A stretch of 64,000 nt of DNA from Syntrophales bacterium (GCA_963666365.2 CAXXNF010000002.1:2176001-2240000); one strand, 5' to 3'. Shown: positions 1 through 64,000, counted from the stretch's first letter. Program-made: numbers and translations. The notes: generated by a model not told the origin, from the sequence alone.

Positions 1-4
1 TTTA

Positions 5-108
5 TCATCGTTACATTATGCTTAACATGTAACGAGACTCAAATCAAGGAAAAATGCTCCGATCTATTAATGTTTATTCGGCTTTTATGCCTTTCATCGT
101 TACATTAT
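5..108. repeat. 15-bp direct repeat plus 9-bp inverted repeat, putative protein-binding or recombination site
   Basis: TCATCGTTACATTAT at 5-19 and 94-108; TCGTTACAT(8-16)-N10-ATGTAACGA(27-35) inverted pair. Confidence 0.5.
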
Positions 109-179
109 ACCGGGAAGGCAGGTATTATGTGCATTAGCTAGGATTTGATTTGACAGACATTGTCAGAAAAAATACCTGA

Positions 180-527
180 TTGAATCATCAAGTACACCTA
201 CCTATCAACACCCATGATGTTACGGCAAACTTACTCATTAATTATTGTAGTCGAGATTTTGCGCTAGAGTGGCGTTATCGTAGGTTTGATACCGTAATGC
301 TCAGCTTTAGGAGTTTATTTTACGATGGAGCAGGATATTGGCTCCACCTACAAGTCATTGAGGTCTTGCCAAAAGGAAATCAACAATTATCATTTGAAAT
401 ATCAATATCCCTAAAACTTATTGACAAAACCACTGAAAAGGAGTTACTCATTCGCCAGTTATTTTATTTTTTCCTTATTCACTGCCATGCTTTAACCGCT
501 TGTAATGAAGGAGTGAGGATGGTTTGA
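180..527 (+). pseudogene. possible decayed IS66 TnpB-like remnant
   Basis: LFYDGAGYWL...LPKG resembles the TnpB LxxDGxGxWL..KRLxxG motif; TTG start, remainder degenerate. Confidence 0.3.
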
Positions 528-620
528 ATCTAACAGCCCTGTTTCTAGAAAAGAGAGATAGGGCTTTTGTCTTTTGTGAACAACTCAATATGTTCCGTCA
601 CCAAGATGAGTAAAAGGGTA

Positions 621-784
621 TTATGCGGACCCGTATAGACCACCACGGCAAATAACACAGTAGCATGTAAGTAATTATAGATATTGTGATATATGACGTA
701 AGTGATTTGACTAAACAGGATGGTTTTATAAGGGGAAAATTGAGGTTCTGCGGTTTATACGGACCCGTCTAGACAATGTTAGGG
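621..784 (+). other. integron attI-like recombination site
   Basis: 18/20 direct repeat TTATGCGGACCCGTATAGAC (621-640) / TTATACGGACCCGTCTAGAC (755-774), then core GTTAGGG (778-784), the exact complement of CCCTAAC (2153-2159) at the cassette end. Confidence 0.55.
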
Positions 785-795
785 GTTAGAGCAAT

Positions 796-2205
796 ATGGA
801 AACAGATTACTTACACGCATTAGCAAATATAAAATTTGAAGTTGATTGTTGCCTAATTGTCCTTACCCAAGAGGGTGAAATCGATAATCCTCGAATCTAC
901 AAAGGCCCAGGTACAATAATTCAAAATGACGAAAATTCATTTTCTGTCAAAATTTTTTGTGAAGGAAAATTAGATATTAAAGAAGTGTTTGGCAAAATTA
1001 ATCGTCTGACGCCTGGAAAATTAATCGAAAGGACAAACTACTACTCTCTTGAAGCATCTGACTATGCTGGGAATACATGGACTGCAAACTCCATAATGCC
1101 TAATACAAATGGTGGTATGGACTGTGACGGTTTTTTGGTTTCTGGCAATTTCACTAGGTTATTTTGCCACAGAAAAGAACACTATGAATACAAAGGAATG
1201 ACATTAAAATTATTTTACAAAGGAAAATATAAAATCCCATGTAATACGGTTACAAAATCAAAGCACATAATCGGAACTGAGGATAGAGGAACAAGTAGCA
1301 AATTGAATGTTGCTCAGTTTGAAATTGAAAATATTGAATTCGAAATCTTATCAGACGATGACAGGCTTATTGTTTATCTCTACTCTCAGAGCGAAAATCT
1401 AACAAAAGTTACCGCCCAGAGAATACATGAGGCTCTTCAGTTTGTATTGGTTAACTTAGAGCCTTGGGATATTTTGTTAATTCAAAAAAGTAACATCCAA
1501 GAAACCATCTTTCGAACTGTTCCTCCGACATCTCGGAAATCAAGAGTTCAGCCACCATTGCATTTTGATTCAGTGGATAGAGGTGGGTATGTATGGAATA
1601 TGTTCGAATTATTTCTAAAGTATTCATTGCCGTACCAAGAGGCAGATTGGCACCCATTGTATGCACAAGTTCATAAAGTTATAGAGTCAGGGAAAGCATC
1701 CATTGAAGCACATGCTTTAACATTAGCCGTTTCAATAGAAGGACTGCTTAAATTGTGCTTTCGCGAAGTTGCTCTCCCAGATGATGAGTTCAAGAATAAA
1801 GTTAAAAAAGCAACTGATGAAATTAACAACAGTGGCATCGATAGCAATCTAAAAATAAGGCTGCAAGGCGCACTTGGAGCAATGAAAAGCCCCAGAGCCA
1901 AGGATAGACTTTATAGCCTGCAGCAATCGGGAATAGTTGAGGAACGACTTGTTACTTCATGGAGCAACATGAGAAATAGTTCTGCTCATTCGGATTCCAT
2001 AGAGTTATTAGAAATACAAAATTTTTTAAATGATTGTAGTGCAATGTGTGTACTTTTTAACCAACTAATTTTTCACGTAATTGGCTATAGGGGAGAATAT
2101 ACAGACTATAGCGTTTATGGTTATCCGAAGAAAAAATATGAACCGATAGAAACCCTAACAAATATAGGATTAGTCCCGAGTCGAGGAACGAGCGCTCGGA
2201 ACTAA
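796..2205 (+). CDS. ApeA-like protein with C-terminal HEPN domain (putative anti-phage RNase), integron gene cassette
   Basis: 469 aa; beta-rich N-terminus, helical C-terminus with LAVSIEGLL and RNSSAH (Rx4H) motif; bounded by GTTAGGG/CCCTAAC; last ~14 codons come from the inserted element. Confidence 0.65.
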   Translation: METDYLHALANIKFEVDCCLIVLTQEGEIDNPRIYKGPGTIIQNDENSFSVKIFCEGKLDIKEVFGKINRLTPGKLIERTNYYSLEASDYAGNTWTANSIMPNTNGGMDCDGFLVSGNFTRLFCHRKEHYEYKGMTLKLFYKGKYKIPCNTVTKSKHIIGTEDRGTSSKLNVAQFEIENIEFEILSDDDRLIVYLYSQSENLTKVTAQRIHEALQFVLVNLEPWDILLIQKSNIQETIFRTVPPTSRKSRVQPPLHFDSVDRGGYVWNMFELFLKYSLPYQEADWHPLYAQVHKVIESGKASIEAHALTLAVSIEGLLKLCFREVALPDDEFKNKVKKATDEINNSGIDSNLKIRLQGALGAMKSPRAKDRLYSLQQSGIVEERLVTSWSNMRNSSAHSDSIELLEIQNFLNDCSAMCVLFNQLIFHVIGYRGEYTDYSVYGYPKKKYEPIETLTNIGLVPSRGTSARN

Positions 2206-2465
2206 TCCATGGTTCAAGAAGCCGCGGGCTATAGGGGAAAAGGTTCGATAATCCTGGGATGGTTTTGAAGATTGAATCAGGTAAAAGACCGGAAGAAGAT
2301 CTTTGAAAACATGGTCAATCGAAAGTAAAGGGATTCATCGTCATGAGAAATCCTGATTAAAAGGGTTAAAAGCCTGCCTTTGGGCAGACGGGTGCTATAG
2401 AGCATTCCCTAGTATAGATCATCTCTCGTGGCCTGAAAAAAATCATTGTCTTGCAGATATATTTT

Positions 2466-3560
2466 CTATCCCGAAGGACCCCATCGGGGCATAGGACTTA
2501 CAAAGGCAATAAACCTTAACGCCTGTCCACAGCAGGGACATTTAATCCCTTCCCCTTTATGTTCGGGTGTGTTGGGTAAGAGATCACGGATGACATCGTG
2601 GATTAATGAAATGAGTTCACGCAGCTGTTCGATTGAGAAGGAACTGTTTGAATTGAGAAAGCCGTAGTATCGTATTTTCATAAGCCCTTTCGGCAGGACA
2701 TGCTGAAGAAATCTTCGGATAAACTCCACGGCATCAAGCTTCATGGTTTTCCATGTCTTCTTCCGACGATCTTTATATCGAAATGTAATGACGCCGTTTT
2801 CAATATTTTTAATGCGGTTATTAGAGATGGCGACGCGGAAGACATACCGTGAAAGGTAGCGCAGAGAGTTTTGCCCCGTTCCCACGGCCTGACTATCGAC
2901 AACCCATTGTTGCGTCCAGAGGTCGGGATGAATGGTATCAAAGAGTCTGGCCTTTTTCATTGCATCCCGGAACTTGGCCCGAAAGATGATTGCCAGGGGT
3001 TGTGTGTGCACAAAGAGATCTTGTCTTGAGGATACCCATTGATCTCCTTTTTCGGATACTGCGCCGCCCGGAATAACCAGATGGAGATGAGGGTGATACT
3101 GAAGCATGTTTCCCCAGGTATGGAGCACGGCCAGATAACCGATTCGTGTTGAGCCGACAAACCGCTTGTCTTTCGCTAATTTCCTTAGCGCTGCATGAGC
3201 GCATGAGAACATGGCCGCATAAACGATCTTTTGATGGGATCTGGCAACTTCCCGAAGGCCTTGCGGCAGCGTTATGGTTAAGAGGAAATAATGGGTGGGC
3301 AAAAGCTGTTCCATCTGTTTGTGAAGCCATTGATCCCTTTTATCATGCTGACAGTTCGGACAGTGGCGATTCCCGCAGCAACAGGGAATGGAGTGTATGG
3401 CGCCACAGTCATGACAGCCATACACAATCGTTCCGAAAGAACCACTGCGGCAATCAGTGATATCCTGCATGGCTTTTTTATGAATGTGCGGCATTCGGTC
3501 GCCATGCAGCGCCAGATAGTGCGGCCCATATATCTGGAAGATTTTTTGAATAGCGCTCAT
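2466..3560 (-). CDS. IS91 family rolling-circle transposase
   Basis: N-terminal Zn-binding CxxCG...CCGNRHCPNC, HUH motif HPHLH, Y2 motif YLSRY, RFLQHVLPKG..KIRYYG. Confidence 0.93.
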   Translation of the reverse strand: MSAIQKIFQIYGPHYLALHGDRMPHIHKKAMQDITDCRSGSFGTIVYGCHDCGAIHSIPCCCGNRHCPNCQHDKRDQWLHKQMEQLLPTHYFLLTITLPQGLREVARSHQKIVYAAMFSCAHAALRKLAKDKRFVGSTRIGYLAVLHTWGNMLQYHPHLHLVIPGGAVSEKGDQWVSSRQDLFVHTQPLAIIFRAKFRDAMKKARLFDTIHPDLWTQQWVVDSQAVGTGQNSLRYLSRYVFRVAISNNRIKNIENGVITFRYKDRRKKTWKTMKLDAVEFIRRFLQHVLPKGLMKIRYYGFLNSNSSFSIEQLRELISLIHDVIRDLLPNTPEHKGEGIKCPCCGQALRFIAFVSPMPRWGPSG

Positions 3561-4432
3561 GACAACACCCCCTGCATCACCTGTGAGACCCTAGTATGGG
3601 AATCGGTTTGGGCCTGAGTGGTCACATGCAGATACACCATGGTGCTTTGCAACGTTTTGTGGCCCAATATTTTTTGGACATGCCGTATGGGGATATTGGC
3701 TTCCAGCAGGTGCGTTGCATAGGCATGGCGAAAGACATGGGGATGAATATGTTTTTTAAACCCCAGACGCTTCAATGTGCGTTGCAGAACCCCTTGGACG
3801 CCGCTGTCGCTGACATGTGCATTTGCAAATTGAGCATCTTTGCCTCCGTTGTGACCCAGGGCGGGAAAGATCCATTTTGGATTGCGGTGGCTTTTATAGT
3901 ACTCACGTAAAGCCAAGAGGGTGATTTTCGGTAAGGGGACTGTCCGATCCAGTGCCCCTTTCCCCGCATGGATGTGAACCAGACCCCGATCGGAGAGAAT
4001 GTCCCCGACTTGCAGCGTCGTTGCTTCCCTGAGACGAAGTCCCAGGGAATATAAGGTCAGGTAAAAGGTATGACTCTGTAACGTGGGAAGGGCATAAATG
4101 ATCTTTCTCACTTCCTGAAGGCTTAAGATAGTGGGAAGCGTCTGGTCACGCTTCCACTTGATTTCATTGAAAATGTTCCAGGACCGGACAAGCGTCCTGG
4201 TGAAAAAATGCTGGATTCCGGCGTAACTGATTCGTAACGATGCAGCGCTCCAGCCGAATTCACTTTGGCAACAAAGCCAATATTGACGCAGTTCCTCTTC
4301 GGTGATATCTTCTAGCGGCTTGTTGTAAAAGCGTTGCAAGCGCAATACGGAACTTACATACGACTGAATACTTCTTTTTGCATAACCGGCTAACTGGAGA
4401 TCCTCCTTGAAACGTTTGATCACATGGCTCAT
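3557..4432 (-). CDS. tyrosine recombinase (XerD/IntI-like with SAM-like N-domain)
   Basis: GLRLRE, GKG, HVFRHAYATH, LGH, TMVY catalytic motifs; start set at MSHVIK after AGGAAG; ATGA overlap with transposase. Confidence 0.92.
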   Translation of the reverse strand: MSHVIKRFKEDLQLAGYAKRSIQSYVSSVLRLQRFYNKPLEDITEEELRQYWLCCQSEFGWSAASLRISYAGIQHFFTRTLVRSWNIFNEIKWKRDQTLPTILSLQEVRKIIYALPTLQSHTFYLTLYSLGLRLREATTLQVGDILSDRGLVHIHAGKGALDRTVPLPKITLLALREYYKSHRNPKWIFPALGHNGGKDAQFANAHVSDSGVQGVLQRTLKRLGFKKHIHPHVFRHAYATHLLEANIPIRHVQKILGHKTLQSTMVYLHVTTQAQTDSHTRVSQVMQGVLS

Positions 4433-5412
4433 GGTATCTTCCTTTCTTCTTTTAACCTTGTCGGGTAGAAGATACCGACCTGCAAGCCGGGATGAAGATA
4501 CCATGACTTATTTGATCAAACAATGATGGTTGAAAATCATTAATCTGCCGCGTAGCGGCTTACTTGAACAACGCCATCAACTCGGACGTGCAAAAGCGCC
4601 GCTTCGCTCTGCTTTTGCACGCCAGTTATGGCGAGCGTTACCAATTACGAAAAGAAACATACTATCACACGATCTCTATTAGCTTCGTTGACTACAGGAA
4701 GGATCAGAGGGTGTCATAATCCCGGAAACCGACATTCACAAACTTGTGCCTTTCAACCTGTACTCAATGCTCCTGCCGGAGCGGTCGTGGTGCGGCTTTG
4801 TCCTTGAAGTCAGGTATGATAATAGGAACAGCGACAATCTCTATTTCGGGGAGTTATGTGATCTGAAAATAACTGCCTGGTCTAATTTGAACTTTCACAT
4901 ATTATGCGCATATTGTCCTTAATACCACAGAGATCCCGGTATCACTCATGAGCCACGTGCAGGAAACCGCGGCGCACGAGATAACATAATCCCGCAGTCC
5001 CCTGAATGGGTATGCTGCAAAGCACATGATTCCCGCTCAATAAGACACCGTCTGTTCTACGCCATAACAGATAAAGTTCCGTGTGCACGGCGGCTATAGA
5101 CTCCCTCCCTCGAAACAAACTGTCCTCTCGGCATATACATTCAAAAGAGATTTGCAAGAACGCCCGAGATAACCGCATTTCGCGATGTAAAGGGGTTTTT
5201 CTTCGCATACCAAGGCGGTTATTGCGAGTTGCCGTCAAAAACCTTGCGGGAAGTCTTTTTCAAGGGTTTATTCCCCACAATCCACACATACGCCCGTCAG
5301 TTTGTTTCCCTTCATGACCCTCAAACAAAAATTTTCCGATCTGCGGAACACACCTGAACAAATATATGTATTGGAAAAGATTCAAATCTTAATCATTAAG
5401 GAGGAAACAGTA

Positions 5413-5592
5413 ATGCAAAAGAAAATCTACATCAGACCGGTCTCTGTGGTGCTTTCTGACGAAATGTTCACCCGTATCAAGGAGATTACCGACAGGGAAA
5501 ACATAGGAATATCGGAGTACATCAGGGCGGCAATTCAGGAAAAATTCAACAATCAATCGAAATCACCAGGAGGAAATGGCCATGAAAGATAA
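5413..5592 (+). CDS. CopG/ribbon-helix-helix DNA-binding protein
   Basis: VSVVLSDEMFTRIKEITDRENIGISEYIRAAI pattern; GGAGG RBS. Confidence 0.7.
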   Translation: MQKKIYIRPVSVVLSDEMFTRIKEITDRENIGISEYIRAAIQEKFNNQSKSPGGNGHER

Positions 5593-5791
5593 AGCCTATC
5601 GCACCACCTTCAGTTTTTTAATTGACGCAACCATACACCGCTCTCTGAAAGATGCGGCTAAAAAGGATAAAAGCACCATGTCAAAGCTCTTGCGCGAGGC
5701 CATTGACATGAAACTCAGGGACATCAACAGCCAGAACGGAACCATCGAACTCATGGAGGAGGGATTGAAAGATGAAGGAACAGGAAAATAA
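5576..5791 (+). CDS. ribbon-helix-helix DNA-binding protein
   Basis: TFSFLIDATIHRSLKDAAKKDKSTMSKLLREAI pattern; overlaps upstream gene. Confidence 0.65.
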   Translation: MAMKDKAYRTTFSFLIDATIHRSLKDAAKKDKSTMSKLLREAIDMKLRDINSQNGTIELMEEGLKDEGTGK

Positions 5792-6128
5792 AAAAGCAGA
5801 TGCACAAAAACAAAAAATGCCGGAATCGATGACGTTGATAACCAAGCAGGAAAAAAGACTTACTCAGCTCTGGAATGAAGTGCGGTTACTGGAGAAAAAA
5901 ATTCAAAAAATGGAGCAAAGGAAAGAATTGGAAGCGGTAACGGTCATGCTTTCCACTGAGCTGCTTGAAAGGGTGTACACATTTTTGATAGATTGCAACC
6001 GGGCCACAGGAGACAAAATGAGCTTTTCCGAGTATGTTGAAAATTCCCTTTTTCTGTGCCTGGAAGCAGAGGAAAGCCAATGGCAACAAGAGCAGGAAGA
6101 GGCAATGAAGCAGGAGACCGGGAAATAA
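5772..6128 (+). CDS. coiled-coil plus RHH-like hypothetical protein
   Basis: N-terminal coiled coil, then VTVMLSTELLERV...MSFSEYVENSL. Confidence 0.5.
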   Translation: MKEQENKKADAQKQKMPESMTLITKQEKRLTQLWNEVRLLEKKIQKMEQRKELEAVTVMLSTELLERVYTFLIDCNRATGDKMSFSEYVENSLFLCLEAEESQWQQEQEEAMKQETGK

Positions 6129-6301
6129 TGAAAGGCTCTGGATGAAATGATGTGAAATATGAGTGATATCTGCGGGAGTTGCTTATGGAGATGGAGACGC
6201 TCTCGCAGATCGTAACCGTACGACCAACTCATCTTTCGCTTGAACGCACATTGGATTATAGCTTCCCGTCATGAACACATTTCATGATTGGAGGATGCCC
6301 T

Positions 6302-6613
6302 ATGACACAACAAGAACGCACCGCCCACTGGTCGGCCATCGTAGAGCGGCAGATCGCAAGCGGGATGAGCGGTCTGGCCTGGTGCCAGATGCATCAGATC
6401 AATACGGCAAGTTTCTACTCCTGGCGCCGGAAACTCACTGAACCGCAAGGACAACAGGGATTTATCGAACTTGCATCCTCGACGGCCGACTATGCCGGCA
6501 TTCGCATTTGCATGGGGCCGCTTCTTTCCATCGAAGTGGAACGCGGCTTCGATCCCGTTACCCTGCGCACCGTTATTGAAACGCTTCATAATGGTTCCCC
6601 ATGTTCGGCCTGA
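6302..6613 (+). CDS. tnpA: IS66 accessory protein TnpA
   Basis: W...SGMSGLAWCQMHQINTASFYSWRRKL HTH motif. Confidence 0.85.
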   Translation: MTQQERTAHWSAIVERQIASGMSGLAWCQMHQINTASFYSWRRKLTEPQGQQGFIELASSTADYAGIRICMGPLLSIEVERGFDPVTLRTVIETLHNGSPCSA

Positions 6614-6942
6614 CAGCATCGGCACGCATCTATCTTTATCGCAGCCCCTGCGACATGCGCAAGTCCTTCGACGGCCTGTGCGGCATTGTCCGCGCCGAAC
6701 TTAGCGCCGATCCCCTTTCGGGATCACTCTTCGTCTTCGTCAACCGGCGGCGGAACATGGTGAAGCTCCTGTACTGGGACAGCGACGGCATGGCCATCTG
6801 GCTGAAACGTCTGGAGCAGGGGTCCTTCGTGCTGCCTTCCCGGCAGTCCCGCGACGGTCATATCGAGCGCCGGGATCTGGCCATGCTCCTTGAGGGAATC
6901 GTGCCGAAAAAAGTGGGAAAACGGTACAAAATATGTGCATAA
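6601..6942 (+). CDS. tnpB: IS66 accessory protein TnpB
   Basis: DMRKSFDGL, LFVFVNRRRNMVKLLYWDSDG, KRLEQGSF. Confidence 0.93.
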   Translation: MFGLTASARIYLYRSPCDMRKSFDGLCGIVRAELSADPLSGSLFVFVNRRRNMVKLLYWDSDGMAIWLKRLEQGSFVLPSRQSRDGHIERRDLAMLLEGIVPKKVGKRYKICA

Positions 6943-6994
6943 AAAATAATATAAACACTTGACATTATTATAGTTATGTGCTATACGCCCGCTC

Positions 6995-8605
6995 ATGATA
7001 TTGACGGAAGCACAAGAGATTATCGACCGAAAAGATGCTGCCTGGATTCTGGAATTTGCCGCCCAAAAGGATGCCCAGATCGAAGCGCTTACCCAGAAGC
7101 TCGAATCCGCCCAGCGCCAGTTGACCACCCTGCAGCATCAGATGGAACAGCTGCTGAAACGGCTCTACGGCCGCAAGTCCGAAAAGATCAACCCCGGTCA
7201 GCTGATGTTCGACGACATGGTGCTTCAATCATTAGAGCAGAATGCGGCGGTGAAAGCACAGTTCGAAGACGCTTCTGCCACAGAGACTGTCAAGAAGCCC
7301 CGCAAGGCCTCCCGGCATCACGGCCGGGTTCCCATTCCGGAGCATCTCGAACGGGTGGAGATTCTGCTGGACGTGCCCGAGGATGAAAAGATCGATGCGG
7401 ACACGGGCGCACCCCTGAAGGTCATTTCCGTGGAAGTCTCGGAGAAGCTGGAATACCGGCCGGGGAGACTGATCGTCAACGTCTACAAGCGGCCCCAGTA
7501 TGCGCTGCCGGAGGCATCGGAATCTACCGCCGGCGTCATCGCCGCCTCGCTGCCCGATCACCCCATCGCCAAGTGCAAAGCCGACGTGGGGCTGCTTTCT
7601 CATCTGATCGTCAGCAAGTACGCCGATCATCTGCCTCTCTACCGACAGAACAGCATTCTGGAGCGGGAAGGAGTGGACATTCCCCGGGCCACCCAAACCA
7701 GCTGGCTCATGCAGGTCTATGAGAGCATTCGTCCCTTGGAAACAGTGCTTCAAAAGGCCGTCCTTGAGAGGGACGTGCTCTTTACCGACGATACGCCCGT
7801 TCCTCTGCAGGTCAAGGGAAACGGCAAGGTAAAGAAGGCCCGTCTCTGGGTCTATCTGCGGGGCGGTCCGGGACCGCCGCTGACGGCCTATGACTTCTCC
7901 ATTGATCGGAGCAAGACGCGCCCACTGGAGTATCTCAATGATTACCAGGGGTACGTCCATGCCGACGCCTACGGCGGCTACGACGAACTTTTCAAAAAAG
8001 AAGAGATTATCGAAGTGGGTTGCTGGGCCCATACCAGACGGAAGTTCGACGAGGCGGTTTCATCGCGTCCTCAAGAGGCCACGGACATCCTTGCCCGCAT
8101 CGCCCGGCTCTATCACGAGGTGGAGACCCCCTGTGCCGAGATGACGCCCGAGGAGCGGCGCCGTTTCCGGCAGGCGCATGCAACGCCGCTGCTTGAGGGA
8201 ATCTTTGCAAAGATTGAGGAACTGAGGCCCCGGACGACGCCCTCGGAGCCGTTGCGGACGGCCATCAACTACGCCCTGAATCAGCGGGAGGCGCTCTGCC
8301 GCTATCTGAAAGACGGACGGTTAAGACCCGACAACAACCTGGCGGAAAACGCCATTCGGCCCATAGCGGTAGGTCGAAAAAACTGGCTCTTCGTGGGCAG
8401 CGAACGGGGCGGCCGGGCGGCGGCCCTTTATATGGGTCTCGTTCAATCTTGCAAAAACTGCGACGTCAACCCCTGGGAGTACTTTGACGACATGCTTCGG
8501 CGGATCATGAGCCATCCCGTAAACCGCCTGCGGGAACTGCTTCCCGATCAGTGGAAGCCTGTGCCCAGGGATGAACGGGGCCTGATCATCCAGGGAAAAC
8601 AATAA
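6995..8605 (+). CDS. tnpC: IS66 DDE transposase TnpC
   Basis: LYGRKSEK, KYADHLPLYRQ, DDTP, GCWAHTRRKF, DNNLAENAIR, GRKNWLF, LLPDQW. Confidence 0.95.
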   Translation: MILTEAQEIIDRKDAAWILEFAAQKDAQIEALTQKLESAQRQLTTLQHQMEQLLKRLYGRKSEKINPGQLMFDDMVLQSLEQNAAVKAQFEDASATETVKKPRKASRHHGRVPIPEHLERVEILLDVPEDEKIDADTGAPLKVISVEVSEKLEYRPGRLIVNVYKRPQYALPEASESTAGVIAASLPDHPIAKCKADVGLLSHLIVSKYADHLPLYRQNSILEREGVDIPRATQTSWLMQVYESIRPLETVLQKAVLERDVLFTDDTPVPLQVKGNGKVKKARLWVYLRGGPGPPLTAYDFSIDRSKTRPLEYLNDYQGYVHADAYGGYDELFKKEEIIEVGCWAHTRRKFDEAVSSRPQEATDILARIARLYHEVETPCAEMTPEERRRFRQAHATPLLEGIFAKIEELRPRTTPSEPLRTAINYALNQREALCRYLKDGRLRPDNNLAENAIRPIAVGRKNWLFVGSERGGRAAALYMGLVQSCKNCDVNPWEYFDDMLRRIMSHPVNRLRELLPDQWKPVPRDERGLIIQGKQ

Positions 8606-8953
8606 TCAGTGCACCGTATTCCGGCGGTTGAATCCCGTAATCATATTATCAAAGAGCACCGGCTGTACCGGTTTTAGGTACAGCGTACTTCATGTAAAAT
8701 TCTTTTGCTATATGAGTTGGTCGTACGCTTACCGCAGATCCTGCTTTTCCGGCAAGTACGGTCATATGCTTACGGAAATAACAAAGCCTCAACGGTTGAT
8801 CATGGAAAGGTTTGAGGTCAACCACCGGCATAGTTATAAATTGAACGGGATTTTAGGTGACATAATAAGGGAGTAGTCGTAGCTACCCTTTCTGAAGAAA
8901 CTGCATCATAGTGCCTTCCATACCGACACCCGCATTACATTACATCTCTCCTC

Positions 8954-9361
8954 TCATTTTATGACGGTTGAATCATTCAGAATTAACGGCATATCCTCAT
9001 ATTTTGCCCGAAATATCTGCTTCTTCAATCCACCATATCTGTTACGCCTCCATTCATCATAAAAAGAAAACCGATCTTCAGTTGTCGGTTTTGTGCATAT
9101 GATATCATCGCTTACCAATTCTAAACGGCACTGGTAACTTAATTTATCCACAATTTCTTTATCATGAAAATCTTTATTGAGATTGAGCCCTTTTTCAACA
9201 GCTCTAAAAACACCTGTAATTTGTTTGTGTCCCGTTTGATAATAGATGATGTAATCTCCTTCGGCAAGAAGATCCATTTGTGCTTTGTTCCAAAAACCAA
9301 TAAGCCTATTATCAATATTCCACAGATTCCGATGATGTACAACAAACCATATTTCTTTCAT
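8954..9361 (-). CDS. EVE (PUA-like) domain protein
   Basis: W...W...GFW...LAEGDYIIYYQTG..QITGVFRAV pattern typical of EVE; GGAG RBS. Confidence 0.65.
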   Translation of the reverse strand: MKEIWFVVHHRNLWNIDNRLIGFWNKAQMDLLAEGDYIIYYQTGHKQITGVFRAVEKGLNLNKDFHDKEIVDKLSYQCRLELVSDDIICTKPTTEDRFSFYDEWRRNRYGGLKKQIFRAKYEDMPLILNDSTVIK

Positions 9362-9445
9362 ATTAACATCTCCTCTGATTTTTGGGACTTTAGTACTTGT
9401 TCAATCAAAACAGGATATTTCCAGACATAAAGTTTTCCTTTTGAT

Positions 9446-9652
9446 TCATTTTGATGCAAATATGAACATTAAGAGAAAAAGGATACCAATAATTGCTGCA
9501 GATATATTTCTAACTGTACAGTCACTTTCCTTTCTTCTTTTATATTCTTCTTCATCTATATATTCGGAGGGAAAGATAAAATCATTGTATCCCCTGCGTA
9601 TTGGTTTTAACGGTACCTTAATTAACTTTTTTACATTCTTCTTATCACACAT
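9446..9652 (-). CDS. small protein with a C-terminal transmembrane helix
   Basis: GAAAGGAG RBS before MCDKK; hydrophobic tail ISAAIIGILFLLMFIF. Confidence 0.5.
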   Translation of the reverse strand: MCDKKNVKKLIKVPLKPIRRGYNDFIFPSEYIDEEEYKRRKESDCTVRNISAAIIGILFLLMFIFASK

Positions 9653-9668
9653 TTTATCTCTCCTTTCA

Positions 9669-10421
9669 TTAGGGGGTTGGGGTACTAAGAATATTTTCAA
9701 ATATCCGTCTCAAGCTTTCTGCCTTGAGTTCCCTTGCATTTTTTGTGAATCTCCATCCTGTTGGAAATGTAAGATACATCTTTACGCTTTCTGAAAACCG
9801 GGCATTGCTCATAATCACTTCGCCGTTTTTTAATATGCCTGTATAACTCTTTGGACTCTTCCTTCTGCTCAACGCATCATAAGGCAATTTACTGAAGCAC
9901 ACTACATGTCGAATGCCATAATCCAGGACTAATTTCTGTATGGATTCTTTTCCCTCGCTCACCATCTTGCTGTATGCGCCATAATCAAATATTTCTGTCA
10001 AATCACTGGGATCATCCGAAGGAAATGGTAAAAGCACAGACATAAAGAAGCGGAAAGGACTTTCATACCGGTTTTGTATCATCATGCTGGAATCGATTCT
10101 TTCATTATCAGTGAAATAGCCAGCATATCTCATGGTATTCCAAAAGGGGTTTTCTATACCGGACCTATTGGGAGATAAAATCATTCCCTGCCATACTGAA
10201 TGAGGATGAGGATTGCTCAACAAAATCAGAACTGGTAATTTCCCATTGTCTTCAGGGATAAGAGGTCCTTCTGTTCTATATTTCAATCCCTTCAGATTAT
10301 CATCGAACTCAAACATCTCACTCCACTCACTGAGCTGTTCTTGTACCTTTGATTTTACCTCTGTGTAATTATTGTCAAGTGTAATAGTTCTGGTATGAAT
10401 TATTGAATATTTATCCTTCAT
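9669..10421 (-). CDS. uracil-DNA glycosylase superfamily (MUG-like) protein
   Basis: VLILLSNPHPHS...NPFWNTMRYAGY resembles MUG ILFxGxNP...NRFW; RHVVCFSK and C-terminal FPTG; strong GGAGG RBS. Confidence 0.5.
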   Translation of the reverse strand: MKDKYSIIHTRTITLDNNYTEVKSKVQEQLSEWSEMFEFDDNLKGLKYRTEGPLIPEDNGKLPVLILLSNPHPHSVWQGMILSPNRSGIENPFWNTMRYAGYFTDNERIDSSMMIQNRYESPFRFFMSVLLPFPSDDPSDLTEIFDYGAYSKMVSEGKESIQKLVLDYGIRHVVCFSKLPYDALSRRKSPKSYTGILKNGEVIMSNARFSESVKMYLTFPTGWRFTKNARELKAESLRRIFENILSTPTP

Positions 10422-10846
10422 TATTTCCTCCCTCCTTCTTTTGACCCCAAGTCTGATGGGCAGTAGCCCCGAATGTGAGTAATCCTCTTATATGTGTCAA
10501 AGCATCATCTCCATCGGGAAGTTGTGTAACATGAAATGAAATTAAGGTGCAAGAGAAAAATGATTTAACCAATTGTTATTACTATTTAATTTAATTTGAT
10601 TGCATTGGATTTAATTAATTGAATTGTATTTGATTGCTTTATATTTGGAATTAAATGATACCATTATCACCACTTATTTTCATGACATTTCAGATATTTA
10701 AGAACAAGATTTCATAACGCATTATGAATTTCCTTCATCCCCTCAAATAACGCAGCTTCTGCTCTTCCTCTCCAGCAATAACTGTATTTGCTTTTCTCCC
10801 CTATTATCGCATATAGTTTTCTCAAAATATGAAAGGAGTTGCCATC

Positions 10847-11011
10847 ATGGAAAAAGGGTTCGGAGAAGTAGCAAAGAAAAGATATGATGAGCTTTTAAAG
10901 CAGCGTGATGAGATTGACAAGGAACTGGCTCCTCTGAAGAAATATCTTCAGAATATAGGAATATTGAAAAAAGCAGCCAGAGGAAGAAAGAAAAAAGAAA
11001 AGGCAGAATAG
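10847..11011 (+). CDS. small basic coiled-coil protein (possible nucleoid-associated protein)
   Basis: AAGGAG RBS; heptad LLKQRDEIDKELAPL, K/R-rich tail ARGRKKK; followed by a terminator. Confidence 0.6.
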   Translation: MEKGFGEVAKKRYDELLKQRDEIDKELAPLKKYLQNIGILKKAARGRKKKEKAE

Positions 11012-11026
11012 AGATTTCCCAGAAAG

Positions 11027-11050
11027 ACCCTGGCTTAGGCTGGGGTTTTT
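11027..11050 (+). terminator. intrinsic terminator
   Basis: ACCCTGGC-TTAG-GCTGGGGT followed by a T run. Confidence 0.65.
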
Positions 11051-11590
11051 ATTGGGGGGACAAAAACGCAGGATCTGCGTTTTCCTTCTGGGTAAATTTA
11101 AACGAGAATTTCCGTAATGTTACTATTGCGTTATCAAAAAAACCGATAAATATTGATCACACTTGCTCTGATTTAATTCTTAATTTTACGAGGACACTAT
11201 CACATAGTGACTTTCAATTGATACATACCCCAAGGTTCCAAGGCGTTCACAAATACTTTCAGTATAGCAAAGGGCTTTTTCCGAATAAGAATGACGTTGG
11301 CAACATACGGCAACTATCCGGCATATTGATCATTTCGATAATAATGGAGTCTTTGTATGCATCAAAAATATCTTAAAATATCTATTGCCTTCCTGCTTTT
11401 TCTTTTATTTGTCATAGGGTGTAATGAAATATGGGCAGGCGGTATTCCTCCAGAACTGGAAAAAGAAGTCAATGCCATAAACCTTTAATAGCAGAATTCG
11501 GAACGATTCTCATTACAAGCTAAGTGGCCGGACGTGTTGCAAATCCAATAGCTTTGCTCACAATGTTTGGTTCTTTGTCTTTCCATTCTT

Positions 11591-12217
11591 TTATTTTCTT
11601 TCAAACTCCGGCATATGCAATCCAATTCCTGTGTTTTGGGGCATCCATCGTTCAGCTGCAATCTCCGAATACGTTTTTTGTCTATGATGATGCTTCTGCA
11701 ATTTTATTGTATACCATTTGTTGTTTTCTTCCCGCCATCGAAGCGCCTTCTTTTGCCAGGCAAGACAAGTCGAACGCAGCCAGTATTTCAGTTCATATGA
11801 GAATGGTTCGGTCACAGACATCGGTGGGATTAACGCTACTAGTCCTTCCACATCCCTTTGTTTTTTGTCGGCGTGAAGCAGAATAATTGGTGCCTTGTAT
11901 GCAGGTCCAAAATCTATATCTTCTTCCAGGTCAGCCGATTCAATACAATCATGGTAATTGCGGCACTGTGGACATTTTTTCATTCTGCCCGACCATTCGG
12001 TAAGATAGCATTCAAAACGGTTGATTTCCGTGTTATTTTCAGTCAGGACAAGGGAGTCAAGTATCAGGATAAAACACGGGATCATGATTACGTCTGTAAT
12101 ATCCTCACAAAGACAAAGGCCGAAGGGCATGTTGCTTAAAATGGATGAGATGTTCTCTGACGTTGGAGAATCAGCAAGGATATTTACATTGTTTTCTATA
12201 GATCGAAAAACTGTCAT
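11591..12217 (-). CDS. hypothetical protein (CxxC, possible C-terminal HTH fragment)
   Basis: 208-aa ORF 3 bp downstream of the upstream gene. Confidence 0.5.
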   Translation of the reverse strand: MTVFRSIENNVNILADSPTSENISSILSNMPFGLCLCEDITDVIMIPCFILILDSLVLTENNTEINRFECYLTEWSGRMKKCPQCRNYHDCIESADLEEDIDFGPAYKAPIILLHADKKQRDVEGLVALIPPMSVTEPFSYELKYWLRSTCLAWQKKALRWREENNKWYTIKLQKHHHRQKTYSEIAAERWMPQNTGIGLHMPEFERK

Positions 12218-12220
12218 GTT

Positions 12221-13195
12221 TTAATCCCGGTTAAGCCTCCACCATTGTTTTAGATCATCTTTAGGTGCACTAATGCCCAACTTTTTCATTGTTTCAGGAC
12301 AGGATTGTATCAAAACTGAAGGCAATTGCTTTTGAAGAATAAGAAGTAGATGCATAGCCCGCCGACTGGTTTCATCTTCAAGGCTCCCCGTTGTCATCGT
12401 TAAATATTTATTTAATGGTGATTTTGATGACATATCTTTTAGCTCATTTAAACTAATAGGTGGATGTCGACTATAGGCATGCTTTAAAGACCTAACTAGT
12501 TTTTCGGAATTGGGAATTTTTCCTAAACCATTTTTAAGAAGTTCGTTATGAAAATGGTAATCAAAATTTCCAAGACTTGCTTTTTCACGATCCCGAAAAT
12601 CGGCAATAATATGAACTTGATAGAGTATAACTGCAATAGGGTGAATATCATTTGGTGTCGGAGTGATAACAGAGCCAAATATAGCAGCTGTTTTTTTTAC
12701 AAATTCATCTTGTCGTTTTTCCCATTCCTGTCCGACAGTTTGATAAAGACCCTTTTTAAAAATTCTTTTTTCATTTTCTGTAAGAGTGTCAATTTTACTA
12801 ATACGCAATTCAACCCAATTTCTAAATGGCTTGCATTGTGGCGATTCTACAATATCTTTTGAATTAATGGTTAGTCCCCAATGGAATAGCCGGCGATGAA
12901 GCCCTCCATCAAAACCGAAATCATAATTAGATGGCAACCGAGTCATGAGGTTAGGGACAATTCGCCCCATCACTTCTTTGACTTCCTCGTGTTTGAGAGA
13001 ACGATCAACAAGAGATGAAAGTTCGATAAATTCTTTTATGACGGAACGGTAATCCGTTGTTCCAATGATGTGCAACCATAATTCTGCGTGACTCTTTGCA
13101 TTCGGTAACGCATAAAGATCGCTTGAACATAATAGAATACTAACACATATTGCACAAACTAATTTAAGCAATTTTACCCTACAAGACACTTTCAT
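12221..13195 (-). CDS. hypothetical secreted protein
   Basis: 324 aa, N-terminal signal peptide, HRRLFHWG and HIIAD His motifs; ATGA coupling to upstream gene. Confidence 0.65.
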   Translation of the reverse strand: MKVSCRVKLLKLVCAICVSILLCSSDLYALPNAKSHAELWLHIIGTTDYRSVIKEFIELSSLVDRSLKHEEVKEVMGRIVPNLMTRLPSNYDFGFDGGLHRRLFHWGLTINSKDIVESPQCKPFRNWVELRISKIDTLTENEKRIFKKGLYQTVGQEWEKRQDEFVKKTAAIFGSVITPTPNDIHPIAVILYQVHIIADFRDREKASLGNFDYHFHNELLKNGLGKIPNSEKLVRSLKHAYSRHPPISLNELKDMSSKSPLNKYLTMTTGSLEDETSRRAMHLLLILQKQLPSVLIQSCPETMKKLGISAPKDDLKQWWRLNRD

Positions 13196-15051
13196 TCCAA
13201 GACAATACCTTCATTTGTCCATTTGAATGTCTCTTCCTCTATTACAATAGAACTCTTATTAAATACGATTTTCAATTCTTTATCAAAACAGTCAGCCACC
13301 ATACCGATTATTTTATGACCAGGGAATCCAACACTAGATATTTCAATGAGTTGCTCTCGCAATGATTGCATACGTTTTTTCCACCATGATTTTGATTCTT
13401 CCTCTGTAAGGATTTGTGAAGCAAAATTAAGTTTTATTTTATAAGCATCTTGGAATGTTCTGTCCCGAATTAGTTTATCTCTTGCCAACTCAATTACCAG
13501 TTCAATTTGCTGTTCATTCTTTATAATATTCTCAAAATCGATAACATCTTCAAATAAAACAGATACGGTTTTTTGTTCTTCATTATAACCAATAATTTCT
13601 ATTTTATTTGATGCTTTTGAATTGCCTTCAATGGTGATAGTTATTTTTGCATTAAAATCATCGGTAATCCAACGAGCCGGTATTGTCATTAGAATTCCGT
13701 CATTATTAAAATACTTTCTTCCTGGTATCCATGAGGAATATAAAGCCGGAAATAGCCAAATGTGATCAAACTCGTTTGAAAGGTGTCTCAAAATATCCTT
13801 ATTGTGCATTTTACCATAAAGACGAAGAATATCATAATTATTGACGGTATCTGCTTTGAGAATTTTTTCCATTATACGCTTTATATTATCGTATTTTGAA
13901 CTCTCGAGAATCCTATATAATAGAGTGTCTATTGTTATTTTATTGTCAAAGGTGTTATCATATCCATTGTCCAAATTTCTCATAATAAGGTCTCGTGCTT
14001 CATCATAATGTTCCAGGCGGGCATATTGAAGTGCTGCAAAAAGAAGATTAGCCCAATCCTGATCAGTCGAATTTTGGACAATTAACTCGAGATTTAAAAG
14101 AGTATCCTGAACTGGTGTTTTATCGCCATTAATCATGATCTTTGACATGGCACAAGATGCCACAAATGGATCCTTTCTATAAATGTTCATTCGGGAATTG
14201 TTAAAATTGTCAAAACTGTTAAGGGCATCTTCCATATTACCTATATCCTGAGCAACTCTTCCCCGATAATACCAGTAGGGTGGGTACATTTGAAAATCGT
14301 TTTCTATTCTCACTAATCGGGAATGACATCTTTTCTTTTCCGGGTCTCGAAGAATTTCCGAATAGTTTGTTAACTGGCTTTCTGTGAGCCTCCAATGGTC
14401 TGGGATGTCGTACTCTTTTAAAAGTCGCCAAGAGCTGCCTAATAAACCTCTTCGGAAATCGTTAAGGTTCACTAGGACATTCTTTTCAATTGCCCACTCT
14501 TGGTCCTTGAGTTCCTCTTTAAATTGTTCGATTTGTGCCCGGTAGTTAAAATATACGGAACCCACAGACATAAGTCCACTGGCCAGCGTTGTATATGGAT
14601 TGGCAGTGAATTGCATCCCTGAAAGACCAGATCGAAACGCATCCTTCAGAGCATTATTTACATTACATGCATACTTGCGTTCAATAATCTCCCGCTCTCG
14701 GTCAGTAATCTTAGATTTTGTTAATAGATCTAGTAAATCTTGCAATAATAAGACAATTTCCTCATCGGGTATGCTTCGCAAATTCAAGTTGTTAATAATT
14801 TTATCATACTCTTGATCTAAAACACCTTTGTCATTATAAGAGATAATGTGAGTTAATGAGACAACCACATAGTTAAGAGATTGAATTGTCTGGAGTCTCA
14901 CGTGATCCTGATTTCTCGGAACGGAAGATTCATGACCGTTTTCATTTATGTAGTTCGATGCAGCATACCCATAACCAACAAGAATGAAGACAATAAAGAT
15001 TGTTGCTATAGAAATGTATAGTATCTTCATCCGCAAACTCTCTGATTTCAT
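13192..15051 (-). CDS. secreted TPR-like repeat protein
   Basis: 619 aa; signal peptide; YWYYRGRVAQDIGNMEDAL and AALQYARLEHYDEARDL TPR-like helices. Confidence 0.65.
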   Translation of the reverse strand: MKSESLRMKILYISIATIFIVFILVGYGYAASNYINENGHESSVPRNQDHVRLQTIQSLNYVVVSLTHIISYNDKGVLDQEYDKIINNLNLRSIPDEEIVLLLQDLLDLLTKSKITDREREIIERKYACNVNNALKDAFRSGLSGMQFTANPYTTLASGLMSVGSVYFNYRAQIEQFKEELKDQEWAIEKNVLVNLNDFRRGLLGSSWRLLKEYDIPDHWRLTESQLTNYSEILRDPEKKRCHSRLVRIENDFQMYPPYWYYRGRVAQDIGNMEDALNSFDNFNNSRMNIYRKDPFVASCAMSKIMINGDKTPVQDTLLNLELIVQNSTDQDWANLLFAALQYARLEHYDEARDLIMRNLDNGYDNTFDNKITIDTLLYRILESSKYDNIKRIMEKILKADTVNNYDILRLYGKMHNKDILRHLSNEFDHIWLFPALYSSWIPGRKYFNNDGILMTIPARWITDDFNAKITITIEGNSKASNKIEIIGYNEEQKTVSVLFEDVIDFENIIKNEQQIELVIELARDKLIRDRTFQDAYKIKLNFASQILTEEESKSWWKKRMQSLREQLIEISSVGFPGHKIIGMVADCFDKELKIVFNKSSIVIEEETFKWTNEGIVLE

Positions 15052-15054
15052 TAT

Positions 15055-15354
15055 TCACTCCTGTAAAATGTTTAGCTCAATCAAAAACCTCATTAATGCT
15101 TCAACCTCAATGAACTTCTTGCCAAAATATTCATATTCGCCAGCAAGTGTATCATCCATGATTTCGTCAGATAGTTTGATCAATATTTGAGCGGCGTATG
15201 TATTCTCCTGGTCATCAACGTCCTTGCCGATCAAAGCCAGATACATATACCTATGAGGATCGACCGGAATAAAAAATAAATGGGTATAGACAGATTGTCT
15301 TCTCAACAGACCTTTACGTTTTTTCATCACGCAATATCTGATTATTCCATTCAT
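15055..15354 (-). CDS. hypothetical protein
   Basis: 99-aa ORF packed in the operon. Confidence 0.45.
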   Translation of the reverse strand: MNGIIRYCVMKKRKGLLRRQSVYTHLFFIPVDPHRYMYLALIGKDVDDQENTYAAQILIKLSDEIMDDTLAGEYEYFGKKFIEVEALMRFLIELNILQE

Positions 15355-15362
15355 GCTTTTCT

Positions 15363-15884
15363 CTAGAAAATAAAAGTGATGGAACCGTTTCCCGTGTCTA
15401 TCTTTTCATGTATCTTCTTTTTGCAATTTTTCAGTGCCTGCTCTACATTTTTGTTTTCCGATGAAGGAAAGGTATAACCCATTCTGATTTCCATGTTTTG
15501 TGACGATGATTTTGGCAAATCAAAGGTGATACCGATTTTACGAACGTAATCCACTATCTGACCACGAATAATAATTTCATGACCACCCACTTCCGGTGAT
15601 ACAAGTCCAGCTTTTGCACGTTGAGCGACTTCCATACGGACTTTTTTAAAGTCTTCCGAGTCGCTATTCTGTACCTGTCTCCAGCTGCCGGACTTTGGGC
15701 TTTCCGCCGGTGATTTAATCTCGCCGATTATTACCGTATTTCCCTTAGCTGCAATGTAATCGGGTTTATTGGCGTGTTGTCTACCCTTGCCCTTGATGTC
15801 CCTGTCACCATCAAAGTAAAGATAGCCACACGCAGTAAGCGCGTCTTCTGTTTTTGAATAAAAGTCAGATTTACCTTCAGCCAT
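15363..15884 (-). CDS. PD-(D/E)xK restriction-endonuclease-like protein
   Basis: KPDYIAAKGNTVIIGEIKSP motif; GAGGG RBS. Confidence 0.65.
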   Translation of the reverse strand: MAEGKSDFYSKTEDALTACGYLYFDGDRDIKGKGRQHANKPDYIAAKGNTVIIGEIKSPAESPKSGSWRQVQNSDSEDFKKVRMEVAQRAKAGLVSPEVGGHEIIIRGQIVDYVRKIGITFDLPKSSSQNMEIRMGYTFPSSENKNVEQALKNCKKKIHEKIDTGNGSITFIF

Positions 15885-16080
15885 AGGTCATTCCCTCGAT
15901 CAACGTTTCATAAAACGCAAAGACCCGACTGCATGGATTACGTAGACATAATGCAATTAGTTGTTGACTAGGAACCCTTTTTAGATCAAAGTTTCTGCCA
16001 TAGCACTTCCTCTCGCTTATTGTTTCAATAATTGTTTATAGTTTTCCCAACAACCTTTTTTACTTGCCTGGGGTTTTATC

Positions 16081-17610
16081 TTACGGAGCGGGATAATAAG
16101 TCGAGCGAATTCCTGCTACGACTTGCAAATAGTATATAATATCTTCTAGGCCTATCATTCCGTCTCTATTAGGATCATATTTCGTTCTTTCTGTCTCTAT
16201 CGCTTGATCCAGCTGTTCCTGTGTAAACATGGAAGCAATTGTTTGTTCCATCTCTTCTAGGATCAAATCCTTTGCTGCGTTGGCTTCCGCAATGGCTTGA
16301 TCTAATTCATTTTGTGTAAACATAGTTGCAATGATTTCATTTTGAGACAAAATGGTTGAACTCAGTTCAATTATTGCTTGGTCTTTCTGGGAAATATTGC
16401 TGTTTAAAGCTGAAATGGTCTCATCTCTCTCAGAAATTACCAAATCCTTTAAAGTAGTTGCATCAATAAGCGCTTGATCAAGTTGCTGCTGAGTGAACAT
16501 TAAAGCTATTGTGTCATCTTTCTGTGAAATGGTTTCGTTTAAGGATGCAATGACTAGATCCTTATCCGCGATAATAGTATCCTTTGCAGCATTTGCTTCG
16601 GCCACAGCATCGTCGAGTTGTGTCTTTGTAAACATTGACGCAATAGTGGTGTTCAATGTAGTTATAATTTGATTCTTCTGAGTTATTGTTTCATTTAGGG
16701 TAGTAATAAGTTGATCTTTTTCTTCTATGATCAAATCCTTTGCCGCATTAGCATTAGCAATGGCTTGATCATACTCTTCCTGTGTGTATATTACGTCAAT
16801 GACAGTTACATTCATCCCTGCCGATGTTGTGGAAACACCATCTGTAACTTCCAAAACAAAGTGGTGTATTCCTGATGTGAGAGGTCTAATCTTACTTAAA
16901 TCTAGTGAAGCTTCCCCTCCAGAAACACCTGCGGGACTCCAATCGACCACCACCTCATCATTATCCAACCATCTGTATGTTAAGATATCCCAATCAGGGT
17001 CTATAGTTACTCCGCTGATTATTCTTGGGTCAGGGATTTGACATGAATCATCCAAATTATACTGATGATCAATTCTAATGGATCTGTCCTCTCCTACTTC
17101 GATTACGGGTGGTTTGTTTTCAAGAGAGGGTTCGTTATCATACTCGATAATATATGTCCAAAGAGACTGGCTCTCAGGCTCATCTCCCCACTTTCCCGTA
17201 AAAACACTTCCTTGCACTGTGTACATTAAAAAAGATGGCCAGGAGTTGTTAGGTTCATTAGTTGACCAGCTGGAATAACTCCAATCTTCTCCGGTTATCC
17301 AGGCCCATCCTTCTGTAGATTCTATGCCATCTGAAATTCGATATCCCCCAAGCCAACCATAACTAAATCCAGTACTTGGCAAGGACGAAAAAACAAAGTC
17401 ATTCTCTGCTTGACTCGTCAAAGTTGCAAGATACCCTCCCTTCTGTTCAGCAGAATCTTTTGCTTCACTCCAAGATGTTTGTTTACTTACATAGGGTCTA
17501 ACCAGTTCGTACCAATGACCATTTGCGGACCAATAAACGGGTATTGCATATCCAGGAGTAGTGATAAATATCGTGGTTAAAATGCCTAATAAGACAGTAA
17601 ATGTTTTCAT
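16081..17610 (-). CDS. secreted C-type lectin plus PKD-like protein with coiled-coil stalk repeats and dockerin-like C-terminus
   Basis: Signal peptide; NGHWYE..SWSEAK..GGYLATLTSQAEN..WLGG..W..NEPNN (C-type lectin); PKD-like LEVTDG; MFTQxxLDQA repeats; YDPNRDGMIGLEDIIYYLQVVAGIR. Confidence 0.85.
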   Translation of the reverse strand: MKTFTVLLGILTTIFITTPGYAIPVYWSANGHWYELVRPYVSKQTSWSEAKDSAEQKGGYLATLTSQAENDFVFSSLPSTGFSYGWLGGYRISDGIESTEGWAWITGEDWSYSSWSTNEPNNSWPSFLMYTVQGSVFTGKWGDEPESQSLWTYIIEYDNEPSLENKPPVIEVGEDRSIRIDHQYNLDDSCQIPDPRIISGVTIDPDWDILTYRWLDNDEVVVDWSPAGVSGGEASLDLSKIRPLTSGIHHFVLEVTDGVSTTSAGMNVTVIDVIYTQEEYDQAIANANAAKDLIIEEKDQLITTLNETITQKNQIITTLNTTIASMFTKTQLDDAVAEANAAKDTIIADKDLVIASLNETISQKDDTIALMFTQQQLDQALIDATTLKDLVISERDETISALNSNISQKDQAIIELSSTILSQNEIIATMFTQNELDQAIAEANAAKDLILEEMEQTIASMFTQEQLDQAIETERTKYDPNRDGMIGLEDIIYYLQVVAGIRSTYYPAP

Positions 17611-17751
17611 TTCTCCCCCCTGTTTGGTGTGTATAAGTACCGTACATTTACTGCACAAAATATTGATATACCCAATATATTGCGAATGTCAAACATAAAT
17701 AACGCTTATGTACGGTTTATTAACCTCTCAATTCCTTATAAATACGTCATT

Positions 17752-18093
17752 ATGAAAAAGATAAAAGACCCTGACAGCATTCTTCTCGGCAGACGTATCC
17801 GGACCCTGAGGACAACCAAAGGGCTGACTCAGCAAAAGCTTGGACATCAGGCGGATGTCGATTATAAATTCATCAGCGAAATCGAGCGGGGCAACATGAA
17901 CCCTTCATTTAAAGTACTTATAAAGATTGCAAGAGCCCTCGACGTTGAGCTTCCCGAAATTCTCCGATTTGAGCAGGAAATTTCAGATCATGAGGAGCTG
18001 GAGAAGCGCATCCACCAGATTCTCAGCACTTTACCTGTTGAAAAGCTTCAGAATGTTTTATTGCTTCTCCGTGTGCTCTGTCCCGTTCGCTGA
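17752..18093 (+). CDS. XRE/Cro-C1 family HTH transcriptional regulator
   Basis: LGRRIRTLRTTKGLTQQKLG...ISEIERGNMNPS...KIARALDV. Confidence 0.9.
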   Translation: MKKIKDPDSILLGRRIRTLRTTKGLTQQKLGHQADVDYKFISEIERGNMNPSFKVLIKIARALDVELPEILRFEQEISDHEELEKRIHQILSTLPVEKLQNVLLLLRVLCPVR

Positions 18094-18339
18094 TCATATT
18101 CATTCATACCACCTGCCGATTTTATTTTACGGTACCGAAACCACAGCCCTATCAATATTCCCGTCAGTACAAGGGCCAGACTATTCCCGGCGATAAATAC
18201 AATATCCCTTCCCACTGCAATTCATTATATCCCAGTCCTCTACCCATATTAATTTATGAAAGGAGGATTTTGTAAGCAAAAAACGTTGTAACACCCATAT
18301 TCTCACTATCATTTACCATCAATCAGAAAGGAGAATCGC

Positions 18340-18687
18340 ATGATCAATCAAAGCATTGTAACCGGAAACCTGGGGGCCGATCCCGAGGTGTTCTATTCGT
18401 CGGAGGGGAACCCCGTGGCCTCATTCAACATCGCCTTCCAGTCGTCAAGGAAAAAGACCTGCTGGATCAAGGTGGTCTGCTTCCAGAAACTGGCGGATAT
18501 CGTGTCCCAGCACCTTCACAAAGGAGCCAGAATTGCCGTGTCCGGTGTCCTTGATCAGAACAAGTGGCAGGGCGATGACGGTCAGACGAGAAGCGCCTTC
18601 CAGATCATCGCCCACACCATCGAATTCATCAAGACCGATGGAAGGGGATTCAAGGAAGGCGAATCGTATGACGACGTTCCCTTTTAA
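18340..18687 (+). CDS. ssb: single-stranded DNA-binding protein
   Basis: GNLGADPE, KGARIAVSG, C-terminal DDVPF tail. Confidence 0.93.
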   Translation: MINQSIVTGNLGADPEVFYSSEGNPVASFNIAFQSSRKKTCWIKVVCFQKLADIVSQHLHKGARIAVSGVLDQNKWQGDDGQTRSAFQIIAHTIEFIKTDGRGFKEGESYDDVPF

Positions 18688-18705
18688 CGGAAGGAGAGGG
18701 AGCCT

Positions 18706-18831
18706 ATGTCGAAAGTCACCGTCGAACTCGTCGTCAAAATCGCTGAAATAACCGGTAGAATTATCGTAATCGTGCTGGATGCATTGAAAGGAGAAAAACA
18801 TGACCAGTCAGGAAGTACTCAAAAGAAATGA
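18706..18831 (+). CDS. 41-aa small protein (below ORF-track cutoff)
   Basis: GGAGAGGGAG RBS; MSKVTVELVVKIAEITGRIIVIVLDALKGEK...; overlaps the next start. Confidence 0.45.
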   Translation: MSKVTVELVVKIAEITGRIIVIVLDALKGEKHDQSGSTQKK

Positions 18832-19822
18832 AAAAGCACAGGGATTGAAAGTATGGCAGGTGGACAACGCGTGGTTCTACGTCGAGTCCGAAGACGGGAA
18901 GATCGCCTATAAATGCTGTGTCACCGACCAGGGGGATTTCTGCAACTGCGGGGATTTCGCCACCCGGTCCAAGAACGACCCGAACTTCAAGTGCAAGCAT
19001 CTGCTGGCGGTATTCAACTCCATTCCCCGGAACCAGATACTGACAGCGAATTTCCTCGAACGGAGCAGACCCCGTCTGGATGAGCGGTTCATTAAATCCA
19101 TCGACGGGAAGGACTTTGTCCTCTATGCGGGTCTGCTCGATCTGGCCCATCAGAAGAACCTCGTGTCCATAGATGTGGAACTGCTTCAATATCCTTCGAA
19201 GGAGAACGACCTTACGGCGGTCTGCAGGGCGGTCGCAAAAACCGCCACGGAAGGCCCCTTCATCGATGTGGGCGACGCCAATCCCGTGAACTGCAATTCA
19301 AAAGTGGGAAAGCATCTGATCAGGATGGCAAGCACCCGGGCAAAGGCGAGATGCCTTCGTGATCTGACCAACATCGGCATGACCGCCCTTGAGGAACTGG
19401 GAGACCTGGACGAAGTGATGGGCGAGGAAATGAAATCACCCGCGTCAAGAAAGAACAATGTAAGAAAGATGCCGGTGAGACAGGTAAAGGAATCTGCGGC
19501 AGTGACAGCGAAAGAGGAACCCCCGTCGGCAGGAGTGGAACATCCCGTGAAACCTGAAACACCGGAACCACAATCTGAACCGGCAAAACCGGCGAAGGCA
19601 AAGGCTGCAAAAGCGGGAAACGGCAACGGAAAAAAAGAGGACACACCCGCGCCCTCCATGTCTGAAGCGCAGAAGAACGCCATCTACAACCTCTCCCGCA
19701 GGAGAAATGTCTCCCTGGAAGAGCTGGAAGAGATGTCCATGAAAATCTTCAACACCACTGTGGAGAACCTCTCCTCCGCCGACGCATCCCTTTTCATCAG
19801 AACCCTTCAGCAGGCATCGTAG
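18800..19822 (+). CDS. SWIM zinc finger plus putative single-strand annealing (Rad52/RecT-like) protein
   Basis: CNCGDF...CKH SWIM motif; GDANP...IRMASTRAKARCLRD SSAP-like motif; Pro/Lys linker; C-terminal SEAQK..I..L helix. Confidence 0.65.
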   Translation: MTSQEVLKRNEKAQGLKVWQVDNAWFYVESEDGKIAYKCCVTDQGDFCNCGDFATRSKNDPNFKCKHLLAVFNSIPRNQILTANFLERSRPRLDERFIKSIDGKDFVLYAGLLDLAHQKNLVSIDVELLQYPSKENDLTAVCRAVAKTATEGPFIDVGDANPVNCNSKVGKHLIRMASTRAKARCLRDLTNIGMTALEELGDLDEVMGEEMKSPASRKNNVRKMPVRQVKESAAVTAKEEPPSAGVEHPVKPETPEPQSEPAKPAKAKAAKAGNGNGKKEDTPAPSMSEAQKNAIYNLSRRRNVSLEELEEMSMKIFNTTVENLSSADASLFIRTLQQAS

Positions 19823-19949
19823 TCAATCCCCTGTATCTCAATTGAATCACCAGTCAGGGCGGGACGCAGACCCGGGGGATTGGTGCGTCCTGTCCACTCC
19901 CATTGTCAAAAACACAGGATGCTGCGCATCTCAGGAAGGAGAAGAACTC

Positions 19950-20765
19950 ATGACATTACAGGAACTGCGGGCGGTTCCACATCTTTCAGCGTCGTCCATC
20001 GGCGATTACCTGGACTGCGGTCTGCTTTACAAGCTGGGGAGGGTCGACAAACTGCCCCCGGAAGGAAAGGCTGACGCACTGGAATTCGGCACGGTGATCC
20101 ACCTGGTGCTGGGCGAATACTATCAGCAGAAACTGGCGGGCATCGATCTGACCATACAGGAGATGCACCAATCTTTTGAAGAACACTGGACCAGGGTTGC
20201 ACACCATCGGGACGACATACTCTATGCCGAGGGCAAATCCTTTGAACCCCTGCTGCTGGAAGGAAAGGAACTCCTTACGACATATTATCACAAGAAACCG
20301 GAAGACCGGTTCACCGTGGTCGCCATAGAGGAACCCTTCAGCATCACCATTGAAGGGTGCGGCGTCCCCATTATCGGCGCCATGGATCTGCTCGAAGAAG
20401 ACGAATCGGGAACCCTTATCATCACCGATTTCAAGACCTCCGGCAGATCATATTCACGGGACGAGATTGACCGGAACTTTCAGATGACCCTCTATCAGAT
20501 CGCCGCCAGGGAACTGGGGTACGGGAATCGTGAGATCCTCCTGCGTTTCGACTGCCTTATCAAGACCAGGACACCCAAATTCGAGCAGTACTACACCACG
20601 AGAAGCGAGAGTGACGAAATCCGGGCAAGAAAAAAGATCATCGAGGTCTGGAAGGGCATATCGAAGGGGGTCTTCATCCCCAACGACAGTCCCTCCAACT
20701 GGAAGTGCAAGGGATGCGCGTTCAAGAAACACTGCGACGAGTGGTTCGCAAAGGAGGCGGCATGA
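19950..20765 (+). CDS. RecB/AddB-like PD-(D/E)xK nuclease
   Basis: HLSASSI..YLDC, FGTVIH, IEEPF, GAMDLL, ITDFKTS, QMTLYQ, CKGCAFKKHC. Confidence 0.88.
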   Translation: MTLQELRAVPHLSASSIGDYLDCGLLYKLGRVDKLPPEGKADALEFGTVIHLVLGEYYQQKLAGIDLTIQEMHQSFEEHWTRVAHHRDDILYAEGKSFEPLLLEGKELLTTYYHKKPEDRFTVVAIEEPFSITIEGCGVPIIGAMDLLEEDESGTLIITDFKTSGRSYSRDEIDRNFQMTLYQIAARELGYGNREILLRFDCLIKTRTPKFEQYYTTRSESDEIRARKKIIEVWKGISKGVFIPNDSPSNWKCKGCAFKKHCDEWFAKEAA

Positions 20766-20799
20766 CGAAGAAAATGGTGCACAAAGGAGGTGATGGCAC

Positions 20800-22650
20800 G
20801 TGAACGGCTTGAACAGGGAGCAGCGGCAGGCGGCGGAGTTTCTGCACGGGATTGCGGCAGTGATCGCCGTCCCGGGAAGCGGAAAGACACGAACCATGAT
20901 GGAGCGGATCGGCATGCTCGTGAAGGGGCATCAGGTAGCACCTGAAAATATCCTTGGCCTGACCTTTACCCGGAACGCGGCGGAAGAAATGAGACAGCGG
21001 CTGGTTCCCGTACTGGGGGATATGGCGTCGAGAGTCACCCTTTCGACGATTCACTCCTTCTGCCATTACCTGCTGCGGTCTGAAGGAAAGGTGTTTGAGA
21101 TCCTCTCGGGGAAGGACCAGATCGTCTTTCTTAGAACCATCATGAAGGGGATGCGATTGAAGGACATCTCGCTGGGCATGGTCCTGAACGAGATCAGCCT
21201 CGCCAAGAACAACCTCATCGACGTGAATGAATTCCGTGCCCTCTATGAGGGGGACAAAACCATGCTCAAGGTTGCCACGGTGTATGAAAAGTATGAAGCG
21301 GAAAAGGCGAAAAAATATCTCATGGACTTTGACGACCTTCTTGTCGAATCCTATCGCCTGCTCCATAATCATCCTGAAATCCGGGAGAAATACACCGGGC
21401 GGTACCTTCATTTGCTGGTAGACGAATATCAGGACACGAATCCCGTGCAGCTGGAAATATTGAAAACCCTGATCCATGGCGAGGGCACTGATTCCAGCTT
21501 CTGGGTCTGCGGTGACGACTGGCAGAGTATCTACGCCTTCACAGGGTCCTCCGTGGGAAATATCCTTCATTTTCACCGGATCTTCGAAGGATCTCAGATA
21601 TTCATTCTCAATCTCAATTATCGATCGACACCGCAGATACTCCGTGCCTGCCAGAATCTCATCAGAAACAACCGGCGGAAGATCGAGAAGACTCTTGCCA
21701 CGCATAACGAATCGGGAGATGAGGTGATCGTCCTTGAAGCATCCTCGGAAGACGGCGAGGCACTCAACCTCGTCAACGAGATCACGGAACTGGTCTTGCA
21801 TCAGGGGTATGTCCATAAGGATATCGCCATACTCTATCGCGCCAATTTTCAGTCCCGGGTGATTGAAGAGGTCTTTTCACAGCACAAAATCCCCTATCAC
21901 ATCGAAAACGGCCTCAATTTCTATACCCGCCCTGAAGTGCGCTATCTGCTTGAGTATCTCCGGGTGATCGCGAATCCCGATTCCGATGAGGCTGATGAGG
22001 CGCTTGTGAGTATTCTCAATGTCCCCAACCGGTATGTGAGCAGGAAGTTCGCAAAGGAACTGGAGACATTTTCACAGAAGAGAAAGGTGCATCTCTACAA
22101 AGGATTGAAGGAAGTGGGGATCGACCTTCCCTATGTGCGGAAAAATATCAGGGAGTTTCTTTCCTTCATGGACCCGCTGATCGACTATGCGGGAAACCTG
22201 TCGCCGGCGGAAATCATATCCCTCATCAGGACCGGCCTCGATTACGACCGGTTCATCTGTGACGAGGACATTCCCAGTCCCGACGATGTGAAGGTGCAGA
22301 ACCTCAATCAGCTGCAGGTTGCCGCTGCCAGATACGGAACCGTCCAGTCATTCCTGGAGTACACGGAAACCTTTCAGGAAGAGATCACCAACGACAGGGA
22401 AGGAGTGTCTCTCATGACCATACACAAGGCGAAGGGGTTGGAGTTTCCCGTGGTGTTCGTCATCGGCCTGGTGGAAGGAATTACGCCCACCAAACGGGGC
22501 GATATAGAGGAAGAGCGAAGAATCGTCTTTGTGGGCATATCACGGGCGATGAAACTTCTGTACCTCAGCTATTCCCACACCTTCATGGGCCAGCCCTGCC
22601 GGAAGTCGCTCTTTCTGGACGAGATCATGGACAGGATTGAGGAAGAATAG
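20800..22650 (+). CDS. UvrD/PcrA/Rep family SF1 helicase
   Basis: AVPGSGKT, TFTRNAA, VDEYQD, GDDWQSIY, NYRS, TIHKAKGLEF, EERR..FVGISRA. Confidence 0.95.
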   Translation: MNGLNREQRQAAEFLHGIAAVIAVPGSGKTRTMMERIGMLVKGHQVAPENILGLTFTRNAAEEMRQRLVPVLGDMASRVTLSTIHSFCHYLLRSEGKVFEILSGKDQIVFLRTIMKGMRLKDISLGMVLNEISLAKNNLIDVNEFRALYEGDKTMLKVATVYEKYEAEKAKKYLMDFDDLLVESYRLLHNHPEIREKYTGRYLHLLVDEYQDTNPVQLEILKTLIHGEGTDSSFWVCGDDWQSIYAFTGSSVGNILHFHRIFEGSQIFILNLNYRSTPQILRACQNLIRNNRRKIEKTLATHNESGDEVIVLEASSEDGEALNLVNEITELVLHQGYVHKDIAILYRANFQSRVIEEVFSQHKIPYHIENGLNFYTRPEVRYLLEYLRVIANPDSDEADEALVSILNVPNRYVSRKFAKELETFSQKRKVHLYKGLKEVGIDLPYVRKNIREFLSFMDPLIDYAGNLSPAEIISLIRTGLDYDRFICDEDIPSPDDVKVQNLNQLQVAAARYGTVQSFLEYTETFQEEITNDREGVSLMTIHKAKGLEFPVVFVIGLVEGITPTKRGDIEEERRIVFVGISRAMKLLYLSYSHTFMGQPCRKSLFLDEIMDRIEEE

Positions 22651-22783
22651 CAACGCAGGAGGGTTCCCGGTTTCCCGGCGGTGAGTTCTTGCAATTACCA
22701 CACTCATGGATGGGGAAAAAGGGAACACCTTCCCTGGACCGCATTGAGAAGGTCTGGGAGGGCCCTGTCAAAGGAGCATAGAC

Positions 22784-23245
22784 ATGCACACAGCGTTATA
22801 TGAGAAAAAGGGACGGGTGGCGCAGGTCACCATCTGGTGCAAGATATACACCAACAATTTCAGTGAGAAGATGATTCATGTCATGGCCACCGGCGATGAG
22901 ATCTATGACTTTCTCATGTCCGACTGCGGATGCTGTCATGACGAAAAGGGCGCCCTTATGCCCGGCGACTGCAACCTCTGGTATCTGGGAATGAACGAGA
23001 AATTCGGGGAGATTTCATACGGGGAGAGGACCTGGAAATGGAGCTTCGGAGAATCATCCTTTGACCGCGTGGAGCTCTTCGTTATCGCCATGTATCGTGA
23101 CGGGTTCATCACCGGGACGCAGCGTGACGCCCTCATGGAAAAAATCGAGGAGGGGCGGGTGATAGGAGACATGTACCGGATCAGAGAGTATCTTCCGGCA
23201 CAACCCCGGGAACCGTCGAAGGAGACAGACACCCGTCAGGTATGA
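22784..23245 (+). CDS. hypothetical protein
   Basis: AAGGAG RBS, 153 aa, in operon. Confidence 0.65.
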   Translation: MHTALYEKKGRVAQVTIWCKIYTNNFSEKMIHVMATGDEIYDFLMSDCGCCHDEKGALMPGDCNLWYLGMNEKFGEISYGERTWKWSFGESSFDRVELFVIAMYRDGFITGTQRDALMEKIEEGRVIGDMYRIREYLPAQPREPSKETDTRQV

Positions 23246-23276
23246 AACAGAATCAATTACGAAAGGAGAAGGACGA

Positions 23277-23990
23277 ATGTCATTTGAAATACTTCATTTC
23301 AGGGAATCGGAAGAGATTCTCAAGAAGAAGAACATGGGGAAGGAGCTCTATCTCGTCATGGAATATCTGGACGATGTGCTCTACGGGTCGCTCTATCGAA
23401 GGGAGCTGCTCCGTCAGGCGCTTGACGAGATGGACTGGCGGGATGGCGATGATCTCAACATTCTGGAAGGAAGGAGGTACAGCTACAAGGGGTTGAGAAA
23501 GCGTGTGGCCATGGACGGGAACCTGTCATCCTACGAGTACATCCAGGATGCACTGCTGCGGCTGCAGATCGGCTTTGACAAGGGGAGGATCGACATGGGC
23601 ATTGTCCTGGTGACGGCGGAACGAAGTGAAAAGAGTCATCTGGGGACTACGAAGGATCTGCTCATACAGGAAATCGACATGCTCTATCCTACCATATCGC
23701 TGCCGGTGACGGTGGTCCTCTTCGACCTGGGAAAACGAACGCTTATCGCTGACGAGGATGAGCTTGCCATTCCCGGGGAGCCGCATGTTCCTGATGAAAG
23801 AGACCATGTTACTCAGGGTACTGAAGGGAGATCTTCCGGTAAAGATGATCCCCCTGAAGAGATAGTGCCTTCTGAAATAGAAAAAGGCGGGAAGGGGAAA
23901 AATAAGAAAAAGGCTGAAAGGAAAAGACCTTCTCTTACGTCTGACATTTCTGAAGAACCTGCCTCACAGCCCATCGCTGTCAATCAGTAA
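23277..23990 (+). CDS. BglII/BstYI-like restriction-endonuclease-fold protein with disordered tail
   Basis: KGLRKRVAMDGNLSSYEYIQDALLRLQIGFDKGRIDMGIVLV resembles the BglII core; catalytic residues look atypical. Confidence 0.45.
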   Translation: MSFEILHFRESEEILKKKNMGKELYLVMEYLDDVLYGSLYRRELLRQALDEMDWRDGDDLNILEGRRYSYKGLRKRVAMDGNLSSYEYIQDALLRLQIGFDKGRIDMGIVLVTAERSEKSHLGTTKDLLIQEIDMLYPTISLPVTVVLFDLGKRTLIADEDELAIPGEPHVPDERDHVTQGTEGRSSGKDDPPEEIVPSEIEKGGKGKNKKKAERKRPSLTSDISEEPASQPIAVNQ

Positions 23991-24026
23991 GTTCATTCAA
24001 CTGCACGTTAATTACAAGGAGGAATA

Positions 24027-24317
24027 ATGGCGTACACCCCGCAACTCAGCAAAGAGGCATCCTCGACGTTAAGACGAATAGCCTGGGCCATGCATGCTCC
24101 CATGACCAGTACGCTGGAAAGCATTATGACGGTCATGCCCCGATATATGAAACGGGAACAGGTCTGTAAAGCCTGCCGTGACAGAAGCAATTGCATGGAA
24201 TGCGCATTCAACGAGGAACGGATACTCATGAACGACAGGAAAGGAGAAGAAGCACACCATGTCACAAGTAACCACACTGGGAAAAGTAATGGAGAAAGTC
24301 GGCAGAATGTCCCTTGA
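24027..24317 (+). CDS. hypothetical protein (RHH-like plus CxxC..CxxC)
   Basis: GGAGG RBS; YTPQLS..LRRIAWA...CKACRDRSNCMEC. Confidence 0.6.
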   Translation: MAYTPQLSKEASSTLRRIAWAMHAPMTSTLESIMTVMPRYMKREQVCKACRDRSNCMECAFNEERILMNDRKGEEAHHVTSNHTGKSNGESRQNVP

Positions 24318-25185
24318 GTGCCATGATCATTACGTGCCGGTTCGCCATATACGGTTTTACGATCTTGAAAAAGTTTCCATCGATGGGGAATCCTATCCCA
24401 TTCAGCCTGTAGCGCAGCAGTCCATCGCGCAGAGGCTGGGCATTCCCATCAGTTATCTCAGGAAATGTCCCCCGGAAGTCCAGCGGTACAACATGAATTA
24501 CTGGATCGACTATGAAAAGAACGAGGAGCTCTTTTTCAGATTCAAGCGAAATGAAGTACGGGCGCTTTTTACACCCCGCTATATTCCCACAGACAACCTC
24601 GAAATACTGGAAAGTCTGAAGGATCTGGGATACCCCTCTGATATGCCCGTGCAGGCATCAGTGGACGATACTTTTATGATGGTGAACATGCTGGAGGGGG
24701 AAAGGGGATTTTCTGTAAACGGGGACAGGATGACGCCGGGCATTTCCATCACCAATTCTGAAGTGGGTATTGCGGCGCTTTCCATCTCCGCTTTCGTGTT
24801 GAGGCTCGTCTGCACCAACGGGATGATCTCCAAAACGGAAGTCTCCGCATCGTATCGTCATATATCTGCAAAGATCATGAGCGAGTTCCCCAATGTGCTC
24901 GACAGCATCGCACAGGGGTTGGGAAAACAGCAGCATCAGTTTCGTCTCTCCCTTGCAAGTCCTGTCCCTGATCCTGAAGGAACCATCAGAAGCTTCAACC
25001 GACAGTTTGAACTTAAGCAGGAAGAAAGGGAAGCAGTGGAATGGGCAATGCCGCTTGAATATGGAGAGACCATGTTTCATGTGGTGAATACCTACACCAA
25101 GGCAGCCCAGTATGAAGAACTGAACGCTGAAGGGAGATACCATCTGCAGAGAGTGGGAGGAATGATCCTGGAGATGGTGAAGTAG
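24259..25185 (+). CDS. DUF932 family protein
   Basis: GISITNSEVG...LRLVCTNGM motif. Confidence 0.8.
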   Translation: MSQVTTLGKVMEKVGRMSLECHDHYVPVRHIRFYDLEKVSIDGESYPIQPVAQQSIAQRLGIPISYLRKCPPEVQRYNMNYWIDYEKNEELFFRFKRNEVRALFTPRYIPTDNLEILESLKDLGYPSDMPVQASVDDTFMMVNMLEGERGFSVNGDRMTPGISITNSEVGIAALSISAFVLRLVCTNGMISKTEVSASYRHISAKIMSEFPNVLDSIAQGLGKQQHQFRLSLASPVPDPEGTIRSFNRQFELKQEEREAVEWAMPLEYGETMFHVVNTYTKAAQYEELNAEGRYHLQRVGGMILEMVK

Positions 25186-25224
25186 AAAAATAGGAACAGA
25201 AGGCAGAGACAAAAACCAGATAAG

Positions 25225-25264
25225 AGCCCCTTTGGAAAAACAATAAAATCCATGGGGGCTTTTT
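25225..25264 (+). terminator. intrinsic terminator of the recombination operon
   Basis: AGCCCC-TTTGGA...TCCATG-GGGGCT plus T run. Confidence 0.55.
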
Positions 25265-25476
25265 AATTTGAAGGAGTCAGATATGGATTACTCGCACAGC
25301 GAATTCTGGCAGGATTTCTTTGTATTTAGCCTTCAAGTATTTCCAGTTCTCATGAACTAAATTATAAAGTTCTTCAATCTGTTACTGATAAGGATGGAAA
25401 TGATACCACCACTTATAAACAATTAATTGGTGAAGGTGATACTCATAACACATGGCAATAAACACGGTTGACTATT

Positions 25477-28400
25477 GTCGCAATCCCTTCGAATGTCAGG
25501 TCTGTTCCGATATTTTGAAAGAACCACAGAATCACACGATCTGGCATCTGAGTCGCAATCCCTTCGAATGTCAGGTCTGTTCCGATTATTCAACTTTAGG
25601 CAAACTTAGCTACCGAGACCAATAGTCGCAATCCCTTCGAATGTCAGGTCTGTTCCGATATACTTCAAAGATCCATCAGAAGCAGCAGAGGACAGGGCCG
25701 GTCGCAATCCCTTCGAATGTCAGGTCTGTTCCGATTGTATTGCTTGATCCGGCGAACGCTTCCGTGCCTGAAGATCGTCGCAATCCCTTCGAATGTCAGG
25801 TCTGTTCCGATGAAAAAACCGAAATGGCAACCCGCAACGCTACCGGGTCGCAATCCCTTCGAATGTCAGGTCTGTTCCGATTATTGTCTTGAGAGGGGGA
25901 TTTAACAATGTGTATAGCAATGTCGCAATCCCTTCGAATGTCAGGTCTGTTCCGATACAACAAAAAGCAGACTGGTTATAAGACCTTACACAGGTCGCAA
26001 TCCCTTCGAATGTCAGGTCTGTTCCGATTCAGGCATCATATCGCCTTCGATATGTAACCCATATCGTGGTCGCAATCCCTTCGAATGTCAGGTCTGTTCC
26101 GATCTCACATACAAGACATACTGTAGCATTAACGGAAAGGGGGAAGGTCGCAATCCCTTCGAATGTCAGGTCTGTTCCGATAAGCAGAGGATAGGATAGA
26201 AGAGGCAAGGAATGCCCTGCGTCGCAATCCCTTCGAATGTCAGGTCTGTTCCGATATTGCCGGTATACCACGAAAGATTAATAGAAAGTCTGTACGTCGC
26301 AATCCCTTCGAATGTCAGGTCTGTTCCGATATTATCCGAGCAATAAACAACAACAAGAAAAAAAGTGGCCATGTCGCAATCCCTTCGAATGTCAGGTCTG
26401 TTCCGATCAGGACGGCTGCAAGCGGCAATAAATTTGCTGCCTTGCGTCGCAATCCCTTCGAATGTCAGGTCTGTTCCGATAGCCGCCTTAAAACGGTTAT
26501 TAAAAGGCATCGGGGTCGCAATCCCTTCGAATGTCAGGTCTGTTCCGATTTCAAGCAGTGGATAATGGATTCGGTTTCTGGCGAGAAGGGTGTCGCAATC
26601 CCTTCGAATGTCAGGTCTGTTCCGATAGTATCGCCTGCGCAACCATAAATTGCGAGGGTGATACAATGTCGCAATCCCTTCGAATGTCAGGTCTGTTCCG
26701 ATGAAATCGTCACAGCAATCAACAACAACAAAAAGCAGACGGGGTCGCAATCCCTTCGAATGTCAGGTCTGTTCCGATGGTAGGATGAAATACCGTGAGA
26801 GTAGTGAAATAAGGAAAATTGTCGCAATCCCTTCGAATGTCAGGTCTGTTCCGATAGATGTTGACGGTGAAACAATATGCGAGGAGTGTTTCGTCGCAAT
26901 CCCTTCGAATGTCAGGTCTGTTCCGATAGGATTGCTATGACAGATATTTCTGTACATGCGGTCTTTGTCGCAATCCCTTCGAATGTCAGGTCTGTTCCGA
27001 TTGGCCATCTTGAAGCAGATAATGTCTGAGAAATAGCCTTCTGTCGCAATCCCTTCGAATGTCAGGTCTGTTCCGATGTGCAGAGTATATATGTGAAGAG
27101 TTCTTTGGTCTTGAACCGGATGTCGCAATCCCTTCGAATGTCAGGTCTGTTCCGATCGAAAACAGGTTACAAAACACTTCACTCCGTGTACTCATGTCGC
27201 AATCCCTTCGAATGTCAGGTCTGTTCCGATATGAACATCCTGAGAACATTATAGACCTAGTGAGGGAGGGCGTCGCAATCCCTTCGAATGTCAGGTCTGT
27301 TCCGATTAAGGTAATAGGCAAAGTGGAATTCGAGGGTGTCACAGGTCGCAATCCCTTCGAATGTCAGGTCTGTTCCGATATCCATGAATAAAGCACAAGC
27401 AACCAGCCGCCTTAAAACGGTCGCAATCCCTTCGAATGTCAGGTCTGTTCCGATATTCGGATCAAAGGACGTAAGCGTGCAAACGCATCGGGTCGCAATC
27501 CCTTCGAATGTCAGGTCTGTTCCGATGGTCAACAACCAGATTCGGATCAAAGGACGTAAGCGTGCGTCGCAATCCCTTCGAATGTCAGGTCTGTTCCGAT
27601 AAGGAGTTGCCAAGTGGTTGAAATCATTACGGAATACGCGGTCGCAATCCCTTCGAATGTCAGGTCTGTTCCGATAGAAAGGGAGGAAGAGACAATGAAA
27701 AAGATGCTCGAGGTCGCAATCCCTTCGAATGTCAGGTCTGTTCCGATCGTATCGGAAGATGGAACTATCTACTTTGACAGCCCATGTCGCAATCCCTTCG
27801 AATGTCAGGTCTGTTCCGATAATATGGACTTGGATGATGGGAATTGGCATCGGGCTGGGAGTCGCAATCCCTTCGAATGTCAGGTCTGTTCCGATATGAA
27901 GTCAAGCTCGTTGACATAGCCCGATGAAGTCGCAATCCCTTCGAATGTCAGGTCTGTTCCGATTAGCCTTTTTTCAAGCAGGAGATATGACGGAACTTCA
28001 ACAGTGTCGCAATCCCTTCGAATGTCAGGTCTGTTCCGATAATTCAGTCACGGAAGAAAACCAAGAGGGTCGGGGAGAGTCGCAATCCCTTCGAATGTCA
28101 GGTCTGTTCCGATAACGAGGATTCCTGCCGCCTATTTGTAGGAAATATCAAGGCCGTCGCAATCCCTTCGAATGTCAGGTCTGTTCCGATCTCAAAGAAA
28201 GGAGAAAAATTAGAAGGCTGCGCTGGAGTCGCAATCCCTTCGAATGTCAGGTCTGTTCCGATGGAGAATGGGAAAACCGTGGATCGCCAAAGTCGATTTT
28301 TCGTCGCAATCCCTTCGAATGTCAGGTCTGTTCCGATGTGGTGCAATGAGGGGTGACAATGAATATTATGAGGACAGAGTCGCAATCCCTTCGAATGTCA

Positions 28401-29752
28401 GGTCTGTTCCGATGAGAGGACTTGGTAAGTCCGAATGAGTATTATGTCTGTTGTCGCAATCCCTTCGAATGTCAGGTCTGTTCCGATGGGAGACAGATGG
28501 GAAGGAGTTACCAAGTGACCGAAAGTCGCAATCCCTTCGAATGTCAGGTCTGTTCCGATATAATCTTTTGCAGCTAGGACACAAAAAGATGGTCTATGGT
28601 CGCAATCCCTTCGAATGTCAGGTCTGTTCCGATGTGCCAGCGAGTAAACCCAAAAAAAACATCTCTTAATCCGTCGCAATCCCTTCGAATGTCAGGTCTG
28701 TTCCGATTACATCGATCCAGAGGATGTCACGTTGGTCAGCGCGAGTCGCAATCCCTTCGAATGTCAGGTCTGTTCCGATTACGAGCACCCGGCGAAGCAT
28801 CAGGCCGGGACATACGGCGTCGCAATCCCTTCGAATGTCAGGTCTGTTCCGATGGATATGGAGGATGGGAAAGAAAGAGAGGATGCGTGGGAAGTCGCAA
28901 TCCCTTCGAATGTCAGGTCTGTTCCGATTCTTTTGACCGTTTGTAAAACGACCCTTTGTCTGAGTCGCAATCCCTTCGAATGTCAGGTCTGTTCCGATGG
29001 ACAACGATGGGGAAACGATGTGTGAGAATTGTTTCTCGGTCGCAATCCCTTCGAATGTCAGGTCTGTTCCGATATCACATTGCACTCACTCGGAAGCTTT
29101 GTTCTGTGTTCGGGGTCGCAATCCCTTCGAATGTCAGGTCTGTTCCGATGTAGGATTGCAATGATAGAGTATTAGAAAATGATACTCTAGTCGCAATCCC
29201 TTCGAATGTCAGGTCTGTTCCGATTCATTGAAAATTGCATATGGATTGTAGCCTGACGGGTGACGTCGCAATCCCTTCGAATGTCAGGTCTGTTCCGATA
29301 TCAAAAGATACGCAACGAGAAATTATAAAGAGATGAATCGGGTCGCAATCCCTTCGAATGTCAGGTCTGTTCCGATTGCCATGGCAGTGGGGAATTACAG
29401 GGTTGCTATTCCTGAGGTCGCAATCCCTTCGAATGTCAGGTCTGTTCCGATTTGGACTTGGATGATGGGAATTGGCATCGGGCTGTCGTTGTCGCAATCC
29501 CTTCGAATGTCAGGTCTGTTCCGATCTGATAGCTATGTTGTCGAATATGGCAATCCACGCAAGGCGTCGCAATCCCTTCGAATGTCAGGTCTGTTCCGAT
29601 TAGTGCGTTTCTGTAGAGGCAATTCCTACGCGACCGTTGCCAAGTCGCAATCCCTTCGAATGTCAGGTCTGTTCCGATTTTCGGTCACTCGAACGACTAA
29701 CAAACCCCATCGCTAATGTCGCAATCCCTTCGAATGTCAGGTCTGTTCCGAT
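25477..29752 (-). CRISPR. CRISPR array, about 58 identical 35-bp repeats and 57 spacers (33-44 bp)
   Basis: Plus-strand repeat GTCGCAATCCCTTCGAATGTCAGGTCTGTTCCGAT; probable transcribed form ATCGGAACAGACCTGACATTCGAAGGGATTGCGAC (ATTGCGAC handle), leader next to cas2; counted by hand. Confidence 0.98.
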
Positions 29753-29992
29753 GGCGACCCTTGTAATCCCTTTGTCCATCGGCTTTTGCACCGCTCTTTC
29801 CGCGAACCTCTTTCGTCTTTAAGGCAATAGCGCCCTGGGAACCCCTTTCTCATTCGCACAATCATAGCATATCCCTCCGTAATAATTGTATATTTTATTT
29901 TTCTGCAGACCCCATGCAGCCCTATCTACATTATTGGTTTAATATCAGATAGTTATCAAATGCTAGATTTCTTAGCGCAGAGGTTCGCGATT
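29753..29992 (-). promoter_or_regulatory. CRISPR leader
   Basis: AT-rich core; inverted repeat CGCGAACCTCT (29801-29811) / AGAGGTTCGCG (29979-29989); IHF-like TATCAGATAGTTA (29943-29955). Confidence 0.8.
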
Positions 29993-30274
29993 TTAATATA
30001 TTGAGTATTCTCCGTCCGGATCGGTAAAGGAACCCTGGCCGATTATTTCTATGGTTTCAGCACATTTACCGCACAACGGAAAATACTTTACCCCGTCTTC
30101 TTCCGGCTCTATCACTTGTTCGATGCGTTCCCTCATCTCTTTCATCACCCATTGGGCGTCGATTGATGCTTCAAATATGGATTTCTGCACCCTCACGCCG
30201 TAGTCAGCCAGTATTTTCGCCACACGGGCCAGCCGCCGTTCATCGGCAATATCGTAAGCGATAAGCATATTCAT
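29993..30274 (-). CDS. cas2: CRISPR-associated Cas2
   Basis: LIAYDIADERRL..VAK...YGVRVQKSIFE. Confidence 0.95.
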   Translation of the reverse strand: MNMLIAYDIADERRLARVAKILADYGVRVQKSIFEASIDAQWVMKEMRERIEQVIEPEEDGVKYFPLCGKCAETIEIIGQGSFTDPDGEYSIY

Positions 30275-30304
30275 ATCCTGATACTCCTTTACAATCTATA
30301 CGCG

Positions 30305-30586
30305 CTATCCATCCAGCACCATATAGTCAAGCTGAGTCACCTTGATGCCCCGTCCTGAAATGATCACCTTGCCCATGCAGCGGTTGCAAATCTTGTATAT
30401 CCTTACCGAGTCGCGGGCAATGTCGAGATTATCGCGGCAATAGGCCCTGATGCGCTGAAGGGCGATATCGTCGATGTCGCACTCGAAGACGGACTTTTGC
30501 GTGTTCAGGCCGAATTCCTTCATAAATTTGTGAAGTGTTGTTAGTCGCTTCGGTTCGGTGATGTCGTAGGTTACAAGTGTAATCAT
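30305..30586 (-). CDS. cas2: CRISPR-associated Cas2 (second copy)
   Basis: LVTYDITEPKRL...QKSVFEC...DSVRIYKIC. Confidence 0.93.
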   Translation of the reverse strand: MITLVTYDITEPKRLTTLHKFMKEFGLNTQKSVFECDIDDIALQRIRAYCRDNLDIARDSVRIYKICNRCMGKVIISGRGIKVTQLDYMVLDG

Positions 30587-31740
30587 TTCAAAAGCACCGG
30601 CTGGTAGCGTTCGGCCTCCCCCTCGATGACTTTGCGAAAATGGCCGGCCTGATAGATGATCACATCGCCATAGGTCAGGCGTCGCTCGGCGGGGGGATAA
30701 TAGAATGCCGTGGTCAATTTTTTCTCAAAGGCATCGATCACGCGTTTGAAGGCCTCGGGACGAAGCTTTACGGGATATTTTCCCGACGATACCGCGGCGG
30801 CGCCAAGACCGTCGTCCATGCGCTGTTCCGGAAGATCGAACATCTCCACCTCGCCTTCTCCGCCCGATATGAGCCCAATGGGATCTTTTGTGACATCAGG
30901 CATTTCCTCGTCCTCAGGTGACTCTTCCTGCCCTGACTGGGGCGCTTCGACAATGAAATCGTCTCTCTGAAGAATCTTCAGGTTGAAAAGCGAGAGTGTC
31001 AGCGTTTCTGCAATAATGGAGCGGAACTCTTCCATCAGGTCCAGCACGAGCGAATAGCGGCCGTAGTCGATGGTGTGGAGGAACCCGGGATAGGGATCGA
31101 GACCGGCGATGCGGACCGCCGTGTAGACGCGGTTCATCAGAAAGGTGTAGAGCAGCGAGAGAACCGAATTCACGGGATCCGTAGGGGGCCGGCGGACACG
31201 CTTCGAAAAGCCCATATCCTCAAGAAATCCCAATGCAAAGGCCTCAAAGAACAGCGCTGTCCCCCTCCCCTCGTAGCCGCGAATACTTTCAACGCTTTCG
31301 GCGCCTTTTGCCGGTTCGATCAGATCAAGTATCCTGCGGGCCTTCTCAGCGGGCAACTTCACCTGTCTGCTTCGCTTGATCCGCATGAGCAGCGTGGCCA
31401 TGTTGGAAAGCTTGCCTGTCACGATGGCGCGGCAGACGCGAAGGGTAAATTCGGAATCATCGATGCACCGGAACTGGTGTTTTCGAAGGAAGACGTTTTT
31501 GGCCTCCTGTGCAGCGATGCGCCCGAGATAGCGGCCGCTGTAGGTAAGGAATACCACGTCGATGCCGCGGCGAAGAAGCTGCACGAAGGCCTGATGGGTA
31601 ATGTCCACATTGCCGAAGATGACAATCTGGCTCAGTTTGTAGGTAAAAAGGGTGTGATGGACGGCATCATTCTTTTTGACGAGAAGATGCCGCCCCTCTT
31701 TCACGATCTTCGATCCCTGGGTTTTGATGTATACAACCAT
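30583..31740 (-). CDS. cas1: CRISPR-associated Cas1 with an acidic C-terminal insertion
   Basis: RGYEGRG, RRPPTDPVNSVLS..Y, GLDPYPGFLH, LVLDLMEEFR. Confidence 0.96.
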   Translation of the reverse strand: MVVYIKTQGSKIVKEGRHLLVKKNDAVHHTLFTYKLSQIVIFGNVDITHQAFVQLLRRGIDVVFLTYSGRYLGRIAAQEAKNVFLRKHQFRCIDDSEFTLRVCRAIVTGKLSNMATLLMRIKRSRQVKLPAEKARRILDLIEPAKGAESVESIRGYEGRGTALFFEAFALGFLEDMGFSKRVRRPPTDPVNSVLSLLYTFLMNRVYTAVRIAGLDPYPGFLHTIDYGRYSLVLDLMEEFRSIIAETLTLSLFNLKILQRDDFIVEAPQSGQEESPEDEEMPDVTKDPIGLISGGEGEVEMFDLPEQRMDDGLGAAAVSSGKYPVKLRPEAFKRVIDAFEKKLTTAFYYPPAERRLTYGDVIIYQAGHFRKVIEGEAERYQPVLLK

Positions 31741-31846
31741 CGGCTGTCTCCTTTTTGCCGCCAGTATAGGAGACAGGCATCGCAAAGGGCAAATGTTGCA
31801 ACGTTGCAGTATGCTATTCAGTTGTCAAAGAACGGCACAGTATTCC

Positions 31847-33076
31847 CTATAATGTGGGAAAATCGAAAAATTCTTTCATTTGGACAAATTCAGTCACGGT
31901 CTCCAGGATGCCCTGGGCGGCACGCTCCCCCACCGGCCGGATGCCGTGGGCCAGAATTGATTGATTGCGATTGCTCTGAATATCCTTAATCCTTTTTTCG
32001 TACTCAAAGAACCGCGCGCCCTCTTCATGGCCTGCAGCCTTCAACACTTCGAACGTTGCCTGCAAGGGCAGCTTCATCATGCCAGTGCGGGGATCACGGT
32101 ACTTACGCATAAATTCATCACCCAGTTCCTGTGGCATTCTGGAAGGTTTCACTTTATCAGTTGGGCACCCGATCTTTTTCTCAAAGCAGATCTGCCCATA
32201 TAATTCGAGTGCACGATAGATACGTGCGGCTGCATCATCATATCGTGTATCGGCAATCCGCCGGCGTGCGTTATTGATCAGTTCTTTGACCAGGATCACG
32301 TCGAAGACCTGCATCCCCTTTGTTTTTTCCATCAACTGGGAAAGAAAGCCGATATGCGCCGCGAGTTCGGCTTTTAAAAGCCGATAGCCGTCGTCCGGAA
32401 AGTGTTTTATATAGTGGTCGAGGGCATCCGAACCCTTCTTCAAACAATCCAGCGCTTCTCTGTGGCGAAACTGCTCCCAGAATAGAAACCCATTGGCTAA
32501 AAATCGCACCACCTTGAAAAATGTCTCTATCTGCGCCGGCAGTTCGCGACAGCACAAATTGAGAATCTCTATGGCGGAAGCGTAGCGCCTCGAGTTAAAC
32601 AAGGTGACGATCTGCCGCTTTTCTTCCTCGGCAAAGGCCGACCATGGGTTCATATCGGCATACATGATCTCATGGCCGTTCTGCACAATCCCCAACCCGT
32701 CTTTTGATCGCGCATCGCCACCGACATAGTTAAATCCATAGGCATAACCGGCCGTTGCCAGCAGCAGCGCCGCCGACATCACCTTCGTACCGCCCGTGTA
32801 ATCCACCACTATGTCGCACTCGGGCACATCGTATCTCGATGCCCTGTCCACGCATCTCTTGGCTGCCTTGTAGCATTCATAGAGTGAATTAGGATTCTCT
32901 GTAATCTCATATTCAGTCTTCAGGGGCTTGAAATCCACACCACTCAGCACGTCCCCCGATTTCTGGGTGGAGTCGTGAGAGGCCAAGAAAATCAGATTTT
33001 CGGGCCGATGTTCGCCAATGCTTTTCTTCAACGGTTCCGGAGACCCGCCGAGGGATATGATCATGATTTTTTTCAT
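31847..33076 (-). CDS. TIGR02710-type CARF-HEPN effector (Csm6/Csx1-like)
   Basis: ISLGGSPEP, VDYTGGTKVMSAAL (CARF); YDDAAARIYRALE; RNQSILAHG (HEPN). Confidence 0.9.
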   Translation of the reverse strand: MKKIMIISLGGSPEPLKKSIGEHRPENLIFLASHDSTQKSGDVLSGVDFKPLKTEYEITENPNSLYECYKAAKRCVDRASRYDVPECDIVVDYTGGTKVMSAALLLATAGYAYGFNYVGGDARSKDGLGIVQNGHEIMYADMNPWSAFAEEEKRQIVTLFNSRRYASAIEILNLCCRELPAQIETFFKVVRFLANGFLFWEQFRHREALDCLKKGSDALDHYIKHFPDDGYRLLKAELAAHIGFLSQLMEKTKGMQVFDVILVKELINNARRRIADTRYDDAAARIYRALELYGQICFEKKIGCPTDKVKPSRMPQELGDEFMRKYRDPRTGMMKLPLQATFEVLKAAGHEEGARFFEYEKRIKDIQSNRNQSILAHGIRPVGERAAQGILETVTEFVQMKEFFDFPTL

Positions 33077-33155
33077 AGACGCCTCGCGTATATATGACGG
33101 GTTCATAAAATCACATGAAGCGCAGTACGTTGTGCCAGCGCTGCTGATTTCTTCA

Positions 33156-34070
33156 TCATCTAATCCGCGTCAATGCCTGTAATCCGAATATCACGTCGGA
33201 CAAATTAAGTGTGCCGTCATTGTGTAAAGAAAAGTCCGCAATTGCAGATGCCACCGCTTGATTAAGCGCTTCCTCGGTATACATGGAAGAAATTTGGGCA
33301 TTGAGTGCCGCTATGGTCTGATCCCGTTGTGCGATGATCGCGTCTTTGGCTGTTTCAGCGGATACCACTGCCTGATCCAGTTCCGCCTGCGTGTACATTG
33401 AAGCAATCTGCACATTGAGCGATTCGATGGTCTGATTCCTTTGAGTAATTATCACATCTTTTGCCGCTTCAGCCGATGCAACAGCCTGTGTAAGTTCCTC
33501 TTGCGTGCACATTGACGTGATCTGTGAATTAAGGGCCGCTATTGTCTGATCCCTTTGAGCAATGATTGCGTCCTCTGAGGCTGTGGCTGATGCAACGGCT
33601 TGATCTAGCTGAGAGTTCGTGTAAAGCGTTTCATTTATCTGCCATACATAGGTGTAATTAAATCCTTCGTTGGGATCATAGCCGGAGGTTATCATTGACT
33701 GTGTGGAATAGACGATATCAACATAACAGGTAGTTTCTCCCACAAGAGTTACTACTATTCGACTGCCGGAAACGGTATAAAAACCACAGGCCCATTGCCA
33801 TACATAGGTCCCGCTTGTATATCCTGACATTTCCATCAAAAATCCCTTGTTTGACACGGAAGCACGCCCTGTAAAGGAAGAAAAATTGTCCTGTGTCAGC
33901 GCTGAAGAACCAGGATACTGTATTGTAAAACTCTGCAACGTGTAATTTCCCATAAGATCGGTATTGGTAAAGGCATGCAAAGAACCGGAACTCAGAATTA
34001 TTGCCAAAATGATAAAAATGTAAGAGTAGGTTCTCTCTCTAAAAACGGTAACGAGTAATGGCGCCTTCAT
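33156..34070 (-). CDS. secreted protein with beta-rich head, 38-aa coiled-coil repeats and dockerin-like C-terminus
   Basis: Signal peptide; repeats MYTQAELDQAVxSAExAKDxIIAQRDQTIxxLN; tail NDGTLNLSDVIFGLQALTRIR; AAGGAGG RBS. Confidence 0.8.
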   Translation of the reverse strand: MKAPLLVTVFRERTYSYIFIILAIILSSGSLHAFTNTDLMGNYTLQSFTIQYPGSSALTQDNFSSFTGRASVSNKGFLMEMSGYTSGTYVWQWACGFYTVSGSRIVVTLVGETTCYVDIVYSTQSMITSGYDPNEGFNYTYVWQINETLYTNSQLDQAVASATASEDAIIAQRDQTIAALNSQITSMCTQEELTQAVASAEAAKDVIITQRNQTIESLNVQIASMYTQAELDQAVVSAETAKDAIIAQRDQTIAALNAQISSMYTEEALNQAVASAIADFSLHNDGTLNLSDVIFGLQALTRIR

Positions 34071-34088
34071 ATCCGGTACACGCCTCCT

Positions 34089-34370
34089 TTATTTCAGGTA
34101 ACGTTTCAGATCCCTGTAGCAATTTTCATGGGGGCCTATTGTCAAAAGATCGATTTCCGCATCGTCGAACTCATACGCCACCAGAAGCAGTTTAGATCCC
34201 GCCTTGAACTTGTACACATATACACCGGCGATATCACTTCTCTTAGGTTCCCCCGCATCGGGTTTTTTCATAATCTCTTTGATGGCTTGATCCAAAGCTT
34301 CGATTTCTTTTTTGGTGAGCCGTTTTTTGTGCCTTTCAAAAAGCGGCGACTGAAATACGTGCCGGCTCAT
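34089..34370 (-). CDS. RelE/ParE family toxin
   Basis: F.RHKKRL...PDAGEPKRSDIAGVYVYKF...LLVAYE...IGPHENCYRDLK. Confidence 0.88.
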   Translation of the reverse strand: MSRHVFQSPLFERHKKRLTKKEIEALDQAIKEIMKKPDAGEPKRSDIAGVYVYKFKAGSKLLLVAYEFDDAEIDLLTIGPHENCYRDLKRYLK

Positions 34371-34594
34371 TTCTTCTCACCAAACACATAGGGCATCTTG
34401 TCGCCCGCCTGAATCTGCGCTCTTCCGATCAGAATGTCTTTTATGAACGATATGGGAAGATCAGGATTTTCGTCCGCGACCTTGCCGAGCTTTGCCCAAT
34501 ATTCCACCTGCCCGGCAAGCGACCGGTTTTTCACCTTTGCGTACATCGCAGCATTGGCAGCAAGTTCGTCCGATATTTTAACGGCTTTCGGCAT
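34367..34594 (-). CDS. ParD-like RHH antitoxin
   Basis: MPKAVKISDEL...RSLAGQVEYWAKLGK..ENPDLP; GGAGG RBS; ATGA overlap with toxin. Confidence 0.88.
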   Translation of the reverse strand: MPKAVKISDELAANAAMYAKVKNRSLAGQVEYWAKLGKVADENPDLPISFIKDILIGRAQIQAGDKMPYVFGEKK

Positions 34595-34621
34595 GATGAT
34601 AACCTCCGATATTTTTGCAAC

Positions 34622-34650
34622 ATTATATTCCACAATGAAATACAACGCAA
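34622..34650 (-). promoter_or_regulatory. sigma70-type promoter of the TA operon
   Basis: Minus strand TTGCGT-N17-TATAAT, flanked by GTTGC half-sites. Confidence 0.65.
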
Positions 34651-34703
34651 CCTATCGTAGAGAAAGAGTTTCCCCCAGCTCCCTCTATATAGCGCAGACA
34701 TAC

Positions 34704-36215
34704 CTATGCTTCATCAATAATCCCCTTTATCTTCTGGACTTTTGTCCATTGCTTTTTTGAACAATCCTTTTTGTTCCATCTGCCCTGCATTTCCCAATAT
34801 GCTTTAATCGCCGTGGCGGCACGAGTCTTATTTTTATCGGAAAATTCATCAATCCTGCCAAATATATCGAACACCTGTCGCTCATCTATAGTGGGGTCAT
34901 TAAGTATCAGGAGGTCCCTTTCCTCGGGGGACATCGCTTCCAGTTCGGCTATTTTACGGGCCTCTTCTTTTTGCTTTGCCTCCTCTTCCAGGGCCTGTCT
35001 TTTCGCTTCTTCTTCCGCCTGTCTTGTTAATTCAGCTTGCCTGTCCAATTCCTTGCGTTCCTTTGAAATGATCTCTTCCCTCTTTATCTGCCATTCCCGT
35101 TCCATGTTTTGCAGCTCTTTGCCGCGGGTATCGTCCGTCATTTCGGCTAATTGTGCCCAACCGAACGGCTGGCGTGCGTTCATTGCATTCGGCTTTCGTG
35201 ATTCCGAGGCCAGCCACACCGTGGTGGCATGATCTTTAAAACTTCTCCTTCCCCTGCCCCCCATAATAAGAATATCTCGATGACCCTCGATGGTCACTGA
35301 TTCGGCGCCTGAATGGCGGCCGATTCTCACAGGCGCCCCGCCTTCCTTCGGCAAATATTCTTCGGTCTCAGCAGATAGACCCATTTCACGCAGCTCTCCC
35401 TTTTCTCGTTGCATTTCTTTTTCATAAAATGTCGCTGCACTTTTCAGAATTTCCGCCAATGTTACCGGTGCCCTTATATCGGCGCCTTTTTGCGGCGCTT
35501 CGACAGCAATGGTGCCCTGAAAAAGAGTTCCAGGCTCTATGATCTCGAAGATAAGAGGGATGCCACGTGCATCACGGTCTGTCGGTTTTTTCTTTTGATT
35601 TATCGCATAGACTATTCTTGTCTTCGCTTCGCCTATGGGGTTAAAATCCGAAACTTTGACCATTCTGAAGGGGTCTGATGAGATCCCTTCATATTCCATA
35701 AGCCGTTGTTCCAGTCTTTTCGCATCACGCTCTGTACCTCTTTGCGAAAGTTGTTTTTCCGCTTCTTTCAGATTGAGATAGGCCGTGCGCAGCGCCCCCT
35801 TTATTGCCGAGCCGGGAATATAGGGGCGTTGATCAATACTACGGAAAGCGGTTCGAGGGATCACAAAGCTGTTTAACTCGTTTCTGATCTTGTTCTCATT
35901 ATTCATCGGCACGCCTAGAGTCTGCTTGTAGTGTTCCAAAACGCCCCTGCACAGTGAAATAGAGCGGCCTTGCACGGTTTTTCCCGCCAGAAATTTATAA
36001 ATTTCAAGAATCGAGGCAACAGTGCCTTTTGCACAGAGTTCAGAAAAAACTTGTTTTTCATCATCGCTCAACTGTGAAACAAAGACAAAAGGATCAAACA
36101 CCACCATGCGGCATTCATTTTCGTCAATCGTAAAGCCCGTCGGTTCATATACTTCGTCGCAGCCAACATGTATGGGTGAGATCGTCCGTATATAGAATAT
36201 ATCAGGTGCTTTCAT
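34704..36215 (-). CDS. csm5: type III-A RAMP Csm5 with coiled-coil C-terminal extension
   Basis: ISPIHVGC, PYIPGSAIKGALRTA, DPFRMVKVSD, RIGRHSG, PFGWA. Confidence 0.9.
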   Translation of the reverse strand: MKAPDIFYIRTISPIHVGCDEVYEPTGFTIDENECRMVVFDPFVFVSQLSDDEKQVFSELCAKGTVASILEIYKFLAGKTVQGRSISLCRGVLEHYKQTLGVPMNNENKIRNELNSFVIPRTAFRSIDQRPYIPGSAIKGALRTAYLNLKEAEKQLSQRGTERDAKRLEQRLMEYEGISSDPFRMVKVSDFNPIGEAKTRIVYAINQKKKPTDRDARGIPLIFEIIEPGTLFQGTIAVEAPQKGADIRAPVTLAEILKSAATFYEKEMQREKGELREMGLSAETEEYLPKEGGAPVRIGRHSGAESVTIEGHRDILIMGGRGRRSFKDHATTVWLASESRKPNAMNARQPFGWAQLAEMTDDTRGKELQNMEREWQIKREEIISKERKELDRQAELTRQAEEEAKRQALEEEAKQKEEARKIAELEAMSPEERDLLILNDPTIDERQVFDIFGRIDEFSDKNKTRAATAIKAYWEMQGRWNKKDCSKKQWTKVQKIKGIIDEA

Positions 36216-37249
36216 GTGTCGATCTCCAGTCTGAATGGGATATAGGGAGCATAACCCTGCACCACGGCCTGAGGAAGGCTCAAGGATACATTCAACACCG
36301 CTCTACCTATATAGGGTTTATCAAAGACGCTCCCTTCATTTGTCAGAAAAACCGCCCCATCATCGGCCATAATGACAGGATTTTTAAAAGGGTTGATCGA
36401 TTTTGCAAGTCTGTCGCCATGTTTGCCGAAACGAACAAAAGGGGTAAAGTATACATCTGAAAATTTCTGCGGTTCCGGGACAGTGGGCGCCAGTGAATAG
36501 CAGGCATTGGCCCTTTCACAGAATGGCAATGGGACTTCGTCGCAGTCTCCCAACGTAAACTGCCCTAAGCCTGTTGACGCATCTTTACCAAATCCGAACT
36601 GCCCAATCCTTTCAAAAGCAGTACAGAGATGATCAATGTCTGTTGCATCCTCATCAATTAGAGCAAAAATTGCAAGTTCAGTCTCCGGATAATAGGAAAG
36701 GGAGCCTTCGGTGAAAGGGGCGAACATACCTTCTCCGGTCGTCATTGTAAGACGGTTGATGGTATTGTGTTGTTGATCAAACCCGGCATAAAATCGACGC
36801 TTTTTTTGCATACGCATTATTTTCTTTGTGTCTTCAGTCAATTGCATGCTTGAAGCTTTTACGAGTTGTGCATCGCCCAAAACGCACTCGGAGCTCAATT
36901 CCAGTGACAAGCTCTCTTTCATTCTCAGCCATTTCTTTTTTTTGTTTTCTTTAAGCTCTTCGAGTCGCTTTCTTCTTTCAGCCGTCTGCGACTTAAAGAT
37001 AATGGAAGTCGGTATATCAGGTCTTTTCACCGCGTAAAAAAATTTTCCGCTATCTTCCAATCTGGGCCATGCGGAAGAGAAAACCGCAAAAGGCTTTTCT
37101 GCGTAGTGCGCAACCCACTTTTCCAATCCACCTTTAAGGAGGGAGTCGTCATAGGCAGCCTGCCAGCACACATGCCCGAATATCGTATCTCCCTTTAACG
37201 GCGTGCCGAACGGTGACAGTGGCTTGATTATTATTTCGAAGAATTTCAA
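36212..37249 (-). CDS. csm4: type III-A RAMP Csm4
   Basis: LKGDTIFG, FSSAWP, HNTINR, GFGKDASTGLGQF; TTG start. Confidence 0.92.
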   Translation of the reverse strand: MKFFEIIIKPLSPFGTPLKGDTIFGHVCWQAAYDDSLLKGGLEKWVAHYAEKPFAVFSSAWPRLEDSGKFFYAVKRPDIPTSIIFKSQTAERRKRLEELKENKKKKWLRMKESLSLELSSECVLGDAQLVKASSMQLTEDTKKIMRMQKKRRFYAGFDQQHNTINRLTMTTGEGMFAPFTEGSLSYYPETELAIFALIDEDATDIDHLCTAFERIGQFGFGKDASTGLGQFTLGDCDEVPLPFCERANACYSLAPTVPEPQKFSDVYFTPFVRFGKHGDRLAKSINPFKNPVIMADDGAVFLTNEGSVFDKPYIGRAVLNVSLSLPQAVVQGYAPYIPFRLEIDT

Positions 37250-37254
37250 GGTCC

Positions 37255-37962
37255 TTACCCCCCATTTTCGAATGGATTTACAGTCTCATATTTTTTTTGG
37301 ATGGACTCCTCAGCAAAAACAAAATCTATTCTTCCATAACCACGGCTCCCGCTTCCGCCGAGGAAATCCATCTGCAGTAGTTTCAGTCCTCCCATCAGAT
37401 AATCGAGCAGTTGATCTTCTTGTCCCAACATTTTCAAACATACTGTGAAATCAAATTCCGCACCGGCCGGCACTCTTTCAGTAAAACGTGGGTTTTCCGC
37501 GGTGCCTTTTATACGGTTGATCGAGTTTTCCGACTTTACTTCGGTGAGACTGAGTCGATCTTCCCGGGTCTTGGTTAGCCAGTTTGCATTCAGAGGGCAG
37601 TCGGAAAATGATACTCTGGTAGGTCCAAGTTCCGCTATTTCCTCCGAGTCGGCGCCGCTGGCGCCGAAAAGTTTCAGAATATTCTTACACTTTTCTCGTT
37701 TGACACCTTCCAGCCCATTGAGATCTTTCGCCTGCAAGGGTTTTCCGGCTGTTTTCACCATAAGACCGCTTTCCATTTCAAGAAGGGAGCGCACCTTTCC
37801 TTTAATGGATGAACCGGGAATATAAGGATGTCCTGTATGCGGGTGCTTCACCACCGGATTATCTGTACCGCCAATGTGCATTTCTGTATCGCCCGCACCA
37901 ATATGAAGGCCGCTTTTTAAAATTATTTTCCCTTTGATTTCTTTAATATCCAGAAGTTGCAT
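37255..37962 (-). CDS. csm3: type III-A RAMP Csm3
   Basis: GLHIGAG, IGGTDNPVVK (catalytic Asp), PYIPGSSIKGKVRS, LGGSGSRGYG. Confidence 0.95.
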   Translation of the reverse strand: MQLLDIKEIKGKIILKSGLHIGAGDTEMHIGGTDNPVVKHPHTGHPYIPGSSIKGKVRSLLEMESGLMVKTAGKPLQAKDLNGLEGVKREKCKNILKLFGASGADSEEIAELGPTRVSFSDCPLNANWLTKTREDRLSLTEVKSENSINRIKGTAENPRFTERVPAGAEFDFTVCLKMLGQEDQLLDYLMGGLKLLQMDFLGGSGSRGYGRIDFVFAEESIQKKYETVNPFENGG

Positions 37963-37973
37963 CGTATTCCCTC

Positions 37974-38360
37974 CTACTTTTCTCCGTATTTTCTGTAAAA
38001 TCCCATGAATGCTTCGAAAAAACTGGCGAACACATCAAGATCTTTATAATTTTCTATCTGGCCTATGCCGTCTTTCATAAAGTCCAAAAATTCTTTCGAA
38101 ACTTTTTTTCTCCCCTCTGCATAGGCAGCTTTAGCTATCACCATGTTGACAAAGGGTACAATGTTATCCCAATCATCAGGATTACCCTTCGAAATGGCAT
38201 TGAGGCGTATAATTTCGTCGAAAAATTTGCGCAACTGTGATCTTTTATTCATGTCTTTATTGCCGCTTTTGTAAATCGTATCGGCCCAGCTCATGGCAAT
38301 ATCCGAAAAAAGGGTGGGATTTAGAGTGCGTTTTTCCTTGTCCTTGTAAAATGTGATCAT
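37974..38360 (-). CDS. csm2: type III-A small subunit Csm2
   Basis: SQLRKFFDE, AKAAYAEGR, FFEAFMGFY. Confidence 0.92.
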   Translation of the reverse strand: MITFYKDKEKRTLNPTLFSDIAMSWADTIYKSGNKDMNKRSQLRKFFDEIIRLNAISKGNPDDWDNIVPFVNMVIAKAAYAEGRKKVSKEFLDFMKDGIGQIENYKDLDVFASFFEAFMGFYRKYGEK

Positions 38361-38370
38361 GGTTTCCTCC

Positions 38371-40971
38371 TTATCGATAGTTGTACATAATATTCCACAA
38401 TGCTATTTTTAATGTGCTTCCGTATGTTTCAAGCCATTCGGCCATTTCTGAAAACTCAATGATTTGAGAACGCTTTTCCTCTTCCTTCAATCCCTTGCCT
38501 ATATTACGTTCGGTCATGTAGGAAAAAAGCGCACGCCATTTCAAGCACGCCATATCTTCGATATGCACGCTTTTTTTGTTGTCGATTATCCATTTTTCCG
38601 CTTCAGCCATTTGTATAAATCCATTGATCCGATAGACCATTGCGTTATTTATCAGACCATTCTTGTGCCATTGCCATATTGTATTCTGTACAGCTTGTAG
38701 CTGCTCAAATTCATCCCATGTTACCGTTTCGTCAAAAATGGTCACTGAGTTTTTACCCTCACTTCTCTTCGATTTTTCCAGGGCGCTCTCCGCCGCCTCT
38801 GCGAGCGTGTCCAGGGGGGTATGAGGTTTGTGGAGGCTGATGCCTGCTGAAAAGTGTATCTCTTTATTTCCACACACATACTTCTCAAAAAATCGGCGAA
38901 GGTCTTTTGCAAGTTCAATTATGCGATTCCACGGACCTATAAGGAAAAGATCATCTCCGCCGGCAAATATCGTATACACGTCACTAAATCTGCCATCGGT
39001 CTGTAACAGATGAGGAAGATAAATAGTGAAAAAGAAATCCAACTGTCTGCTCATTGCTGCAAGACGCGATAAGGTAAAATGCTGTGGTGTCAATCCACAT
39101 GACATGAGTATACCCAGTTGGTCCACATCGGCCTTTAATGTTCCCAGGGCTTCAATACCGCACCAGCCTCCACCATCTTTTGGATTTAATGCTTTGTTTG
39201 CAATGTGCCCAAACGACTTGAGTCCATCAGTCTTCATCTGATCAATCAATTCTGCTTTCTTTTTTTCACTTTTCTTGCCTTCCAAGAGCCTGTCATCATT
39301 AAAATCTTTATCTCCGTAGACGGGCACATAGCCGTTGATGAATTTATTTGTTACTTCTTTTGCTACGTTCCCATCTGAATCGATTGAAATGTCCCAGTAT
39401 TTCAATAGCTGCCCCGACTTTGCCATGTCCTTCATTTTCCCGTCGGGGAAGAAAATCTGATATTTGCCAAAAAGAGGTTCAAGGAGTTTTTCTCCTTTTA
39501 TGTCTGCGTCGGCGGTCGCAACGGCGATGCGTTTTTCCTTTACAACATGCTGCCCTATGAAGATGGTGTCTCGACAGATGCGACAGGCGGACACCACCTC
39601 ACCGGTAAACCTCGATTGTTCTTGTTCCACTTCCCATACTGAAGGTCGCTTGCCGCAGAAAGGACAAAGTCTTTGTGTAAGATCGTTATTGAAGGCATTG
39701 AGATACCCCTTTACAGCACCTCCATATTTATCGAGATCGACCTTCTGAAATTTTTTTCTTTCCATTTTTTCATTGAGCGCATCCCAGAGGTCATAGAATT
39801 TTTTCTGAACAAAGTGCTCCGGTGATGCTTCCACAGTGGTCATGCCGATGGAATTTTCGCCGAAAGAGATTTTTATCAGCCAGTCATTCACGCTCCTTTC
39901 AACTTCGGCCACCGCATCTTTCACCCTTCTCGTATTCGGTGCAATTATGGTAAATTTCCCCGCTGCATTGAGAAGTACGGAGATCGACGGGATGCCTATG
40001 CGCCGACAGAGCATGTCGGCAGCCAATTCAGAAAATAACGATACTGTAAATGAACGGCCTCTCAGTATCTTTGCGCGGTTTTTTCCAGCCGCACCACTTT
40101 CACTGAAAATGAAATTCTGAATGCCGTAGAAGTCACCGCTGATGAGGAGAAACTTCCCTGCATCATACTCCTTGATGTAATCAATGCTAAAATCATCTCT
40201 ATCCCGATGATACTGATAGAGGGCAACAGCAAGCGCCGCCGTAATTTTTGAGTGATCGTAGAGGGAAACATCGGGTATCACTTTTCCTGCACGCGCGGCG
40301 GGAATGGTTGAAGTGAACACCATCATAAGGCTTGCGAAATGTTCAAACCAGAGTTCTATGTTTTCATCCTTGTGCAAAAGGCGCTCTAGGGCATAGATGA
40401 ACTCATCGAACAGATTTTTATATTCAGTAATTGCCGATTCATTGTCGTCGGAGCGCACATTTTTTTGAAGGTCGGGAAAGATATTTGTTGACGACATTTC
40501 TTTCAATGGATAACAATAGGAATGTACATTCGATGCACCGTTATCTCGCATCAAATTTTCAAAAATCGGCAACAGACGAGTTTTCTTATAATCCTGCCAT
40601 GCCACTGCATGATTGTATTCTTTATCAAAGCTATTCCTGTCCCAGCCGCTGCCTATTCGATCTGCCATTGCAATGATCCATTGAAGGGGTGTTGCCGGTT
40701 TATGATGTCCCGCCGCAAGATTGATAAATGTGTCCTCCATGCCCCAATTGGCCCGATTAAATTCCCGAGGCAGCAACTTTTCAATATGATCGATAAAGGC
40801 GGCGGTATATACGGCGTGGCGATGAGAATGATGTCCATTAAAATAGGGCTGGTAGAGATCTGCATTATCGATCAAAAACTGTTCTGAAATATTCCAGACG
40901 TCTTTATCGGCGAATTTGCCGATATCATGCATAAATGCAGCTATCGCAATCTTGAGGACTGTTTCGTCCAT
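38371..40971 (-). CDS. cas10: Cas10/Csm1 with intact HD and GGDD motifs
   Basis: AAFMHDIGK, GDFYGIQNFI, LRGRSF, KADVDQLG, FAGGDDLFLIG. Confidence 0.96.
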   Translation of the reverse strand: MDETVLKIAIAAFMHDIGKFADKDVWNISEQFLIDNADLYQPYFNGHHSHRHAVYTAAFIDHIEKLLPREFNRANWGMEDTFINLAAGHHKPATPLQWIIAMADRIGSGWDRNSFDKEYNHAVAWQDYKKTRLLPIFENLMRDNGASNVHSYCYPLKEMSSTNIFPDLQKNVRSDDNESAITEYKNLFDEFIYALERLLHKDENIELWFEHFASLMMVFTSTIPAARAGKVIPDVSLYDHSKITAALAVALYQYHRDRDDFSIDYIKEYDAGKFLLISGDFYGIQNFIFSESGAAGKNRAKILRGRSFTVSLFSELAADMLCRRIGIPSISVLLNAAGKFTIIAPNTRRVKDAVAEVERSVNDWLIKISFGENSIGMTTVEASPEHFVQKKFYDLWDALNEKMERKKFQKVDLDKYGGAVKGYLNAFNNDLTQRLCPFCGKRPSVWEVEQEQSRFTGEVVSACRICRDTIFIGQHVVKEKRIAVATADADIKGEKLLEPLFGKYQIFFPDGKMKDMAKSGQLLKYWDISIDSDGNVAKEVTNKFINGYVPVYGDKDFNDDRLLEGKKSEKKKAELIDQMKTDGLKSFGHIANKALNPKDGGGWCGIEALGTLKADVDQLGILMSCGLTPQHFTLSRLAAMSRQLDFFFTIYLPHLLQTDGRFSDVYTIFAGGDDLFLIGPWNRIIELAKDLRRFFEKYVCGNKEIHFSAGISLHKPHTPLDTLAEAAESALEKSKRSEGKNSVTIFDETVTWDEFEQLQAVQNTIWQWHKNGLINNAMVYRINGFIQMAEAEKWIIDNKKSVHIEDMACLKWRALFSYMTERNIGKGLKEEEKRSQIIEFSEMAEWLETYGSTLKIALWNIMYNYR

Positions 40972-41047
40972 TTTTTAGCATCCCCCTTCTTTGTTTCTTG
41001 TACATGCTATTAAACCGTTGCATTCCCCTTCAATTTTTGCAACGTGG

Positions 41048-42172
41048 CTAAAAGATCACCCGAATCTTTTCTTTGTCTATTTTCAGCCCGTATCTGGTAT
41101 CGGGCCGCTTGCCGGACGATTTGATTTCAAGGTCGTTGAGGGCGGATCTTCCGAAGGCCTTTTGCAGGGTCTCCTTGATTCTTGATTTGTAAGAGGTAAA
41201 GTTTGTAATGTCGATGGCGGTGATGCCCCCTTTTTTCATGGCCTTGAAATCACGATATGCCGCAATTCTTTTGTAGAGGTCGGCTATTTCACTACTGCGC
41301 TCCTCGACTTCCAGCGTGCCCAGATAGCATTCGGTGCAGCCTTTGCAGGTGCGGCGTTCTTTTTTGCACTGTTTCTTTTGAAGCGCAAAAAAAGCGTACA
41401 GGGCAAGTCGTGCCGGCATCATGTCCAGTTCTCTCTTCCTGTAGATGATCTTGGCTGCATCCAGGTCGATTATTAATTTTTCAGATTCTTCTTTTACCAG
41501 CGAGAGCATCAGCGTGGCGGGATCTTTCGGTTCTTTCAGCATCCCCTCGGACAGCTTGTCCCGTATGGAAACGAAGGGAATGGGAACGAGGGTAACGGCG
41601 GCGTATTTTGTCTCCTTTACATAGGGCGTTCCTCTGTCGTCTTTCAGCTCTATGGCTTGGGATTCGGGCGGAGGATAAAAGAAATCCCTGTTGCTCTCGT
41701 ATTCGGGTGATACCAGGACATGATACACGCGGTCCTGCGGCCTGCCGTAAAACTGGGCCGCCACCATAAGACAGGCACTCATGGTTTTTCTTCCGCCGGC
41801 AATGGAAAATAAGACCGCCGTATCCGGATCTTGTGTAAAACGGAATGTCAGGTCAAGGCAGGTTTCAAGAAGGCGCTCGTTTTCTTCTTCGCCTTCGATA
41901 TCGTCGATCTCTATGCCGTTTATATCGGTGACGGTGTGGATTTGATCGAAATCAAAGGCTATGGTGCGCGGATCGATGCCGTAATCGTTAAGATATCGCC
42001 GATACTGTCCGTCCGCCGGAGAGAGAAGATGGGCGTTGATCATCTCCTTTCCCCTGCGGGTCGTGATCACGTGAATGGCATCGATGCGCCGCTGTTCCTG
42101 GTGAAGGGCGTACAACGTTTCAGTAATCACCTGGGGTGTCATACCGGATACGGCAAGAAGAATCGCTTTCAT
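41048..42172 (-). CDS. Cas_NE0113 (TIGR02584) CARF protein, putative ring nuclease, with Cys-rich wHTH-like tail
   Basis: ILLAVSGMTPQVITETLYAL, SIAGGRKTMS, YHVLV..YES; tail CKK..TCKGCTEC...TRYGL. Confidence 0.85.
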   Translation of the reverse strand: MKAILLAVSGMTPQVITETLYALHQEQRRIDAIHVITTRRGKEMINAHLLSPADGQYRRYLNDYGIDPRTIAFDFDQIHTVTDINGIEIDDIEGEEENERLLETCLDLTFRFTQDPDTAVLFSIAGGRKTMSACLMVAAQFYGRPQDRVYHVLVSPEYESNRDFFYPPPESQAIELKDDRGTPYVKETKYAAVTLVPIPFVSIRDKLSEGMLKEPKDPATLMLSLVKEESEKLIIDLDAAKIIYRKRELDMMPARLALYAFFALQKKQCKKERRTCKGCTECYLGTLEVEERSSEIADLYKRIAAYRDFKAMKKGGITAIDITNFTSYKSRIKETLQKAFGRSALNDLEIKSSGKRPDTRYGLKIDKEKIRVIF

Positions 42173-43122
42173 GTGTCCTCTCTTGAAATGCGCAGTTTTC
42201 CCAGACCGAAGGTGGTCTGCTTCCCCAGGTGCACTAATTCGGCAATTCGAAGGAGGGGCAGAAATTCGGCGAGTGCGCCGCTGTATCCTATCGCACCGCT
42301 TATGCCTCCCATAAACATCGCCTGATCCTGCTTGTTCGAATAGCGCCGCCAGTCGGTCCACTCAATCTCATCCAGTGAAACACAAACTTCTTCGGCCCTT
42401 TTAGCAAGGCCGCGATAGTCAAGAGAAGGCTCTCCTGTGCCGTATGAATCAAAAAGCGACGAAATCCGGCGCAAGGCCGCACGGATCAGTACATGGAAGG
42501 GCAGCCGGGATTCCAGCCTGTTGTCAAACTTGAGACGCAGCGGCGTTTCCAGGATCAGCTCAATGCGGTTAGTGGAGCTGTCATCTGCTTTTTGAAAATC
42601 TTCCAGGTGAAGGAATCGGGAGAACGCACCCTCGGCGATTTTCTGCTCCTGCCGCGTATATATAGTGCGGCTGTCTTCGGCGTGCACGGCAGCCAGTTCA
42701 AAACCGGGGCGTTTTCCATTTATTTTTTTGCCGATGCCGATATTCCCCATCTGTTCAATGGCGTAGATAAAATAGGGCAGATAGTCGTTGCTTTCACCGA
42801 AGAGAACAAGCGAGAAATCGAATGATTCACTTTGCTTGTAGATTCGTTTTGTGTCGAGATCCGGCTCGATCACATAGGGGTGGGGCGGTGAGACGATTCG
42901 TTTCCTGGCGCCATCCGGAAAATCGAAAGGCGGAACTTCAAAGGTGAGTGAATAGATGCATTTCTTTCTTAACAGACAGGTTTCGCAGTCCTGCCGTTTC
43001 AGGGCGCAGACCACTTGCTTGAGGGCAACGCCGAAAACGCCTCTGAATGTGGACCCCTTGTAGGGGGGCAGCAGCGCTTCGCTTTTTACTACGCAACAAA
43101 ACCGATATTTTCCGTAACGCAT
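42169..43122 (-). CDS. cas6: CRISPR endoribonuclease Cas6
   Basis: YKGSTFRGVFG, CxxCxxxxxCxY, ETPLRLK, HLGKQTTFGLG. Confidence 0.93.
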   Translation of the reverse strand: MRYGKYRFCCVVKSEALLPPYKGSTFRGVFGVALKQVVCALKRQDCETCLLRKKCIYSLTFEVPPFDFPDGARKRIVSPPHPYVIEPDLDTKRIYKQSESFDFSLVLFGESNDYLPYFIYAIEQMGNIGIGKKINGKRPGFELAAVHAEDSRTIYTRQEQKIAEGAFSRFLHLEDFQKADDSSTNRIELILETPLRLKFDNRLESRLPFHVLIRAALRRISSLFDSYGTGEPSLDYRGLAKRAEEVCVSLDEIEWTDWRRYSNKQDQAMFMGGISGAIGYSGALAEFLPLLRIAELVHLGKQTTFGLGKLRISREDT

Positions 43123-43544
43123 GATGTTTCGCTCCTTCTTTAAAGACAGCTTGAGTCTTCGGGATAACAAGGAACTCTAACAAACACAAAAGAAGCAACG
43201 TTGCAGCAACTACTTTCAGTAATTTATCCCTGAATGTGCGATGTTTTCGCGAAAAGCACATGCCATACTGCGTAACGATAAAAAGAACCTAACTATGCCA
43301 CCATTAAAAACATGACGGTTATCAGTATTGATCGTTTGTTGGAAGGAGGGCGTGGCGATGAGAAAGAGAAGTAGGTTTCGGGATGACCATTCACCCTCTT
43401 CAAGTTCCATATTTTATATACTGTGCTGCATATTTGTGCAAGGTTAATGAAGAAAAATTTATGAAGGCGTGTTTTTGGGCACTTTACCAACGGGTTTCAT
43501 TCTCCAATGTATTTACATTTTCAAACATACAAACGAAAATTCCA

Positions 43545-43849
43545 TATGCCCATAATGAGAAGAAAAAGAACAGGGTGATGAAAATTTATTATCATCCTTA
43601 CAGTGAAAGACTTACCAATGTAGTAGAGGAAGAACTGAAAAGGAATGGATCAGCCCTCATAATTGATTGTCACAGTTCTCCTTCAGTACCGTTGCTTATG
43701 AGATAGATCAGAATCCTGAAAGGCCAGCTATCTGCATTGGAACCGATACCGTTCACTCTATGCCTGAACTTGTTGATACCATCATATCAAGGGTAAAAAA
43801 CCATCATCTATTCACTGAAATCAATAGACCCTTTGCCATTACCATATAG
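43545..43849 (+). pseudogene. N-formylglutamate amidohydrolase-like fragment, frameshifted
   Basis: YYHPY...LIIDCHSSPS / RPAICIGTD...NRPFA split across two frames; N-terminus missing. Confidence 0.6.
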
Positions 43850-44023
43850 AAATACATCGCAAACTGTACATGAATGAAAATACTGGTCAGAAATCTGGAA
43901 ATTACAATGAGATAAAGGTAAAATTGGAATATCTGACAGACGGACGGATTACATTTTGCAATGGCAGATAATTGAAAACCTTGCTCATGCGAAAAATTAC
44001 CAGTGATCATGGGAGGAAAGAAT

Positions 44024-44563
44024 ATGACCTTTAAATTCAAATCTGCATCAGAGAATGAATATATTGTGTATGGAGCCCAAAGACCGGGTTATCCCTCGCG
44101 ATCAGTGAATAATGAGAGTGTTCAGGATTGGATTTCCTTCATGAAGGGAAACAAAATAAAGAGGATCTGTTGCCTTCTCGAAGAAAAACAACTCAATTAT
44201 TACAGTGATGATTTGCTTGACACCTATAAGAAAGAATTTGGCAACAACAACATTTGCTGGGTACCAGTGGTGGACTATCATTTGGCAGATATAAGCACTT
44301 TGAAAGAGAAGATTCTTCCTTTTCTAGGAGATTCAGATGCCAAACAGGAACGAGTGGTTGTACATTGTTCAGGTGGAAGTGGAAGAACAGGTCATGTTCT
44401 TGCTGCATGGCTGGTATATGGTAGGGGATTTGAGGTTGAAGATGCTCTTTCAGAAGTGAATAAAAGGGAGAGAGATCCCAGGGAAGCAGTAAATTGTGGA
44501 AATGCAACTGAGAACCAGTTATACGAACTATTAAATAAGTGCAGGATTAATAGGCAGGATTGA
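44024..44563 (+). CDS. dual-specificity/tyrosine phosphatase
   Basis: VHCSGGSGRTG (HCx5R), PVVDY acid loop; GGAGG RBS. Confidence 0.92.
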   Translation: MTFKFKSASENEYIVYGAQRPGYPSRSVNNESVQDWISFMKGNKIKRICCLLEEKQLNYYSDDLLDTYKKEFGNNNICWVPVVDYHLADISTLKEKILPFLGDSDAKQERVVVHCSGGSGRTGHVLAAWLVYGRGFEVEDALSEVNKRERDPREAVNCGNATENQLYELLNKCRINRQD

Positions 44564-44628
44564 GAATCCGAAACTGGCAAACCTTATCAGTTCAGCATTC
44601 TTTCTGCCCCTTCAAAGGGGGAGTTATT

Positions 44629-46119
44629 TTATAATGTAATCATCTCTCTCAATCTATCCACAATCCGAACCATTCCCATTGTATCTAATTTGCAGTATTC
44701 CAAGAGCGCTTTTCTAATACCATCAACTTCCTTTGGGTCTAATGATTGATTCATTTTATCATATGCCACCATTGCCATGCCACCTTCACTGATTTCCATG
44801 TTGCTGTAGTTCAAATCAGGGACAAGGGCTGGTAAAACATATTTGATGGAATAGGAACCACACATTTCCCAGAAATAGCAGTCCCTGTTTCTGAAGGGAA
44901 TCATGAGATCCATCATATTGCCGATTATAGCTTCCATTTTTCCTGAATATTTGGGAAACCATTCTGCAAGATCTCGTAATCGTCCAGATTCAAAGGATCT
45001 GTTGTAGACAATAACGCAGGCATTATCAGGTATTTCTTCCGTGAGACGTTTTGCAATAATTTCCCTTGGATCGGTATTAGGAAAAGCCAGAAACTCCCGA
45101 TGTAAAAGCTCTCCTCTCTCATATTCCTGATAATGCAATGAGTATTGAAAAGGGACTTGCTGATAGGGTCTCAGTCCGTCAAAAGGTGGAATGGCCATCA
45201 TAAAGGTTTCAAAATCAAGATAACAGAGGGGATACCAGAGCGATTCCAGGAAGTGCCTGATTTTATCCGTATCAATATGATGCCTCTTTTGCAGCGTATA
45301 TTCCAATTGCATGTGCTGCTTAACATTCAGAATATCAGGGGGGATCTCCTCCATGTGAATGATGCCCTGATTGTAAAGATCGAATTTATTTACTCCCTTT
45401 CCACGAAGACTGAAGACGGAATTTTCGGGTATATGACTCCAGCAGTGGCCTTTGAAATCACACCCATATGGATTGTCACAGTATGGACCAATATCGATAT
45501 CAGGCATTTTCCCTGAAAGCATATCCTGCTGGTTTCGAATCTCATCAGCCACAAACTGCTGTTTTGCTATAATATCTTTGGTTACGTCTTTGACAGTAAA
45601 AAGCTCATAAACATCGATTGCGCCATTTCTTACATATTGATTATTTATGTGAACGAGAAAGACTTTCGAAACAGGAAGGCCTGCAGCAGTCATAACATAG
45701 TACTGAAAGGCAACATCATGATAATAGATCTCTTCCATCTTTGTTGAAGCTTTCACTTCATAGATTTCCCAACCCTGATCACCTTTTCGAAGTATGTCAA
45801 CCTTGCAAAAGAGACCCCGATAGCTAAAAGCGGCTTCATAGATAATTGTAGTTCCATTTGTTATTTCTGCATGGGTCTGCCGGATCTGATTTGCCAGTGG
45901 ATTATTGTCATACGTAATTTCTATTCCTCCGGGGAATAGATTCCGGGCCATGATTCCAACATCCTTCCCACTTTGAAAAACAGCTTCCTGGCTTTCGGAA
46001 ATTTCATCTCTCAGTTCAGGTTGATATTTGTGAAGATATAATGATTTGTGACATTGGACGCCTTTAATGAACTGGCTTTTACTTAGATAAAGGATTTTGC
46101 TGTTTTGTGTCGCAGGCAT
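44629..46119 (-). CDS. DUF2779 protein (PD-(D/E)xK plus RNase H-like domains)
   Basis: LSKSQF..G.QC, DIL...EVKAST, CxxPYxC.F..HC, YLDFET, PFQYSLH, SYSIKYVLP, YCKLDT. Confidence 0.85.
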   Translation of the reverse strand: MPATQNSKILYLSKSQFIKGVQCHKSLYLHKYQPELRDEISESQEAVFQSGKDVGIMARNLFPGGIEITYDNNPLANQIRQTHAEITNGTTIIYEAAFSYRGLFCKVDILRKGDQGWEIYEVKASTKMEEIYYHDVAFQYYVMTAAGLPVSKVFLVHINNQYVRNGAIDVYELFTVKDVTKDIIAKQQFVADEIRNQQDMLSGKMPDIDIGPYCDNPYGCDFKGHCWSHIPENSVFSLRGKGVNKFDLYNQGIIHMEEIPPDILNVKQHMQLEYTLQKRHHIDTDKIRHFLESLWYPLCYLDFETFMMAIPPFDGLRPYQQVPFQYSLHYQEYERGELLHREFLAFPNTDPREIIAKRLTEEIPDNACVIVYNRSFESGRLRDLAEWFPKYSGKMEAIIGNMMDLMIPFRNRDCYFWEMCGSYSIKYVLPALVPDLNYSNMEISEGGMAMVAYDKMNQSLDPKEVDGIRKALLEYCKLDTMGMVRIVDRLREMITL

Positions 46120-46219
46120 TCTCCCACCTAGAGATACATCTTAAATTCGGATTTTTTTGATGGTATGTCTATGCCGATTCCAATAGGACTTCAAAATATT
46201 CGAGATTCTTTTTTGCCCC

Positions 46220-46390
46220 TTAATACTGTTGTGGGGCCATGAAATCCTGGAATTCTGAATAGAACTTATCAACCAGATTCCTGTAATCCTGCATTGCCAA
46301 CACTACTTCCACCGCATCGGAACTTTCCAGTCGTTGCTCAATATATCTCAAGTTACGGAATATGGAAAAGATCCGATTAGGTGGTTCCAT
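46220..46390 (-). CDS. 56-aa small protein (below ORF-track cutoff)
   Basis: GGAG RBS; MEPPNRIFSIFRNLRYIEQRLESS...; fills the gap in a co-directional run. Confidence 0.4.
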   Translation of the reverse strand: MEPPNRIFSIFRNLRYIEQRLESSDAVEVVLAMQDYRNLVDKFYSEFQDFMAPQQY

Positions 46391-46402
46391 TTATGTCTCC
46401 GA

Positions 46403-46567
46403 TTACTTCATCGATTTTCTTATCCTCAGGATTTCTTCCAGAAGTTCCTCTTTCGTGATGATCCCCTTCTGATCAAGGAGATTGACCAGTGCTTCCGTCT
46501 GGATCACTTCCGAGACAAGGAGTTCCTTGAAGTCCACAGTTTCTTTTTTATTGAGTTTTTCTGCCAT
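46403..46567 (-). CDS. small hypothetical protein
   Basis: EALVNLLDQKGIITKEELLEEI motif; AGAGG RBS. Confidence 0.6.
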   Translation of the reverse strand: MAEKLNKKETVDFKELLVSEVIQTEALVNLLDQKGIITKEELLEEILRIRKSMK

Positions 46568-46605
46568 TAGGGTCCCTCTTTGAATGGGATCATACAAGGT
46601 TATTT

Positions 46606-47442
46606 CTATTGGAAGTGTGCTTCAATCCATGACCTGTCTATTGCATTTTCAATCTTGTCTTCAAAGTCATCGGGAAGATCTCTCAAGAAATCAAGGCCGA
46701 TTCTTGCTTCGATATCGTCAATGGTGCAGAGATGGTCAATCACTCTGTCATTTCTGGGAGTGTTCTGATCGAATATAAAACTTGCCGTTCTTATGGAATT
46801 GTAGTCCTTCTCAGGCTGTATAACGATTATCTTCCAGTACCCTGATGGGACTTTGTGGGGTTCATCTGCTTCCGGTAATGGAGCAGTTTCTTTTTCATAT
46901 AAAGGTCCTGTCATGACATAGACAACATTACCTGCATTTACCAGTTCCCGTTCCATGTCTTCCAGTATACGCCAGGGGCCTTGATTGAGATCCGATTTCT
47001 GGGGTGTGATATTGGAAAGGTAGTTCGTTTCAGACCAGGAGGCAGTTCCCTTGAATGATGCCAATGGTGCCTGATGACCTCTATCGACCTTGAGCGCAGC
47101 ATAAGCACTTTTGTAATCCGAAGGTTCGAGAGTCTCCTTTTCATCAAGCCATGGATCAGCCTGCCATTTTCTGGTGGTCTTCACATCACCCATGATGGTT
47201 TGTTTATCGATACGATAGACTACCCAGTCTGCAAATTTGGTATCATCGTTTGATGAGAGGGCATAGTTGTCTCTGATGATAAGATCATTGCTGAATGGGG
47301 TGCCGGTGGGATATCCATAGATGAAGTGTTTGCAATGAATCTCAGGATAGTCAGCAGCATGGCTGACGGGAAAAAGGGAGAAAACGAGAATGAAAATTAA
47401 CAGAATCGTATGAAGTATTAGAGGAAGAGGTTTCTTCGGCAT
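46606..47442 (-). CDS. secreted DNA/RNA non-specific endonuclease (NucA-like)
   Basis: Signal peptide; DRGHQAP, NITPQ..LNQGPW..LE. Confidence 0.92.
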   Translation of the reverse strand: MPKKPLPLILHTILLIFILVFSLFPVSHAADYPEIHCKHFIYGYPTGTPFSNDLIIRDNYALSSNDDTKFADWVVYRIDKQTIMGDVKTTRKWQADPWLDEKETLEPSDYKSAYAALKVDRGHQAPLASFKGTASWSETNYLSNITPQKSDLNQGPWRILEDMERELVNAGNVVYVMTGPLYEKETAPLPEADEPHKVPSGYWKIIVIQPEKDYNSIRTASFIFDQNTPRNDRVIDHLCTIDDIEARIGLDFLRDLPDDFEDKIENAIDRSWIEAHFQ

Positions 47443-47602
47443 CGGGTTTCGGGATTCTTTTTTTTTTGAGTGTATCCCTTTTCAGGCGTGACTTCAAAAG
47501 ATTTTCTCTGTTTACTGTTGATTTAAAGGAGTAATTATCTCATAGTGATTTTCCTTCATATCAGATTTGAGCAACACCATTTTTTGATAAAGGATTATTC
47601 TT

Positions 47603-47953
47603 ATGTGGCTCATGACAAAATACGGCTTTTACTCGATCGTTCAAAAACAGCTTGGTGAATTCCATGTAAGGGCAAGAGAAAGAAAGGACCTGGAAAACCT
47701 GGTTCAGGAAATTCCTTTATCAGATGCAGAGATCCTGGAAAGCAAAACCACTGACTATGCCTATCGAATAATTGTGAAAAAAGAGGATGTGTTGGCCATA
47801 TTGCATTTTCTTGGGGAAAATCTTGACTACGATAACTTTAAAGACAAGATTGACAGGACTCCAGATCAGAAGCATAAGCCCTATCATAAAGTCTGGGGTG
47901 TCATAGCTGACGTCTTGGGAGCATATGGGTCAAAACCAAAGTGGCAAAGATAA
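47603..47953 (+). CDS. conserved hypothetical protein
   Basis: MWLMTKYGFYSIV...VRAR...DYAYR...DYDNFK. Confidence 0.7.
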   Translation: MWLMTKYGFYSIVQKQLGEFHVRARERKDLENLVQEIPLSDAEILESKTTDYAYRIIVKKEDVLAILHFLGENLDYDNFKDKIDRTPDQKHKPYHKVWGVIADVLGAYGSKPKWQR

Positions 47954-48015
47954 ACATAATCGGAGGAATCTGATTTTCTATTCATGCTGATATGGAATCT
48001 GAGATTCAACGTAAT

Positions 48016-48741
48016 ATGAAAATCCTGACTTGGAATTTGAATCACAGGACTAGGTCGAGAACAGTTCCACCACAAATAACAACCGTAATAAAAGATCTGG
48101 GAGCAGATTTTGCTGTTTTTACGGAATATGTAGAAGGCAAATCCCACAAAGATTTTATTCGTGAATTAGAAGACATCGGACTTCCTCATGTTATTAGTAC
48201 AAACCATATAGAGGGAGAAAATCAGGTCCTCATTGCTTCCAGACACCGCATAAGAAATGGAAATATCAATCCTCCTGCAATCGCCCCTTCTGTTCCGTCC
48301 AATATGCTGCATGTCATCTGTGAAGATAAAGGATTTGAAATTCTTGGTCTCAGGATACCTGATTATAGTAGACAGCCCTCTCTCCGTTACAAGTGCTGGG
48401 AATGGATACTTGAATGTGCTGAATCTGTGAAATCTCATCCCTTTATTATGATAGGGGACTTCAATACAGATCCCACATATCCCAGTTCAAAATGTGGAGA
48501 TAGAATAAAGGATATGGTTCACTCAGGCTGGCATCATGCAATGCCCCCAAATGGTTCAAGTTACCAAGGACCCACTGGATTTGAAAAAAGACTTGATCAT
48601 GGATTCTTTACCGAACATTTTAAAATTCAAGCAGCCGAATATGTGAGGAAAGTAAATGGGATTACTCTGATGGGAGAAAAGGGAGCTTTATCGGATCATG
48701 CTGCTCTTCTCATTGAATTTTCGTTGAGAGATCTGAGTTAA
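48016..48741 (+). CDS. endonuclease/exonuclease/phosphatase (EEP) family protein
   Basis: MKILTWNLN, GDFN, RLDH, SDH motifs. Confidence 0.9.
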   Translation: MKILTWNLNHRTRSRTVPPQITTVIKDLGADFAVFTEYVEGKSHKDFIRELEDIGLPHVISTNHIEGENQVLIASRHRIRNGNINPPAIAPSVPSNMLHVICEDKGFEILGLRIPDYSRQPSLRYKCWEWILECAESVKSHPFIMIGDFNTDPTYPSSKCGDRIKDMVHSGWHHAMPPNGSSYQGPTGFEKRLDHGFFTEHFKIQAAEYVRKVNGITLMGEKGALSDHAALLIEFSLRDLS

Positions 48742-49139
48742 TTTTTAAAAAGGGGAACAAAAGCGCAGACTCTGCGTTTTTTTATTTCCCTGTGCATGTA
48801 TAATGATTTTCCGTTGATTCCAAGGGCGAACTGTCGTATAGTTACATGCACAATAGCCACACCATTAAAGATAGTTAAGAATCTCAATCTGTTATTCGGG
48901 GAAATACATGCATCCTTCCATTAACATGACGTGTCGTCGATTTGAACACCTCAGGTCAGCCAGCGCACGTTACCCCAATACCTGGCGCATGCCCTCATAT
49001 TCGATGGGCACCTATTTTTTCCCATTGACAACATATTCATACGTATTATGTTTTTTAAAATTACTTGTTATTTTTAATAGGTATCATGGCAGCTGTGAAG
49101 AAAGCTCCGCTTAGCCTCACTATTCTCAGGAGGTGTCAC

Positions 49140-51929
49140 TTGAAACAGCCCGGACATAATCCTTCAAGACATTTTTTCAAGACGCTCCAAACATCTCCGA
49201 AGGCGCTGAGCCGATGCTCGTTTTTGGTCTTCGGTCTGCTATTCTTTTTGGTCTATGTAGGTCAGGCCCATGCCGTCGAGAGCGCAGGAAACGTTACCTT
49301 CACCACGAATCAGGCCCTGGGGCAAAACGGCGATTATCCCTTTGCCGGCATTTACATATTCGACAACCTGACAATTGGGGATAATGTCGAAATCACGAGT
49401 ACGGGAATCTCTCAGCTTGTTATTAAGGTGAATGGCAGACTCACCTTTGGCAGAAATGCTGTTATTCGTGTGCGGAACGGATACTATCCTGAGGCACCGG
49501 TAAATCTGATCACTAATTTAAACGTCACCAGTTTGACAACAAAAGGCGTTTTGACACCTGAAGGTGCGAGGGTCTATGTCAACATGTTTGGTAAAGGTGG
49601 AAATGGAGGAGATAATATAGACGCACCTAACTGTGGTGGTGGTGGGGGAGGGTTCGGTGGAGGAATTGGCGGTTTATATCAAGGTTTAACGCGCGCCCAA
49701 TCGATTGGGGCTGGCGAAGATAATGGCGGGGGTGGCGGTTATTTATATCATAATTACGGCGGAACTGGAGGTGGCTCCATCGATCTTGCGGGACCGGCAG
49801 GATATAAATCCACGCCTGACAGTAAATACTACGGAGGTGGTGGTGGAAATGGCGGAGATTCTGCTAAACATATTGAGCAAGATGGTCGTATTTCTTATTT
49901 AGCTTGTGGCGGCGGTGGTTACGGGGGTGGCGTTCTCACCATTATTGCAAATACAATACTAATTGTGGATTCTTCGGCCCCTCCCAAAATTCTTGTTTCC
50001 GGTCAAAAAGCCGGCGTGGAGGCTAAGGCTCTTCCACATGTCCTGACTCCTGCTGAGAACGGTCAAGGTGGACTTTTAATCATTCAGAACGCTGGATGGA
50101 ATTATCCTGACGGTCGATCTGTGAAACAAGCATGGCAGCATCTTTGGAACCTCAATGCCGATACCTATGGAGAGCATATTTGGCCATCAACAAATGGTGG
50201 GCATGGGATTGTAACCGGTAACCCCCAGAAGGTGTTCGTCAATGGGATGGAAATTCCCTATGTCGAGGTTACTGGTATTCTTTTGGATAAAACGGAACTC
50301 AATTTGACTGCGGGAGGTGACCCGGGAACACTTATCCATACCTTAAGTCCACTTGATGCCACAGTGCAAGAAGTAATATGGTCCATCGATAAACCTGAGG
50401 TGGCAAGCATTACTGAAGTAGATGGGTTAGCCTACAAGATTATAGAACCCCTTTCAGATGGCACTGCCACTGTAACAGTTACATCTATTGATGGCACCTA
50501 TTCGGCAAAGGCGATGGTGTATGTCGGCACCGTGGCCAAACCGACTTTCAGTATTGCCGAAGGAACATACGACAGCGTTCAAACTGTGAACATCACGTCA
50601 TCCACAGCAGATGCTTCAATCCGTTACACCATTGACGGGAGCGACCCTTCACCGACTGTGGGTACTGAGCTTACAAATGGCTCTGGCGTGATCATCGCAA
50701 GCACGCAAACCCTCAAGGCAATCGCTTACAACTCTGAATTGTTAGACTCGGATATTGCATCTGCAAGCTACACCATCAATGGGTCATTAATAGTCAACAT
50801 CGGCCCCTCAGGTCTTGTTCCCACGGCCAGATGGCGTGTTGATGGTGGTGCCTGGCAAACGACAGGTTCCGTTGTTGTCGGTTTGTCTGCAGGAAACCAT
50901 GTCGTGGATTACCTGGATATTGAAGGCGGCTGGTACAAACCTGCTATCAAAACGATTTTGATCGCAAGTGGTGAGTTGTTGACCATCGCCGGAAAATACA
51001 GCATGACCCCCCCCACAAGTTCACTGACGGTATCGATAGCCCCTCCAGAAGTTGTGACGGCAGGGGCCAAGTGGCGAGTGAGTGGCGAGGGTTGGAATGA
51101 TAGCGGCATCACACTTGAGGGATTGAGCATTGGGACAAAAGTAGTAGAATTCAGTGATGTCCATGGTTGGACAAAACCTAACAATCAAGAGGTCATTATT
51201 CTTCAAGATGAACTGACAGCAGCTACAGGTGCATATACTGCGATTACGTATACGCAGGTGCAGCTAGATCAGGCGGTAAGTGAAGCGGTCCTCGACGCGA
51301 ACGCCGCCAAGGATCAAATTATTGCACAAAAGGATCAAAGTATAGCGACGTTGACTGCTACGATTACCGATAAAAATCAGACGATCACAAACCTTAATGA
51401 CACGATAACCGTCAAAAATCAAATTATAGCCTCCATGTTTACCCAAGCACAACTGGATACTGCCGTGGCCAATGCTGTTGCACCAAAGGACCAGCTCATA
51501 GCACAAAAAGATCAGGAGATAGCAACGTTAAATCAAGAGATTACAACCATGTTTACCCAAGCACAACTGGATACTGCCGTGGCCAATGCTGTTGCACCAA
51601 AGGACCAGCTCATAGCACAAAAAGATCAGGAGATAGCAACGTTAAATCAAGAGATTACAACCATGTTTACCCAAGCACAACTGGATACTGCCGTGGCCAA
51701 TGCTGTTGCACCAAAGGACCAGCTCATAGCACAAAAAGATCAGGAGATAGCAACGTTAAATCAAGAGATTACAACCATGTTTACCCAAGCACAACTGGAT
51801 ACTGCCGTGGCCAATGCTGTCTTGGAAGCAGTGGCATTGGAACGTCTAAAATGGGATGTTGGGGATGATCAGAGAATCGGCCTGGAGGAGGCAATCCGCG
51901 CTTTACAGGTCCTGTCGGGGGAGCGGTAG
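49140..51929 (+). CDS. large secreted protein: Gly-rich head, Ig-like, chitobiase/FN3-like and PEGA-like domains, coiled-coil repeats, dockerin-like tail
   Basis: TTG start after AGGAGG; signal ending AHA; GGGGG tracts; VTGILLDKTEL (Big_2); IRYTIDGSDP; MFTQAQLDTAV repeats; WDVGDDQRIGLEEAIRALQVLSGER. Confidence 0.85.
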   Translation: MKQPGHNPSRHFFKTLQTSPKALSRCSFLVFGLLFFLVYVGQAHAVESAGNVTFTTNQALGQNGDYPFAGIYIFDNLTIGDNVEITSTGISQLVIKVNGRLTFGRNAVIRVRNGYYPEAPVNLITNLNVTSLTTKGVLTPEGARVYVNMFGKGGNGGDNIDAPNCGGGGGGFGGGIGGLYQGLTRAQSIGAGEDNGGGGGYLYHNYGGTGGGSIDLAGPAGYKSTPDSKYYGGGGGNGGDSAKHIEQDGRISYLACGGGGYGGGVLTIIANTILIVDSSAPPKILVSGQKAGVEAKALPHVLTPAENGQGGLLIIQNAGWNYPDGRSVKQAWQHLWNLNADTYGEHIWPSTNGGHGIVTGNPQKVFVNGMEIPYVEVTGILLDKTELNLTAGGDPGTLIHTLSPLDATVQEVIWSIDKPEVASITEVDGLAYKIIEPLSDGTATVTVTSIDGTYSAKAMVYVGTVAKPTFSIAEGTYDSVQTVNITSSTADASIRYTIDGSDPSPTVGTELTNGSGVIIASTQTLKAIAYNSELLDSDIASASYTINGSLIVNIGPSGLVPTARWRVDGGAWQTTGSVVVGLSAGNHVVDYLDIEGGWYKPAIKTILIASGELLTIAGKYSMTPPTSSLTVSIAPPEVVTAGAKWRVSGEGWNDSGITLEGLSIGTKVVEFSDVHGWTKPNNQEVIILQDELTAATGAYTAITYTQVQLDQAVSEAVLDANAAKDQIIAQKDQSIATLTATITDKNQTITNLNDTITVKNQIIASMFTQAQLDTAVANAVAPKDQLIAQKDQEIATLNQEITTMFTQAQLDTAVANAVAPKDQLIAQKDQEIATLNQEITTMFTQAQLDTAVANAVAPKDQLIAQKDQEIATLNQEITTMFTQAQLDTAVANAVLEAVALERLKWDVGDDQRIGLEEAIRALQVLSGER
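51433..51820 (+). repeat. perfect 114-bp coding tandem repeat (about 3.4 copies)
   Basis: Units start at 51433, 51547, 51661, 51775; each encodes 38 aa. Confidence 0.95.
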
Positions 51930-52230
51930 CCTGAGGCGGCATTCGCCATTCGGTGCGGTACCCATCCATTGGCGACATCGCATTGAATCAGTGTTCTCAT
52001 TCCGATTTGATGCGTTCCGTTGCCATTGGGTTATGCGCAGAACATTATAACAAGTGATTAATCCGTAATAATTAACCCAATGATCTGGTGGGAGTTACCA
52101 TTGGTAGGTTTTTGTCAATGTTTCAGGCGATTGTACGCTCTTGAAATTTAAAATTCTGCATTTTATTAAAAACTTCCTGCTATCACTGCTGCCCCAGGGT
52201 TAATTTAAAGTAGGGCCATAAGAGGAAAAT

Positions 52231-52797
52231 ATGTCAGTCGACTTCTATTTCAATCCACATACTCATTCTATTCCATCAAGAGCTGGATTAAAGGCTCAGT
52301 GGAAGAAAATTCCCAATGCAGATGTTCTAGAAGCTATTGCAACAGAAGCTCAGTATCTTAATTTCCATCTCTTTATACTGAAGAGCGCAAAACATACTAG
52401 AGCTGATTGTCTCACATCAAAGCCGTATGAATATAAGCTAGGATTGTCTGTTCGAGCTGGCGCGATAAAGGCGGCATTGCTTCTCTGTGCTTCAATTGCT
52501 GAAGCAGCACTGCGAGCACATGCTGAGAAGAGGGGATACAAGCTAGCGAAGGATCCAAAGAAACGTATGTTTGGCAATGTGCTGAACGCTTGGAAATCAC
52601 AAGGAAGACCACGCCCGGATGTTGCTTCGATATGGGATGAACTAATTCGACTAAAGGATGTGAGAAATAACGTTCATCTTTTTAAGGCTGCCTTCGACCC
52701 AGACTCAAATTTTAGGCATGTCCTGAAAGAGGAAAGGGCATTGATTTCTGAGTTAACAACGGTGTTAAATCATCTGAAAGGCTTGGAGTCCAGATAG
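52231..52797 (+). CDS. hypothetical protein, HEPN-like
   Basis: LLCASIAEAAL...LKDVRNNVH pattern; GAGG RBS. Confidence 0.55.
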   Translation: MSVDFYFNPHTHSIPSRAGLKAQWKKIPNADVLEAIATEAQYLNFHLFILKSAKHTRADCLTSKPYEYKLGLSVRAGAIKAALLLCASIAEAALRAHAEKRGYKLAKDPKKRMFGNVLNAWKSQGRPRPDVASIWDELIRLKDVRNNVHLFKAAFDPDSNFRHVLKEERALISELTTVLNHLKGLESR

Positions 52798-53256
52798 TAT
52801 CACCTTAAGGGTCTCAGAAGCAATGTATTCGCCTTTACAATACTAAGTAGCTAATCCATTATGCTTTTATTCTTTCTAAAAAAATTATGTTCTATTGCGC
52901 TGAAAAGTTCGAAGTACAAAGGTATCTCGTCTCTGCTTTTTATACTCACTACCCCTCTTGGTTCTTTAAAACCCTCGTAATCAAGTCTGAATATTTGATG
53001 TTTCTTCAGTCCTTTTAAGTCATGAAGAGAAAAATCAACTTGCTGGAGCATTACAGGAATTGACGTTTTTTCCCCAATACGAAAGCCGGCAACTCTTTTT
53101 CAGTAATAAACTTTGATGCCAAAAAAGCCGAGATCGTTACGGAAAGCAATCTGCTATAATTGTTTCAATCTTAATCTTAACGCTTTCAGGAAGCGGTGAT
53201 TTCAATGGTATGTCAAGAAAGCGCAGGTTGTGTGTTTTCAAATTCACAAATTGTAC

Positions 53257-53398
53257 AACAAATAAAGAATTAGTCCCGAGTCGAGGAACGAGAGCTCGAA
53301 ACTAATCCATGGTTGAAGAAGCCGCGCGCTATAAGGGAAAAGGTTCGATAATCCTGGGATGGTTTTGAAGAGTGGATCAGGTCAAGACCCGAGGAAGA
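53257..53398 (-). mobile_element. orphan copy of the oriIS-side end of the IS91/recombinase element
   Basis: About 140 bp closely similar to 2157-2299, also starting AACAA. Confidence 0.85.
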
Positions 53399-53903
53399 CA
53401 TTAAATGGAATCGCACAAACGATATTTACTCAAACATGGTGCTGTCTATTCAATCAATGGAATGGTACTGGGGAGAAGATACCAATTTCTGGCCTGAGTC
53501 ATTCTCTTCCATATTTCTGGGAAAGACATCGGAGATTGCAGCAAGGAAATTGCAAAAGCTTTTGAAGGAAATGGGAAGGGATGATGGTGGTGACGGAGAG
53601 TAGGAAAGAGGATAAAAGAATTTATAATGCATTATGAAATTATGGCAATATCTCTTTCAACAAGACTGGGGTCAATAGAAGCCATTCCCATTTCAGCCAC
53701 ATTATCTTCGGTAATTTAGCATTGAAGGGCAATAGCGCCATTAAGTCACTGTGATAAAATTGTGATAAACTCAACGGAAAAACATGGAACTGGATAGAAA
53801 CAATGGAATTAATAGAAAAGGTCATTAACTATTATTATTAATTGGTTACGGGAAACCAGACGTTATATCAAGGGGTTAAAAATTGCTGTTTTAAGTACTT
53901 TTT

Positions 53904-53972
53904 CGGACTTCAAATCCGGTGTGGGGGGCTAGTACCCTCCCAGGTGGGTTCGATTCCCATGCACTTCCGCCA
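53904..53972 (+). tRNA. selC: 3' fragment of tRNA-Sec (att site, not an intact gene)
   Basis: CGGACTTCAAATCCG (TCA anticodon), long variable arm, GGTTCGATTCC T-loop, CACTTCCGCCA end; 5' acceptor strand and D arm absent. Confidence 0.85.
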
Positions 53973-54000
53973 TTTATTATCCAACGCACTTCAAAGAGTA

Positions 54001-54400
54001 ACCGACCATGGATTCCGGGCGACGGCAGGAATGTTTCTTCATGAAGTCTTGCACGTAAGCCCCTATGTCAATGAATCGCAGCTTGCCCATCGAGTTCCCG
54101 ACACCCTCGGTACCTTTGCATAATTCCCTTTTTTGTCATTCCGGGTTTGACCCGGAATCCAGAGCGTGCGTGAAAAAACTGGATACTTCGCGGACTTGAT
54201 CCGGGACCTGCCGGTATGACGAAATTGATGATTTTATGAGGTTGTGAGAAGGTCTCACCCTCGGTACAACCTACAATCGGACAACCCATCTTGAAGAGCG
54301 CCGGAAGGTGATGCAGACATGGGTGGATTATCTGGATGGATTGAAAGCCGGGGCAACGGTAACACCCTTCGAGGGGAAATTCCAGGGACAGTATACTTAA
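54001..54400 (+). pseudogene. P4-type integrase C-terminal remnant interrupted by a MITE
   Basis: HGFRATA..FLHEVL...ESQLAH..PDTLGT|TYNRTTHLEERRKVMQTWVDYLDGLKAG reads in frame once the insert is removed. Confidence 0.85.
54114..54255. mobile_element. MITE with internal REP/RPE-like palindrome
   Basis: Direct repeat CACCCTCGGTAC at 54102-54113 and 54256-54267; ends ACCTTTGCATAA / TTGTGAGAAGGT; internal GTCATTCCGG...GGAATCCAG..CTGGAT...CCGGTATGAC. Confidence 0.75.
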
Positions 54401-54455
54401 TTCAATATGCACCCTTTGTGAATACCCAATGATGCGAAATTAAGTATACTGTCCC
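54385..54455. repeat. 18-bp perfect inverted repeat mini-element
   Basis: GGGACAGTATACTTAATT-N35-AATTAAGTATACTGTCCC. Confidence 0.8.
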
Positions 54456-54460
54456 CATAA

Positions 54461-55207
<747 letters not shown>

Positions 55208-55293
55208 ATCAACCTGCGGGAATGGTCGGAACAGAACAGGTGTGAACGGACATCGGGGCCATGCGGGGCCTCATCCTCGCACGTGCCCCTTTT

Positions 55294-55545
55294 CTATTTT
55301 TTGGGCAAGTACTTAACCCCGTCTATATTTTTGAAATCTGAACCCAACGTCCAGACAACGGTTTCATGCTCTCTTGCTGTTGCTAAAATAATACTTTCAT
55401 CCATTGGCAGGCTGTACTCCAAACTGAGTTTTGAAGCAGTAACGGCTAATGAGGATGTAAGATCGACGACCTTCCCTTTTTGCATTGCAGCAACAACCCG
55501 CAGGGCTTCGTTCTCGCTCGATTCACGGAGTGCGACCTTGAACAC
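55294..55545 (-). pseudogene. VapC/PIN toxin C-terminal fragment
   Basis: LPMDESIILATAR...VWTLGSDF; no N-terminal D motif, no antitoxin. Confidence 0.7.
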
Positions 55546-55594
55546 TTATCCGGATTAACGGCAAGAATATGCGGTCACCTTGCGATCGTCAACG

Positions 55595-56207
55595 CCTCCA
55601 TGCTTCTCATCAGTTCATTGGCGATATTGCTGCTTTCCAGCCGCATGATACTTTATTTCGAATGACCGAAGCTCAAAAGATTTATACTTCCATACCAGAT
55701 AATTTTCCTGTCCAGGACTGCAAATTTTTGATGGATTTTTGATTGGTACACTATTTTTAATCCGGATGTTTGCAGCAAATGTAATGTCTCTTCCAGGGCG
55801 CGCCTTTCCGTAAAGTCTGATGCCGGCCTCGTTACGATTGTAACTTTGACATTCCGCTTCAACGCCGGGTGCATGATTTGCAGCATTTGCAGTGTTCGCC
55901 TCTTTGTTATGAAGGAACTTACAATTATGATCTCTCGTCCCGCCTTCATCACATCATTTTGATACACGGGAATAAAATTCCGATTGTCGAAGATAATGTC
56001 CGCAGACTCATCTGCAAAGTCTTCGGCTTTTGCCCTGTATCCGATCGATGCATAGCCGGAGAGCCTTCTGTTGTACATTTTCTCCAGCATTCTTAAATGG
56101 ATATCGACATAATCATAAATCCTGACTTCATGCTTTCCTCCGAACAGCCGATGGAGTCTGCCTGCATACTGCTTCAGGGTCCCTTTCCAGGATATGGGCA
56201 TTGCCAA
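55595..56207 (-). pseudogene. SF2 helicase plus PLD-like C-terminal fragment
   Basis: PISWKGTLKQYAGRLHR...IYDYVD; HQKFAVLD..IWYGSINL; in-frame TAA before SIMRLESSNIANELM. Confidence 0.7.
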
Positions 56208-56489
56208 AAACAGCCAATAATAATAGACGATTATGGTGCATATGAAGGGATGCGGTGCTTGCCTGCCACAGGGCCCTGGAGTTCCACGGCAAGGGCTATG
56301 CTGTCTGCGAGCCCTTCAGCTATCTTTCTGCTACGTCTGCGCGGTCCTCATCCACCGGCGCTGATCCGCCGACGCTTGACGCACAGTGTCTACTCCGATA
56401 AAATACGCCACTACCCGTGAGGATGGGACAGGTAAAAGTACAGACAAGGGAGAAGGTTCGTTGAGTATGCAACTTCGGTGCGTGATCCC

Positions 56490-58367
56490 ATGAATCGCGC
56501 ACGATCACTACTTAAAGACGTGTTTGGTTTTGAAACGTTCTGGCCCCTTCAGGAAAAGATAATCGGCCACCTTTTACAGAAAAAGGACGCCCTGGTGGTG
56601 ATGCCCACTGGAGGGGGAAAATCCCTCTGCTATCAGATTCCGGGCATGCTCTTTGATGGCCTGACGATCGTCGTATCCCCGCTCATCTCCCTGATGAAGG
56701 ATCAGGTCGATCAGCTTAAAGAGTGCGGCGTCCCTGCCCTTTTTCTTAACAGCACGTTGAGTCAGGCAGAATATCACGAAAACACGGCAAGGCTTCGTAA
56801 GGGACAGACACAACTGCTCTATCTGGCGCCGGAGGCTCTTCTGGCGCCGCGCACCATGGCCCTTTTGAAAGATCTCGTGGTGGAGTGTCTCGCCGTTGAT
56901 GAGGCACACTGCATCTCCCAGTGGGGACACGATTTTCGACCCGAGTACCGTCAACTTGGCGAGGTGCGTTCCATGTTTCCCGACGCCTGCTGCGTGGCAC
57001 TGACGGCAACAGCGACCGCGCGCGTACGTGAAGATATTTGCCACTGCCTGAGGATCGATGACCAGGATGTGTTTGTCGGCGCTTTCAACCGGCCGAATCT
57101 GTTTCTGGAGGTGGCGCCGAAGGAAAAACCCCTCGATCAGATTCTGAACATCCTGAAATCGTATCCCGGCGAATCAGGCATCATCTATTGCGCCACACGA
57201 CGACAGACGGAAGAGCTTCAGGTCTCGCTTGACCGGCACGGGTATGCGGTCCGACCCTACCATGCAGGACTCACGGAAGAGGAGCGCAGGGAAAACCAGG
57301 AACTCTTCCGTCGCGACGATGTGCACATCATCGTGGCGACCATCGCTTTCGGGATGGGCATACACAAGCCCAATGTCCGCTTCGTTATCCATTACGATTT
57401 GCCCGGAAGCATCGAGAACTACTACCAGGAAATCGGCCGCGCCGGTCGGGACGGACTTAAATCCCACTGTCTGCTGCTTTTCAGTTACGGGGATTTGCAC
57501 AAGATCCAGTACTTCATCGCTCAAAAGACGGAAGAGGAACAGCGGGTAGCCCAGATCCTGCTGAGCCAGCTTCTGGGGTTTGCCGAGACGGACCTCTGCC
57601 GCCGCGTTCCGCTGTTACACTATTTCGGCGAGACGGAAGTGGCTGAACGGTGCGGCATGTGCGACAACTGCCGCGATGGGAACAAAGGGAGCTCTCTGGT
57701 TGATTTGACCATCCCAGCCCAGATGTTTCTTTCCTGCGTGAAACGAACGGGCGAGATCTTCGGTGCGAACCATGTGATCGACGTCCTGAGAGGTTCGACC
57801 GCTCAGAAGGTTCTCAAATTCGGGCACGAGACGCTCTCCACCTACGGCATCGGCAAAGACTATACCGCACGTCAGTGGCGCCGCCTCTCTCGACAGTTGA
57901 TTCAGAAGGGCCTGTTGCTCTACCAGTATGAACATGGATCGCTCAAACTGACCCCGAAGGCCTGGGATATTCTGCGAGGGGAGGAACCTTTTCTCGGTAG
58001 ACTGAGTGATGAGGTGCAGGGCAAGGAACGGAGTGCCGCTCAGCGGGATCAGACAGACGAAATGGAAGTCTTTGATGCGGAATTGTTTGAGGCGCTTCGG
58101 AAGAAACGCAAAGCGCTTGCCGATGAGGCACACCTGCCCCCCTATGTCATCTTCCATGATCGGACCCTGCGGGAGATGGCCCGCTTTCATCCCTGCCGCA
58201 GGGAGGAAATCCTGGCACTCCACGGCGTCGGCCGGAGAAAAATGGAGAAATACGCCGATGCCTTTCTGGAAATTATCCTCCTGCACCGGCAAGCCCACCC
58301 AGACCCTGAACGTGAAAACCCGATCCTTGCAGCAAAGGCGCCTCTCCATCGATCCCGATTCTCATGA
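56490..58367 (+). CDS. recQ: ATP-dependent DNA helicase RecQ
   Basis: PTGGGKSLCYQ, DEAHCISQWGHDFRPEY, QEIGRAGRDG, Zn CRR..CGMCDNC, RQC, HRDC. Confidence 0.96.
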   Translation: MNRARSLLKDVFGFETFWPLQEKIIGHLLQKKDALVVMPTGGGKSLCYQIPGMLFDGLTIVVSPLISLMKDQVDQLKECGVPALFLNSTLSQAEYHENTARLRKGQTQLLYLAPEALLAPRTMALLKDLVVECLAVDEAHCISQWGHDFRPEYRQLGEVRSMFPDACCVALTATATARVREDICHCLRIDDQDVFVGAFNRPNLFLEVAPKEKPLDQILNILKSYPGESGIIYCATRRQTEELQVSLDRHGYAVRPYHAGLTEEERRENQELFRRDDVHIIVATIAFGMGIHKPNVRFVIHYDLPGSIENYYQEIGRAGRDGLKSHCLLLFSYGDLHKIQYFIAQKTEEEQRVAQILLSQLLGFAETDLCRRVPLLHYFGETEVAERCGMCDNCRDGNKGSSLVDLTIPAQMFLSCVKRTGEIFGANHVIDVLRGSTAQKVLKFGHETLSTYGIGKDYTARQWRRLSRQLIQKGLLLYQYEHGSLKLTPKAWDILRGEEPFLGRLSDEVQGKERSAAQRDQTDEMEVFDAELFEALRKKRKALADEAHLPPYVIFHDRTLREMARFHPCRREEILALHGVGRRKMEKYADAFLEIILLHRQAHPDPERENPILAAKAPLHRSRFS

Positions 58368-58402
58368 AGCACGCGGCATGCGCCGCCTCGATTTTTCTGC
58401 AT

Positions 58403-59215
58403 TCAGCCCATATAGTCTTTCAGGGAACGTATGATATGAGAAGAAATCTCCTCAATCGACTGGCTGGTGGTGTTCAATACCGGAATGCCCAGTCGATTGA
58501 AGATCATACCGGCACGGCGCACATCATCCTCGCAACGCCGAAGCGAGGCATAGGTGCTCCCGGCCCAGCGTTCCTTTCGAATCAGATGGAGCCGCTGGGG
58601 ATCGATGGTCAGACCGTAGAGTTTATGGCGGCAGTTCCAGGCTATCTCGGGAACATCGCCTCGTGCAAAGTCCTCTTCGGTAAGAGGGTAGTTTGCCGCG
58701 TTCAGGCCGAAGTGCATGGCAAGATAAAGACAGGTGGGCGTCTTGCCGACCCGTGAGACTCCGATCAGCACCACATCCGCCCGCTGGAAGTTTTCCGGTT
58801 GGCTCCCATCATCGTTGACCATGGCGAAGTTAATGGCCTCGATCCGTTTCGTGTAGGAACGGCGCTTGGTAATCGCGTGGCTTAATCCTGCCTTGCGGTA
58901 CGGCCTAACCCCCAGTTCCGCCGCAAGAGGATCTATGAAACAGTCAAGGAGCTCGACGTAAAAGCAGTTCCCTCCTTGAAGGATGGTGCGTATCTCAGTG
59001 TTCATCATCGTGGCGAAACAGATCGGGCGCGCGCCATCCCGCTCAGCCGCCTCCTGCATTCTCTCGGTCAGGGCAGCCGCACGATCGGCAGTATTGATGA
59101 ACGGCATATAAACCTGTTCGAAATCTATGCTATCGAACTGGGAAATCAGGCTGTTCCCCAAGGCCTCTGCAGTGATGCCTGTGCTCTCAGAAACAAAATA
59201 GACGGTACGTTTCAT
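58403..59215 (-). CDS. ppsR: PEP synthase/PPDK regulatory kinase-pyrophosphorylase (DUF299)
   Basis: FVSESTGITAE, RIEAINFAMVNDDG, GVSRVGKTPTCLYLA, SIEEIS. Confidence 0.9.
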   Translation of the reverse strand: MKRTVYFVSESTGITAEALGNSLISQFDSIDFEQVYMPFINTADRAAALTERMQEAAERDGARPICFATMMNTEIRTILQGGNCFYVELLDCFIDPLAAELGVRPYRKAGLSHAITKRRSYTKRIEAINFAMVNDDGSQPENFQRADVVLIGVSRVGKTPTCLYLAMHFGLNAANYPLTEEDFARGDVPEIAWNCRHKLYGLTIDPQRLHLIRKERWAGSTYASLRRCEDDVRRAGMIFNRLGIPVLNTTSQSIEEISSHIIRSLKDYMG

Positions 59216-59348
59216 AATACAACCCGCGTTGGTACAAGAGTTAACGGTTATTACAGGGGCGTAAAAATCTCCCTCCCCTAAATTCCCTCTCGCCATTTAT
59301 ACACATGACGTTTTGCGGCGCCGCTGTATAATGAGGGACGGCGACAAT

Positions 59349-60758
59349 TCAAGACCGTTTGCAGGCGATACGATCCCTGGCACGTCTGCATTCGGCAAGT
59401 ATGCCGAGCATCTTGAACGGTTCCTCGATCAGCGGAAAGGTCGGGACACCTCTCGGTTCGAGAAAGGCCTTTGCCGCTTCCCGGTGCTTTTTCTCTCCGC
59501 TGAAGGTTGCCAGTAGCGGCTTGTCTCTGTATTTTCGTGATAAATCGACAAGGAAATCGAGAGAAGGAACCCCTGTCTCATCGGTCAGCAGGAGAATCGG
59601 CACGACCGCGTCGATATTTGGATCGCTCAACAGGATATCCATTCCCTCCCTGTACGCCTCCAACACCCCTGCAACCGATGCAGCTGGCCAGATATCCACA
59701 GGGTTTCTCATTCTGATAAAGGATGGACTGATTTCCTGCAGACGACGCCGGGTTGCTTCTTCCACCTCCGGCACATCCAAACCCAAATCACGACGGCACA
59801 CATCGGTCAGGCACACGAGCTGCGCCCCCGAGGGCGCCAGGAAGCCCACCCTGTTGCCTCTGGGCAGGGGCATGAACGCCAACACCTTGGCGGCAAGAAA
59901 AAGATGCGAATATTCATGAATTCTGACGACGCCGGCCTGTTTCAAGGCGGCGTCAATAATCCTGTCATTCGACGCCATGGCCGCCGTGTGGGCTACTGCC
60001 GCCTGTGCCCCTTCGGAAGTGCTTCCCCCTTTCAGAAGAATGATCGGCTTGGACTTTGTCACCTCGCCGGCAATCTCCATAAAACGCTTAGGGTTTTTGA
60101 AGCTTTCCAGATATACGAAGATCGCCTTGGTCTCGACGTCGGTCGCGTAATATTCCAGAATGTCATTTTCATCAATGTCCAGTTTGTTTCCGAGCCCCAC
60201 CACCCTGGCAACCCCGAAGTGTTCCTCGGTGGCTATGTGGCGCATGGTATGGGTGGCAAAATTTCCTGTCTGCGCGATGTAAGATATGGGCCCCTTGGGG
60301 ATTTCACCCAGAGGAAAGAAGCTGGAAGTGAACCTGTGGGGCATTGATGAGTGGCCGGAGGTATTGGGTCCGATGGCGCGGATGCCGGTTTCTCTGATTG
60401 TTCTCGCAAGCTCCTCCTGCAACGCATGTCCTTCCGCATCGACCTCGGAAAACCCACCGGCTGCAAGTACCACCGCCTTGATCCCCTTTTTTGCGCATTC
60501 ACGCACGGCACCAGGGTTCGCCTTTGCCGGAAGGATTATTATTGCCAGATCCACGTCTTCGGGCAAATCCCGAATTGAGCAGACGGCTCGCATTCCAAAT
60601 ATCTCTCCGCCCCTGGGATTGACGGGAAATATGGTTCCGGCGTACCCATTGGCCACCATATTTCTGATCACATCGTTTCCCGGCTTATGGGGCGTTGCAG
60701 AAGCCCCGATAACGGCAACGCTTCGAGGTTCAAAAAACCTCTCAAAAAGATCCCTCAA
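59349..60758 (-). CDS. ADP-forming acyl-CoA synthetase alpha-like subunit (CoA-binding)
   Basis: PRSVAVIGAS, IGPN, GNKLD, AHT phospho-His, NPVD. Confidence 0.88.
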   Translation of the reverse strand: MRDLFERFFEPRSVAVIGASATPHKPGNDVIRNMVANGYAGTIFPVNPRGGEIFGMRAVCSIRDLPEDVDLAIIILPAKANPGAVRECAKKGIKAVVLAAGGFSEVDAEGHALQEELARTIRETGIRAIGPNTSGHSSMPHRFTSSFFPLGEIPKGPISYIAQTGNFATHTMRHIATEEHFGVARVVGLGNKLDIDENDILEYYATDVETKAIFVYLESFKNPKRFMEIAGEVTKSKPIILLKGGSTSEGAQAAVAHTAAMASNDRIIDAALKQAGVVRIHEYSHLFLAAKVLAFMPLPRGNRVGFLAPSGAQLVCLTDVCRRDLGLDVPEVEEATRRRLQEISPSFIRMRNPVDIWPAASVAGVLEAYREGMDILLSDPNIDAVVPILLLTDETGVPSLDFLVDLSRKYRDKPLLATFSGEKKHREAAKAFLEPRGVPTFPLIEEPFKMLGILAECRRARDRIACKRS

Positions 60759-60877
60759 TAATCACCTCTCTTCATGTGTCAGCAAGGGGCGCCCCTCTGT
60801 AGTGTCCAATGAATGCCTACGCATGCCACACCGGCTTTACCGGAAGGCCCATCCCCGATGATTTCACTTTGTGGGCC

Positions 60878-62194
60878 TTACCTGCCCAATCCTCTTGTTG
60901 TCAGACAGGTCTTGGTATAGAGGTCCCGGAACATATCGTCCGGGTCTGTTACCCTCTTGACCTTTTTGTAGTTCTCCCTGTTCCATATCCTCCAGAACTC
61001 TTCCTCCGTGTAATAATTACCTGAAATCAGGGTCTTTATTCCCCCTATCTTCATGAGCTCTTCCTCGAGAAGGCGGTAGTAATTCTTGCCCTTTTTCTTT
61101 TTCATTCCATAGACGGCCAGGTCAATGAACAGTTCATCTCTGTTACTTTTGGTAAGTTCGTCAGAGATCCATTCGTAATCCCTCACCCGTTTGTAGGGAA
61201 CGCACCAGAGTGGATAATGATTGACCTCCCTGGTGTAAAAATCCAGGAACTCACCAACTTTCGAAAAGGGTATGAACACATCGACGGTAATTGGAATGAT
61301 TCTGGAAGGCAAGACTTTTTTGAATGCATCCGCCATCTTCAAGGAAAAGTTGGAGTCGAAGAATTTCCTGAGGATCAGCCTGCCGACGAATGATCTGGGC
61401 CATGTGTGCGTCACACCCTTGTCGTATCTGAAGAAGTAATCGATCGTCTTGAGATAATCCTCATCTCTTTTCTTTGTGCTGGTGTGAAAGACCCGGACCC
61501 AGTCATATCTGTGTGTGTAAGGGGCATCATCGACAAGGTTCGCAGCGCTCAGGACATAGAGGTTCGGCGAGTGGATAATTCCATCCATGAAATCGATGTC
61601 CTGCTCTTTGTAATGCTTCCATATCGCCTTTTTGTAATCCTCAAGGTTTTCGTAGCGTTCGAAGGTCACCTTCACAAACGGTTTTGCAGGGAGCAACCGG
61701 AATTTTAGCCTGGAGATTATTCCAAGGGTCCCGAACGTACCGTGAAGCATTTGAAACAGAACTTTGTGTTCGTTGTCGGGGGTACAACGCAGCACTTCGC
61801 CCTTTGCGGTTATTACCTCATACTCAAGGCATGTATCGTGGAAACCGCCATACATGAACGACATCGATTCTATAGAACACCCGGCGACTGCGCCACCAAT
61901 CGTTATTGTCTTCAGCTCCGGAACTATTATCGGGATAAGACCATGCTTCATAGTCTTCTGGACGAGGTCAACGAACGTTACTCCCGGCTCCGCAATGCAG
62001 GTCCGCCCCTTCACATCGATCGAAAGCACCTCATTAAAATCGCGTATGTCCACCTTTCGGTCCAGGCTTCTCTTATCTGAAGGCCGAGGGACCTCGTGGG
62101 AAACTGCCCTCTTTTTGAGAGACAGCGGCGCCTCCCCCCCGTATTCGTTCAAAAACCTGGATACCCTGCGAACCTTCTCTTCATGCGAGATCAT
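60878..62194 (-). CDS. FAD-binding PCMH oxidoreductase (delta24-sterol-reductase-like)
   Basis: VPELKTITIGGAVAGCSIESMSFMYGGFHDTCLEYEV, GTFGTLG, YPLWCVP. Confidence 0.85.
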   Translation of the reverse strand: MISHEEKVRRVSRFLNEYGGEAPLSLKKRAVSHEVPRPSDKRSLDRKVDIRDFNEVLSIDVKGRTCIAEPGVTFVDLVQKTMKHGLIPIIVPELKTITIGGAVAGCSIESMSFMYGGFHDTCLEYEVITAKGEVLRCTPDNEHKVLFQMLHGTFGTLGIISRLKFRLLPAKPFVKVTFERYENLEDYKKAIWKHYKEQDIDFMDGIIHSPNLYVLSAANLVDDAPYTHRYDWVRVFHTSTKKRDEDYLKTIDYFFRYDKGVTHTWPRSFVGRLILRKFFDSNFSLKMADAFKKVLPSRIIPITVDVFIPFSKVGEFLDFYTREVNHYPLWCVPYKRVRDYEWISDELTKSNRDELFIDLAVYGMKKKKGKNYYRLLEEELMKIGGIKTLISGNYYTEEEFWRIWNRENYKKVKRVTDPDDMFRDLYTKTCLTTRGLGR

Positions 62195-62285
62195 GGTACA
62201 CCCCTATGCCGAAGTCAGTGCGTCAATGGTGCGGTTTGAACAACAACACCAGAAACCTTCAACACCTAAAGGCATGCTTCATTCT

Positions 62286-62918
62286 TTACGCCGCAATCGA
62301 TTCTGTATATTTCACTATAATTGCAACACTTTTATCAAGCCCTATTGCGCTGGTGTCCAAGGAAATGTGGTATCGGCGTGCATCCGTCCATTCCCTGCCT
62401 GTAAATGTCCGATGATAACGGGCCCTGTCTTTGTCGCTTCGGACAATCATTTTCTCTGCTGCTCCTTCCGATACATGATACAGATCCTGAATTCGGCTTC
62501 TTCGGAACGTCATATCACCATGTAAGAATACGTTGATATGATTCGGGTGTTCACGAAGCACGTAAGGTCCGCACCGTCCTATAATAACCGCTGAAGATTC
62601 TTTCGCAATCCGCCGTATAATTTCTGCTTCAGTTTCAAACAACTCGCGGCTGGTCGGGATGTTCACTTCCGGCGGGATGTATACGTCGGTTGCCCCGAAT
62701 GCGAAAGACTGCCGGAACGATTTCCAGAATGAACACACTTTCTCTTCCCGTGATTCCAAAACTTCTTCCAATGCCGAGAGTTGTGTGGCGGCCTGGCGAA
62801 TGATTGCACGATCCGCATAAAAGAGATTCAACTTTTGTGCCAGTTGCTTTCCCACATACATCCCACCGGCCCCTAACTGGCGACTGACAGTAATCACAAA
62901 TGGAAAAGTCGTTTCCAT
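62286..62918 (-). CDS. cytidylate kinase-like protein
   Basis: ITVSRQLGAGG, VIIGRCG, SDKDRARY. Confidence 0.88.
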   Translation of the reverse strand: METTFPFVITVSRQLGAGGMYVGKQLAQKLNLFYADRAIIRQAATQLSALEEVLESREEKVCSFWKSFRQSFAFGATDVYIPPEVNIPTSRELFETEAEIIRRIAKESSAVIIGRCGPYVLREHPNHINVFLHGDMTFRRSRIQDLYHVSEGAAEKMIVRSDKDRARYHRTFTGREWTDARRYHISLDTSAIGLDKSVAIIVKYTESIAA

Positions 62919-62993
62919 CTCTTATCCCTCCTGGATTTCATTGATCCTTTTCAGCGGCAAATCTGTAGTACACAAAACCAATATCCCAACACC

Positions 62994-64000
62994 TTAGCCG
63001 GTCGACACTTTTCTGCCACATAAAAAGTGGTAAAGAGGAACCGTTGCGAGTGCCACAATGGCCATCATTAAGTAGAGGCCTCGGTATCCTGTGACCGGAA
63101 TCAAGGATCCAAGTAAATAAGGCCCGGTGGCAATCCCTAAATCTAAAAATACATAGTAGGTGGCTGTTGCCAGCCCGAATCTGTGCGGCTGGACTACTTT
63201 TATCGCAATGGTCTGAGCGCTGGACATGAAGTTTCCATAGCTCAAACCGATGATTGCGCCGGCTAATAGCAGGGTAGCGCCGTTGTATGCCTGACTGAAC
63301 AGAAACATGCCGGCGGCATAAATAAAAAGGCAGGGATATACGACAAAATTTGCACCTCTGAGGTCAAACAAGCGTCCGGCGAAAGGTCTCGAAATCAAGG
63401 TTGCGACGGCAGATACGACAAAGTACACGCTGGCCGCTTTTTCCAGTTGAATTTCTTGTGCATAGAGGGACATGAATGCCATCACAATGGAACAACTGAA
63501 CCCCACGACTAAGGCAACAATTGAAATCGGTATGGATTTAGGTTCGAGGAAACTGGCAATATAAATCCTTTTCACCTCCTGTGCCCCGGTCATTTCCGGG
63601 AATTTACTGCCCGGATCCTTCACAACCAGAGATATGGAAAAGGCAATAACGGCCAATATTAAATTAACAAGAAAAATCGTCTTGAATTCTACCTGCTGAA
63701 GCAGAATGATTCCCACGAAAGGTCCCAAAGCCGACGCCAGTATTATGCTCATCCCATAGTAGCCGATACCTTCCCCGCGTTTACTGCCGGGGATAATCTT
63801 GGCGACTATTGTTCCCGTGGCCGTGCTGGTTATTCCATGAGCGATCCCGTGAAAAAGCCTGATTATAATTAATAGCGGCAACGTAATCGCTGACGAATAA
63901 TATAATACCGCCGTGGCAATAAAAAATATGGCGCCGCCAATCAACACTTTCTTGTTGCCTACATCTTCAATGAGATGACCCGTCGCAAATCGACCGATTA
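62994..64000 (-). CDS. MFS transporter (5' end outside the window)
   Basis: Multiple TM helices, GRLFDLRG loop motif; frame open to the window edge. Confidence 0.88.
   Translation of the reverse strand, partial: IGRFATGHLIEDVGNKKVLIGGAIFFIATAVLYYSSAITLPLLIIIRLFHGIAHGITSTATGTIVAKIIPGSKRGEGIGYYGMSIILASALGPFVGIILLQQVEFKTIFLVNLILAVIAFSISLVVKDPGSKFPEMTGAQEVKRIYIASFLEPKSIPISIVALVVGFSCSIVMAFMSLYAQEIQLEKAASVYFVVSAVATLISRPFAGRLFDLRGANFVVYPCLFIYAAGMFLFSQAYNGATLLLAGAIIGLSYGNFMSSAQTIAIKVVQPHRFGLATATYYVFLDLGIATGPYLLGSLIPVTGYRGLYLMMAIVALATVPLYHFLCGRKVSTG

Follow-up and report, generated by a model that had tools for sequence, protein, structure and literature searches.

The window analyzed here, a 64,000-nt stretch of DNA from a Syntrophales bacterium (GCA_963666365.2 CAXXNF010000002.1:2176001-2240000), contains a two-gene mobile element located between the R'' box of an integron attC-type site and the remainder of that site (Table 1).

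The two-gene element and its ends

One gene of the element encodes a transposase that matches the Pfam families Y2_Tnp (PF04986; 195.9 bits, 7.8e-58) and Zn_Tnp_IS91 (PF14319; 88 bits, 4.3e-25) as well as NF033538 (366.8 bits, cut-off 125), as expected of an IS91/Y2-HUH enzyme whose N-terminal domain binds zinc, and its translation contains HPHLHLV and YLSRY, which we take to be the catalytic HUH motif and the catalytic tyrosine pair. The second gene, encoding a tyrosine recombinase, lies upstream, and its stop overlaps the start of the transposase gene by 4 nt; the two genes are translationally coupled. The recombinase probably starts at the ATG at 4432, giving a protein of 291 aa. Its best named relatives are XerA and the integron integrases (IntI), yet it falls below the cut-off for both (158 vs 220 for XerA; 141.3 bits vs 265 for TIGR02249, with the match in two stretches), and it lacks the IntI-specific insertion, since query residues 201-212 correspond to 179-222 of the IntI4 chain (2a3v), with 10 residues against 42. 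The R, K, HxxR, H and Y residues are conserved in all ten full-length copies. These matches agree with a previous sequence-only reading of the locus, which described an IS91-type transposase paired with a tyrosine recombinase. Y2_Tnp, Zn_Tnp_IS91 and Phage_integrase were the only domains found, with neither a DEDD transposase nor a reverse transcriptase among them, and no Rfam family matched anywhere in the window.

Table 1. Features of the element, its target site and the upstream cassette-like region (positions in the window)
Feature	Position	Strand	Remarks
Mobile element, IS91 family with tyrosine recombinase	2160-4569	minus	2,410 bp; no target-site duplication
IS91-family Y2-HUH transposase, 364 aa	2466-3560	minus	Pfam, NCBIfam
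Xer-like tyrosine recombinase, 315 aa from first ATG	3557-4504	minus	Phage_integrase 9.3e-33
Transposase-downstream end	2160-2225	minus	spacer, hairpin, 3 nt and subterminal inverted repeat
T-rich 7-nt spacer	2160-2166	minus	part of transposase-downstream end
Hairpin, 14-bp arms	2167-2208	minus	fold prediction; transposase-downstream end
Subterminal inverted repeat	2212-2225	minus	pairs with recombinase-upstream end 4545-4569
Recombinase-upstream (left) end	4545-4569	minus	starts GTTCAAG, then small GCCGC/GCGGC hairpin
Putative first core site GTTAGGG of upstream cassette	777-783	plus	13 nt before ATG of ORF 796-2205
Cassette-like ORF, 469 aa, no family	796-2205	plus	final 15 codons and stop inside element
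R'' box (inverse core) CCCTAAC	2153-2159	plus	separated by element from remainder of attC
attC remainder: spacer, L'' arm with bulged bases, loop, L' arm, R' box	4570-4640	plus	fold prediction
R' box GTTACCA	4634-4640	plus	AAC/GTT exact in R''/R'; outer bases deviate from RYYYAAC / GTTRRRY
Hybrid attC site, attC remainder plus element's first 7 nt	4563-4643	minus	scores as complete attC-type site

We set the limits of the element by comparison with a second copy in the same genome (C2:1070893-1073302), which is near-identical (100% identity, rounded), and with a relative (L020). The second copy is located within a 370-codon open reading frame, with its junction at GAT. The flanks of the two copies are unrelated (ATC and CAC at the second copy), and the shared bases are AAC only, which also end the element. 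The sequence-only reading had noted AACAA at both junctions of the first copy. The pentanucleotide is indeed present at 2157-2161 and 4567-4571, but the second copy and 125 further junctions delimit the mobile unit as 2160-4569 and show AAC (GTT on the element's strand) to be the one sequence that recurs at the junction. AACAA is therefore not a target-site duplication; the lack of such a duplication is a feature of the IS91 family.

On the transposase-downstream side, many short derivatives have nothing in common with the element beyond the ~65-nt terminal module, and some shortened copies retain this end alone. The recombinase-upstream end was retained in every one of the 27 elements and mini-elements whose left end could be detected, and mini-elements of 115-595 bp keep both ends. 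Joined to each other, the element's ends are predicted to fold into an R-box-closed hairpin (-15.6 to -16.8 kcal/mol). Element B, which represents another lineage in this genome, has ends built in the same way, and when joined they likewise give an R-box-closed hairpin. Rolling-circle transposition, the mode of the IS91 family, would proceed through single-stranded or circular intermediates; the contigs of four runs, from which rare forms are dropped, contained no circle junction and no empty site. The presence of two copies in a genome in which no IntI exceeds the cut-off (best 141.2 bits vs 265), together with mini-elements that keep both ends, suggests that the element is self-mobile.

The interrupted attC-type site

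We built two covariance models from intact attC-like sites of other loci, R1 from 7 sites and R2 from 29, and used them in place of IntegronFinder's own; the seeds were drawn from loci to which the element had led us, and this genome supplied two of the seven used for R1. The seed alignment covaries, since 82.8% of its cells are paired (31-48% when slid), with 12 compensatory pairs and a degree of pairing reached by none of 500 shuffles. For both models, the hybrid site was the single significant match in the window (R1: 44 bits, E 2.9e-9, model positions 1-75; R2 with filters off: 46.7 bits, E 6.1e-10); the R2 search with filters off returned two additional weak matches (E 3.1 and 9.2). The split site scores as a full attC because the element's first seven bases stand in for the displaced R'' box. 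At the other junction, the R'' box together with the element's hairpin (2153-2218) was unrecognized by the models. The earlier proposal that insertion "locks" the upstream cassette in place is not supported, as the attC at the element's left side still scores as complete. The genome holds 11 attC-type matches, scattered on contig C2, the window holds one, and the target attC is not part of a cassette array beside an integron integrase in this genome.

The junction at 2159/2160 places the insertion exactly at the R'' box, as the sequence-only reading had stated. That reading had also reported that removal of 2162-4571 rebuilds an attC hairpin. This deletion yields the same sequence as removal of 2160-4569, because AA follows both cuts, and the rebuilt 78-nt site is predicted to fold at -23.2 kcal/mol (z = -6.3, 300 shuffles) with three bulged bases, every one of them on the 5' (R''/L'') arm. 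It thus has the form of an attC, an imperfect hairpin of about 57-141 nt with L''/L' arms and extrahelical bases on the R''/L'' arm. The hairpin is mostly independent of the reconstruction, however: nearly all of it (4570-4636) stands by itself to the right of the element, and restoring the R'' box adds four base pairs. The loop motif is common to other attC-type sites of this genome.

The complementarity reported between CCCTAAC and the GTTAGGG in front of the upstream open reading frame holds at 7/7 positions, and on the element's strand the R'' box itself reads GTTAGGG, one of the GTTAG-type flanks among the 127 junctions described below. No covariance-model match occurs just before the GTTAGGG at 777, so it is the 7/7 complementarity by itself that places the cassette boundary there. 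The open reading frame has no match in Pfam or NCBIfam. With the element removed in silico, its frame would continue across the attC to 4807, and the absence of a stop before the attC is odd for a cassette.

Insertion sites among relatives

Junctions of elements and short derivatives, taken from metagenome contigs as well as 5 related genomes, were all gathered with one 17-nt pattern, and the junction set therefore samples one lineage. The transposase-downstream flank begins with GTT in 118 of 127 distinct junctions, GTTAGGC being the most frequent 7-mer. Over the same 127 junctions, the next positions read A71/G28/C23, G77, G66 and C73, so that the fourth target base is A, G or C, unlike a fixed tetranucleotide. 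On the other side, T occupies the last two positions before the left end in 22/26 and 19/26 cases, and A is found at -8 in 25/26. Insertion occurs at TT|GTT, on the 5' border of the attC: the transposase-downstream end meets the GTT of the R'' box as read on the attC bottom strand, the left end (GTTCAAG) adjoins a 3-5-nt spacer after the L'' arm, and the element runs antisense to the cassette. Compared with the longest open frame in the flank, the element was antisense at 71 of 85 junctions, sense at 11 and tied at 3.

Among 23 rebuilt empty sites, 11 fold at <= -0.2 kcal/mol per nt with AAC:GTT closed. The same criterion was passed by 5/600 and 20/501 control GTT sites, an enrichment of roughly 12- to 60-fold; 9/23 rebuilt sites score above -0.15, and L020 and several others have weak hairpins or none. 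Bulged bases lie mostly on the insertion-side arm in 9/10 rebuilt sites of relatives. Searching 279,771 nt of flanking loci with R1 gave 42 matches, 13 of which end exactly at a left end. Thirteen of the 26 left ends adjoin a model match, at an identical model position, and the 13 model-supported sites agree to the nucleotide and, without exception, in their orientation relative to the hairpin. The stems of the targeted sites diverge widely in sequence around a constant geometry. Relatives from other sediment bacteria are inserted at the same attC spot. An IntI over the TIGR02249 cut-off was found in four of five relatives carrying the element, and in one of them (G239, contig C85) the element resides in a complete integron, with intI (436 bits) 2.3 kb from the occupied site; a stretch of 3.4 kb there takes in the element end, three ORFs antisense to it, an intact attC-type site of 139 nt and intI.

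Scoring homologue flanks and rebuilt empty sites, as the sequence-only reading had recommended, here with our own attC model, revealed an enrichment of R-box-closed hairpins over control GTT sites and model matches at half of the left ends. The GTT flanks, the rebuilt hairpins, the left ends at model matches and the one integron together support the proposal of a distinct two-enzyme, attC-seeking element. Targeting of attC is a strong preference and not absolute, as the near-identical second copy, inserted at GAT within an open reading frame, shows.

Target choice and comparison with other mobile elements

These data make it very probable that 2160-4569 is an attC-homing IS91-family element. 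IS91 uses GAAC/CAAG at its ends and target. By similar chemistry, the HUH transposase would nick and rejoin single strands 3' of NAAC (5' of GTTN on the other strand) at both element ends and in the target. A folded, single-stranded attC would mimic the element's own end, with its hairpin, short T-rich spacer and GTT, and would be chosen as target for that likeness, such that the attC stem, beyond the motif TTGTTAGG alone, would matter for insertion. The recombinase would be required for some step; candidates are binding of the folded attC and integration or resolution of a circular intermediate. Taken as a whole, attC homing by HUH chemistry with choice of the folded attC is our best explanation and a reasonably probable one; for the assignment of the joining step to the HUH enzyme, considered separately, we have a slight leaning.

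The exact point of joining within AAC/GTT is ambiguous, and an HUH nick and a tyrosine-recombinase crossover therefore account for the data equally well. In a crossover scheme, which we consider less likely, the transposase would only make a circle, and the Xer-like recombinase would join the attC-like site formed by the circle's joined ends and the terminal hairpin to R'' of a folded attC, acting like IntI but on the top strand, with crossover inside AAC. Owing to the same ambiguity, crossing over at AA|C could explain all of the junctions, the GAT site included. The R-box-closed hairpins formed by the joined ends of the element and of element B are in line with this scheme, as are the conserved catalytic residues (10/10 copies), the 4-nt overlap with the transposase gene and the kinship with XerA and integron integrases. 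What makes us doubt it is that the recombinase lacks the insertion with which IntI binds the extrahelical bases of attC, that the element's hairpin is bulge-free and unrecognized by the attC models, and that all mini-elements retain features superfluous to a recombinase system working on one site, namely the small left hairpin and both inverted repeats. Moreover, an NAAC-type target is already found among IS91 relatives that have no recombinase. A rather unlikely alternative is that a short double- or single-stranded motif, about TTGTTAGGC, is recognized by sequence only and coincides with the R'' consensus, the hairpin being irrelevant and the association with attC a by-product. In that case, base preferences as strong as those seen at positions 1-7 and -1/-2 of the flank would be expected, and some insertions occur at GTT sites without a convincing hairpin. 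GTTRRRY, however, fits only 38/127 flanks; stems vary while geometry is constant; the A at -8 and the L'' arm belong to the pattern; and the hairpin enrichment was measured against controls that also start with GTT.

Two further accounts seem to us highly improbable. Both genes could be the cargo of a gene cassette captured and moved by a host IntI, as the unit begins TTCAAG after G and ends in a hairpin site (on its own strand), and the hybrid site scores as a full attC. Against passive capture stand the antisense position relative to neighboring ORFs (71/85), a joint at R'' and not at the R' crossover, the occurrence, in an IntI-less genome, of two near-identical copies of which one lies within an open frame, the conservation of transposon-type inverted repeats in mini-elements, and a transposase that is a bona fide member of the IS91 family. 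Alternatively, since IS91-family elements need only a 4-nt target and attC sites are non-coding, an ordinary element of this type could have inserted at tetranucleotides, with attC copies surviving as harmless. Survival alone would spread insertions through intergenic DNA, whereas all 13 model-supported sites share one position and one orientation and hairpin sites are ~12- to 60-fold enriched over control GTT sites.

The attC-homing lineage is a variant of the IS91 family, and both the family and the two-gene layout are already known. IS91, IS801, IS1294 and their ISCR relatives have a transposase of the same family, make no target duplication and place one end on an NAAC/GTTN-type target, and in many family members the gene pair is annotated, as here, "IS91 family transposase" and "site-specific tyrosine recombinase/integron integrase". 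ISShvi3 and ISWz1, for example, are IS91-family members with an upstream tyrosine-recombinase gene. In a Shewanella integron, ISShvi3 was reported to lie "adjacent to an attC site" (PMC9229058). The element described here differs from the IS91 family in that its target is a structured attC hairpin used at one position and in one orientation, a hairpin and a spacer, together ~58 nt, lie outside its subterminal right inverted repeat, and its first 7 nt replace the displaced R'' box.

Likeness to integron cassettes is evident in the target, with its R''/L''/L'/R' boxes, one-arm bulges and ~80-nt length, and in the attC-like joined ends; the recombinase is a distant relative of IntI, yet it lacks the IntI insertion and falls far below the family cut-off. 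In contrast to IntI cassettes, the joint is at R'' rather than R', and the element moves in an IntI-less genome. A speculative extension is that the element is a self-mobilizing cassette mimic linking IS91 transposition with integron recombination. Its joined ends, circular or single-stranded, would carry an attC-like site; the IntI-related recombinase, devoid of the bulge-reading domain, would recombine them with the attC top strand at R''; and the first 7 nt would rebuild a model-complete attC, leaving an array that remains functional and in which a host IntI could shuffle the element as a cassette. If so, attC-flanked units could pass from one genome to another by way of such elements, independently of an integrase.

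In the literature, we found no description of an attC-homing, two-enzyme element of the IS91 type, and our data suggest that such elements form a third class homing to integron cassette sites, beside IS1111-attC elements and group IIC-attC introns. The IS1111-attC group (ISPa21, ISPst6) is reported to target attC near the site's 5' end, antisense to cassettes (PMC3001079), and another study assigns IS1111 elements a DEDD transposase (PMC11187229). The target side and antisense orientation are thus common to that group and the present element, which instead carries a Y2-HUH transposase and a tyrosine recombinase. Group IIC-attC introns, such as S.ma.I2, insert on the same side of attC and in the same orientation as this element, but, being retroelements, they rely on a ribozyme together with a reverse transcriptase, whereas the enzymes encoded here are those of DNA transposition.

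Limits, ends and genes of the element

The genome that holds the window (G000; two contigs, 4.0 Mb, 94% complete) carries a second full copy of the element on contig C2 (C2:1070893-1073302), with an identity that rounds to 100% and three differences noticed, and comparison of the flanks of both copies defined a mobile unit of 2,410 bp (window 2160-4569). The sequence-only reading, which had described an IS91-type transposase plus tyrosine recombinase element inserted precisely at the R'' box of an integron attC, was borne out in its observation of the element, with the limits corrected to these positions. The start and end bases are identical in a relative (locus L020). The element is inserted without a target duplication; the second copy sits within a 370-codon open frame and is flanked by ...ATC and CAC.... 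The same reading had placed AACAA at both junctions, and it is indeed present at both in the window, but only AAC recurs elsewhere. The element and the R'' box both end in AAC, which leaves the joint with a three-base ambiguity.

On the element strand, the left end (window 4569-4545) begins with GTTCAAG, followed by a small GCCGC/GCGGC hairpin. The other end consists of the inverted repeat copy (2225-2212), a hairpin with 14-bp arms (2208-2167) and a T-rich 7-nt spacer (2166-2160); since the hairpin and spacer lie beyond the inverted repeat, the right inverted repeat is subterminal. Joining the ends in silico (last 59 nt plus first 7 nt) produced an R-box-closed hairpin of -15.6 to -16.8 kcal/mol.

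The downstream gene encodes an IS91-family transposase, with matches to Y2_Tnp (195.9 bits), Zn_Tnp_IS91 (88 bits) and NF033538 (366.8 bits; cut-off 125), and with HPHLHLV and YLSRY in its translation. Its ATG overlaps the stop codon of the recombinase gene by 4 nt. The recombinase matches Phage_integrase (113.8 bits) and has a SAM-like domain at its N-terminus; its best named models, archaeal XerA (158 bits; cut-off 220) and the integron integrase model TIGR02249 (141.3 bits; cut-off 265), both fall under their cut-offs. The nearest solved structures are an XerC-like protein (4a8e) and IntI4 (2a3v), and the IntI-specific insertion is absent, since the recombinase has 10 residues where IntI4 has 42. 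Its catalytic residues are complete in all 10 full copies, a conservation which suggests that the recombinase should be enzymatically needed. The second copy in G000 carries an RH to RN change beside the catalytic arginine.

Coordinates of the element's genes, the interrupted site and element B (a second recombinase-plus-IS91 lineage in the same genome)
Feature	Position	Strand	Remarks
CCCTAAC (R'' box)	2153-2159		left of element
IS91-family transposase ORF	2466-3560	minus	364 aa
Tyrosine recombinase ORF	3557-4504	minus	315 aa; start probably 4432
Imperfect hairpin ending GTTACCA	4570-4640		right of element
Element B, two copies	C2:438266-440783 and C2:1855361-1857878		2,512 bp; 99.3% identity

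Element B has the same end layout as the window element. Beyond its second copy, the copy's right end is repeated in tandem (108 nt), with GTTAGCC after the repeat. The site rebuilt for its first copy was not clearly attC-like.

The attC-type site in the window

Removal of the element in silico rebuilds a 78-nt site (-23.2 kcal/mol, z -6.3) whose R''/L'' arm has three bulged bases. Since most of this hairpin is already self-standing on the element's right side, the R'' box is all that the rebuild adds. GTTAGGG, the complement of that box, lies 13 nt ahead of the ATG of ORF 796-2205, the position expected for a cassette start. This cassette-like frame has no stop ahead of the R'' box and ends 15 codons inside the element; with the element removed in silico, it would continue from 4570 through the attC and on to 4807.

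To score such sites, we used home-made covariance models standing in for IntegronFinder's model. A scan of DNA around related elements supplied 20 candidate sequences (~18 distinct sites), all intact R-box-closed hairpins. RNAalifold applied to a MAFFT alignment of 14 mixed-length sites recovered only a 6-pair helix, because that alignment was not structural, and it was replaced by a seven-sequence alignment of one length class. The latter, with a hand-mapped structure, seeded model R1 (two of its sites from G000, none from the window): 82.8% of its cells satisfy the structure, versus 31-48% when slid, there are 12 compensatory pairs, and none of 500 shuffles was as good. Model R2 was seeded with 29 intact sites.

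R1 gave a single match in the window, covering 4563-4643 of the minus strand with the full model (44 bits, E 2.9e-9), and R2, with filters off, found the same interval (46.7 bits, E 6.1e-10), its other matches reaching only E 3.1 and 9.2. In both alignments the last model box is occupied by the element's own GTTCAAG, so the split site is still model-complete. The R'' box together with the element hairpin (2153-2218) was also considered as a model-grade attC; an unfiltered search up to E 10 gave no match there. A first crude attC scan of the window, which required near-complementary R''/R' boxes and was too strict for arrays, returned nothing real; Rfam found no family in the window, and a BLAST search of the attC remainder against the genome returned no long match, the loop motif alone being in common.

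Across the whole genome R1 found 11 sites (E at most 0.01), which form loose, scattered groups on C2 alone, and an IntI above the TIGR02249 cut-off is absent from G000, where the highest scores go to the recombinases that the two IS91-type elements encode. The attC-type site of the window is therefore a stray one that belongs to no working integron.

Several neighbouring sequences recur in the genome. Upstream of the cassette, window 508-587, within which lies a terminator-like AGCCCT/AGGGCT hairpin, recurs at 74-85% identity beside other IS91-type elements or attC-type sites (e.g. C2:440973-441050), and window 1-128 recurs at three places with 99-100% identity. Directly after the attC, window 5413-6128 (+) holds three small overlapping ORFs, the first with a weak ribbon-helix-helix match (21.5 bits) and the other two without a family. 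An IS66-family unit (TnpB_IS66, 120.5 bits; DDE_Tnp_IS66, 300.7 bits) occupies 6284-8605 (+) and is found again at C2:435098-437419; the first 547-557 nt of the stretch extracted at this second site, nucleotides that include the copy's end, recur at eight other places.

Junctions of related elements

A protein search with one genome per species found three loci, in Thermodesulfobacteriota or Desulfobacteraceae assemblies, with transposase identities of 65-80%, and a plasmid protein search found only distant relatives (identity at most 37%). A 17-nt end-hairpin pattern occurred in eight of 339 genomes of the same order, including G000; two were spurious, which leaves 15 sites in five other genomes. 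In metagenomes, this pattern marked at least 122 stretches. After excluding junctions less than 16 nt from a contig end, those with a 6-nt tail not ending in TT and those with a duplicate 40-nt flank, we retained 127 distinct junctions of the transposase-downstream end.

The flank begins with GTT at 118 of the 127 junctions, followed by A71/G28/C23, G77/T35, G66/A31/C23 and C73/T33 at the successive positions; the most frequent 7-mer is GTTAGGC (16 junctions), and GTTRRRY matches 38. A left end lies within 3.2 kb at 27 junctions, which divide into 11 full-length elements (2,310-2,471 bp) and 16 mini-elements (115-595 bp) whose retained ends measure ~29 nt (left) and 65-68 nt (right).

Empty sites could be rebuilt for 23 elements (at least 90 nt of left flank, AAC:GTT pairing forced), and 11 reached -0.2 kcal/mol per nt or lower and 14 reached -0.15, compared with 5 and 35 of 600 random GTT controls from G000 and 20 and 42 of 501 from the same metagenome loci. 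Over 279,771 nt from 91 loci, R1 identified 42 sites, 13 ending exactly at an element left end and 29 unoccupied. Among the 26 distinct left ends that have 80 nt of flank or more, 13 adjoin an R1 match and four more pass the -0.2 hairpin test; several of the remaining ones resemble attC-type sites of shorter or much greater length that the model or the threshold misses. Immediately before the left end, T occupies the two positions in 22 and 19 of 26 cases, and position -8 is A in 25. With 11 of 23 rebuilt sites passing, 13 of 26 left ends adjoining an R1 match and low controls, the proposal of a distinct two-enzyme, attC-seeking element is supported.

The insertions also have a consistent polarity. 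At 85 junctions with 300 nt of flanking sequence, the longest open frame runs antisense to the element at 71 and sense at 11, with a tie at 3; 59 of these junctions have an antisense ORF (at least 60 codons) that terminates inside the element or no more than 25 nt from the joint. Nine of ten single-hairpin rebuilt sites carry their bulged bases mainly on the insertion-adjacent arm, and none carries them on the other arm. The extrahelical bases of attC sites are located on the R''/L'' arm; the element's sense strand and the attC bottom strand thus form one continuous strand, with the insertion point between the post-L'' spacer and the R'' box. IntI above the cut-off is encoded by four of the five related genomes carrying the element. 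In one related genome (G239), 3.4 kb of contig C85 holds an element end that runs into GTTAGGC, as well as three antisense ORFs; an intact site of the same type (139 nt) and a divergently oriented intI (436 bits) fall in the same stretch.

Neither an empty-site joint nor a circle joint occurred in contigs of four public runs. A joint of 2224 to 4544 was present in run contigs at a depth of 144-358, with only 18-26 nt of sequence defined on each side, and may derive from mini-elements that other organisms in these runs carry. In two runs of a second organism the element was present with scattered base differences, and its flanks were absent. In runs X19, X20, X22 and X23, the summed contig depth was 80-320 at the element ends (2144-2254, 4475-4585) versus 4-11 over the body; mini-elements with the element's ends may be abundant in these runs, possibly in other organisms.

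Joining reaction, known systems and leftover ends

The element joins its target at TT|GTT on the attC bottom strand, in one orientation, without duplication and with conserved ends; mini-elements have been mobilised in trans, and movement has been recent in a genome that lacks IntI. The mechanism itself we infer in part. An IS91-type transposase would nick and join single strands beside NAAC/GTTN, both at the two element ends and in the target, and a folded attC would be selected for its likeness to the element's own end, namely a hairpin, a T-rich spacer and GTT. Attachment to attC, integration of a circle and resolution of the product are candidate roles for the recombinase. The main rival is a crossover inside AAC on the top strand driven by the recombinase, which fits every junction equally well.

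IS1111-attC insertion sequences and group IIC-attC introns are the only mobile elements described as attC-specific (PMC3001079); the former insert in the antisense strand near the attC 5' end (PMC3001079), and they resemble the window element in side and orientation but differ in their enzymes. Another study places ISShvi3, an IS91-like element, "adjacent to an attC site" and reports that no IS interrupting an attC was detected (PMC9229058). Full-text searches of openly accessible literature yielded no description of attC targeting by IS91-family elements. The window element is an IS91-family variant that very probably homes to attC and a candidate third kind of attC-specific mobile element, built from an HUH transposase acting on single strands and a Xer/IntI-like recombinase. 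If so, the folded attC would be a general landing pad for single-strand-dependent elements, and the unexplained recombinase gene of many IS91-family members would have its first testable role. Since splitting does not stop the site from scoring as an attC, such elements may move about as cassettes and may bring rolling-circle mobilisation functions into integrons. Such homing would also bear on integron annotation, since occupied sites, leftover ends of 30-180 nt and mini-elements shift cassette boundaries.

Solo right ends are numerous, and all retain the exact GTT junction. They occur in G000 at C2:432461-432643, 433177-433212, 1677947-1677980 and 1835854-1835980 and in loci L031, L037, L117 and L170. 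Six are stubs of 30-33 nt, broken in the end-hairpin loop beside GTTC, and the others measure 42-180 nt; premature termination, deletion or hairpin processing are possible origins. We rejected the idea that truncated copies always start at the loop GTTC, as in IS91-type alternative termination, because the breakpoints of the six stubs differ (one at 30 nt, three at 31 nt and two at 33 nt) and no attC spacer forms their opposite flank. Within the window, a truncated copy (~140 nt, 91% identical) of the transposase-downstream end at 53257-53398 (+) has the same first base as the element end and is preceded by GTACAAC, with no ORF of at least 80 aa within ~450 nt on either side. Metagenome loci L110 and L132 contain solo element-type hairpins that are junction-like on both sides (...CTAAC-AAATAAA-hairpin-T-rich spacer-GTT...) and, judged by their sequence, look like either a palindromic doubling of the 30-nt stub or an attC built on the element hairpin.
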